Source of the DNA: a virus
Taxonomy: Duplodnaviria > Caudoviricetes
Reading direction: 5' to 3' (one strand)
IMG/VR virus record: IMGVR_UViG_3300043747_000021
Span: 1 to 52,282 of that record
DNA length: 52,282 nucleotides
The translations under genes were made by a program, and so were the position numbers. The notes below the pieces were generated by a model. That model worked only from the letters and a program-made list of their open reading frames with translations, was not told the origin of the DNA and searched no databases. Positions 1-52,282 of the stretch are shown in pieces; position 1 is the stretch's first letter; every line of letters begins with the position of its first letter.

Positions 1-266
1 CCATACCCATCAGAACGGGCTCAGCTTTGGCCAGGATTTCGTGCGGATGGAGCAATTGCCGCTGGTCTTTAACGGCACCACGGCGACCGGCAACATCATC
101 TATACCGACCTCGACGAGCCAGCGTTTCCGATGCAAGGTTATTGGACGACCGACGCGCGGCTGTGCTTGCAGGCGGTGGCGCCGTTGCCTTGCACCGTGG
201 TCGGCGCCATTATCGGCATGGCGACGTCGGAACGGATGACGGGGCAATGACGTGGCAATCGCACTA
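1..266. repeat. Terminal direct repeat (assembly circularity overlap), copy 1
   Basis: 1-266 equals 52017-52282 except at 121/52137 (A/G) and 139/52155 (T/C). It lies inside the tail tube B gene. Confidence 0.97.
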
Positions 267-669
267 CCCGGCCAAACTTCCGGTCAATCTTGCCGATTAT
301 TCGATCACGCCAACGACGCAGGACGACGTCAAGGCCTTCTTTCCGCAATTGGCGCCGTTCCGCATCAAGGCGCTCACCATCCGCGTCGGCGGCACAATCT
401 ACGGCATCGGCGGCTACACCACGCTGCCCAACGGCCAGCGCGTCGGCTTCTTCGAGGCGAGCGAGGAGCACATCAAGCACGCGCCCTCGATCGTCTACCG
501 CGCCACCCGGCAATTTATGGAGAACCTCGAACGTGAGGGGGTGACGCGGCTCATTGCACGTTGCGATTTCTCGCGCGATAAGGCCGAAAAGTGGCTGTTG
601 CATTTCGGGTTCGTGCGCGCTGACGGCGATGTGTTCCTGTGGCGCGGCAAAACGAGGGTGGTGGCATGA
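247..669 (+). CDS. GNAT-fold internal virion protein A (T7 gp13-like)
   Basis: ATG overlaps the tail tube B stop (ATGA). C-terminal 'ARCD..RDKAEKWLLHFGF' is typical of gp13-like GNAT proteins, and the position is syntenic. Confidence 0.7.
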   Translation: MTWQSHYPAKLPVNLADYSITPTTQDDVKAFFPQLAPFRIKALTIRVGGTIYGIGGYTTLPNGQRVGFFEASEEHIKHAPSIVYRATRQFMENLEREGVTRLIARCDFSRDKAEKWLLHFGFVRADGDVFLWRGKTRVVA

Positions 670-1157
670 TCCTTGGCGCTATTGCCGGCATTGCCGGGGC
701 TGCGATCGGCATGGCCGGTGCCGCGCAGCAGGCGAGCGCGCTGCGCCAGCAGGCGGCCGAAGAGCAACAGCTCGCGCAATATAAGAACCAGCTTGACCTT
801 CAGCAGGGTCAGGAACAATTCGCAATCCAGCAGCGCAAGGCGCAGCAAGCCGAACTCAAGGGCAAATACGTGCAATCGGAGTTGCTCTCCAAGGTCGCGG
901 CCGGCGGCGGCGGCGGGCAAGACCCGACCGTGATCAAGCTTAGCGCCGACATTCGCGGTCAAACCGCCTACGATGCGCTGACGCAATTGGCGCAAGGGGA
1001 GCTGATCAAGCAATCGTACCAGGCGCAGGGCGCGCTCGAAAAATATCAGGGCGATATCGAGGCCCAGGCGCTCAACGCGCAGGCCGACCAGACGATGATG
1101 GCAGGCGTCGGCGGTCTGATCGGGGGAATTGGCGGGGCGTTCCGGGGATTCGGCTAA
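666..1157 (+). CDS. Small ejection/internal virion protein (gp14-like)
   Basis: Gly/Ala-rich hydrophobic ends, Gln/Ala-rich helical core, ATGA overlap, synteny. Confidence 0.75.
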   Translation: MILGAIAGIAGAAIGMAGAAQQASALRQQAAEEQQLAQYKNQLDLQQGQEQFAIQQRKAQQAELKGKYVQSELLSKVAAGGGGGQDPTVIKLSADIRGQTAYDALTQLAQGELIKQSYQAQGALEKYQGDIEAQALNAQADQTMMAGVGGLIGGIGGAFRGFG

Positions 1158-1253
1158 ATAAAGTGCCCGCGGGGTGACCGGGCTGGGGGATGAGGGGGTC
1201 TCAGCTTTCGACCACCCGCGGGCTTGCGCTTTACGCGAGACTGAAAAGCGCCC

Positions 1254-1282
1254 CTGACAGGTGGGAGATTCGCGGCCATACT
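1254..1282 (+). promoter_or_regulatory. Putative sigma70-like promoter upstream of the large ejection genes
   Basis: CTGACA-N17-CATACT in the 168-bp intergenic gap. Confidence 0.35.
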
Positions 1283-1325
1283 GCAAGCCTGACGGCGGCT
1301 CTCCACAGCAATCCACAGGCTCACC

Positions 1326-4300
1326 ATGCCCAAGCTCCCCGACATCTGGTCGGTCCCTCCCCCGTCATTCGGCGGCGGCGGGTTCGTGCCGCATGTGCCG
1401 CAGGCCCGGCTCATTCCGCGCGGCACCGGCCTGCAAGCAATCGGCAAGGGCATCGCCGAAGCGGGCGCCGGCTTGGCCGCCATGTTCAAACGCATGGAGG
1501 CGAAGGCCAAGCAGCAGCAGCACCTCGATAGCCAGACGCAAATCCTCGCCGCCCAGCTCGCCGTGCAGCGCACCTTGAATCAACTCTATCAAGACGGCCT
1601 GAACTCGAACGATCCCGGCAACGCCACCTCGACCTATCGCAACTCGGCGCGCAGCGCGATTGAAGAGGCCGCGCAAGCGATCGCCGATCCGCGGGTGCGG
1701 GAGAATTTCATCCTCAAGAACGCCATCGGTGCCGAACAGCACGCTCTGCACATTAGCAACGAATCCTACAAGCGTGTGATGCAAGACCATTGGGACGCCG
1801 ACAACAAGACGCTCGACGACATGCACGATCAGGCGATTCGTGATCCCAATCATCTCAGCGATTACGTCGGCGCCATTGACCGCCAGATTGAGATGATGCG
1901 CGAGAAATATCATTTCTCGCCGTCCACCGCCGAGACGCTGCGGCGGCGCGCCTCTTCGAACATCGGGCTCGGGCTCGGCCGCATCGAAAGCAGACGCGAT
2001 CCGCAAAAGCTCAACGACGAGTTACGTCAATGGATCGATTCCGGCGTGCCCGAAGACCAGCGGGCGCCCGGTCCGCGCGGCGGCGACCCGTTCTATCCGA
2101 CACTGCCGAAGCCGCTCGATTTTCCCGTGCCAAACATGGACGACGAGGAGGACCGGCGTGCGCCCCGGGACGACACCGAAGGCGACGACACCGAAGGCGA
2201 CGATACGCAATCACGGCTTGAGGACACCGCGCCGATCCGGCTCGCCTCGCTCGACTACTACCCGCTTGGCCGGTTCAACTCGCCGGGCGGTGTGCCGGGT
2301 ACCGGAATTAACCCGGGCGCGGAGGGCGTCGATGCGCAAATCGGTAACGTCCATTCGCTCGCCGAGCAGCGCCAAATCGCGTTCGGCCGCGAGGTCCGCG
2401 ACCCGCGGGTGATGGCGCTGGTCGCCGCCAACATGGAAGCGGAGGTCGGCAAGGAGAATCCGAACGGCAAGCTCGGCTACATCGAGGTCATCATGAACCG
2501 CGCGCTGTCGCGCGGGCAATCGCTGGAAGAGGTGGTGTCGCGGCCTGAATACTACGACAAAGCCGGACGTACCCACCGCTTGACGCTGACACCCGGCTTC
2601 GGCGCAGATCAGATTCCGCTGCTGCAAGACCTCGTCGGGCAGGCGATGCGCGGCAGCAACATCACCAATTACGCGACCGGCAACGAATCGGGCCGCGGAC
2701 ATCAACCCGGAACAACTGACGCTGATATCACAGTCAATCTCGGGCCCGGCCATGAACGCTATCTGCGGGAGCAAGAGGACCGGGGCTGGTGGTCGCGCAT
2801 GCTGTCCTACGGCAACCACGCCATGCCGCTCGGCGGCGCCGCCGATCCCGTGCGTATCCGCTCGGACGATATGAACTTCCTCGAACAACGTGGCGGCCAC
2901 GAGGATCGGCTTCAAGGTGAGAGCGTGCCGCAGTTCGCCCCGGAAATGGCGGCGCGGTTGCGTGCGGCCGGCGAGGCATATGAGCGTGAGACCGGCCGGC
3001 GGGCTGAATTTGGCGCGATGTCACGCAGTCACGAGCGGCAGGTTCAATATCGCGCCGACTATTTGGCGGGCGTGGGTGGCCTCGCGGCCCCGGCCGGGCA
3101 ATCGCGCCACGAGCGCGGGCTTGCCGTGGACATTCCCAAGGGCCCCTTCCTCGACTACCTGCACGCCAATGCGCAGCGGTTCGGCTTGAGCTATCGCGTC
3201 TGGTACCGCACCGGCAAGGACGCCGGCCATACCGAAATGTCAGACGGGCAGACGGTCGAGCCCGGCCGCGAGGCGCAGGCGCGCACCATGTTCGTGCCGG
3301 CGGAATCCGGCCGCAGCGGGCCGCTGCGGCTCGCCGCGCTCGGCCCGTTGACCGGCTACATGTTCCGGGCCGATCCAGGCCACACCACAGGCACCGTGCC
3401 GCTGGCGCCGCCGCGGCGGGTGGCGGAGGCCGATGTTTCACGTGAAACACGGCCGCGGACGGGCGTGGCACAGGTGCAATCGCCGGGGCCGGCGGAGCGA
3501 ATCCCCTATGGTCCGGTTAAGGGCGTGCCGCATTTACTAGAGCAATTCAATGGCTTAGGCGCAACGCGTCCGCTGGGCCCCGGGGAGTACATCACGCTGC
3601 CCAACGGTGCGATGGCGAACGAGATGACCTACACGACGGAGGTCGGCGGCAAAAATCGCTGGGGCGTTGTGCCGGGCCTATGGATCGTCAACGGCGTGCC
3701 GACCCATGTCACCGAGGATCAGGCGGGTGAATACGCCGAGCGCTCGGGCCTCAATTGGAAGATATTTCCAACAGTGCAGGCGGCAGAGAAGTTCGCCAAC
3801 GATCGCGAGGCAGTATGGGAACGCACGCCTCATGGTCGCACCGACGCCCAGCCGGCGCTATGGACGCGGCCGAATGAAACGCCGATCCAGCGGGCGTTGC
3901 GGGAGGGCTTCGAGCAGGGGCAGGCGGCCGATGCCCAAAGGAATCAGCGGATTCGTGAGGGCCGGCCGGTCGGGCCCGAGCCGGTGACGCCGCCGCCCGG
4001 GCATTCGGAGCCGATCAATCCCGACGGCCTTGTGCTGCCGAAGCGGCGCCAGCCCGGTGAGCCTGGGTTCAACCCCAAGTTCGACAACATGAACCCGGAG
4101 GACATCTACAAGCTCATTCTCGCCAACTCCACCGCGCTCGCCAAGGATCATCAGGTGAGCACCGCCACCTCGATTCCGAATTTCCTCGCCATCAAGGACA
4201 TGATCACAAGCGGCAAGGATATCAACGGCATCAAGAAATACGCCGATGCATCGCTGCTCGCGGCCTCACGCGGCGATCCCGTCCACGGCATTACTCAGCA

Positions 4301-5279
4301 GCATTGGAATGACATCCAGCGCATGATCAGGGACCGGGAGAATGCGACCACCGCCGAAGCCAAGGCGAAGATTCGGACTGAAGATGGCGCCATGCACAAT
4401 TTCTTCGGCATGGTGTCGCGACCCGAGTTTCTCAAGACCGATCCGCAAGAGAATGTCCCTGTAGACCCGGACAATCCGCTCAGCATCTTGCAGCCCCAGG
4501 TCACTCCAGTGTCGCGTCTGCCGCCCGAGCAAGTCGCGGATGCGAGACGCCGCAATTACGAGTTCGAAATGAACGTCGAGCGGGAGATGGCGGCGCTGCG
4601 CGCCCTGAAGCTCGATCCCACCGATTTGTTCAAGCCCGACAAACCCAATTACATCGGCCCACGCGCCGACGGATCGCGCTCGCCGATGGACGCCTATAAG
4701 GAGAACCCCAATATCATCGATCGTGAGGGCACGAGGATTCCCGGCCGCTACGGTCCGGCGGGTTTTCCTTGGCAGCTCGATCCCGAGCGGGCTGGTGAAT
4801 TGAAGATTAAATCAATTCCCGGTGAATTGATCGAAAACTATAATGAGCGCGTGAAGGCTGCAGCCGCGAAGTTCCAAGATACGCTGGTTGGCACGCCGCT
4901 GCCGCCGCCGGCACCGGCGGCGCTGATTGAGCTGAGGGCGAAGGAGGCGCAACAGAAGCAGCAGGAGACCACAGAAGAACCGGCTACGCCAGGAAGGGAT
5001 TTTGGCGTTAAGGGTGTGTTGTTGCCGCAGCAAGCGCCGAAGACGCCAGAGCAACAACAGGAGGAGGAGCAACGGCGAGAGCAGTTGCGGGAACGGGCGG
5101 GGGCAGTTTGGAAAAAACTATTCCCCGATGAACCTTATTTGCGTCTGAGACCAGCAGCGCCAGAACCGCCGCCGCCGGCGCCGCTGCGCCCCGATATGCC
5201 GCCGCCGCCACAATTGGTGCCGAAGACGCGACCGCAAACCATGCTCAACATGCCGCTGCCTGACGAGGAAGAGGCATGA
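1326..5279 (+). CDS. Ejection protein (gp15-like) with SleB/Hydrolase_2-like and M15 peptidase-like peptidoglycan hydrolase domains
   Basis: 'MEAEVGKENPNGKLGYIEVIMNR' (SleB-like) and 'SRHERGLAVD' (SxHxxGxAxD) followed by 'DAGHTE'; 1317 aa; synteny. Confidence 0.8.
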   Translation: MPKLPDIWSVPPPSFGGGGFVPHVPQARLIPRGTGLQAIGKGIAEAGAGLAAMFKRMEAKAKQQQHLDSQTQILAAQLAVQRTLNQLYQDGLNSNDPGNATSTYRNSARSAIEEAAQAIADPRVRENFILKNAIGAEQHALHISNESYKRVMQDHWDADNKTLDDMHDQAIRDPNHLSDYVGAIDRQIEMMREKYHFSPSTAETLRRRASSNIGLGLGRIESRRDPQKLNDELRQWIDSGVPEDQRAPGPRGGDPFYPTLPKPLDFPVPNMDDEEDRRAPRDDTEGDDTEGDDTQSRLEDTAPIRLASLDYYPLGRFNSPGGVPGTGINPGAEGVDAQIGNVHSLAEQRQIAFGREVRDPRVMALVAANMEAEVGKENPNGKLGYIEVIMNRALSRGQSLEEVVSRPEYYDKAGRTHRLTLTPGFGADQIPLLQDLVGQAMRGSNITNYATGNESGRGHQPGTTDADITVNLGPGHERYLREQEDRGWWSRMLSYGNHAMPLGGAADPVRIRSDDMNFLEQRGGHEDRLQGESVPQFAPEMAARLRAAGEAYERETGRRAEFGAMSRSHERQVQYRADYLAGVGGLAAPAGQSRHERGLAVDIPKGPFLDYLHANAQRFGLSYRVWYRTGKDAGHTEMSDGQTVEPGREAQARTMFVPAESGRSGPLRLAALGPLTGYMFRADPGHTTGTVPLAPPRRVAEADVSRETRPRTGVAQVQSPGPAERIPYGPVKGVPHLLEQFNGLGATRPLGPGEYITLPNGAMANEMTYTTEVGGKNRWGVVPGLWIVNGVPTHVTEDQAGEYAERSGLNWKIFPTVQAAEKFANDREAVWERTPHGRTDAQPALWTRPNETPIQRALREGFEQGQAADAQRNQRIREGRPVGPEPVTPPPGHSEPINPDGLVLPKRRQPGEPGFNPKFDNMNPEDIYKLILANSTALAKDHQVSTATSIPNFLAIKDMITSGKDINGIKKYADASLLAASRGDPVHGITQQHWNDIQRMIRDRENATTAEAKAKIRTEDGAMHNFFGMVSRPEFLKTDPQENVPVDPDNPLSILQPQVTPVSRLPPEQVADARRRNYEFEMNVEREMAALRALKLDPTDLFKPDKPNYIGPRADGSRSPMDAYKENPNIIDREGTRIPGRYGPAGFPWQLDPERAGELKIKSIPGELIENYNERVKAAAAKFQDTLVGTPLPPPAPAALIELRAKEAQQKQQETTEEPATPGRDFGVKGVLLPQQAPKTPEQQQEEEQRREQLRERAGAVWKKLFPDEPYLRLRPAAPEPPPPAPLRPDMPPPPQLVPKTRPQTMLNMPLPDEEEA

Positions 5280-8200
5280 CCGCCTTCGACAATCTGCGGG
5301 AGGCGGGTTTTTCCGAGCAGGACATTGCCGACTACGCCTTCCGCACCCAAGCGCCCGCCCTGCGGCAGGCGGGTTATTCGGACGAGGACATCAGCCAGTA
5401 CATCAGCGGGCTGTGGTCGCAGCACCACATTCCCGACGCCATGCTTCAACGGTTCGACGATCCGGGCCCGCAGGCGCGGCTTATGATCAACGCGCAGCAC
5501 GCGCGCATCGCGGAAGCCAACGAAGCCGTCGCCCAAGCGATGAAGCCCGTCGATGACCAGATGCCGGGCCTCGCGGAGTTGACCATCCGCAATCTCCTGG
5601 AAGGACCACGTGAGTTTGGTCAAGGCCTTGCGGCAATCGGCGGGGTGGTGCCGCGCGAGCGGCCGGTGTGGCCCGAAGAAAAGCCGATCGACGTGTTCGG
5701 CGATCCACTGAGCGTCACCGGAAAGAAGTTTTACGCTCAACTGCTGAGAAGCTCACCGACGCTTGCAGGGATGGTTGGCCTCGGCACGCTGGGCTCGGCG
5801 ATTGGTCCCGAAGGTTCGGTTCTTGGTGCGTTGGCCGGCGGTATGGCCGGCGGCGGCTTGACGGCCGGCATCCAGAGCCTCGGGCGCCATCTGCGTGAGG
5901 AGACCGACAAGAGCCCGGACGATCCTCATGGCAACTATCGCCGGGCGCTGATGGCCTCGGCACAAGACAGTGCGTTTATGGCGGCGTCCGTCGGCCTGTT
6001 CGGGATTGCGCCGTGGGAGCAGGCGCCCCTCAAGAACCTGTTGTTTCAGGCGATCGGCGTGCAGCCGGCAGCCAGCGCCGCCGAGCAGGCAATCACCAAT
6101 ATCGAGCAAGGCCAGCCCGTCGGTCAGGGCGTGCCGAGTGCGGCGATCTCAGGCGCGGTCGGGACGCTCGTGCCGGCCGCGGCCATGGAGCCCATCAAAT
6201 ATGGCGGACGCCTTCTGCGCGGCAAGCCGCCGCCGCGCACCGATGTGCCGCCGCCGCCGCCGCCGCCGCCAGATACAAAGGCGGCGGCCGAAGACGCGGC
6301 GCGCCAAGCCCAGCAGGACAATGACAACATCGTGCGCACCGGCCTGTTGCAGACCGGCGAGGCCACTATCCAGCGCGTCAACCCGCAGACCGGCCAGACG
6401 GAATCGATCGGCAGCCTGCCGACGGCGCAGGATATGACGGACGCCGCCAAGATCATCGGCGCCGGCACACTCGATCCCGCCACCCGCGACGGCCTGCTCA
6501 ACCAGTGGCTCACAAACGGCGTTCATCCCGGCGAGATCGCTGCCGATTCCAAGATTGACCCAGGCCTCGCCCGGTTCGGCGAAGCCCCGACCGCACCCCC
6601 GCCGCCACCGCTGCCGCCGCGCGATGCGCCGCCGCCCGAGCGCGTCGCCGCGATCCGCCTGCCCTTGGTCGAGCCGCGGGTCGAGCCGCCACGAGTGGCG
6701 CCGGAACGCCCGCGGGAAGCCCCGCCAGTGGGGGTCGAGCCGCGCCTTCCCCTGGAGACCCCCGGTGTGGAACGCCCGCCAGCGGCCGCGCCAGCCCCGC
6801 CAGAGGCTGCTCCCGCGGCCGAGCCGGCGGTTCACGTGCCGGCGCCCGCCGCGGCCGAGCCGGCGCCCGAGCCGCGTCTGCCGGGCCGGGAGCTACCGCC
6901 CGAGGCGCCGCCCGAGGCGCCGCCCGGGGAGGTTGTCCCGCGGGAGGAGGCGCCGCCGGTCGAGGCCGAGGAACCGCCGTTGCCCGAGCTGCCGCCCGAG
7001 GAGATGCCCGACGTTTACGAACGGGTTTATCCGTCGCGGGTCAGGCCGATCGGCGGGTATTTCGAACCGAACGTGTACGAAGTTCGCGGTGAGCCGCCGC
7101 CGCCGTCGAACATGAACGTGGGCGATACCGACATCATTTGGGGACGCAGGCCGACGCGGCGGGAGCCGCAACAGCCTGTCGACCCCATGACCGACAAAGT
7201 TTGGACGGCGCGCGATTCCGATGCCAACGTGCTCGCGACGCTTGCCGCCGTGTGGGATTATGACCAGCGGCGCTATCGATATCATGTCGCGCTGTTTGAC
7301 GCCGAGCGTGCGGTGCGCGAGCAGCAATTCGATACCGTTGGCGACGCGCAGCATTACGTCGAGCGCATGGTGCGCGGCGGCCGTTATGACGAGGTGGGTC
7401 ACGCGGCGGCGATGCGCGAAACGCAAGAACGCGATGGCTTGCGTGATTTGTTGCGCGGTCCGCGCGCCGAACAATTGCTGCCGCCGAAGGGGTTTTTTGA
7501 CCGCATTTGGGACTTTTACGCGCGGCGTATGACGCCCGAGGAGTTCCTGCGCTCCGACCCGGCGTGGTCGGGCGCGCGCGTGCTGGCCGAGCAATGGGGA
7601 TGGCGTGAGGCCGAGGCGTTCTCCTATCTCGCCAACGAGATGTTCTCGCGCATGGGCGCCACGCAACGTATGTCGCCGAAGGAGGCGGCGCGGTTCATGG
7701 CGCGCGAGCGCGGGATTGCCGTCGTGCCGGACGAGCCGGCGCCGTCGCCAGCAAGCGTGGGCGAGGACGTCCAGGCGGCAATTATCAAGGATTGGAGCCG
7801 GTTTGATGTTCTGACGCCCGAAGCGCGCGCCAGGGAATCGACGCTTGCGCTGCTGGTCGAGCGCGAGTTGATGCGGATGCTCGGACGCGATTTCGTTCAC
7901 GTCATGGTGTCACGCGGCGCTGTTCTCAAGGGCGTACCTCAGTTTGAGCATTTGCAAACGGCGGCTGGCGCGCAAACGGGAGTTGCCGGGCTTGCCTACA
8001 CGCGCACGGATACTGCCGGCAATCTGGTGAAAGGGCTTATCCGCTTGGCATTGGGCGAGCGCGAGTTGTTGCGCACGACCGCGCATGAAGGCTTCCATAT
8101 CTGGCAAGATTATCTGGCGACGGATCGCGAGATAGAAATCCTCGATCGCGGCACCGAGGAGATGCGCAGGAACGTTGTTGCTGCTGAGCTAAAGAAGGCG

Positions 8201-11200
8201 GGCAAAACTGACGCGCAGATTGCCGATTGGCCGACCCGGGAGGTTTGGGCAGAGGCGTTCGATACTTACTGGAAGGACCGTAAAGCCGGCGTTCCGCATT
8301 ACGTTAGGCCGGTCTTCGACAAGTTCATTAATTTTCTGAACCGGCTTCGCAATGGGCTGCGCGGTTTGGGATTCCGCACCTACCGCGATATTTTCAGGGA
8401 CATTTACGAGGGCGAGGCAAGTGCGCGCCAGCGCGCCATGCGCGTACGGCCGGGGACAGAAACGCTTGATGAGCTGGTCTACCAGGAGTTTTTGCGTGGC
8501 ACCGGGCTCGCCTCGCGGGCGCGTGGGGAGGGCGAGCGTTCGTTTACGACGGCGATGGGCTCGCAGTATGTGGTGCATGAGAACGGGCAGACCACACGCA
8601 ACAAGGCGGCGCGTGATGTGCCGGGCCATGAAGGCGATTTCGGGCCGCAGCCGCGCTCGGAAAAGACCTATTACCTGACGCCTGAGAACGCGAATCGGCT
8701 GGCGATCCCGTCGGGCGCACGGGTTCGTTATGTCGATCATGGCAACGGCACGCTGACGCAAGTGCAATACCATGAGGCGACGGGCAAATGGGGCACGGGC
8801 CGTGATCCCGTGGCAGGCAACCATAGGGTGCCTGCCGAAACCGAGCCGCGAGTCGGGTTGATCCCGTTCGAGCTTTGGAAAAAAGGGACGACCGAGGGTT
8901 ACAACTCCTACAGCGGGTGGCATTTCGGGAACCCAATCACCGAGGTGCGGCCGGGCATTGGCGGGGTGACGGCGCAGGCTGAGTTTAAGATCGATAAGAG
9001 CACGCCAGGGATTGCGCAGATATACCGTGCCGAGTTGCCCGAAGGCGTGAGGGGGCAAGGGCTTGGTGTGCAGATGTATGAACAGGCGGCAAGAGAAGCT
9101 GCCGCAGAGGGTCGTCGATTAGCATCCGATGCGGTGGTATCGGCTGACGCTGAACACGTGTGGCAGGCACTGAAGCGGCGTGGCTATGACGTCGTGCAAA
9201 ATCCGGCAGCGCGACGGGTGGAAGGCGGGGGGTTGTCAACCCGTGTCGAGGGAACGTCGAAATATCAAGGTCCCGTGTTCGAAATCCAAGGAGCACCTCG
9301 TGCCGCGCCCGAGCCTGCGAGCTATGCCACGCAATTGGCGGCGGCGTTGGGTGACGATACGAAATTCCCTGAAGTCTACCACCGACTGAAGAACGAGCCG
9401 CGCGAGGTGGTCGTGGCGGCGGCCAACGAGTTCTACGGGCCGGTGTCGCCCGGCACCAGCAAGAACAAGGCGCTGGCGCGGGTGTTGGCGCGTCACGCCA
9501 AGCTGATGTCATTCGAAAGGGGAGGCGCTCCCTATGCCCTACCACAGCCCGCCGATTTAACGCCGGCTATCGCGGCGGCGGCTCGGCGGATGTCGATTGA
9601 CCCCGACAGGTTGGGTGAAATTCAAGGCGATACAATTTTAGGCGCGATGCCGAATATGTACGGGCGATTGCGCGATGGTCGAGAAATGCCAATGAATGCC
9701 GGTGCCGATACGCTATGGATTGGTGCCAAGGGTGGAATGATCGATCCGCGTTTGTTGACTCATTTTAAAAGTGCAGCAACCAATAATGAATGGTTTCCAG
9801 TCAAAGGAGAACGTCGTGCCGTACCAGAGCCCACCCCCACCGTACCCGTTCAGCGCGCTGCCGAGGACGAACGCGTTCCTGCGCCCGCGCCACCCGCCCC
9901 CGGTCCCGCTCCGCCAGCCCCCGAGACCGAGCCGCCCGCCGGGCGTGTCCGTGGACCCCGTGCCACCGGCCGGGCCGCCGCCGATCCCGATACCTGGAAC
10001 CTCGTCGAGTTCCTGACGTCGCGCGATAACGCCAAGCCTGGGCTCAAGCCGATCGCCGAGCTGACCGACCAACTTGGCAGGGGCTACTCCGTGCCGGGTA
10101 TGGGACGGGTGTTCCGCACGAACGGGATGACGCTTGATGAGGCGATGCCGGCGGCGATTGCCGGCGGCTATCTGTCGCCGGACGTGCTCAACGACGCCGA
10201 CGGTGGCCATAAGAAGTTGGTGGAGGCGATCACGACGCTCGCCTTGAAGGAGGGTCAGGTCGCCGAACGGCCGGTTGATGTCAAGGCTGAGCGCGACAAG
10301 ATCGAGCTGGAGCTGGTGAATGCGCTTGAGCTTGCCGGCACGCCCGAGGACCCGGTCGAATTGAGGACGTTCAATCGCGCCGTGCAATTCATAGAGGCTG
10401 GGCACGAACGCAATCCGCAGGCGGCCTATCGTCGGGCGTTGATGGAAGAGGACGAGCATGCCACGAGCACCGAGCCGATCGAGCCGCGCACCGGAGCCAT
10501 ACCCGGGTTTGACGATGAGCCACCCGCAGGCGCACCGGGCGAGGGCCGCACAGTTGAAGGCGAGCCCGTACCAGAGCCCGCGATCGGCGGCGCTCGCGAG
10601 GATGCACGACCTCCTGGCGAGCGCGATGGAGCGGTCGCTGGCGGGCCAGACGACAAGACCGAGCAAAGTGCGCCCACGCCGGTCGAGCAAGAAGCGCGTA
10701 ACCGCTCCACTGCCGGGCTAGACCAGCCGCTGCCGGCCGGTGCCAAGCGCGAGGCCATGCTGGACGAGGCGCACCTCGCGCGGCAGGCGGCGCGTGACGA
10801 CCCGCAGATAGCCATGGATTTCACGGGTCGGGCGGCGGCGGCCGAGCATGACGCCTTCAAGCTCGATCCGGCGCAGCGTGAGGCGGCGGAGCGCGAGCTG
10901 GAAGCGCAGTTCGCAATGCTCGACGACTTCAACGAGCGGGTGATGCCGGAAGCCGATCCGTCGACGCGGCCGGGCGGACCCGGCGATACGTGGGGCGGCG
11001 GTGCGCCCGAGGGACCGCCGGGGACCGGCGGCACCGGTGACGGCAGTGCCGGGTCGGCGGCGCGGGCGGCCAACGAGATGAACCCGCCGAACGAGCGCCG
11101 GCCGTGGATGATGAACATCGTGCAGCGCATGATGATGCTGCCGCAGATGGTGGCAAAGCGCGATCCGATTGTTGCCGGGCTGGAGGCGCTGCTGTCGCAA

Positions 11201-13945
11201 CAGTTCATGCGCACCAACCAATTGATGTATCGCGGCACGCAATTCCTCAAGGCTTACAAGAATCTGCCGCGCGATGCGCGCTTGCGCCTGAACGCCATCA
11301 TGGAGTTAATCCGACACAGGGACGCCGATTACGATCCGGCGGCGCAGGATATTTCCATGCGCAATAACGACCTGGAGCACACCGAGTATTCGCGGATTGG
11401 CGACGTCGTCAGCCTGTCTACGCCCGCCGAGATGCAAGCCTATCATCAGATGCGGCAGTTTTTTCAATCGGTGCTGCCCGAGATGCGCCGGGCTATGGCG
11501 ATCAAGCTTGAGGTCGATCCCAATTTGAGCATTGCCGAATTGGTCAATCGGGCGAACCGGCCCGGTGAGCGCAATCGCGAGCATATGCTCAACGTCGCGA
11601 CGCTGCTCGCGGCAATCGAGAACGCAAGTCGTAAGGGTTACATTCCGTTCGGCCGCTATGGCGACTATTACATCGACGTGCGGCCGCGCACCGCAGAGGG
11701 CGATCCGCGTGAGCCATCGACGTTCTTCCGCTTGGTCGAGACGCGCTCGGGGTTTGACCGGATGGCCGGCCGCGATCCCATGATGCGCGATGACGTGACC
11801 GGGCAGATGGTGCCGCGTCGTGCGCTCGCCGAGCTGCAACGGGTGCGGGCGCGCTTTGCCGGCCAGGACGTCGAGATCAGCCACGGGCAATTTACACCGA
11901 CGCCCGAGCGCTTACGCGAGGTCGGCCTGCCGGCGCTTGAGCGGGTGATGTTGCTGATGAGTCAGGACATCGAGCGCAACATGAAGCGCCAACTCGGGCC
12001 CGGCGCGACGTCGCAGCAAATCAGGGCTTCCGTGCTCCAGTTCTGGCAGCAGGCGGCGGCGGCGCTGGTGCGGGATTTTGCCGAGGAGACCAAGCGCGGC
12101 TTCCAGAAGCGAGCGCGCAACACATTCGGCTATGATCCGGATTTCGGGCGTGTCATCGGCGATTACGTCAATTCGACCTCGCACTACATCGCCAATCTGG
12201 AGTTTTCCAACCGCATTGACCGGGTGCTCAACAACGAGATTGCCACCCATCGCGATGAGAACGTGCGCGAATACGTCAAGGAGCGCATGAACGATCTTAA
12301 CCGCGATCCGCATGTGCTCGACGGGCCGGCACGGCTCGCGCGGCAGGGCGCGTTCCTGTGGGGCTTGGGATTGAATTTCTCCTCGTTCGTGATGTCGATT
12401 CTGCACGATCCGACCAAGGGCTCGGCAGTGCTGGGCATGGCGTTCGGTGCGGCCAATGTTCATCGCGCGTGGGGCCGATTGTTGGGGGCGATGGGCGACA
12501 CCTTACGGGGCATACGCATATCGGCCGAGCACGGGTTCTTTGTCGATCCCGAGGCGATCGGCTTCCGCAATGCGCGTGAGCGCGCGTTTGGCGAGATGGT
12601 GATCGAGGGCGGTTTGTGGCGCAGCCACGGCGGGCGCACGCTCGCGGGCTCGGACGCCATCATTGACGGGCCCGGTGAGTTTGCGCAGCGGGGTATGGCG
12701 AAGGGCTGGACGCGGTTGATGGAGCACGGCGCTTCGCTGATGCACATCGCCGACATGGTCAACCGCTCGATCGGGCTCGCAGCGTTCCGTGAGTTCGTGG
12801 CGCGGCCCGAGGTGTTCGAGGATTTCCATGCGCGGACGATGGCGCGCGATAATTATTACCGATCGCTGGTCGAGCTGAACGGCAAGTCGCCAGAGACCGC
12901 GGCGCGGTATTTGATCGAGTACAACGCCAGCGCCACCAACCCGTACAACCGCGCGCGGGTTATGCGCGGCTTTGCCGGTCAGACGCTGTTCCAGTTCAAG
13001 ACCTACACCTACGGCTATCTGTCGACGCTGCACGATCTGGCGTGGCATCAGGGCGGCGAGGGCAAACTGATGGCGACGATGATGCTGGGCCTGCTCGGCG
13101 CGCTGGGCGGGGTCGGCGCCATGCCGTTCGCGCAGGACGCCAAGGACGGCGTTGATTGGCTGATCAAAACCATTTTTGGAATCGATCCTGATTTCGAACA
13201 GCATTGGGAAGACACCATGGATGCCATGGGCGTCAGCAAGATGGCGGCCGACGGCGCGCTGCACGGTTGGCCGTATGCGACGCTGGGCGTCGACATCGGC
13301 ACCCGGCTCGGTTTTGGTGAGGAGGGCCGTCGGCTGGTTGATTCACCGATCGGCGCCGCCCCGTCGATTTCCTCACGCGCGGTCGAAGAGGCGTGGCACC
13401 GCTACCAGACCGGCCAGCCGACGAGCGCGATCGTGGCGGCGGCGTCGCCGAATTTCCTCAAGTCGATTCTGCTCGGGCAGAAGGTATGGCCGGAACAAGG
13501 TGTTATGACGCAATACGGCCAGCAGGTGTTAACCGCCAATCAACTCACGCCCGCCGATCGGTGGTGGCGGACGATGGGCTATCAGCCGTCCGACATTGCG
13601 CAGGCTTATGAGGAACGGGTGCGGCTGCGGGACAAGACGCAATTCCAGGCCCATGAGGCGGCCAATTTCCATACGCGGGTGGCGATCATGCTGATGGAGC
13701 GACAGCGCGCGCTTCATGAGGGCGATAACGAGGCGGTTACGGAGATCGACCGGCGGATACGGGCGGCGATGGGGGACGCTCAAGCCCGTGAGCTTATTAC
13801 CAGCGGGCCGGGCCTGCGCCGCGCCATCACCGATCGCATCCGCCAGATGATGGACCCGCAGCGCGCGCTCATAACCAAACTGCCCAAGAATCAGCGCCAG
13901 AAATTCTATGAGCAGTATCAAAAGCGCCTGCAAGCGACGCAATAA
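5276..13945 (+). CDS. Giant polyvalent ejection protein (gp16-like, 2889 aa) with zincin metallopeptidase, GNAT and PLxRFG-like regions
   Basis: N-terminal AG[F/Y]SxxDI repeats, HEGFH...EVWAEAF, 'RGQGLGVQMY...SADAEHVWQAL', 'GYIPFGRYGDY', helical C-terminus. Confidence 0.85.
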   Translation: MTAFDNLREAGFSEQDIADYAFRTQAPALRQAGYSDEDISQYISGLWSQHHIPDAMLQRFDDPGPQARLMINAQHARIAEANEAVAQAMKPVDDQMPGLAELTIRNLLEGPREFGQGLAAIGGVVPRERPVWPEEKPIDVFGDPLSVTGKKFYAQLLRSSPTLAGMVGLGTLGSAIGPEGSVLGALAGGMAGGGLTAGIQSLGRHLREETDKSPDDPHGNYRRALMASAQDSAFMAASVGLFGIAPWEQAPLKNLLFQAIGVQPAASAAEQAITNIEQGQPVGQGVPSAAISGAVGTLVPAAAMEPIKYGGRLLRGKPPPRTDVPPPPPPPPDTKAAAEDAARQAQQDNDNIVRTGLLQTGEATIQRVNPQTGQTESIGSLPTAQDMTDAAKIIGAGTLDPATRDGLLNQWLTNGVHPGEIAADSKIDPGLARFGEAPTAPPPPPLPPRDAPPPERVAAIRLPLVEPRVEPPRVAPERPREAPPVGVEPRLPLETPGVERPPAAAPAPPEAAPAAEPAVHVPAPAAAEPAPEPRLPGRELPPEAPPEAPPGEVVPREEAPPVEAEEPPLPELPPEEMPDVYERVYPSRVRPIGGYFEPNVYEVRGEPPPPSNMNVGDTDIIWGRRPTRREPQQPVDPMTDKVWTARDSDANVLATLAAVWDYDQRRYRYHVALFDAERAVREQQFDTVGDAQHYVERMVRGGRYDEVGHAAAMRETQERDGLRDLLRGPRAEQLLPPKGFFDRIWDFYARRMTPEEFLRSDPAWSGARVLAEQWGWREAEAFSYLANEMFSRMGATQRMSPKEAARFMARERGIAVVPDEPAPSPASVGEDVQAAIIKDWSRFDVLTPEARARESTLALLVERELMRMLGRDFVHVMVSRGAVLKGVPQFEHLQTAAGAQTGVAGLAYTRTDTAGNLVKGLIRLALGERELLRTTAHEGFHIWQDYLATDREIEILDRGTEEMRRNVVAAELKKAGKTDAQIADWPTREVWAEAFDTYWKDRKAGVPHYVRPVFDKFINFLNRLRNGLRGLGFRTYRDIFRDIYEGEASARQRAMRVRPGTETLDELVYQEFLRGTGLASRARGEGERSFTTAMGSQYVVHENGQTTRNKAARDVPGHEGDFGPQPRSEKTYYLTPENANRLAIPSGARVRYVDHGNGTLTQVQYHEATGKWGTGRDPVAGNHRVPAETEPRVGLIPFELWKKGTTEGYNSYSGWHFGNPITEVRPGIGGVTAQAEFKIDKSTPGIAQIYRAELPEGVRGQGLGVQMYEQAAREAAAEGRRLASDAVVSADAEHVWQALKRRGYDVVQNPAARRVEGGGLSTRVEGTSKYQGPVFEIQGAPRAAPEPASYATQLAAALGDDTKFPEVYHRLKNEPREVVVAAANEFYGPVSPGTSKNKALARVLARHAKLMSFERGGAPYALPQPADLTPAIAAAARRMSIDPDRLGEIQGDTILGAMPNMYGRLRDGREMPMNAGADTLWIGAKGGMIDPRLLTHFKSAATNNEWFPVKGERRAVPEPTPTVPVQRAAEDERVPAPAPPAPGPAPPAPETEPPAGRVRGPRATGRAAADPDTWNLVEFLTSRDNAKPGLKPIAELTDQLGRGYSVPGMGRVFRTNGMTLDEAMPAAIAGGYLSPDVLNDADGGHKKLVEAITTLALKEGQVAERPVDVKAERDKIELELVNALELAGTPEDPVELRTFNRAVQFIEAGHERNPQAAYRRALMEEDEHATSTEPIEPRTGAIPGFDDEPPAGAPGEGRTVEGEPVPEPAIGGAREDARPPGERDGAVAGGPDDKTEQSAPTPVEQEARNRSTAGLDQPLPAGAKREAMLDEAHLARQAARDDPQIAMDFTGRAAAAEHDAFKLDPAQREAAERELEAQFAMLDDFNERVMPEADPSTRPGGPGDTWGGGAPEGPPGTGGTGDGSAGSAARAANEMNPPNERRPWMMNIVQRMMMLPQMVAKRDPIVAGLEALLSQQFMRTNQLMYRGTQFLKAYKNLPRDARLRLNAIMELIRHRDADYDPAAQDISMRNNDLEHTEYSRIGDVVSLSTPAEMQAYHQMRQFFQSVLPEMRRAMAIKLEVDPNLSIAELVNRANRPGERNREHMLNVATLLAAIENASRKGYIPFGRYGDYYIDVRPRTAEGDPREPSTFFRLVETRSGFDRMAGRDPMMRDDVTGQMVPRRALAELQRVRARFAGQDVEISHGQFTPTPERLREVGLPALERVMLLMSQDIERNMKRQLGPGATSQQIRASVLQFWQQAAAALVRDFAEETKRGFQKRARNTFGYDPDFGRVIGDYVNSTSHYIANLEFSNRIDRVLNNEIATHRDENVREYVKERMNDLNRDPHVLDGPARLARQGAFLWGLGLNFSSFVMSILHDPTKGSAVLGMAFGAANVHRAWGRLLGAMGDTLRGIRISAEHGFFVDPEAIGFRNARERAFGEMVIEGGLWRSHGGRTLAGSDAIIDGPGEFAQRGMAKGWTRLMEHGASLMHIADMVNRSIGLAAFREFVARPEVFEDFHARTMARDNYYRSLVELNGKSPETAARYLIEYNASATNPYNRARVMRGFAGQTLFQFKTYTYGYLSTLHDLAWHQGGEGKLMATMMLGLLGALGGVGAMPFAQDAKDGVDWLIKTIFGIDPDFEQHWEDTMDAMGVSKMAADGALHGWPYATLGVDIGTRLGFGEEGRRLVDSPIGAAPSISSRAVEEAWHRYQTGQPTSAIVAAASPNFLKSILLGQKVWPEQGVMTQYGQQVLTANQLTPADRWWRTMGYQPSDIAQAYEERVRLRDKTQFQAHEAANFHTRVAIMLMERQRALHEGDNEAVTEIDRRIRAAMGDAQARELITSGPGLRRAITDRIRQMMDPQRALITKLPKNQRQKFYEQYQKRLQATQ

Positions 13946-13978
13946 AATCGGCCCCGGGCGGGGTCAGTGCCCGGGGCC
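13941..13978 (-). terminator. Rho-independent terminator at the convergence of the late and leftward operons
   Basis: 10-bp stem GGCCCCGGGC/GCCCGGGGCC (13950-13959/13969-13978) followed by ATTTTATT on the minus strand. Confidence 0.7.
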
Positions 13979-14017
13979 TCGCGTCCGTCCCATGAATCCA
14001 AGCCGCACGGGATCGGA

Positions 14018-14125
14018 CGTTTATTGGGGGACTCCCCTTTCCCCCGTTTATTGGGGGACTCCCCTTTCCCCCGTTTATTGGGGGACTCCCCTTTCCCCCG
14101 TTTATTGGGGGACTCCCCTTTCCCC
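14018..14125. repeat. Perfect 27-bp tandem repeat, 4 copies (CGTTTATTGGGGGACTCCCCTTTCCCC)
   Basis: Four adjacent identical copies with no spacers, in non-coding DNA. Confidence 0.97.
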
Positions 14126-14129
14126 CTGG

Positions 14130-14390
14130 TTATTCATGCGGCGGCGCGAGCCGCGGCGTTGGCACGTCGGCGGGCGGCAGGCGGGCCGCATGCAGGCGTG
14201 TAATGAGCCGGTGACGCATGGCCTGGAGCACGAGGCGGCCGGCGCCGAGCTGGGCGTGGACGAGTGACACACCGGGCCGCAAGCCACGGTCGGTGGCGGA
14301 AAGATGGCGCAGCGCCACGGCGTCGTCAAAGGCGGCCTGCGCCATGGCGACGGCCTCTTCGAGGCCGGCAAGTTCGCGTTCGATCGACAT
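14130..14390 (-). CDS. Hypothetical protein
   Basis: MSIERELAGLEEAV..., closely packed behind the previous gene. Confidence 0.55.
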   Translation of the reverse strand: MSIERELAGLEEAVAMAQAAFDDAVALRHLSATDRGLRPGVSLVHAQLGAGRLVLQAMRHRLITRLHAARLPPADVPTPRLAPPHE

Positions 14391-14394
14391 GAAG

Positions 14395-14652
14395 CTAATC
14401 CTTGAATCGGGGGTCGATGAGGACTTTGGTATTCGGGCCGATGTGCTGAGCGACCTTGCGCTGCATAGTTCGCTCGTCTTCGTCGGCGAAGATGACGAAC
14501 TCGAACTCGTCGGATAGGCCGCACGCCGAGCCCTTGATTCTGATTGGCATGCCCTGGCGCAATAGATCGAGATTGCGGTACGACAACCCGAAGCAGACAA
14601 TCGTTACCGGACTGCCATCGGGGTTGGTTCCTTTACCCATCATTTTCAGCAT
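14395..14652 (-). CDS. Hypothetical phage protein
   Basis: GGAGG RBS; 'FGLSYRNLDLLRQGMPIRI' resembles a recurring small phage family. Confidence 0.7.
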   Translation of the reverse strand: MLKMMGKGTNPDGSPVTIVCFGLSYRNLDLLRQGMPIRIKGSACGLSDEFEFVIFADEDERTMQRKVAQHIGPNTKVLIDPRFKD

Positions 14653-14668
14653 TGGCACCTCCACACCA

Positions 14669-15034
14669 TTAGACGCAAATCTTGGGCGGCATCGGAAACT
14701 TGCCCCCGGTCCAGCGCCACATATGCAGCGTGAACGGATGCATGTTGACGTAGTCCGCGTCGGGCGGATGAAACTCAACGACGCAATCGGCCGGTTCCCA
14801 AAACAGGCGTTTGATAAATGTCATTTCCTGCCAGTTCGGCGTCCTGGTTTTGAGCGACACCGACACGTGCTCCCAAGAACACGTGATGGGATCGCTGGAG
14901 TTTATGGCCATGACCGCGAGATCGCGCCCGCACGGGCCCGGCACGCGGAAGGCGCCCCAAGGTTTGCCTGGGTTTGAGCCGAAGGGACCGACGCGGATGC
15001 GGAACTCCTCAAGTTTGGGGTCGAGCTTCATCAT
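14669..15034 (-). CDS. Conserved phage hypothetical protein (DUF7694-like)
   Basis: 'WEHVSVS..RTPNWQEM..IK.LFW...HPP...YVNMHPF.LH.WR' motif; ATGA overlap with the TnpB-like stop. Confidence 0.75.
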   Translation of the reverse strand: MMKLDPKLEEFRIRVGPFGSNPGKPWGAFRVPGPCGRDLAVMAINSSDPITCSWEHVSVSLKTRTPNWQEMTFIKRLFWEPADCVVEFHPPDADYVNMHPFTLHMWRWTGGKFPMPPKICV

Positions 15035-16329
15035 GACGGCGCCTTGGTGAGTTCGCGCTTGGCGCGCTTGGTGAGTGTGCGGACGTGTTTGGCGGCTTGC
15101 TTGAGGGCGCCGCCGATGGCGAGTGCGGGCGCTTGGTCTTCGATCACTTCGCAGGCGATGCCGGCCTCGGCGGCCTTGTAGAGGAGCATGGCGACCGCGG
15201 TGGCGGGGGCATAGTTGAGGGCGGCGCGATTGATGGCGGCGACGTCGGCGACTGCGGCGCCCCAATTGTTGTGGTCGCCGCGCGCGGAGCGGGTGACCTT
15301 TTTGACCGGCGGCGCGTAGATTGTGATGGCGCTGGCGCGACGCACCAGCCGCGCGGTCCAGACGTGGAGCGCATTCTTGCGCTTGCGGGCGGCGCGCGCG
15401 AGGTCGGCGGCGACGATGGCGCGTTCCTGCATCATCATTTCATGCTCGGGCTCGCTGAGTTTCTTGCCGCGTGGATAGGCGAGGTCGGTTTGCCGGCGTT
15501 TGTCGTCGGCGGCCTCGCACAGTGTGGCGGCGTCGAGCAGCTCTTGCGGGGTGTCGGGCTCGTTGTCGACAATGGCGAAGCCGTCGACGAGATCAAACCG
15601 CACTACGATCGGGCGGTGGCCGGCGACGCGCCGCGGCGGTGTGGTGAGCGCGGCCGAGATCGACCAGCGGCCGTCGAGATAGCGCACGTCGGCATCGGTC
15701 CATTCGTTGACTCGACCGGGCAGTGCGGAGCGCGCCCATACCAAGCTCGGCACGCCCTTGAAATAGACTACCCACGAGTTCTTGTTGCGGCCTGCGACAT
15801 GAGAAAAGCCGTTAAGCTCGGCGCCGTGGGTGCGCGCGTTATAGGGTTGGAGCGAGCAACCGGACAGGCAGCGGTGCGGCACGGCGAGCGCATGGCGCGT
15901 GGACTTGTAGCGCGGATAGCCGGCATCCTCGCCAAGCTTGAGGCGGCGAAAGAATGCCGACCACGCGGCGGCGAGCGAGGTGGCGACGCGCCGCGGGGTC
16001 CAGGTTGATAGCTCTTTCCATTCGGGACACTCCTCGCGCATGCGTGAAATCCACGCGCTCATGGTGAACTCGGAGGGGAGCGCGTGGTCGTGGCATAATT
16101 TCAATTTGCCGGCCGTGCCGGACAATGCCGCGCAGGCCGCGCAGTGGAACACGTGCGGGCCGGCGCAAGCGCGCTGATAGCGCTGCTCGCACATTTCGAG
16201 CATGGCGTTCCAGAGCTGCGCGCACATGGCGGCTTGGCCGCGTAGCGCCTCGTCCTGTGCGGGCGTGGGATAGAGGCGCCACTGGTAGCGGCGCACGACG
16301 CCTTCAATGGGCCGGGTGCGTTTGGCCAT
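15031..16329 (-). CDS. tnpB: TnpB (IS605 OrfB)-like protein, predicted nuclease-inactive
   Basis: 'RYQWRLYPTPAQ...LWN', 'AWSAFFRR...GYPRYKS', 'VTRSARG...INRAAL...LLYKAAEAG'. RuvC-II Glu position reads IYAPP; the zinc ribbon and RuvC-III are absent. Confidence 0.85.
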   Translation of the reverse strand: MAKRTRPIEGVVRRYQWRLYPTPAQDEALRGQAAMCAQLWNAMLEMCEQRYQRACAGPHVFHCAACAALSGTAGKLKLCHDHALPSEFTMSAWISRMREECPEWKELSTWTPRRVATSLAAAWSAFFRRLKLGEDAGYPRYKSTRHALAVPHRCLSGCSLQPYNARTHGAELNGFSHVAGRNKNSWVVYFKGVPSLVWARSALPGRVNEWTDADVRYLDGRWSISAALTTPPRRVAGHRPIVVRFDLVDGFAIVDNEPDTPQELLDAATLCEAADDKRRQTDLAYPRGKKLSEPEHEMMMQERAIVAADLARAARKRKNALHVWTARLVRRASAITIYAPPVKKVTRSARGDHNNWGAAVADVAAINRAALNYAPATAVAMLLYKAAEAGIACEVIEDQAPALAIGGALKQAAKHVRTLTKRAKRELTKAPS

Positions 16330-16775
16330 CAGTCTGCTCCAAAGGTCTGCCGCCAGACCTCGCGGAGCACGGTGATCGCGGTTACAAGTTCCTGCTCGTC
16401 GGCATGAATCTCGCCGGCTTCGATCAGGGATTTAGCTAGTGCTAGAACGAAAAGCTGTTCGTCCTTATTGCCTGGAGGACGATTGCCGTTGCCACCCGCT
16501 GGTAGTTCAGGCGCAATATTGGTTGCTGGGATGGTGCCGATCTTGCGTGGCGCGCACAGCACGCCGTCCGTTATATTGCGGAATACCGTGCCGTTGACGT
16601 GGCTTTCGTTGATTTCGACGTCGTAGGTTGCGCCGGGTTGGAACAGTCCGATCTTGTCGGGCCAGACGCCGTAAAGGTTACCCGAACTATCCTTGATGGT
16701 GCCGCGTTTTTTGCCGCCCTTTGGCGGGTTGACATATTGCACGGTGATCCGGGCGTCGAGGGTTGATTGGTTCAT
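16329..16775 (-). CDS. Hypothetical protein, possible OB-fold ssDNA-binding protein
   Basis: Beta-rich N-terminal domain (TVQYVNPP..GTIKD..G.LYGVW...GATYDVEI), Pro/Gly linker, helical tail. Confidence 0.5.
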   Translation of the reverse strand: MNQSTLDARITVQYVNPPKGGKKRGTIKDSSGNLYGVWPDKIGLFQPGATYDVEINESHVNGTVFRNITDGVLCAPRKIGTIPATNIAPELPAGGNGNRPPGNKDEQLFVLALAKSLIEAGEIHADEQELVTAITVLREVWRQTFGAD

Positions 16776-17047
16776 GACATACTCCACGGGTCTGTCGAGC
16801 GATGTGCCGCGAAAATCTCTCGCTCAATGATCGGCACAAGCTGGCCTGCGGTGGTTATGAGGTTCTCCAAGACCTCGTCGCGGACGTCGGGGCGATGGCC
16901 GGCGATGTAGGTCGCCAGTAAGTCGGCGAGCGCACCGCCGATAATGTCAGGCGAGTAGCCCGCAAATATCGGCTTGACCTGAGCGGCGAGGTGAAGCGCG
17001 GTGGTGCTGCCCACCAGCGCCTGTGGGGTGATGTTGTCGTCGCTCAT
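16772..17047 (-). CDS. Hypothetical protein
   Basis: Coupled ORF with overlapping stop and start codons. Confidence 0.7.
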   Translation of the reverse strand: MSDDNITPQALVGSTTALHLAAQVKPIFAGYSPDIIGGALADLLATYIAGHRPDVRDEVLENLITTAGQLVPIIEREIFAAHRSTDPWSMS

Positions 17048-17289
17048 ATGGCGCGCTCCGTGGTGCGCTCGATTGCATCCATGCGCTCGTGCAGGCGTGT
17101 GATCAGCGGGTAGAGCGCACGGAGTTCGTCGAGTGTTGATGCCTGCTTGCGTTCCAGTCGCCGCAGCGTGTCAACGATGATGCTGTTGTCCTCTTTGAGG
17201 CCGGCTACATCATTCTTGATTGTCCGCATATCGATCTGCATAGCGATGAGGGTTGTGCCGATCCATTTCAAGTCGATGGTTTCGCTCAT
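17044..17289 (-). CDS. Small coiled-coil protein
   Basis: Heptad pattern; flanked by a 28-bp direct repeat. Confidence 0.75.
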   Translation of the reverse strand: MSETIDLKWIGTTLIAMQIDMRTIKNDVAGLKEDNSIIVDTLRRLERKQASTLDELRALYPLITRLHERMDAIERTTERAI

Positions 17290-18047
17290 ATGGCGCGCTC
17301 CGTGGTGCGGCTGATGCCGGGCGGCAGGCTGCCTGTTTCCTTGCGATGGGCGCGGGCGCCCGCGAGGATCGCCTCGGCGATCTTGTCGGTGAGCCCGATC
17401 GCCTCGATTGCTGCGCGCCAGTCGGTGACGGTGAGCACCTCGGTGGTGCGCAGCGTCGAGGCGCGGCCGGCGCCGTCGGCGAGGCGCACTTTGGTGTCGC
17501 GCTCGGCGCGGTCGGCAAAGCGTGATGCGCGCTCGAACTCGGCGAAGGCGGCGTTGGCCGCCGCGGTGGCGCCGGCCGTGTCGGTGATGACGCCCTGCTT
17601 GGCGTCGTCTAGCGCCGCGAACTCGATAGCCTCCGCGGCGCGTGCGGCGGCCTCGGCGGCGGCTGCGGCGCGGCGGGCCTCCTCGGCGGCGGCAATGCGG
17701 CGGCGTTCTTCCGCGAGCGCGTAGGCCGTCATGCGCGCCTTGAGTTCCGACAATATCTTGTCAAACAGGCCGAGCTTGTTGTTGTTGTGATACGGCGCAT
17801 AGCCGGCATTGATGGCCTTGACCTGGATTTGCAGCGGTTCGATCAGGCCCTCGCGCTCGTCGTCGAGCGAGCGCAGCACGTTATCGGCGCGGTCCTTCCA
17901 GCTTTTGGCCTCCCGCGCGTCGTCCTCGGTTGCGACGGTGGGATGGTCGGAAAGCCATCTGCCGAGCAAGTCGAACGTGTTTTGCGCAAAGCGCAAGAGG
18001 GTGTTGTGGTCGCTGGTAATGATTTGAGTGTCGGTCATGGGTGTCAT
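17286..18047 (-). CDS. Long coiled-coil phage protein (Gam/Gp157-like architecture)
   Basis: 'EDDAREAKSWK...LDDEREGLIEP..VKAIN', Ala/Glu/Arg coil, C-terminal 'LPPGI'. Confidence 0.6.
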   Translation of the reverse strand: MTPMTDTQIITSDHNTLLRFAQNTFDLLGRWLSDHPTVATEDDAREAKSWKDRADNVLRSLDDEREGLIEPLQIQVKAINAGYAPYHNNNKLGLFDKILSELKARMTAYALAEERRRIAAAEEARRAAAAAEAAARAAEAIEFAALDDAKQGVITDTAGATAAANAAFAEFERASRFADRAERDTKVRLADGAGRASTLRTTEVLTVTDWRAAIEAIGLTDKIAEAILAGARAHRKETGSLPPGISRTTERAI

Positions 18048-18048
18048 C

Positions 18049-18255
18049 CTAGAAGCCGGAATAATGGAGAAGCGCGCGAACGGCGGCGAAGGCAGCAATG
18101 AATGCGCCCGCGCCGCCCGCAATGGCGGTGATCGGGAACAGCCAGCGTTCACTACGAAATTTGCTGGCTTCCTCGATGAGCTTGTGCTGCTCGGCCATGA
18201 ACTTGCGGGTTTCCTCAATAAGCCGCAGCATTTCCACGTTTTCGCGCTCGGTCAT
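18049..18255 (-). CDS. Small coiled-coil protein with C-terminal TM helix
   Basis: E..K repeats, ERW, then a hydrophobic tail; GAGG RBS. Confidence 0.75.
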   Translation of the reverse strand: MTERENVEMLRLIEETRKFMAEQHKLIEEASKFRSERWLFPITAIAGGAGAFIAAFAAVRALLHYSGF

Positions 18256-18578
18256 GTCGTGCCCTCCTCGGCAATGCGGGCTTCGATGGCGCTCGATGCA
18301 ATCGCGGTAATGCGCTCGACAATCGTGGCATAGAGCGCGCTCGTTGGATCGAGCCGCCATTGTTTGGCGCGCGCCCTGAAGCCGGTCAGGCCGTTATCGA
18401 GGGTCAGGAAAACGTCGGATACGCACCACGTGCCGTCATCGGTCGAGGCGGTAACCTCGTACATGCCGGAGAGGTGGCCGGCGGTGAGCCTGTCGTTGCC
18501 CTCGATCAAGGTGATGAGATCGAAGTCAAATTGCTGATCGAACGCGATTGTGCTAGGCATGGCGTGAATCTGGGGCAT
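18252..18578 (-). CDS. Hypothetical protein
   Basis: Coupled to the downstream gene; start uncertain (18578 or 18560). Confidence 0.6.
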   Translation of the reverse strand: MPQIHAMPSTIAFDQQFDFDLITLIEGNDRLTAGHLSGMYEVTASTDDGTWCVSDVFLTLDNGLTGFRARAKQWRLDPTSALYATIVERITAIASSAIEARIAEEGTT

Positions 18579-18723
18579 TTGGCGACTGTCCTTCGTTGGT
18601 GTCCTGGTTCGGTGCCGCTCCGGTCGATCGTTCGTTGAACTCCACACGTTGATGGGCACTTGACCGGGGCGGCCCTTGCGCTTATGTAGTCCATGGATAC
18701 TCCTATTGCAAGGGGAAAGGACC

Positions 18724-18918
18724 ATGGCTACCGCGCGGAAAAAGAGCGACGACTACCCCGACCTCGACCCGAAGGGTTGGCCGCAGACGTTACGGCTGGG
18801 CGAGGCGCTACAGGCGCAGATTGACGAGTGGCGGCGTTGGGAGCCTGACCTACCGCCCCGAGCCGAAGCTGTGCGCCGGTTACTTGAGATCGGACTCGAC
18901 CGGGGCGGGCACAAGTGA
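18724..18918 (+). CDS. Ribbon-helix-helix transcriptional regulator
   Basis: 'TLRL...IDEWRR.EPDLP.RAEAVRRLLEIGL'; AGGA RBS. Confidence 0.75.
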   Translation: MATARKKSDDYPDLDPKGWPQTLRLGEALQAQIDEWRRWEPDLPPRAEAVRRLLEIGLDRGGHK

Positions 18919-19760
18919 GCGATCAGCGGTTCACGAAAATTGCAGTCAACCTCTTGGAAAGCTGCAAAGAACTCGTTGATTGGGGCGTTATCGAGGGCCT
19001 AACGACTCACGCGAAGCTGCGGCTTTCGATCGATGCGCGGCAAGAGATGGTAGGCCGCCTGATAGATGCCGGTATGTCCCAGCGTGATGCTGCAAAGGCA
19101 CTCAACGTCGACAAGCGCACGGTCGGCCGCGACCTCAAACGCCCCAAAAGTGGGGCAAATGCCCCACGTGCCAAAGCCGAGCGGCGCGCGGAGCGCGAGC
19201 GCGAATTAGGCGAGTTCCAGGCGGCCTTGCCGGACAAACGCTATGGCGTGATCCTGGCGGACCCGCCGTGGCGGTTCGAGCCGTATAGCCGTGAGACCGG
19301 GCTGGATCGGGCGGCCGACAACCACTACGCCACCGCTGCGACCGCGGAGATTGCGGCGTTGCCAGTAGTCGACATTGCCGCGGATGATTGTGTGCTGTTC
19401 CTGTGGGCGACGATGCCGATGCTAGATGATGCCATCCAGGTGATGAAAGCATGGGGTTTCAAATATCGGACGGGACAAGCCTGGGATAAGGTTCATATTG
19501 GCAGCGGGTATTGGTTTCGCAACCGGCACGAGTTGCTGTTGCTTGGAACCAAGGGCAATCCGCCGTGTCCGGCCATGGGCGATCAGTTCCCGTCGGTGTT
19601 CACGATTGCGCGCAAGGAACACTCGGCGAAGCCTGATGCGTTTCTTGACATGATCGAGCAGTACTTTCCGACCTTGCCCAAGATCGAGCTATACCGCCGC
19701 GGGCCGCCGCGCTCGGGTTGGGACGCGTGGGGGGCGGAGGCGCAGGAGGCTGCGGAGTGA
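18915..19760 (+). CDS. MT-A70-family adenine methyltransferase with N-terminal HTH
   Basis: 'ILADPPW', 'LFLWAT', 'HELLLLG.KG', 'EHSAKP', 'KIELY.R..R.GWDAWG'; HTH 'GMSQRDAAKALNVDKRTVGRDL'. Confidence 0.92.
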   Translation: MSDQRFTKIAVNLLESCKELVDWGVIEGLTTHAKLRLSIDARQEMVGRLIDAGMSQRDAAKALNVDKRTVGRDLKRPKSGANAPRAKAERRAERERELGEFQAALPDKRYGVILADPPWRFEPYSRETGLDRAADNHYATAATAEIAALPVVDIAADDCVLFLWATMPMLDDAIQVMKAWGFKYRTGQAWDKVHIGSGYWFRNRHELLLLGTKGNPPCPAMGDQFPSVFTIARKEHSAKPDAFLDMIEQYFPTLPKIELYRRGPPRSGWDAWGAEAQEAAE

Positions 19761-20278
19761 AACTCATACTAAGCAGCGGCCACGGACTCCACATACGCGG
19801 CGCGCGCGGGTTCTTGGACGAGGTCGACGAGGCGCGCCGCGTCACGGATCGCGTCGCGGTTGACCTCCGCGACATGGGCGTCGACGCGATGGTGTTCCAC
19901 GACAACACCAGCAAGACGCAGAGCACGAACCTCGCCACGATCATCGACTGGCACAACGCCAGGGCTCGGGACCGGGACGTGTCTATACATTTCAATGCCT
20001 TCGAGACGACGAACGCGCCGCGCGGCACGGAGGTGTGCTATCAGTCGACCGCCGGCAAGGAGATTGCGACGCGGGTGTCCGCGGCGATCGCGCGTGCCGG
20101 CACGTTCACGAACCGCGGTGCCAAGCTCCGCACCAATCTGGCGTTCCTGTCGCGCACGGCGCGGCCTGCGGTGTTGATCGAGGTGTGTTTTGTCGACAGC
20201 AACGCCGACGCCGATTTGTACAATCGTCATTTTTCTGAGATATGCCGAGCGATCGCTGAGTCGTTGAGCGCACCATGA
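19757..20278 (+). CDS. Endolysin, N-acetylmuramoyl-L-alanine amidase (Amidase_3)
   Basis: 'SSGHG...E', 'VSIHFNA', 'PAVLIEVCFVDS' zinc-amidase motifs; GTGA overlap. Confidence 0.92.
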   Translation: MKLILSSGHGLHIRGARGFLDEVDEARRVTDRVAVDLRDMGVDAMVFHDNTSKTQSTNLATIIDWHNARARDRDVSIHFNAFETTNAPRGTEVCYQSTAGKEIATRVSAAIARAGTFTNRGAKLRTNLAFLSRTARPAVLIEVCFVDSNADADLYNRHFSEICRAIAESLSAP

Positions 20279-20457
20279 CCGCAACGATTATCACGTTGAT
20301 TACGTCGGCGGCCGAAATCGTTGACCAGCTATTCGGCTCGAACCTTGGCGCCGACGTGCCGGGGGTTGAAATTTTCCTCGCAGCGATTACGCCTTTATTG
20401 GTGTGGCTGGCGCCGCGGCTGCCGTGGCGGCTGCCGTGGGATCACGGCCCGGCGTAA
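20275..20457 (+). CDS. Putative holin
   Basis: 60-aa hydrophobic protein directly after the endolysin. Confidence 0.5.
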   Translation: MTATIITLITSAAEIVDQLFGSNLGADVPGVEIFLAAITPLLVWLAPRLPWRLPWDHGPA

Positions 20458-20481
20458 ACCGGGAGCCGCTGTGGATGAGCT

Positions 20482-20697
20482 ATGGCTGATAGTTGTGCCA
20501 CCTGCTTTTTCTGCCGCACGATCGTGGCCACGCGGGTTTGTGCGCGTAACGCGCCGTCGTGGCAGCACATTGGAACGGTTGCGCCAGCGACCTCGGTCCA
20601 TTGGCCGATGGTTGCCGGTGAGGATTGGTGCGGCGAAGGGTACAACACCACGACGTCACTATGGCACGGGCCGGGCGGCGCAGCGCCACCGGGTTGA
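20482..20697 (+). CDS. Small Cys-rich phage protein
   Basis: CxxC...C.R..P...WP.V...DWCGE motif. Confidence 0.7.
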   Translation: MADSCATCFFCRTIVATRVCARNAPSWQHIGTVAPATSVHWPMVAGEDWCGEGYNTTTSLWHGPGGAAPPG

Positions 20698-20730
20698 TGC
20701 GTGGTTTAACTTGTTTTGGGGTGTGAAAAA

Positions 20731-21353
20731 ATGAGTTCTTTCATGTAGCCTGGGCGTTACGTCAGGCATCAATTCCGCCCGGGCCTAAGCTAGTCTTGGT
20801 GTCGGTGTGCGAGCACGCGGACCATGCTGGCGTGGTGCAATTGCCGGCCGAGCTGGTGGCCAAGGAGGCCGGCGTTGCGCTTGGCACCGCACGCAAGCAT
20901 CTGCAAGACTTGGTTGCGAACGGCTATCTCGCCAAGGGCCCGCTGCGCACTTACACAGTGCTACTCAACAATGAGCCGCGGTCGTGGGGCTCGCGCGTGG
21001 CGCCCGGTGGCGCGCGGGTGGCGACGGCGTTGGCGCCGGCACAAAAGCTCGATCCCGATGCCGGCTATGTGTTCGTGCGTGAGGGCACGCGCGCATGGGA
21101 TGCGTGGTGCAAGGCTGGGCACTCGCGCACGCTGAGCACGCGGCGGACAATAGACGGTCGCACATACACTGGCTGGGCTATGCCGAGTTTATTCCCGCCG
21201 GCACCGGGCGCGGCTGCAACCGCGACAGAAGGGTCGGTGATCTCGCCGCTGCCGGTCCCGGTGGAGTCCGCGGGACCGACGACGGCGCCGTCACCAGCGC
21301 GTGCGACCACAAATCTGATGACGGAAGCTGATTACCACGAGTTTAAGCCTTAA
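20731..21353 (+). pseudogene. HTH (replication-initiator-like) protein with an N-terminal frameshift
   Basis: ATG at 20731 is one base out of frame with the HVAWALRQ..PKLVLVSVCEHADHAG...LVAKEAGVALGTARKHL winged-HTH frame. A TTG at 20796 could give a truncated product. Confidence 0.55.
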
Positions 21354-22019
21354 TACGTGGCGACGTCGAACAGTGGTGTTCCAAGCATTGACCTTTGCTG
21401 CGGGGCGGCCGGGACTGGCATTTCATCGGGCAAAATCTGGAATGCAAGTAATCCGCCCTTTGTCTCGCCAACAGCGTGAAATCCGGCTTTCAGCCATGTC
21501 CAGCCCCATGTCTTGGCGCCGCGGACCATGATGGGACGAACCTTCTCGCGATCGATAAAAGTCACAAGTCCAAGCGAGGGTGCTTTTCCAAGACGCCATA
21601 GAGAGGCGGCAATAGCCTGACGGATCAGGTCCGACGCACGGCCGGCGCCTTCGGAGCGGAAAGCAGAACATATCCATGCCCCAGCCCAAGCATGTTGGAC
21701 AAAGTCAGTAATCGGGGCTGATGTCACCCAAAAAGCTTTGCCACAATCCGTCAGCAGCACCAAGCAAGAACCCGGCGGCACGAACTGAGGCGAGCCGATT
21801 TTTTGCCGGTTGTAATGCCGGTCAGCCAGCCGTAACGCTGCCGGGTCGGCACGATGAGAAAGGCACCACTTCATGCTCTTTTCATATGTTGGGGTATAGC
21901 AGCGATCTCGCCGCCGCCGGTCCCGGTGGAGTCCGCGGGACCGACGACGGCGCCGTCACCAGGGCGTGCGGCCGCAAATCTGATGACGGAAGCTGATTGG
22001 CACGAGTTCAAGCCTTAAT
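21239..22019. repeat. 116-bp direct repeat (21239-21354 and 21904-22019, 7 mismatches) flanking an inserted gene
   Basis: Direct alignment of the two copies. Confidence 0.95.
21350..21874 (-). CDS. Mom-like GNAT-fold protein (candidate DNA modification enzyme)
   Basis: 'ADRHY', 'AFRSEG..RASDLIR', 'LVTFID...G.TWLKAGF..VGETK' resemble Mom-family motifs. Confidence 0.55.
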   Translation of the reverse strand: MKWCLSHRADPAALRLADRHYNRQKIGSPQFVPPGSCLVLLTDCGKAFWVTSAPITDFVQHAWAGAWICSAFRSEGAGRASDLIRQAIAASLWRLGKAPSLGLVTFIDREKVRPIMVRGAKTWGWTWLKAGFHAVGETKGGLLAFQILPDEMPVPAAPQQRSMLGTPLFDVATY

Positions 22020-22320
22020 TGCACGCGCTGATGTCCGCCCAATTGTCGATGATGTTCTGTTCCTGTTTAGCATTGAGTGGCCGCCGAGGATGATCGGCGT
22101 TTAACGCGGTGATGAGTTGCTGCGGTGTCTCGAACGCTTCGCCGCGATATTTAGCAAGCTGACATTCTGTGATTTCCAGTTCATGCTTCGTGTCGTCGAT
22201 GCGGATACCGATCACAATTGCAATAAATACCGCGGCGAAAAATCCGATGGTCACGAGCACTTGCTTGCGCATTTGCTGCGTTTCCTGGTTTATACGTTCA
22301 CTCCGTGACATGGGTGTCAT
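22015..22320 (-). CDS. Membrane-anchored protein
   Basis: TM segment VLVTIGFFAAVFIAIVIGI; two Cys in the C-terminal part. Confidence 0.7.
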   Translation of the reverse strand: MTPMSRSERINQETQQMRKQVLVTIGFFAAVFIAIVIGIRIDDTKHELEITECQLAKYRGEAFETPQQLITALNADHPRRPLNAKQEQNIIDNWADISACN

Positions 22321-22391
22321 CGTTCTGTCCTTCGTTTGTGCGGCACCAGCGCCGCGATACGCGCGTGACACGCACGCGCGCGTCGCGAAGC

Positions 22392-22700
22392 TCAGAGCGC
22401 AAGCTCTTCGTGCTTGAGGTCCGCAAACCGCGGCACGAAGCAGTCGCCCAGCGCGGGCTCGGGTCCACGCAACAGGTGCTCGTGAATCCCGAACACGTCA
22501 TGGGCAAAGTTGCCGTCGTCCGCGCCGAGCAGGTCAAGCAAGCGTAGCGGCATGATGCGGGCGTGGACCGTGCGGATTTCCTGCCCGTGAATGAGCGACC
22601 AATAAAGCGCTACGTGGTTTTCCATCGCGCCGTGCTCCTCGCGGAGCATGACCGCACGGTGCGCAATGCGGTCAATCAAAGCGGTGTCACCGGGTTTCAT
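22392..22700 (-). CDS. Conserved phage hypothetical protein (DUF6874-like)
   Basis: 'H...PLRL.DLL.ADD.NFAHDVFGI..H...L.DCF.PRF' motif. Confidence 0.75.
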   Translation of the reverse strand: MKPGDTALIDRIAHRAVMLREEHGAMENHVALYWSLIHGQEIRTVHARIMPLRLLDLLGADDGNFAHDVFGIHEHLLRGPEPALGDCFVPRFADLKHEELAL

Positions 22701-22873
22701 TTCATGTCCTCCGTTGCTTTGCCGTCGCGCACGATGCGCGCGATCGATTCAGGGATAACAAGTCCGTCGAGATAGGCTTGCAGGATTGGCCGGCGCACGC
22801 CTAAGCGCGCGGCGGCCATGAATGAGTTGAGTTCATTGTCAAGCATCCATTGGCGCAGGTCGGCCGCGGTCAT
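22697..22873 (-). CDS. Small HTH-like protein (58 aa, not in ORF track)
   Basis: MTAADLRQWM...AAARLGVRRPILQAYLDGLVIP; ATGA overlaps at both ends. Confidence 0.65.
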   Translation of the reverse strand: MTAADLRQWMLDNELNSFMAAARLGVRRPILQAYLDGLVIPESIARIVRDGKATEDMK

Positions 22874-23088
22874 GGGCGGTCCTCCAAGCGCGTAATGCGC
22901 GTTTCATGCTTGAGCAGAATCGCAGTCGCTAACCGCAAATCGTCGCGGATATCAGTGATGTCGTCGTGCATGAGCGCGAGGCTTGTTCGTATCTCGCTGA
23001 CGTCTTTAAGTTTGTCGTGCATGGCGCGCAGTTCCTCGAACATGCGTTCCATTTGCTTACCTAGAAACTCAAGCGTTACCTCGGGCAT
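22870..23088 (-). CDS. Small coiled-coil protein
   Basis: GGAGG RBS; MPEVTLEFL...RITRLE. Confidence 0.75.
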   Translation of the reverse strand: MPEVTLEFLGKQMERMFEELRAMHDKLKDVSEIRTSLALMHDDITDIRDDLRLATAILLKHETRITRLEDRP

Positions 23089-23109
23089 GTGTCCTCCGTT
23101 GTGCAGCGG

Positions 23110-23161
23110 ACAGCGCTGCGGGATGCGGCACGGTTTCCCGTGCCGCACGGCCGCAGCGTTG
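23110..23161. promoter_or_regulatory. Long intergenic hairpin (possible processing site or terminator)
   Basis: CAGCGCTGCGG..TGCGGCACGG-TTTC-CCGTGCCGCA...CCGCAGCGTTG. Confidence 0.55.
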
Positions 23162-23163
23162 CG

Positions 23164-24210
23164 TTACGCTGCTTGAAGCACACGCTTCCAGTCGGAAGCG
23201 GGCAGGTCGATAAGAGCGCCGCCCGCGGCCTCAAGCTCGACGGCGCGATCGTAAGTCGTCGCGGTGTGAGCGAGCGAGGTCACCGCGTTGACAAGTCCCC
23301 AGGCGGACAAATCCCCGCCGTTGATGAGGTTGGTCCACAACGTGCCGCGCTCGGTGTCAGTGGCACCGATTTTGGCGGCCAATACCTCGACTGCCTTTTC
23401 GGGGCTTTTCTCTACCTTGACCTGCGACAAGTCTTGCAGCTTGGCCAAGTTCGCCTTGAACCGCGTTTCGTCGACCACGGCGCGAACCATATCCCGGACC
23501 TTCAAGAGCACGGTTGCGTCGTCGGATTTGCGGGTTTCGTCCGACCACTCGATTTCGCCGTTCTCTTCGACCTCGCGGCCGATATGGGCGCGGCGATAGC
23601 CTTCATTTACCTTGGCGCCGTTCAGGCAAACCAAGCGCCAGAGCAGCGCTTGAACCGACACGGCGCCACAACCTACCTCGCTGTTCTGAATGATGCCGCC
23701 GGCTTGCACGATGTCGCCGGTCTTCACCTCGCCGCGAATGGTTGGCACGGTGAAATGAATATAAAGCCGCTTATCGGTCACGCAGCACGACGGAATTTCA
23801 ACGCCCGGCAGGTCGTGCAAGATCGGAAGCGCGACCTTGGCGATTTCCTCGTTCTCTGTCCTCAAGTACCGCGACGACAGAAACGCGCGGGTATGGCCGC
23901 CAAGCGTGCGCACCATGCGCCGCTCGGGGTTCTGCCGGAACCACGTGTTGACGTTGGCCGCAAGCAGGTCTGGCGCGTCGTTAAGCATGCGGTCATAGTA
24001 TTTGGACGGGATGCCGAGGCGGGCGCCGATTTGATCGTGCGCCAGCGGCTGGATGGGAAAGGCGCCCTGGTCGGGGATTTGGAGCACGGCGTTGTCGTCG
24101 TGGTCGATTCCCATGTTGAGCGAGCCGGTATCGCAAATCATGTCGCGCTTGTTGTGCGACTGCGCTTCGATGGTGCGGGCGAGGTCGGATAACGTCATAC
24201 CTTTTTGCAT
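23164..24210 (-). CDS. DUF932/DUF945-family phage/plasmid protein
   Basis: 'AHDQIGARLGIPSKYYDRM', 'RAFLSSRY', 'NSEVG.G', 'RLVCLNG', 'WGLVNAVT'. Confidence 0.85.
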   Translation of the reverse strand: MQKGMTLSDLARTIEAQSHNKRDMICDTGSLNMGIDHDDNAVLQIPDQGAFPIQPLAHDQIGARLGIPSKYYDRMLNDAPDLLAANVNTWFRQNPERRMVRTLGGHTRAFLSSRYLRTENEEIAKVALPILHDLPGVEIPSCCVTDKRLYIHFTVPTIRGEVKTGDIVQAGGIIQNSEVGCGAVSVQALLWRLVCLNGAKVNEGYRRAHIGREVEENGEIEWSDETRKSDDATVLLKVRDMVRAVVDETRFKANLAKLQDLSQVKVEKSPEKAVEVLAAKIGATDTERGTLWTNLINGGDLSAWGLVNAVTSLAHTATTYDRAVELEAAGGALIDLPASDWKRVLQAA

Positions 24211-24307
24211 AGTCTTGACTCCACACATTGGCCCGTGAGCCGGGCATTAGAAGGCGCTGGATGCGTCCTTCGATAGCCGGCCCATCCGTAGGGCCGGCCG
24301 TCGAAAG

Positions 24308-24529
24308 CTACTCTGCGGGTTTCTCAAGCGCACTTACGCGGACGTCAAGCAGCCGCACGCGCTCAAGTGCAACATCAACATCGTGCCGCACGGCGTCGGT
24401 TTTGCCGCGAATAATACTGACGCTATCGGCAACGCGCCGGATTTCGTCAACGGCGTCTTTTAACTGCAAGCCGAACAACACCATGTCGGCGCGCAAGCCT
24501 TTGAGAATTTCCACGGTGAGGTCAGACAT
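24308..24529 (-). CDS. Small coiled-coil protein
   Basis: GTGGAGTC RBS; MSDLTVEILK...RVSALE. Confidence 0.75.
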   Translation of the reverse strand: MSDLTVEILKGLRADMVLFGLQLKDAVDEIRRVADSVSIIRGKTDAVRHDVDVALERVRLLDVRVSALEKPAE

Positions 24530-24566
24530 GCTCGACTCCACAGGTTGCGATGCTACTTGTATTCGT

Positions 24567-24776
24567 TCACTCGCGCGGCGTCAAGATGCGCCGCGCCATA
24601 TCCACAAGGTCGGTTTGCGCCGACTCGTCGCCGAATAGCCCGTGGTCGCACGCTTCTTGCGGCACGCGCGGGCGCAACGGCGCGTCGGCCCAGCGCTGGA
24701 AGCCGCGCGCGTATTCCTCGCGCGTCGGCCGGCCGAGCAGGTCGTCAAGCTTGTCTTCGATGGTCTTGTCACGCAT
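24567..24776 (-). CDS. Hypothetical protein
   Basis: GGGAG RBS; 'APLRP..PQ..CD.GLF.D...Q.DL' motif. Confidence 0.65.
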   Translation of the reverse strand: MRDKTIEDKLDDLLGRPTREEYARGFQRWADAPLRPRVPQEACDHGLFGDESAQTDLVDMARRILTPRE

Positions 24777-24987
24777 TGGCTGCTCCCGCTTGTTGTGCGG
24801 CCAGCGCGCTATCGATCGCTTGCACGGCTTTGGTGAGGTCGGCGGCGAGCAAGTTTGCGGCGGCGAGCGACAATGTTTCAATGGCGCGGGTGCCGCCCTT
24901 GGGGCCGTAGAAGCACAGCACGATGCAATTATCGTCGTTAAGCTTGTTGCCTTGCACGATGGCGGACACGAATTTGGTGTTTCGCAT
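24769..24987 (-). CDS. Hypothetical protein
   Basis: Starts at the conserved GTGGAGTC element. Confidence 0.7.
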   Translation of the reverse strand: MRNTKFVSAIVQGNKLNDDNCIVLCFYGPKGGTRAIETLSLAAANLLAADLTKAVQAIDSALAAQQAGAANA

Positions 24988-25060
24988 AGGTGACTCCACA
25001 CGGTTAGTGCGGCACGAGCGCCGCGATAGGCGCCGCATATGAGCGGCGCCCGTCGCGTGA

Positions 25061-25801
25061 CTAGCGTAAGCGGAGGTTTCCCGACCCGACGGGCCGGCCG
25101 AAGGTGGCGCGGTCGCCTGCGGCGCGGCCGGCGCTGTGAGCGTCGGCGTTGCTCACGCGCGAGGATGACCGCGAGCGCAGCTGGATGCCCGCCGCGGCCA
25201 TGGTGGCCTTGATGGCGTCACGTTTGATTTCGGCGAGCACCAGCGCGCGCGAACCGCCGGCATGATCCGCCACGCGCGGATCGCGAGCGCGGGTTGCGTC
25301 GTTGCGCGCGGATTGCGCGGTTAATTCACGCAGTCGCGCCGATATGCGGCCGGTGCAGCCCAGCACGAATCCGTTAATCATGCGGCGCCGCTGGCCTTTC
25401 GGCATGATCTGCTTGTGCAGATAGCCGAACAATTCAACCAGCACGAATTGCGACAGGTGCGCGAGCAGCCATTGCGCAAGGTCAATGTCGCTCGCCATGC
25501 CACAGAACGTGTGCCCGCCCTGCCGGCCGCTTTTGAGCCAGCATTTGACGCCTGCGAAATCCGCCACCGCACTAAGCAGGAATCGCTTGACCGCGTGGGG
25601 ATCGTGCTCGGTGTCCTCGCGCAGAACAGCCTTTTCCTCGCGCGTCAACGTTAGCTCGTTGTCATCGATTTCATAGGCATCGATCATAGCGCGGGCTTTC
25701 GCCAGCGCGGCCAACGCTTCGGCTTCGCTGCAGCCGTTTGCCATGGTTTTCTGCAACAGAGCGCGCACCTTGTTGATGAGGTTTTCTCGGTTGATTGTCA
25801 T
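25061..25801 (-). CDS. DUF2786-domain protein
   Basis: 'KVRALL...GCSEAEA.AA..KARAMI..Y.I'; C-terminal 'AGRAAGDRA'. Confidence 0.85.
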   Translation of the reverse strand: MTINRENLINKVRALLQKTMANGCSEAEALAALAKARAMIDAYEIDDNELTLTREEKAVLREDTEHDPHAVKRFLLSAVADFAGVKCWLKSGRQGGHTFCGMASDIDLAQWLLAHLSQFVLVELFGYLHKQIMPKGQRRRMINGFVLGCTGRISARLRELTAQSARNDATRARDPRVADHAGGSRALVLAEIKRDAIKATMAAAGIQLRSRSSSRVSNADAHSAGRAAGDRATFGRPVGSGNLRLR

Positions 25802-25868
25802 GAGTTTGACTCCACGCGGCATGAGCACCGCGATAGGCGCCGCATATGAGCGGCGCCCGTCGCGTGAC

Positions 25869-26075
25869 TTAATGCAGCAAGCGTGCGACCACGGCGCCGA
25901 TGATTGCTGCCAGCGCAGTGTTTCCGAGCAGTGCAACCGGTACGTACCACCATCGTTCGCGTTCAAGCTTTAACGCCTCTTGGAAAAGCTTTTCGCGTTC
26001 CGCACCCAGTTTGAGTTGCTCCGCTATCAATTTGTGCGTTTCCGCGGCCATGTGATTTTGTTCAAGTTCTGTCAT
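25869..26075 (-). CDS. Small coiled-coil protein with TM helix (paralog-like to 18049-18255)
   Basis: AETHKLIAEQLKL...ERWWY followed by a TM tail. Confidence 0.75.
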   Translation of the reverse strand: MTELEQNHMAAETHKLIAEQLKLGAEREKLFQEALKLERERWWYVPVALLGNTALAAIIGAVVARLLH

Positions 26076-26091
26076 GAGTTTGACTCCACAC

Positions 26092-26178
26092 TTACTCGCC
26101 AAAGGCGATTTGCAGAACCATCGTGACCAGCGCGAGGCCGGCCACGATGCAAGTGAGCGCGAGCAGCGTTTCCATCAT
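26092..26178 (-). CDS. 28-aa hydrophobic micro-protein (not in ORF track)
   Basis: MMETLLALTCIVAGLALVTMVLQIAFGE; ATGA overlap with the upstream stop; fills the gap exactly. Confidence 0.55.
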   Translation of the reverse strand: MMETLLALTCIVAGLALVTMVLQIAFGE

Positions 26179-26744
26179 GCCACCCGCGCGAGGCGCCCGC
26201 GGCCGCGTTCACGCATGACGCCGCGAGGATTTGCGGCGAGCGCGCGCAGCAATGGCAGCAACGTTGCGGGTGCAGCGTCGCGGCCGGGTTCGAATATCCC
26301 TTCGCGGGTGATTCGCCCGTACCAATTACCGGTACCGAATGCCTTGTCGTCGGCCACGTTGATGGTGCCGGGCTGTTTGGCGTTTGGTCCGGCGACCGAC
26401 AGCTTGATATTGGGCATGGTGCCGTCACCGCGCAGCCGGATCACCGGCCACTGGAGGACTCCTTCGGCGCGTTTGAACAGCGTGAACAGGCCCGCAAGGT
26501 CGCCGATTGATTCAGGTTTCGGCGCCGCGCCGCCCTTGTTGGCGCGATCGATTAGGCGCTGTACCCAAACGCCTTGTTTGTCAGTAAAGCGGCCGTAGGT
26601 TTCGAAACCCTCGATTAAGTCGAGTGCGAAATTGCGGTCGCGCTCGATTTGCAGTTTCGGCACAGCCGCACGAAGCAGGTCGATCGGTTCGGCGTCGTCG
26701 GCTGGAGTATTGTCGAGGTTCTGAGCGAGTTCTAGCAAGGTCAT
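26175..26744 (-). CDS. Hypothetical early protein
   Basis: 'FALDL...GRFTDKQ..WV..L' and 'WYGRITREG.F' motifs; conserved RBS element. Confidence 0.8.
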   Translation of the reverse strand: MTLLELAQNLDNTPADDAEPIDLLRAAVPKLQIERDRNFALDLIEGFETYGRFTDKQGVWVQRLIDRANKGGAAPKPESIGDLAGLFTLFKRAEGVLQWPVIRLRGDGTMPNIKLSVAGPNAKQPGTINVADDKAFGTGNWYGRITREGIFEPGRDAAPATLLPLLRALAANPRGVMRERGRGRLARVA

Positions 26745-26819
26745 CGTTGACTCCACACGTTGAGCGGCACGAGCGCCGCGATAGGCGCCGCATGTGAGCG
26801 GCGCCCGTCGCGAAACTGT

Positions 26820-27005
26820 TCACGGGGTCGCTTCGCGCATCCACGTTGCGCCGTGCAACGGATGCCAGCACGCGACAATGTCGCCGCGTCGGTCGTGAAT
26901 TGCGGCCTCTTGGCATTTCGCTTTCGCGTAGCTTATGGCGGTGGATACGGTGAGAAACTTATGCTCGGTATAGTAGCCGTGATTAATCCAGCGGATTGCG
27001 TACAT
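26820..27005 (-). CDS. Hypothetical early protein
   Basis: Bounded by two copies of the hairpin element. Confidence 0.75.
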   Translation of the reverse strand: MYAIRWINHGYYTEHKFLTVSTAISYAKAKCQEAAIHDRRGDIVACWHPLHGATWMREATP

Positions 27006-27078
27006 GGTTGACTCCACACGTTGAGCGGCACAAGCACCGCGATAGGCGCCGCATGTGAGCGGCGCCCGTCGCGAAGCA

Positions 27079-27261
27079 TCACGGGAGCATGTCGAGATAC
27101 TGGCGGCGCCGGACAACGCGCGCGATGCCATGCAGCACGGCGGTGGCGCCGACGGACGTGATTGCGGCGATGACCACGGCAAGCAGGTCGCCGGGGTACC
27201 AAAACGCGGCGTTCACGCAACACACCGCAACAAGCACGAGATCGGACAAATCGTATTTCAT
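27079..27261 (-). CDS. Small membrane protein, first gene of the leftward early operon
   Basis: Two hydrophobic segments; GTGGAGTC RBS. Confidence 0.7.
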   Translation of the reverse strand: MKYDLSDLVLVAVCCVNAAFWYPGDLLAVVIAAITSVGATAVLHGIARVVRRRQYLDMLP

Positions 27262-27495
27262 GGTCTGGACTCCACGGGCATAATCGCCCATCATGCTCAC
27301 GACATGCGCAAGCATGGGGTGCGATTTGAAGGTGACACGGCGCGCACACTGCGCCCGCGTCGAAAGGTCGGTTCACGATGACAAACAGCCCGGCGATCGC
27401 ACCGCCACAACAACACGCTCATTGTAGCGCACGACTACACGCATTGCAATGCGACAAAGTGTCGCACCCTGTCGCACGCCAGTTGACAAACGCTC

Positions 27496-34625: not shown

Positions 34626-37600
34626 ATGACCGTGAACGTAACATCGGTTGATCGCTTATTTGGCGTAAACGAGGGGCTCGCCATCAAGGCGCCCGTGCGT
34701 GTTGCGTCGACGGGTACGGACCTCTCGTCGGTCATCAACGTCGGCGGTCTCATCACGATCGACGGCATCGCAGTGGCGGCCGGCGATCGCGTGCTGCTCA
34801 AGGACCAGACCGACCCAACGCAGAACGGCATCTGGACGGCGTCGACGGGCCCATGGACGCGCACCGTGGACGCCGACGGCAATCGCGATCTCGCGCGCGG
34901 CACTATCGTGTTCGTGACCGACGGCGCCGCCAATGGCAATACCACGTGGACGCTTGTCGCGACAAATCCGGTGCTCATCGGCTCGTCGCCGCAGCAATGG
35001 GTGCTCAACATTCAGGAGGCGCCCGGTAGCTTGGACGTGCCGGTCTATGCAACAGTCGCTGCGGTTGGCGCCGCGCATGTGCCGGCATCCGTGACCGCGA
35101 TTCAAACGCTCGGCTACTACGCCGTCGGCGATGGCGGTGCTGCGCGCTATAACGTGGACCCGGCCAATAATTCCACTGCCATGGACGGCAACGTTCAAAG
35201 CGGCGATGGTCGGTGGTGGATGTATGTGCCGGACAGCCGTGGCGTGAACTGCAAGTCGTTCGGTGCCAAGGCCGACGGCTCCGACCAGACGCCGTACATC
35301 ACCAATCCCAATGGCTCTACTCAGTGGGGGCCGTTGAATATCACCGGCACTGACAACACCGCATTCATTCAAGCGGCGATCAATTTTGCGGTGCGCAACG
35401 GGATCAGGGTGGTTTACCTGCCGGGCGGCGCCGGCGGCTATGGCTACGTCGTCAAGAGCACCATTCATCTTGGCTGGGGTAACGGTTTTTATTCGGTGGA
35501 TTTCCAGGGCGATAATTCCGCATTTGCTCACGGCTTGGCCGGCACCATCATCATCTTCACGGCGACCGACCGCCAGTGCATGAACATAGCCGGAGCCCGC
35601 GCCAATACCATAACCGGGATTAATTTCTATTTTCCCCAGAACTCATACTATGTGCAAAATCATATAGCTCTGACTTACCAATTCTTACCCAACACCTCTC
35701 CTGCCTGGGGACCGCTGCCGGCCAATCCTGCGTCATGGTGCGATCCGACTCTGACCAATGCGCTGGCGCTCAACTGCCCCCTTGCCGCCATTACTGTTGA
35801 TGCCTGGTCCGGCAGCCGGCCGACACCATCCTATCCCGATCCAGTCTTTCCGCCATGGACCGGCATCACTACGCCCTATGGCCGGGCGCTCTCATCGACG
35901 GTGCGGATCAGGGATTGCTTCTTCATCGGCTGGCCGGTGGCGTTCGTGCTCGGCGTCAACACTGCGGCTCAGGGCGATTTCACCTCGATCAACAACTGCT
36001 TCATCCAGTATGGTGCCTACGGCATTTCCATTAATAATACCCAATCCAGAAATGTTGATATACGTAACATTTACTTTGCTTTCATGAACACTCTTTTGGA
36101 CAATACAAGTTTTGGCGGGAAAAATGGCGAGTGGGCCGGTCCGATCATGAATTTGTCGGGCGGTGAAAGCTACCAGATATTCAATTTCGGAACCGGGCTT
36201 GTTGGCGGCCTGACTATCTCCAATGTGTATTCTGAGGGCGGCTTGCGCCGTTTTGGCGTATGGGGTTCGTATCAGGGATTAAAGTTGGAAAATTGGCTCA
36301 TCACTTTCGACGACAGCCAATATGAGGCGTCGAGGGGTTTGGTCGAAAACCTGTACCAGGGAACCGTTACCTTCGAGAGATGCCAATTTGGCAATAATTA
36401 CGGCATTCAGAATCTCGCGTGGGCCCCCAGCGGCGCCGGCGCCAAAACCATCGTTGGCGACGGCAACTATTTCACCAGCGGCACGCGCTTTACGGGAAGC
36501 ACTGGCGTGCCCGGCTATCAGGCCCAAGCCTATGGCGGCGGCTTTTTGATCAATGGTTTTTTAGCGCCCTATCCTGCGGCGCAAAACAAGTTGCGCGGTG
36601 CATCCGCGGCTTACGTCGCATATCCCACCTTGCGTGCCTATGTAAACTGGAGCGATGAGGATATTCCCGGCGGCTTTGGCGGCACGTATATCGCTCTTTT
36701 TCGCGATGGTGTGACTGCGTTCCGCGATGCCATATACAGCCGGCGTTGGCAAATCAGGGATTTCAATCCGAGTTTTACCCCGTTGAGCAATTCCGGCAGA
36801 CTGGCGAAGACCGGCGTGAGCGGCTCGACCATGACCAATCTCGCCCAATCCGGCGAGACGGTGACATTCACGCACACGATTGCAGGCTCTCGCGAGGCGT
36901 CGTTCGGATACAATCATTACGGCTTCGGCGTCGGCGACATGCTGGTCGACAACAATACCGGCGCCATTCTCGTCGTCACTGCCAAAACGCTGACGAGCGG
37001 TGCTGCTCCCCCGGCAACGACCGGGGTTTACACCGTCACCGCCGTTCAACAGAACGCCTATATCAGCTATCCCAATAACACAGTCATCGGCACCGGCAAC
37101 GGTACACAGACAGCTTTCACTGCGACGCTGACCAATCTGCCGGTGCGCGCCAACAGCGTCACCGTCAAGACCGCGGTGGTGACAGGCACGGACGACGGCA
37201 ACGGTAATATCACCGGCTCAGGAATCGCGGCGGGCTCGACCATCAATTACACCACTGGCGCGGTGACGGTGAATTTCACCACGGCGCCGGCCAGCGGTGT
37301 CGCGGTCAATCTCATGTCGCAGGGAAATTGGACGACAACGACGGTTTTATCCTCAGGCGCAGCAACCACGGTGCCAACCTCGGGCGGATATTTCCAGGTC
37401 GTTCGTTCCACCAACGTCATGCCGTTGGTTGTCTATTTCGGCGATTTCACCGCCGGCTCTCCCAACGTTGTCAATATTCATGCCGGCGATTTCAACGGGA
37501 GTCAGATAGCAAGCAACCTGCTCCCTGGCATGCTGCTGTTTGCCCCCGGCCTATTCAATAACAGTACCACTGTCCAGGCACCGAGTATGGCCGAGTATCC

Positions 37601-38516
37601 GGTACGGGAAAGCACTTTCATCGGCGCCCTGACCAATGGCACCGGCTTGACTGGTGGAACGATGACGTTGGTGGGATTGGACGGTACCACGCCGGTCAAC
37701 GCGATCAACACCGGCCGGTATCCGATTTCGACGGTCGGACTTGATCCGCCGGTAGGCGCTGGGGTGGCAACTGTCGCCCGCAGCAGTTTGGCGGGACTAA
37801 TGCTGTCGACCAACGGCATCACCCAGCTCACCATTGCCCCCGGTGCCGCCGCCGACTCGACCAACCTCGATACCATCACGCTGTCGGCCTCGCTCAATAA
37901 AACCATGGTGGCGTGGGGTGGCGGCAACAACCAGGGCGGGCTCGACACGGGCGCGATAGCTCCCTCGACTTGGTATCATGTATTTCTCATCAAGAAGCCG
38001 ACCACCAACCCGGTCAATCCCAACGTCGACGCGCTGTTCTCACTCAGCCCCACCGCGCCAACTTTGCCGACAGGCTATACGCTGTTCCGCCGCCTTGGCT
38101 CCATACGCACCACTGCGGCGAGCCAGTGGACCACCTTCGTGCAGAACGGCGACGAGTTCCTGTGGACGACCGCCGTGAACGACGTTAATGCCGTCGCGAT
38201 CACCACGACGCCGATCATGACCACGCTCACAGTGCCGACCGGGCTCCAGGTATTTGCAGCGATGAACGCCGCCATCAACGCCACCACTGCTCCAGCGTCG
38301 CTATTGCTTAATTCACCGGACGAGAGCGCTCAGGCTGCCACGGCGACCAATGCCTCGGTGCGAACCGACGTGTCTGCGGCGGCAATGGCAACCAATGTGG
38401 TCTATATTCGCACCAACACCTCAGCCCAGGTCAGGGCGGTGGGCGATGGCGCGACGGGCGCGGCATACTCGATTTACACCCGCGGCTGGGTCGATCGCCG
38501 CGGTCGCGATCTCTAA
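34626..38516 (+). CDS. Tailspike/tail fibre with beta-helix (pectate-lyase-like) depolymerase domain
   Basis: N-terminal 'KAPVRVA...TIDG..V..GDRVL.KDQTD..QNGI', 'FGAKADG...DNTAFIQAAI...VYLP', C-terminal 'GGLDTG....STWYHVF...SPTAPTLPTGY'. Confidence 0.88.
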   Translation: MTVNVTSVDRLFGVNEGLAIKAPVRVASTGTDLSSVINVGGLITIDGIAVAAGDRVLLKDQTDPTQNGIWTASTGPWTRTVDADGNRDLARGTIVFVTDGAANGNTTWTLVATNPVLIGSSPQQWVLNIQEAPGSLDVPVYATVAAVGAAHVPASVTAIQTLGYYAVGDGGAARYNVDPANNSTAMDGNVQSGDGRWWMYVPDSRGVNCKSFGAKADGSDQTPYITNPNGSTQWGPLNITGTDNTAFIQAAINFAVRNGIRVVYLPGGAGGYGYVVKSTIHLGWGNGFYSVDFQGDNSAFAHGLAGTIIIFTATDRQCMNIAGARANTITGINFYFPQNSYYVQNHIALTYQFLPNTSPAWGPLPANPASWCDPTLTNALALNCPLAAITVDAWSGSRPTPSYPDPVFPPWTGITTPYGRALSSTVRIRDCFFIGWPVAFVLGVNTAAQGDFTSINNCFIQYGAYGISINNTQSRNVDIRNIYFAFMNTLLDNTSFGGKNGEWAGPIMNLSGGESYQIFNFGTGLVGGLTISNVYSEGGLRRFGVWGSYQGLKLENWLITFDDSQYEASRGLVENLYQGTVTFERCQFGNNYGIQNLAWAPSGAGAKTIVGDGNYFTSGTRFTGSTGVPGYQAQAYGGGFLINGFLAPYPAAQNKLRGASAAYVAYPTLRAYVNWSDEDIPGGFGGTYIALFRDGVTAFRDAIYSRRWQIRDFNPSFTPLSNSGRLAKTGVSGSTMTNLAQSGETVTFTHTIAGSREASFGYNHYGFGVGDMLVDNNTGAILVVTAKTLTSGAAPPATTGVYTVTAVQQNAYISYPNNTVIGTGNGTQTAFTATLTNLPVRANSVTVKTAVVTGTDDGNGNITGSGIAAGSTINYTTGAVTVNFTTAPASGVAVNLMSQGNWTTTTVLSSGAATTVPTSGGYFQVVRSTNVMPLVVYFGDFTAGSPNVVNIHAGDFNGSQIASNLLPGMLLFAPGLFNNSTTVQAPSMAEYPVRESTFIGALTNGTGLTGGTMTLVGLDGTTPVNAINTGRYPISTVGLDPPVGAGVATVARSSLAGLMLSTNGITQLTIAPGAAADSTNLDTITLSASLNKTMVAWGGGNNQGGLDTGAIAPSTWYHVFLIKKPTTNPVNPNVDALFSLSPTAPTLPTGYTLFRRLGSIRTTAASQWTTFVQNGDEFLWTTAVNDVNAVAITTTPIMTTLTVPTGLQVFAAMNAAINATTAPASLLLNSPDESAQAATATNASVRTDVSAAAMATNVVYIRTNTSAQVRAVGDGATGAAYSIYTRGWVDRRGRDL

Positions 38517-38546
38517 GCAACAAGCACCTGAAACAGGAGATCACTC

Positions 38547-38825
38547 ATGCCAGCAATCCCGATCCTGAAAACTATTCTCGGCCGCCGCGTTGGTTTCTCG
38601 ACCCGCACGCCGTCCACTGCATCCGACTTCATCGTCGAGGGTGGCATCGTCACCAACAATCTCTCGGGCAATCCTGTGCATCTCGCGTCCGCGACGGGCG
38701 GTTTGCAGATGCCAACCGCCCAACCGACAGCGCCCGCGGCGGGCTCCATGTGGTTCAACACCACGACCCACGTCTTGCAAATCTACGACGGCACAGTGTG
38801 GCGCTCTAGCGCCGCCTTTACGTGA
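38547..38825 (+). CDS. Small virion/tail-associated protein
   Basis: 'PTAPAAGSMWFNTT...LQIYDGT.W' tail-fibre-type motif; AGGAG RBS. Confidence 0.65.
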   Translation: MPAIPILKTILGRRVGFSTRTPSTASDFIVEGGIVTNNLSGNPVHLASATGGLQMPTAQPTAPAAGSMWFNTTTHVLQIYDGTVWRSSAAFT

Positions 38826-39244
38826 CGGCGGACGCCATGCCCGAGCAATGGTTCGTCGCCGGCAAGTGCTCGTGGTTCGGCGGACCGGACGATGACGGCG
38901 TTGCGCCCGACGAGGGCCTCGCGTTCATTCACAAGATCGCGCATAAGCCCGAGGTGTTCCTCCCCGAGCAGCCGCCCAAGACCACGGGGCTCGCGCGCCG
39001 GCTCGATCCCAACGAGTTCTATATCGCGATGCGCTGGGACTATGATCGGTTTCCGAAGGAGTACCTGCGCGGTAACGTGCTCGCGGAGGTCACCAACCCG
39101 CGCACCGGCAAGTCGTGCTTCGCGCATCCTGTGGATTGGGGTCCGCATACGCGCACGAATCGCGTGGCGGACCTTTCGCCCGGGGTCTTCAAAGAGCTTG
39201 AGCTGAATACGGACGACGAGGTCGAAATAAGGTTTCCCGCATAA
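38822..39244 (+). CDS. RlpA-like double-psi beta-barrel protein (possible lytic transglycosylase)
   Basis: 'G.CSWFG', 'VTNPRTGKS...VDWGP....RVADLS..VF.EL'. Confidence 0.7.
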   Translation: MTADAMPEQWFVAGKCSWFGGPDDDGVAPDEGLAFIHKIAHKPEVFLPEQPPKTTGLARRLDPNEFYIAMRWDYDRFPKEYLRGNVLAEVTNPRTGKSCFAHPVDWGPHTRTNRVADLSPGVFKELELNTDDEVEIRFPA

Positions 39245-40798
39245 ATGATGCTCGACGAAGTCATCACCCGCGTTAAATGCCTAGCTCCCATCGAGCGCGA
39301 TGCGATGGAAAGGCAGGCTGTGAAATACATGCCGCTATGGCTGCCCAACGCCGGGCCGCAGCGGCAGGCATGCATGAGCGAGGCCGACGAGCTGCTATTC
39401 GGCGGGGCAGCTGGGGGCGGTAAGACCGATGTCTGCATCGGCCTCGCGCTTACCCAGCACAAACGCTCGCTCATTCTGCGCCGCATCAACAAGGACGTGC
39501 AGGCGATCGTCGATCGCTGCAAGGATATCGTCGGACACGGTGACGGCTATAACGGGCAACTCCAGCGCTGGCGCTTTGCCGACGGCAGATACATTCATTT
39601 CAGTGGTTGTGAGCATGAGGAGGACAAGCAAAGGTTTAAGGGGGACCCCCACGATTTGATCGCTGCGGACGAGGCGAGCGATCTCACCTACTCACAATTT
39701 CGCTTCATCATCGGCTGGAATCGCTCGTCCGATCTGCGTCAGCGCTGCCGGGTGGTGTGCGCGAGTAATCCGCCGACGACGGCCGAGGGGCTGTGGCTCA
39801 TCAAGCATTGGGCGCCGTGGCTCGATCCGACGCATCCGCGGCCGGCGCTGCCGGGCGAGCTGCGCTGGTTCACGACGGATGCGAGTGGCGATGACGTTGA
39901 GGTCGACGGCAAGGGTCCGCATAACGTGCGCGGCTTCATGCAGCCGGTCATGGCGCGCTCGCGCACGTTCATCCCGTCGCGGCTGGAGGACAATCCCGAT
40001 CTCGCCATGACCAACTACCGTGCCGTGCTCGCCGCGTTGCCGGTCGAGCTGCGGGCGGCGTACATGGAGGGCCGGTTTGACGCGGTCCAGAAGGACCAGC
40101 AGTTCCAGGTGATCCCGACGGCCTGGATCGTCGAGGCGCAAAAACGCTGGATCGCAACCGGCTGGAAGGAATACGCCATGACCGCAATGGCAATCGATCC
40201 GGCCGGCGGTGGCGGTGATGCGCAAGTCATCGCGGTGCGCCACGGTACATGGGTCGGGCCGCTGATTACGGAAACGGGCGCCGATACCGCCGACGGCGCC
40301 AGGACCGTTGGCACCATCATCAAGCACCGTCGCGATAACGCGCCACTGGTGATTGACGTGGGCGGGGGCTACGGCGGCGCTACGCTGTTGCGGATGCGGG
40401 AGAACGGTTTACCCTACCTGACGTTCAACGGCTCATCCACGAGCACGGCTCGCAGCAGGGACGGGCAATTACGGATGATCAACGCGCGCGCGCAAGCGTG
40501 GTGGCAATTGCGAGAGGAACTCGACCCTGAACAAATCGGGGGGGCGTCGCTGGCGCTGCCGCCCGATGCGGAACTCAAGGCGGATTTGGCGGCGCCGACT
40601 TACGAGGTGACAAGCCGCGGCATTAAGATCGAGGCTAAGGACGAGTTGCGTGTGCGGCTCGGCCGCTCGCCCGGCAAGGGCGATGCTGTAGCGATGTGCC
40701 TGTCGTTCGGCAATGCGGCGCGGCGATCGATGCTCATGAGCAACGGACCTATGCCGAAGGTCATCATGGGCCACGAGGCGGTGCGCCGCAGGAGGTGA
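39245..40798 (+). CDS. terL: Terminase large subunit
   Basis: Walker A GGAAGGGKT, Walker B LIAADE, ASNP motif, nuclease 'AIDPAGGGGD' and 'SPGKGDA'. Confidence 0.95.
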   Translation: MMLDEVITRVKCLAPIERDAMERQAVKYMPLWLPNAGPQRQACMSEADELLFGGAAGGGKTDVCIGLALTQHKRSLILRRINKDVQAIVDRCKDIVGHGDGYNGQLQRWRFADGRYIHFSGCEHEEDKQRFKGDPHDLIAADEASDLTYSQFRFIIGWNRSSDLRQRCRVVCASNPPTTAEGLWLIKHWAPWLDPTHPRPALPGELRWFTTDASGDDVEVDGKGPHNVRGFMQPVMARSRTFIPSRLEDNPDLAMTNYRAVLAALPVELRAAYMEGRFDAVQKDQQFQVIPTAWIVEAQKRWIATGWKEYAMTAMAIDPAGGGGDAQVIAVRHGTWVGPLITETGADTADGARTVGTIIKHRRDNAPLVIDVGGGYGGATLLRMRENGLPYLTFNGSSTSTARSRDGQLRMINARAQAWWQLREELDPEQIGGASLALPPDAELKADLAAPTYEVTSRGIKIEAKDELRVRLGRSPGKGDAVAMCLSFGNAARRSMLMSNGPMPKVIMGHEAVRRRR

Positions 40799-40801
40799 GT
40801 C

Positions 40802-41167
40802 ATGTCAGGATTATTCAGCGGCCTGTTCGGCGGCGGCCAGCAGACCGCGCCCGCGGCACCACCCGCGCCGCCGCCGCCCGACGCGACGCCGCCCGCGGGA
40901 TCGGTCGTCTACGGCCCACCGGCGCCCGGGGAACCGGGAGGGCCGCCAATAAAGCCGGTGCCAGAGGCCGGGCGGGCGGGGCTCAAGAAGCCGGCAGACG
41001 TGAGCGCAGCGGAAAAGCTAGAAACTGTCGGACACCCGCCGGATTGGTTGATTTTACCAACAAGCACTGACGAAGAGCCGCCGCGGCAGGAATACCCGGT
41101 ATATGACGACAAGGGCCAGCGCCGTACTATGCTCGGCCCGCGCTATCCCAACGTGTTCCCCGTGTAG
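40802..41167 (+). CDS. Pro-rich small virion protein
   Basis: MSGLFSGLFGGG N-terminus; lies between TerL and portal. Confidence 0.7.
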   Translation: MSGLFSGLFGGGQQTAPAAPPAPPPPDATPPAGSVVYGPPAPGEPGGPPIKPVPEAGRAGLKKPADVSAAEKLETVGHPPDWLILPTSTDEEPPRQEYPVYDDKGQRRTMLGPRYPNVFPV

Positions 41168-41175
41168 GAGGTCCC

Positions 41176-41403
41176 ATGTCTGGATTGTTTGGCGGCGGCG
41201 GTGGCTCTTCTCCTCCCCCGCCTCCGGTCATCCCGCCGACGCCGGTGATGCCGGACCCGCAATCGCCGCAAGTGCTGGAGGCGCAGCAGGTCCAGATTGC
41301 CGATGCGCAGCGCCGCTCGGGCCGCCGCTCGACCATCCTCGACCAGACGGTGACCCCGCAGCCCTATTCGGGCACGGTCGCGGGAGCCGGTGCCGGCCGC
41401 TGA
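41176..41403 (+). CDS. Small virion protein (T7 gp7.3-like position)
   Basis: MSGLFGGG, poly-Pro, 'RRSGRRSTIL'; AGGAGG RBS. Confidence 0.75.
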   Translation: MSGLFGGGGGSSPPPPPVIPPTPVMPDPQSPQVLEAQQVQIADAQRRSGRRSTILDQTVTPQPYSGTVAGAGAGR

Positions 41404-41406
41404 CGC

Positions 41407-43098
41407 ATGAAATCAAAGGCGCAGGAAGTCATCAGGCTTGGCGAGAAACTGTTCAACGACCGCATCTCGCTTCAAAGCCTGTGGCAGGACATTTCCGACC
41501 AGTTCTATCCCGAGCGTGCGACCTTCACGACGTCGTGGGAGCCCGGGCAGGACTACGCCGCCCATTTGATGACTGGTTATCCGGCGCTCCAGGTCCGTGA
41601 GCTGGCCGACCAGCTTGCCGGCATGTTGCGCCCGCGCTCCAAGCTATGGGCCAAGATCGTCCCGACCGACGGCCGGCTGACGCAGGACATTACCAACCAG
41701 CGGTGGCTCACCATGGCGAGCGAGCAGCAGCGCCGCGCCATGTACCAAAGCCGCGCCGGGTTTCTGCGCGCCACCAAGACCGGCGACAACGACTTTGTGA
41801 CGTTCGGCCAATGCGTGATCCTGCCGTCGCTCAATTTCGACAAGGACGGCTTGCTGTATCGGTGTTTCCACCTCGGCGACGTGGCGTGGATGGAATCGGC
41901 CAATCTCGACATTCACACCGTGGTGCGCCGCGACAAGATGACGAATTACGACCAGTGCAAGTTCTTCCCACGCACGGTGTCGGACGACGTCAAGGTCAAG
42001 GTCGAGGACGACCCCTATTCGGAATCCGACGTCTGGCATGTCGTGCTGCCGGCGGATCGCTATGATCTTCGCAGCAACCGGCGGCAATTTCCGTTCGTGT
42101 CGCTCTTTGTCGACAAGACCCACGAGGTGATCCTTGAGGAAAAGCCGGCGCGCCGCATCGGCTACTGCATCCCGCGCTGGCGGCTCGGGCCGTTCAAGCA
42201 ATACGCGGTGTCGCCCGTCACCATGCTCGCGCTGCCAGACTCGCGGTTGTTGCAGCAGATGACGCTCGCCATGCTGGAGGCCGCCGAGAAGGCGGCGAAT
42301 CCGCCGCTGGTGGCGACGATCGACGTCGTGCGCCAGGACATGCAGGTCTTTGCCGGCGGCATCACCTGGGTCGATCGCGATTACGACGAGCGGCTCGGGC
42401 AGGCGCTGCATCCGCTGACGCAAGATTTCAGAGGGATTCAGTACGGCGTCAACATGCTTGAGCAGGTGCGCGCCATGCTCAAGGAAACGTTTTTCTTGAA
42501 CAAAATCCAGTTGCCCGAAATCGGCGATCGCGCCACCGCTTACGAGATGAAGCAGCGCGTCGACGAATACGTGCGCGGCGTGCTGCCCCTCTTTGAACCC
42601 ATGGAGACCGAATATAACGCCTCGCTCTGCAACGAGACGTTTGCCATCATGCGCGACAATGCCGGCTTTGGTCCGTGGGACCAGATGCCGCCGGGCTTGC
42701 GTGGCGCCGATGTGCATTTCGAGTTCGAATCGCCGCTACAGGCGACCGCCGAGCGCGCCAAGGTCGAGGCGCTGGCCGCCGCCGGGCAGATCATCCAGGG
42801 CGCAGCGCCGCTCGATCCGACCGTGACCAAGCTCATCAACGTGCCGCAAGCCGTGTCCGACGCGCTCCAAGGCGCCGAGGTGCCGCCGAGCTGGCGCAAC
42901 GATCCCAAGAAGGTGGCGCAGGAGGTGGCGGCAATGCAGCAGATGCAGCAACTCGCCGGCATGGCGCAGATGGCGGACAAGGGCGGCGATATTGTCGGCA
43001 AGCTCGGCGAGGCTTACAAGCATTTCATGGGCGGACAGGCGGATCAGGCACGCGCCCAGCAGGTCAAGAGCGCCGGTGCGCTCGGGCCGCCGGGATGA
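41407..43098 (+). CDS. Portal (head-tail connector) protein
   Basis: 563 aa; 'D.VTFG', 'PRW....Y..SP...ALPD...LQ', 'TAYE', 'FESPL'. Confidence 0.92.
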   Translation: MKSKAQEVIRLGEKLFNDRISLQSLWQDISDQFYPERATFTTSWEPGQDYAAHLMTGYPALQVRELADQLAGMLRPRSKLWAKIVPTDGRLTQDITNQRWLTMASEQQRRAMYQSRAGFLRATKTGDNDFVTFGQCVILPSLNFDKDGLLYRCFHLGDVAWMESANLDIHTVVRRDKMTNYDQCKFFPRTVSDDVKVKVEDDPYSESDVWHVVLPADRYDLRSNRRQFPFVSLFVDKTHEVILEEKPARRIGYCIPRWRLGPFKQYAVSPVTMLALPDSRLLQQMTLAMLEAAEKAANPPLVATIDVVRQDMQVFAGGITWVDRDYDERLGQALHPLTQDFRGIQYGVNMLEQVRAMLKETFFLNKIQLPEIGDRATAYEMKQRVDEYVRGVLPLFEPMETEYNASLCNETFAIMRDNAGFGPWDQMPPGLRGADVHFEFESPLQATAERAKVEALAAAGQIIQGAAPLDPTVTKLINVPQAVSDALQGAEVPPSWRNDPKKVAQEVAAMQQMQQLAGMAQMADKGGDIVGKLGEAYKHFMGGQADQARAQQVKSAGALGPPG

Positions 43099-43107
43099 GG
43101 AGGGTAC

Positions 43108-43341
43108 ATGGCGACGTTTGGCGAGAAGGCGGTCGGCCTTGATTTCAACCCGTCGGGCGATGCCACCGTGCGCAGGATCAAAGAGCTGTACGCGCAGATT
43201 ATCGACATCTGCCACACGGCACATGAGGCGCTCAAAGGCCACCCCGACGGCGCCGAGCAGGCGCGCCATTACAGCACCGCCATCACCGACGCAGAAACGG
43301 CACAGATGCGCGCGGTCAAGGCGATCACCTGGAAAACATGA
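43108..43341 (+). CDS. Acb2/Tad1-like helical-hairpin protein (candidate cyclic-nucleotide sponge)
   Basis: 'FNPSG...V.RIK...A..ID...R..S.AIT..E.AQM.AVKAIT'. Confidence 0.6.
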   Translation: MATFGEKAVGLDFNPSGDATVRRIKELYAQIIDICHTAHEALKGHPDGAEQARHYSTAITDAETAQMRAVKAITWKT

Positions 43342-43667
43342 CCACCGAGATTCGTCACCAACCGTGGCACCCGCCCAAATTCGACCGCTCCGACGCTATG
43401 GCAATGAAGGCGGTCGCCACCGGCACCGCCAACGAAAGCCAGCAGAAGCAGGCGATCGAATACATCGTCGGCACGCTGGCAATCACTTATGACGAAACTT
43501 ATTGGGCCGACAGCGAGCGTAATTCGGCATTCGCCCAAGGCCGGCGCTTCGTCGGCCTCCAAATCGTCAAGATGGTCAACTTGAGCGGCGCCGCGCTCGA
43601 ACAGCTCGACGCCGCGATCGCGCGCGAGCGCGGCCCTAGAGTTGTCCCCCGCAATGCGGGCAGGTAG
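43338..43667 (+). CDS. Bbp19-like protein
   Basis: 'SERNSAFAQGRRFVGLQI'; position between portal and scaffold. Confidence 0.8.
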   Translation: MTTEIRHQPWHPPKFDRSDAMAMKAVATGTANESQQKQAIEYIVGTLAITYDETYWADSERNSAFAQGRRFVGLQIVKMVNLSGAALEQLDAAIARERGPRVVPRNAGR

Positions 43668-43995
43668 GCCGCTCTTTCGGCGTTGACTTGCCGATCTCCC
43701 ACACGATGTTTTTCACATTGGTGCGCTCGTTGACGCGCGTCGCGCCCGAATCGCGCACGATGCCAAAATCGACCAGCTCGCGCCGCCGCGTCGACAGCGC
43801 GCGATACTCGCCGCCAAGGTAATGATGGCGATACCACGCCAGGAGTTCGGCGTCGGTCAGGCTGCCATAAGTCTGAAACAACCCCAGCACACGCGAGCGC
43901 TGGCTGCGCACATGCGGGCCGATCGCCAGCGCCCCCTCATACATGGTCGGCGGGCCGTCGTTGCGATAGGACCCAATATCGTTGGTGGTGGGCAT
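43636..43995 (-). CDS. Winged-helix DNA-binding protein with C-terminal CPHC
   Basis: 'LTDAEL...STRRRELV..GIVRDSG.TR....IVW'; GTGGAG RBS. Confidence 0.7.
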   Translation of the reverse strand: MPTTNDIGSYRNDGPPTMYEGALAIGPHVRSQRSRVLGLFQTYGSLTDAELLAWYRHHYLGGEYRALSTRRRELVDFGIVRDSGATRVNERTNVKNIVWEIGKSTPKERPTCPHCGGQL

Positions 43996-44013
43996 GGGTG
44001 GAACTCCACAATG

Positions 44014-44041
44014 TTGACGAGCGTTTTCACTTGAATAATAT
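44014..44041 (+). promoter_or_regulatory. Putative sigma70 promoter for the scaffold gene (possibly leaderless)
   Basis: TTGACG-N16-TAATAT; ATG 7 nt after the -10 box, no SD. Confidence 0.5.
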
Positions 44042-44047
44042 ATTTGC

Positions 44048-52282: not shown

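What the first reader, a model, noticed from the sequence alone, without database searches (positions are those of the whole stretch)
15031..16329. Domesticated, apparently nuclease-dead TnpB in a phage early operon
Seen: the IS605 OrfB N-terminal and WED/REC signatures are clear. RuvC-I is degenerate (VVRFDLVDGF, no GIDLG), the RuvC-II Glu is replaced (ITIYAPPVKKVTRSARG versus IxxEDLxVxxMTRSAKG), and the CxxC zinc ribbon and RuvC-III are replaced by a basic helix. There is no TnpA, no IS end and no intergenic space: the start abuts the upstream stop and the stop overlaps the next ATG. Established: dead TnpBs (TldR) and dead Cas12 variants act as RNA-guided regulators. Inference: a new phage-domesticated RNA-guided DNA-binding protein whose guide must be internal to coding sequence or supplied in trans.
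Basis: partly seen in the sequence, partly recalled or inferred. Interest (0 to 1): 0.85.

Follow-up and report, generated by a model that had tools for sequence, protein, structure and literature searches.

The report
Phage nuclease-dead TnpB guide-RNA cassette
This phage gene encodes a TnpB/Cas12-like protein that has lost its DNA-cutting site and belongs to a large, undescribed phage family that usually sits beside a small partner gene and CRISPR-like repeat arrays, so it most likely binds DNA under RNA guidance instead of cutting it.

Summary
Window 15031-16329, on the minus strand, encodes a 432-aa protein with a confident TnpB/Cas12 fold. Profile alignments to solved TnpB and Cas12n put an Arg and a Tyr at the RuvC-I and RuvC-II catalytic positions. 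The zinc ribbon and RuvC-III are replaced by one basic helix.

It is not a relic. It belongs to a large family (523 cluster representatives) under purifying selection, found almost only on phage or metagenome contigs.

The main new result is context. In relatives the gene forms a three-part cassette:
- the dead effector;
- a conserved ~75-aa helical protein;
- CRISPR-like arrays of a short repeat with two covarying stems, with no Cas1.

Arrays were found at 30 of 34 family loci, against 0 of 121 canonical-TnpB loci with three or more units. One spacer perfectly matches its own phage's replication-initiator gene. Some arrays lie in frame inside the effector ORF.

This window is atypical. The partner gene (14130-14390) is kept but separated from the effector by two inserted genes. 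Only a spacer-less 27-nt tandem repeat sits where relatives have the array. Thirty-six hairpin-plus-~15-nt units lie 4-17 kb away (35 of them at 28.5-32.6 kb); their link to this protein is inferred, not shown.

Verdict: a new variant of the known kind (TldR, dCas12f, Cas12m). RNA guidance is not demonstrated.

The parts
15031..16329 (-). Nuclease-dead TnpB/Cas12n-like effector gene, 432 aa. It has a CCCH zinc-knuckle insert at about residues 62-82. The RuvC-I and RuvC-II catalytic residues are replaced, and the zinc ribbon and RuvC-III are replaced by helix 402-429.
14130..14390 (-). Small helical partner gene, 86 aa. It is a homologue of the ~75-aa ORF that directly follows the effector in relatives.
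   Evidence: blastp E 1.7e-5 to 5.5e-4 against the ORFs downstream of the effector in L005-L008. HMM and alignment. 7 of 7 independent genome loci carry it. No Pfam, PDB or PADLOC family.
14018..14134 (-). 27-nt tandem repeat, 4.3 copies, with no variable spacers. It starts right after the partner gene's stop, at the position where relatives carry their arrays. Its role is unexplained.
   Evidence: One contig of another soil run lacks 81 nt, which is 3 units.
13941..13978 (-). G+C-rich hairpin followed by a T run: a terminator-like end of the leftward operon, shared with the convergent giant gene.
   Evidence: Sequence read; fold.
14395..15034 (-). Two genes inserted between effector and partner: a DUF7694 protein (14672-15034) and a 127-aa ORF (14395-14778). 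Both are absent from the cassette in all relatives examined.
28534..28719 (-). Hairpin-unit array, 5 units. The unit is GG-C[C/G]CGG-N6-CCG[C/G]G-AG.
30267..30448 (-). Hairpin-unit array: 4 units in the minus sense, plus 1 convergent unit in the plus sense at 30267-30294.
30859..31160 (-). 3 minus-sense units (30859-30920 and 31133-31160) and one plus-sense unit (30917-30944). Unit orientation flips at about 31160.
31144..31171 (+). Sigma-70-like site TTGACG-16-TAGACT immediately upstream of the 9-unit array. This is weak evidence: 1 site found against 0.9 expected.
31180..31495 (+). Hairpin-unit array, 9 units, period 34-39, variable parts 14-19 nt.
31798..31927 (+). Hairpin-unit array, 4 units.
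32348..32619 (+). Hairpin-unit array, 8 units. It ends about 330 nt upstream of the replication-initiator gene (32946-33689).
20442..20469 (+). Solitary hairpin unit.

Best explanation
The gene encodes the effector of a phage-borne, adaptation-less, type V-like guide-RNA cassette. The cassette has three parts: a TnpB/Cas12n-derived protein that keeps the RNA- and DNA-binding fold but cannot cut, a dedicated ~75-aa helical partner protein, and arrays of a short structured repeat followed by variable guides.

Proposed mechanism, all of it inferred:
1. Array transcripts supply hairpin- or pseudoknot-handled guides.
2. The effector, with or without the partner, binds complementary DNA next to a TAM.
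3. It blocks transcription or replication there, without cleavage.

In one relative the target is the phage's own replication-initiator gene.

In this phage the cassette has been rearranged:
- The partner is separated from the effector by two inserted genes.
- The array position holds only a spacer-less 27-nt tandem repeat.
- The most likely guide source is the 36 minimal hairpin units with ~15-nt variable parts (35 of them at 28.5-32.6 kb, in the replication/early region, plus one solitary unit at 20.4 kb), acting in trans.

Shown: the fold, the loss of catalytic residues, selection, and the family-wide cassette with covarying repeats. Inferred: RNA binding, DNA targeting, and the link to the distal hairpin arrays.
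For: Fold and dead site:
- AF2 model with pLDDT 95.2.
- Foldseek top hits are ISDra2 TnpB 8exa at E 1.5e-14, ISFba1 TnpB, dCas12f-gRNA 9n9c at 1.6e-10, Cas12f and Cas12m2; 62 hits at E<=0.001.
- ESM Atlas neighbours are TnpB clusters at TM 0.67-0.71 over residues 4-411.
- Profile against PDB sequences: RdCas12n 9j09 at E 5.5e-27 and ISDra2 TnpB at 1e-19, with Asp aligned to R244 and Glu to Y338.

A family under selection:
- 523 cluster representatives, 94 of them at E<=1e-30.
- dN/dS 0.25 (dS 0.29) and 0.10 in two close pairs.
- 59 family rows separate from 11 canonical TnpBs at one branch, SH-aLRT 100, on a quick tree.

Arrays:
- At least 2 chained repeat units within the gene +-1.5 kb in 23 of 27 non-redundant viral or metagenome family loci (17 of 27 with 3 or more). 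The figure for full-length canonical-TnpB loci from the same scan is 1 of 48, and 0 of 48 with 3 or more.
- Replicated on GTDB contigs: 7 of 7 family loci, against 0 of 73 other loci with 3 or more units.
- Several arrays are regular: 36-37-nt repeat plus 35-41-nt unique spacers in L002, L003, L004 and L009; 36 plus 30 nt in L013.

Repeat structure:
- Two stems, 99% of 599 cells paired.
- Three pairs change on both sides: CG/GC/AU, UA/CG and CG/UA/GC.
- 0 of 500 shuffles reach the observed score; slid controls pair in 23-54% of cells.
- L009 keeps the same architecture with a different sequence.

Reverse test: of 6 viral contigs with 5 or more copies of the repeat, 5 encode the effector.

Partner gene: present at 21 of 27 loci and 7 of 7 loci, and at 0 of 48 and 0 of 73 controls.

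Other points:
- No Cas1 in 5 of 5 records.
- Self-target: an L013 spacer matches the same phage at 31 of 31 nt, inside its replication-initiator gene. The flanks are unlike the repeat.

Window:
- 43 matches to the hairpin pattern against 2.4 expected.
- 36 units, with orientation following the divergent gene orientation.
- Median variable part 15 nt, which is TnpB/TldR guide length (9-16 nt in 10.1101/2023.11.30.569447, passages read).
- The 3' end CAAACCGGGAG resembles the AAAAGCGGGAG of the closest available relative, L001.
Against: - In this window no canonical repeat is found. The covariance model of the family repeat gives a best hit of E 0.17. The L001-type pattern gives 8 matches against 3.35 expected, and 6 of 100 shuffles do as well. 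No chained repeat lies within +-1.5 kb of the gene.
- The link between the effector and the hairpin arrays 4-17 kb away rests on analogy only.
- The window-type hairpin pattern was found in only 3 other viral contigs, as single copies, and none of them has the effector.
- The window's 36 units were picked with a palindromic pattern, so their 100% pairing is partly by construction.
- The window's variable parts have no significant match elsewhere in the 52-kb record.
- Only 1 self-target was found across the four whole records searched. L002, L004 and L009 gave none.
- Many repeat copies in L005-L008 sit just upstream of ORFs and have irregular spacing, which also fits an mRNA-level regulatory element.
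- In G006, a 41%-complete record, 5 repeats occur without an effector.
- The conserved acidic residues D249 and D398 have not been excluded as a rearranged catalytic site, because model coordinates could not be inspected.
- There are no expression or RNA-binding data.
Confidence: 0.5

Rival explanations
1. Orphan effector. This phage has lost its guide array; only the spacer-less 27-nt tandem remains at the array position. The protein, with its partner, either acts without a guide of its own (using guides from co-resident relatives, or as a plain nucleic-acid-binding protein) or is drifting towards loss. On this reading the 28.5-32.6 kb hairpins are unrelated phage elements such as origin, promoter, terminator or RNA-processing sites.
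For: - No family-type repeat in the window.
- The cassette is disrupted by two inserted genes.
- The hairpins cluster in the replication region next to an initiator gene that has its own iterons.
- The window-type hairpin shows no co-occurrence with the effector elsewhere.
Against: - The ORF and the partner ORF are intact.
- The gene is identical over 15022-16011 and 16033-16768 in contigs of another soil run.
- The family is under purifying selection.
- Hairpin-plus-~15-nt units in arrays of up to 9 have CRISPR-like geometry and a 3' end like that of the closest relative's repeat.
- In relatives the repeats are also dispersed many kb from the effector. L005's record has copies about 14 kb away, and L002's record has solitary copies.
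Confidence: 0.22
2. RNA-level regulator. The protein binds the structured repeat within phage mRNAs and controls their translation, stability, processing or antitermination, without any DNA targeting. Many copies lie just 5' of ORFs, and the GGAG-like 3' end of the repeat can double as a ribosome-binding site.
For: - Repeat copies lie directly upstream of start codons in L002, L005, L007 and L019, with AGGAG, GGGAG or GAGAG at the 3' end.
- Spacing is irregular in L001 and L005-L008.
- In the window, unit orientation follows gene orientation.
Against: - Regular arrays with unique 30-41-nt spacers and no ORFs between units occur in L002, L003, L004, L009 and L013.
- A 31-nt perfect spacer-to-protospacer match exists.
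- The whole TnpB fold, including the DNA-binding lobes, is retained with high confidence.
Confidence: 0.15
3. Still a nuclease. A rearranged catalytic site, built from other conserved acidic residues such as D249 and D398, restores cleavage, as proposed for some TnpB branches.
For: - D249 is D or E in 79 of 89 family rows, and D398 is conserved in most rows of A1.
- PMC10691335 (passages read) describes rearranged catalytic sites in TnpB branches.
Against: - Two of the three canonical positions are non-acidic (R244; Y338 followed by Pro340).
- The whole RuvC-III and zinc-ribbon segment is missing in all family members examined.
- Self-targeting of an essential phage gene in L013 would be suicidal for an active nuclease.
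Confidence: 0.05

Closest known systems
TldR (TnpB-like nuclease-dead repressors; Wiegand et al., bioRxiv 10.1101/2023.11.30.569447, passages read; PMC13622181, abstract and outline read)
   Same: - A TnpB homologue with a deteriorated RuvC triad and a C-terminal truncation that removes the zinc finger and RuvC-III.
- No transposase.
- A new, conserved gene association.
- Some TldR clades are phage-encoded.
- The expected function is RNA-guided DNA binding and repression.
   Different: - TldRs use a single adjacent ~100-nt scaffold gRNA and associate with fliC, oppF or csrA.
- This family associates with a ~75-aa helical protein and with multi-unit arrays of a 20-37-nt repeat, sometimes inside the ORF.
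- It lies in soil phages of (mostly) alphaproteobacterial MAG-type hosts.
- No sequence comparison with TldRs could be made, because no TldR sequence was available to the tools.
Nuclease-dead Cas12f (dCas12f), including the CRISPR-array-associated cluster noted by Hoffmann et al. (PMC13472631, passages read; structures 9n9c and 9n9m)
   Same: - A C-terminally truncated dead effector.
- One cluster lies next to CRISPR arrays, with guides predicted to repress promoters.
- dCas12f-gRNA is a strong fold match (E 1.6e-10).
   Different: - dCas12f belongs to Bacteroidota chromosomes, partners with sigma-E or HTH proteins, and uses long scaffold gRNAs.
- By sequence, this family is closer to TnpB and Cas12n than to Cas12f: 1e-19 and 5.5e-27 against 0.042.
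- No sigma factor lies nearby.
Cas12n (RdCas12n, PDB 9j09) and ISDra2/ISFba1 TnpB (8exa, 8h1j, 8iaz)
   Same: These are the best sequence-profile and fold matches over nearly the whole length. They share the HTH_OrfB_IS605 N-terminus, the WED/REC/RuvC order, and the conserved LxYKAxEAG segment.
   Different: They are active nucleases with a D-E-D triad and a zinc ribbon. TnpB lies in IS200/IS605 elements with a 3' omega RNA. Here all of those features are absent.
Cas12m (type V-M; PMC10442227 seen in a search listing; PMC11656645, passages read)
   Same: A miniature type V effector on mobile elements. It binds DNA and blocks transcription without cutting double-stranded DNA, and its arrays lack adaptation genes.
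   Different: - Cas12m is about 600 aa and keeps a zinc finger and a partly intact RuvC that processes crRNA.
- It is mostly plasmid-borne.
- It is a weaker match here (Foldseek E 4.4e-9, TM 0.41-0.48).

Membership tests
TnpB (IS200/IS605/IS607 OrfB; NCBIfam NF040570) | N-terminal HTH_OrfB_IS605 domain | tested here: met
   PF12323 at E 2.3e-9, 37 bits against a cutoff of 21.
TnpB (IS200/IS605/IS607 OrfB; NCBIfam NF040570) | Family-level score, with the OrfB_IS605 (PF01385) and zinc-ribbon (PF07282) domains | tested here: not met
   NF040570 scores 64.6 bits, below its cutoff of 100. No PF01385 or PF07282 hit. The zinc ribbon is absent from the alignments.
TnpB (IS200/IS605/IS607 OrfB; NCBIfam NF040570) | RuvC D-E-D catalytic triad | tested here: not met
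   The Asp aligns with R244 and the Glu with Y338, and the RuvC-III segment is missing. A residue-level structural superposition was not possible with the tools.
TnpB (IS200/IS605/IS607 OrfB; NCBIfam NF040570) | Transposon context: TnpA or a serine recombinase, IS ends, and an omega RNA at the 3' end | tested here: not met
   PF01797 is absent from the record. The gene overlaps both of its neighbours. No Rfam family matched.
TldR | TnpB homologue with a deteriorated RuvC, a C-terminal truncation and no transposase | tested here: met
TldR | Adjacent non-coding guide RNA (scaffold plus guide) | tested here: inconclusive
   None lies next to the window's gene. Relatives carry arrays of short repeats rather than a ~100-nt scaffold.
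TldR | RNA-guided binding of promoters with repression | not testable with these tools
   This needs RIP-seq, ChIP-seq or reporter assays. The only computational hint is the L013 self-target in a replication-initiator gene.
Type V CRISPR-Cas (Cas12 effector plus array) | Cas12/TnpB-fold effector | tested here: met
   (PADLOC Cas12f at 1.1e-18 and Cas12u4 at 6.4e-16).
Type V CRISPR-Cas (Cas12 effector plus array) | Repeat-spacer array next to the effector | tested here: inconclusive
   Window: none within +-1.5 kb apart from a spacer-less tandem repeat. Family: 30 of 34 loci.
Type V CRISPR-Cas (Cas12 effector plus array) | Adaptation module (Cas1, Cas2, Cas4) | tested here: not met
   Cas1 (PF01867) was found in 0 of 5 relatives' records, 3 of them complete. 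None appeared among the window's neighbours. Cas2 and Cas4 were not searched separately.
Type V CRISPR-Cas (Cas12 effector plus array) | Spacers that match targets | tested here: inconclusive
   One perfect 31-nt self-target in L013. None for L002, L004, L009 or the window. Two spacers scanned in IMG/VR hit only their own contigs.
dCas12f-sigmaE system | Operonic ECF sigma factor (rpoE) with a CTD extension | tested here: not met
   No sigma-factor domain appeared among 20 neighbouring ORFs. The conserved neighbour is an unrelated ~75-aa helical protein.

The most novel reading that the evidence does not exclude
A family of soil phages runs a genome-wide, self-directed, RNA-guided control circuit, a natural viral CRISPRi. 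A nuclease-dead TnpB-derived effector and its obligate ~75-aa partner read minimal hairpin handles scattered through the phage's own early and replication region, and in some relatives encoded in frame inside the effector gene itself. They use the ~15-40-nt sequences downstream of each handle as guides to throttle the phage's own replication initiator and early transcripts. On this reading the repeat has shrunk, in this window, to a 20-nt hairpin. That would show how little RNA a TnpB-fold protein needs.
Probability: 0.22. Interest if true: 0.9.

Novelty: new variant of a known kind. Interest (0 to 1): 0.72.

Why it matters
If the cassette works as inferred, several things follow.
- It is a third independent route from TnpB to an RNA-guided regulator, after TldR and dCas12f. 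This one is carried by phages and has features not in print in the papers I could search (passages).
- Those features are a dedicated small partner protein, 20-37-nt handles with two covarying stems in place of a ~100-nt scaffold, guide arrays embedded in the effector's own reading frame, and a guide aimed at the phage's own replication gene.
- It would give a very compact (380-470 aa) natural DNA binder with a short guide handle.
- It would provide a test case for how omega RNAs shrink into CRISPR repeats.

For this window specifically, the rearranged cassette gives a natural experiment. The effector and partner are present without an adjacent array, while candidate trans arrays lie elsewhere. 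This tests whether the effector can use distal minimal hairpins.

Tried and rejected
- Rfam at gathering scores found nothing on the window. On 11 related loci it found only a tRNA.
- No cultured-phage record encodes the family. The only hits are two distant Thermus-phage TnpB N-termini. The array regions have no meaningful match in cultured phages.
- Neighbour synteny: only the partner gene travels with the effector. Genes flanking the cassette differ from locus to locus: endolysin, terminase, thymidylate synthase, exonuclease VIII, portal, replication initiator.
- Self-targets of the window's variable parts: a few 12-mer matches, about as many as my rough by-hand estimate of chance (~2); no shuffle control was run.
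- The 27-nt tandem unit has no other copy in the window.
- The covariance model of the family repeat and the L001-type pattern found nothing significant in the window.
- The window-type hairpin pattern in IMG/VR hit 3 contigs with single copies and no effector.
- Two spacers (from L003 and L009) scanned in IMG/VR hit only their own contigs.
- Sequencing runs: no RNA holder is listed. Four soil DNA runs hold parts of the stretch. Laying contigs gave only strain variation.
- The partner protein has no Pfam, PDB-sequence or PADLOC family. The Atlas shows only generic helical-hairpin look-alikes.
- Complex prediction for effector plus partner was not available, so nothing was folded.
- The earlier-findings look-up by place and by sequence returned nothing.
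- The supplements of PMC10691335, with its V-U and Ri clade lists, were not opened. They might show whether this family is one of its unnamed inactivated branches.
Full report
**1. The object.**
Window 15031-16329 is an open frame on the minus strand encoding 432 aa. Its ATG overlaps the stop of the upstream ORF (16329-16787) by one base. Its stop overlaps the ATG of the next gene in an ATGA.

The record is a 52,282-bp viral contig, classed as linear, with a CheckV completeness of 78%. Its gene content is podovirus-like: tail tubular proteins, portal, major head protein and terminase. It also carries two giant virion proteins, an amidase endolysin, an MT-A70 methylase and a replication initiator. 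No Y1 transposase is present.

**2. A TnpB/Cas12 fold with a dead site.**
- Pfam finds only the HTH_OrfB_IS605 N-terminus (E 2.3e-9). NCBIfam guided_TnpB scores 64.6 bits against a cutoff of 100. PADLOC Cas12f and Cas12u4 models match at 1e-18 and 6e-16.
- A profile of 92 family and outgroup sequences matches RdCas12n (9j09, E 5.5e-27), an AI-designed nuclease (9yyg), ISDra2 TnpB (1e-19) and ISFba1 TnpB (6e-12). It matches Cas12f only at 0.04.
- The AlphaFold2 model is very confident, with pLDDT 95.2 and pTM 0.85.
- Its Foldseek neighbours are TnpB (8exa, 1.5e-14), dCas12f-gRNA (9n9c, 1.6e-10), Cas12f, Cas12m2, Fanzor2 and Cas12k.
- The ESM Atlas model gives TM 0.67-0.71 to TnpB clusters.

In the alignments the RuvC-I Asp falls on R244 and the RuvC-II Glu on Y338, which is followed by a near-invariant Pro. 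Everything after the LxYKAxEAG segment (zinc ribbon and RuvC-III) is replaced by one strand and a long basic helix at residues 402-429. I could not superpose coordinates residue by residue. A rearranged site using D249 or D398 is therefore unlikely but not excluded.

**3. A large family under selection.**
- The word-indexed search gave 62 further proteins at E<=2.3e-37. Sixty of them list only PF12323 or no Pfam domain.
- The exhaustive search gave 523 representatives at E<=1e-3, and 94 at E<=1e-30.
- A quick ML tree puts 59 family rows and 11 canonical TnpBs on opposite sides of one branch, with SH-aLRT 100. The careful search did not finish, and I left out P0039, P0050, P0059 and P0063.
- dN/dS is 0.25 for L005 against L006 (dS 0.29) and 0.10 for L004 against L007.
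- Contigs of another soil run are identical over most of the gene.
- Members sit on viral and metagenome contigs. In GTDB they sit on a handful of small MAG contigs: Stellaceae, Hyphomicrobiaceae, Rhodospirillales, Rhizobium, Rhodoblastus and Longimicrobiales. No cultured phage has one.

**4. The family context: a three-part cassette.**
Comparing the flanks of relatives showed repeated elements around the gene.

A fixed rule was used to count them: at least 2 copies of a 14-mer chained at 28-130 nt, within the gene +-1.5 kb.

| Set | Loci | At least 2 units | At least 3 units |
|---|---|---|---|
| Non-redundant family loci (viral/metagenome) | 27 | 23 | 17 |
| Full-length canonical-TnpB loci, same scan | 48 | 1 | 0 |
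| Family loci on GTDB contigs | 7 | 7 | 5 |
| Other loci on GTDB contigs | 73 | 6 | 0 |

For the 48 controls I dropped 14 partial-match loci. An earlier, cruder detector on all 62 control loci flagged only L085, which is itself family-like.

Array geometry:
- In L002, L003, L004 and L009: a 36-37-nt repeat with unique 35-41-nt spacers, co-directional with the gene.
- In L013: a 36-nt repeat with 30-nt spacers.
- In L019: a period of about 52.
- In L001 and L005-L008: irregular spacing, with many copies just 5' of ORFs.

The common repeat has the layout S1a-S2a-S1b-(A-rich linker)-S2b-AG. Over 67 copies from 8 loci, 99% of 599 cells pair. Three pairs show changes on both sides. No shuffle of 500 reaches the observed covariation score, and slid controls pair in 23-54% of cells. 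L009 keeps the same layout with a different sequence and its own compensatory changes. The two stems are interleaved, so they form either a pseudoknot or alternative hairpins.

No Cas1 is present in 5 of 5 relatives' records, and no Rfam family matches.

Reverse test: the repeat pattern occurs in 11 viral contigs. Of the 6 with 5 or more copies, 5 encode the effector. One of these is a new one, G009, where the gene sits between repeat clusters. The sixth is a 41%-complete fragment. The five contigs with 1-2 copies are fragments or carry only a weak TnpB match.

**5. The partner gene.**
A ~75-aa helical ORF follows the effector directly.
- It is present at 21 of 27 family loci. Sixteen of these were used to build the HMM, so the independent ones are L011, L018, L020, L026 and L028.
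- It is present at 7 of 7 GTDB loci, which were not in the HMM.
- It is present at none of the 48 or 73 control loci.
- It has no known family.

The window's homologue is at 14130-14390. blastp gives E 1.7e-5 to 5.5e-4 against the L005-L008 ORFs, before any profile was built.

**6. Guides that target.**
One L013 spacer matches the same phage perfectly over 31 nt, 2.3 kb downstream. The flanks are unlike the repeat. The match lies inside an O-like replication-initiator gene (phrog_1032, E 6.8e-22).

A cutting enzyme aimed there would be suicidal for the phage; a binder would be a regulator. No other self-target was found in the complete records of L002, L004 and L009.

**7. Arrays inside the ORF.**
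In L013 a 94-nt leader plus three repeat units (period 66 nt, which is 22 codons) lie in frame between the RuvC-I strand and the following helices of a single open 468-aa ORF. The leader and array are duplicated after the partner gene. L010, L011, L014, L028 and L034 also carry units with periods of 60-75 nt within the span of the gene.

**8. What this window has.**
The order here is effector, DUF7694 gene, a 127-aa ORF, partner, a 27-nt x 4.3 tandem repeat, then a terminator-like hairpin.
- The two middle genes are absent from all relatives.
- The tandem repeat sits exactly where relatives have their arrays, but it has no variable spacers and no other copy in the window.
- A contig of another run has three fewer units.
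- No family-type repeat is detectable in the window.

Instead there are 36 units of GG-C[C/G]CGG-N6-CCG[C/G]G-AG. Thirty-five cluster at 28.5-32.6 kb and one is solitary at 20.4 kb.
- The pattern gives 43 matches against 2.4 expected.
- Unit orientation flips at about 31160, along with gene orientation.
- The arrays hold up to 9 units.
- The variable parts have a median of 15 nt and a range of 10-37 nt.
- The last array ends about 330 nt before the replication-initiator gene.
- The second stem pair covaries: C-G in 25 units and G-C in 11, never mixed. The units were, however, selected with a palindromic pattern.
- The 3' end, CAAACCGGGAG, resembles that of the nearest available relative's repeat, L001 (AAAAGCGGGAG). 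The unit looks like that repeat's second hairpin with the first stem deleted. This is suggestive, not statistically supported.

**9. Reading.**
At the family level, the conclusion that a dead effector, a partner and guide arrays form one functional cassette is well supported. I would put it near 0.85.

That this window's protein is RNA-guided and draws its guides from the distal hairpin arrays is inference; I put the overall mechanism at 0.5. The rivals are an orphan effector with unrelated hairpins (0.22), an mRNA-level regulator (0.15) and a rearranged nuclease (0.05).

**10. Comparison with the literature.**
The kind is known:
- TldR (10.1101/2023.11.30.569447; PMC13622181).
- dCas12f, including an array-associated cluster (PMC13472631).
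- Cas12m (PMC11656645).
- Inactivated TnpB and V-U branches (PMC10691335).

For all of these I read passages or abstracts only, and no supplements. In four literature searches and those passages, I found no description of a phage cassette with this partner protein, this repeat, or in-ORF arrays.

Earlier notes of this scan report several phage-borne dead TnpB/Cas12f-like proteins next to arrays in other genomes. One has only the spacer-proximal 13 nt of the repeat conserved. These are unchecked leads, and I could not test whether they belong to the same family (the sequence look-up was empty).

Noticed in passing
window 14018-14134: The 27-nt tandem repeat (unit GGGGGAAAGGGGAGTCCCCCAATAAAC in operon sense) varies in copy number. 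One contig of soil run X3 skips 81 nt, which is 3 units. Its function is unknown.
   Followed up: partly
window 16084-16146 (residues 62-82 of the protein): A conserved H-C-x2-C ... C-x2-H insert, a CCCH zinc-knuckle-like motif, sits in the N-terminal lobe. It is present only in the subclade that contains the window's protein (rows P0001-P0011, P0020, P0029 and P0035 of alignment A1). The Pfam 'Furin-like' near-hit probably reflects these cysteines.
   Followed up: no
L013 5431-5700 and 6413-6640; also L010 6869-6955, L011 6551-6793, L014 1-232, L028, L034: Repeat arrays with periods that are multiples of 3 (mostly 66 or 72 nt) lie in frame inside the effector ORF. In L013 the internal leader plus array is duplicated downstream of the partner gene.
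   Followed up: partly
window 33289-33363: A perfect 21-bp x 3.6 direct repeat (ATCCACAGGGTGTGGTTAATG) lies inside the replication-initiator gene 32946-33689. These are probably origin iterons, as in lambda O.
   Followed up: no
window 236-259 and 52252-52275: The same 11-nt x 2.2 repeat (ATGACGGGGCA) occurs near both ends of the contig. The structural module also runs off the right end and resumes at the left. The record may therefore be circularly permuted, or more complete than the 78% estimate.
   Followed up: no
window 28085-28174: ARAGORN calls a 90-nt tRNA-Ala with anticodon AGC next to the small-terminase-like gene. Dinucleotide runs (CA x 12, TG x 18) follow at 28226-28341.
   Followed up: no
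window 5276-13945: A giant 2889-aa virion-type protein with proline-rich low-complexity stretches, an HEGFH metalloprotease-like motif and a lysozyme-like segment (phrog_938). It is preceded by a 1317-aa protein with a faint tape-measure match.
   Followed up: no
L027 and L029 (one 235-kb metagenome contig): Two copies of the effector cassette lie about 62 kb apart on the same contig.
   Followed up: no
window 30267-30333 and 30424 / 31822: A convergent pair of hairpin units faces each other at 30273 and 30312. The same 16-nt variable part (GAACCTAGTGACGTGA) follows a minus-sense unit at 30424 and a plus-sense unit at 31822.
   Followed up: no
L002 record (G012) 1896, 8239, 11388; L005 record at about 24.8 kb: Solitary copies of the family repeat lie many kb from the effector in relatives' genomes. 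Dispersed units are therefore not peculiar to this window.
   Followed up: partly
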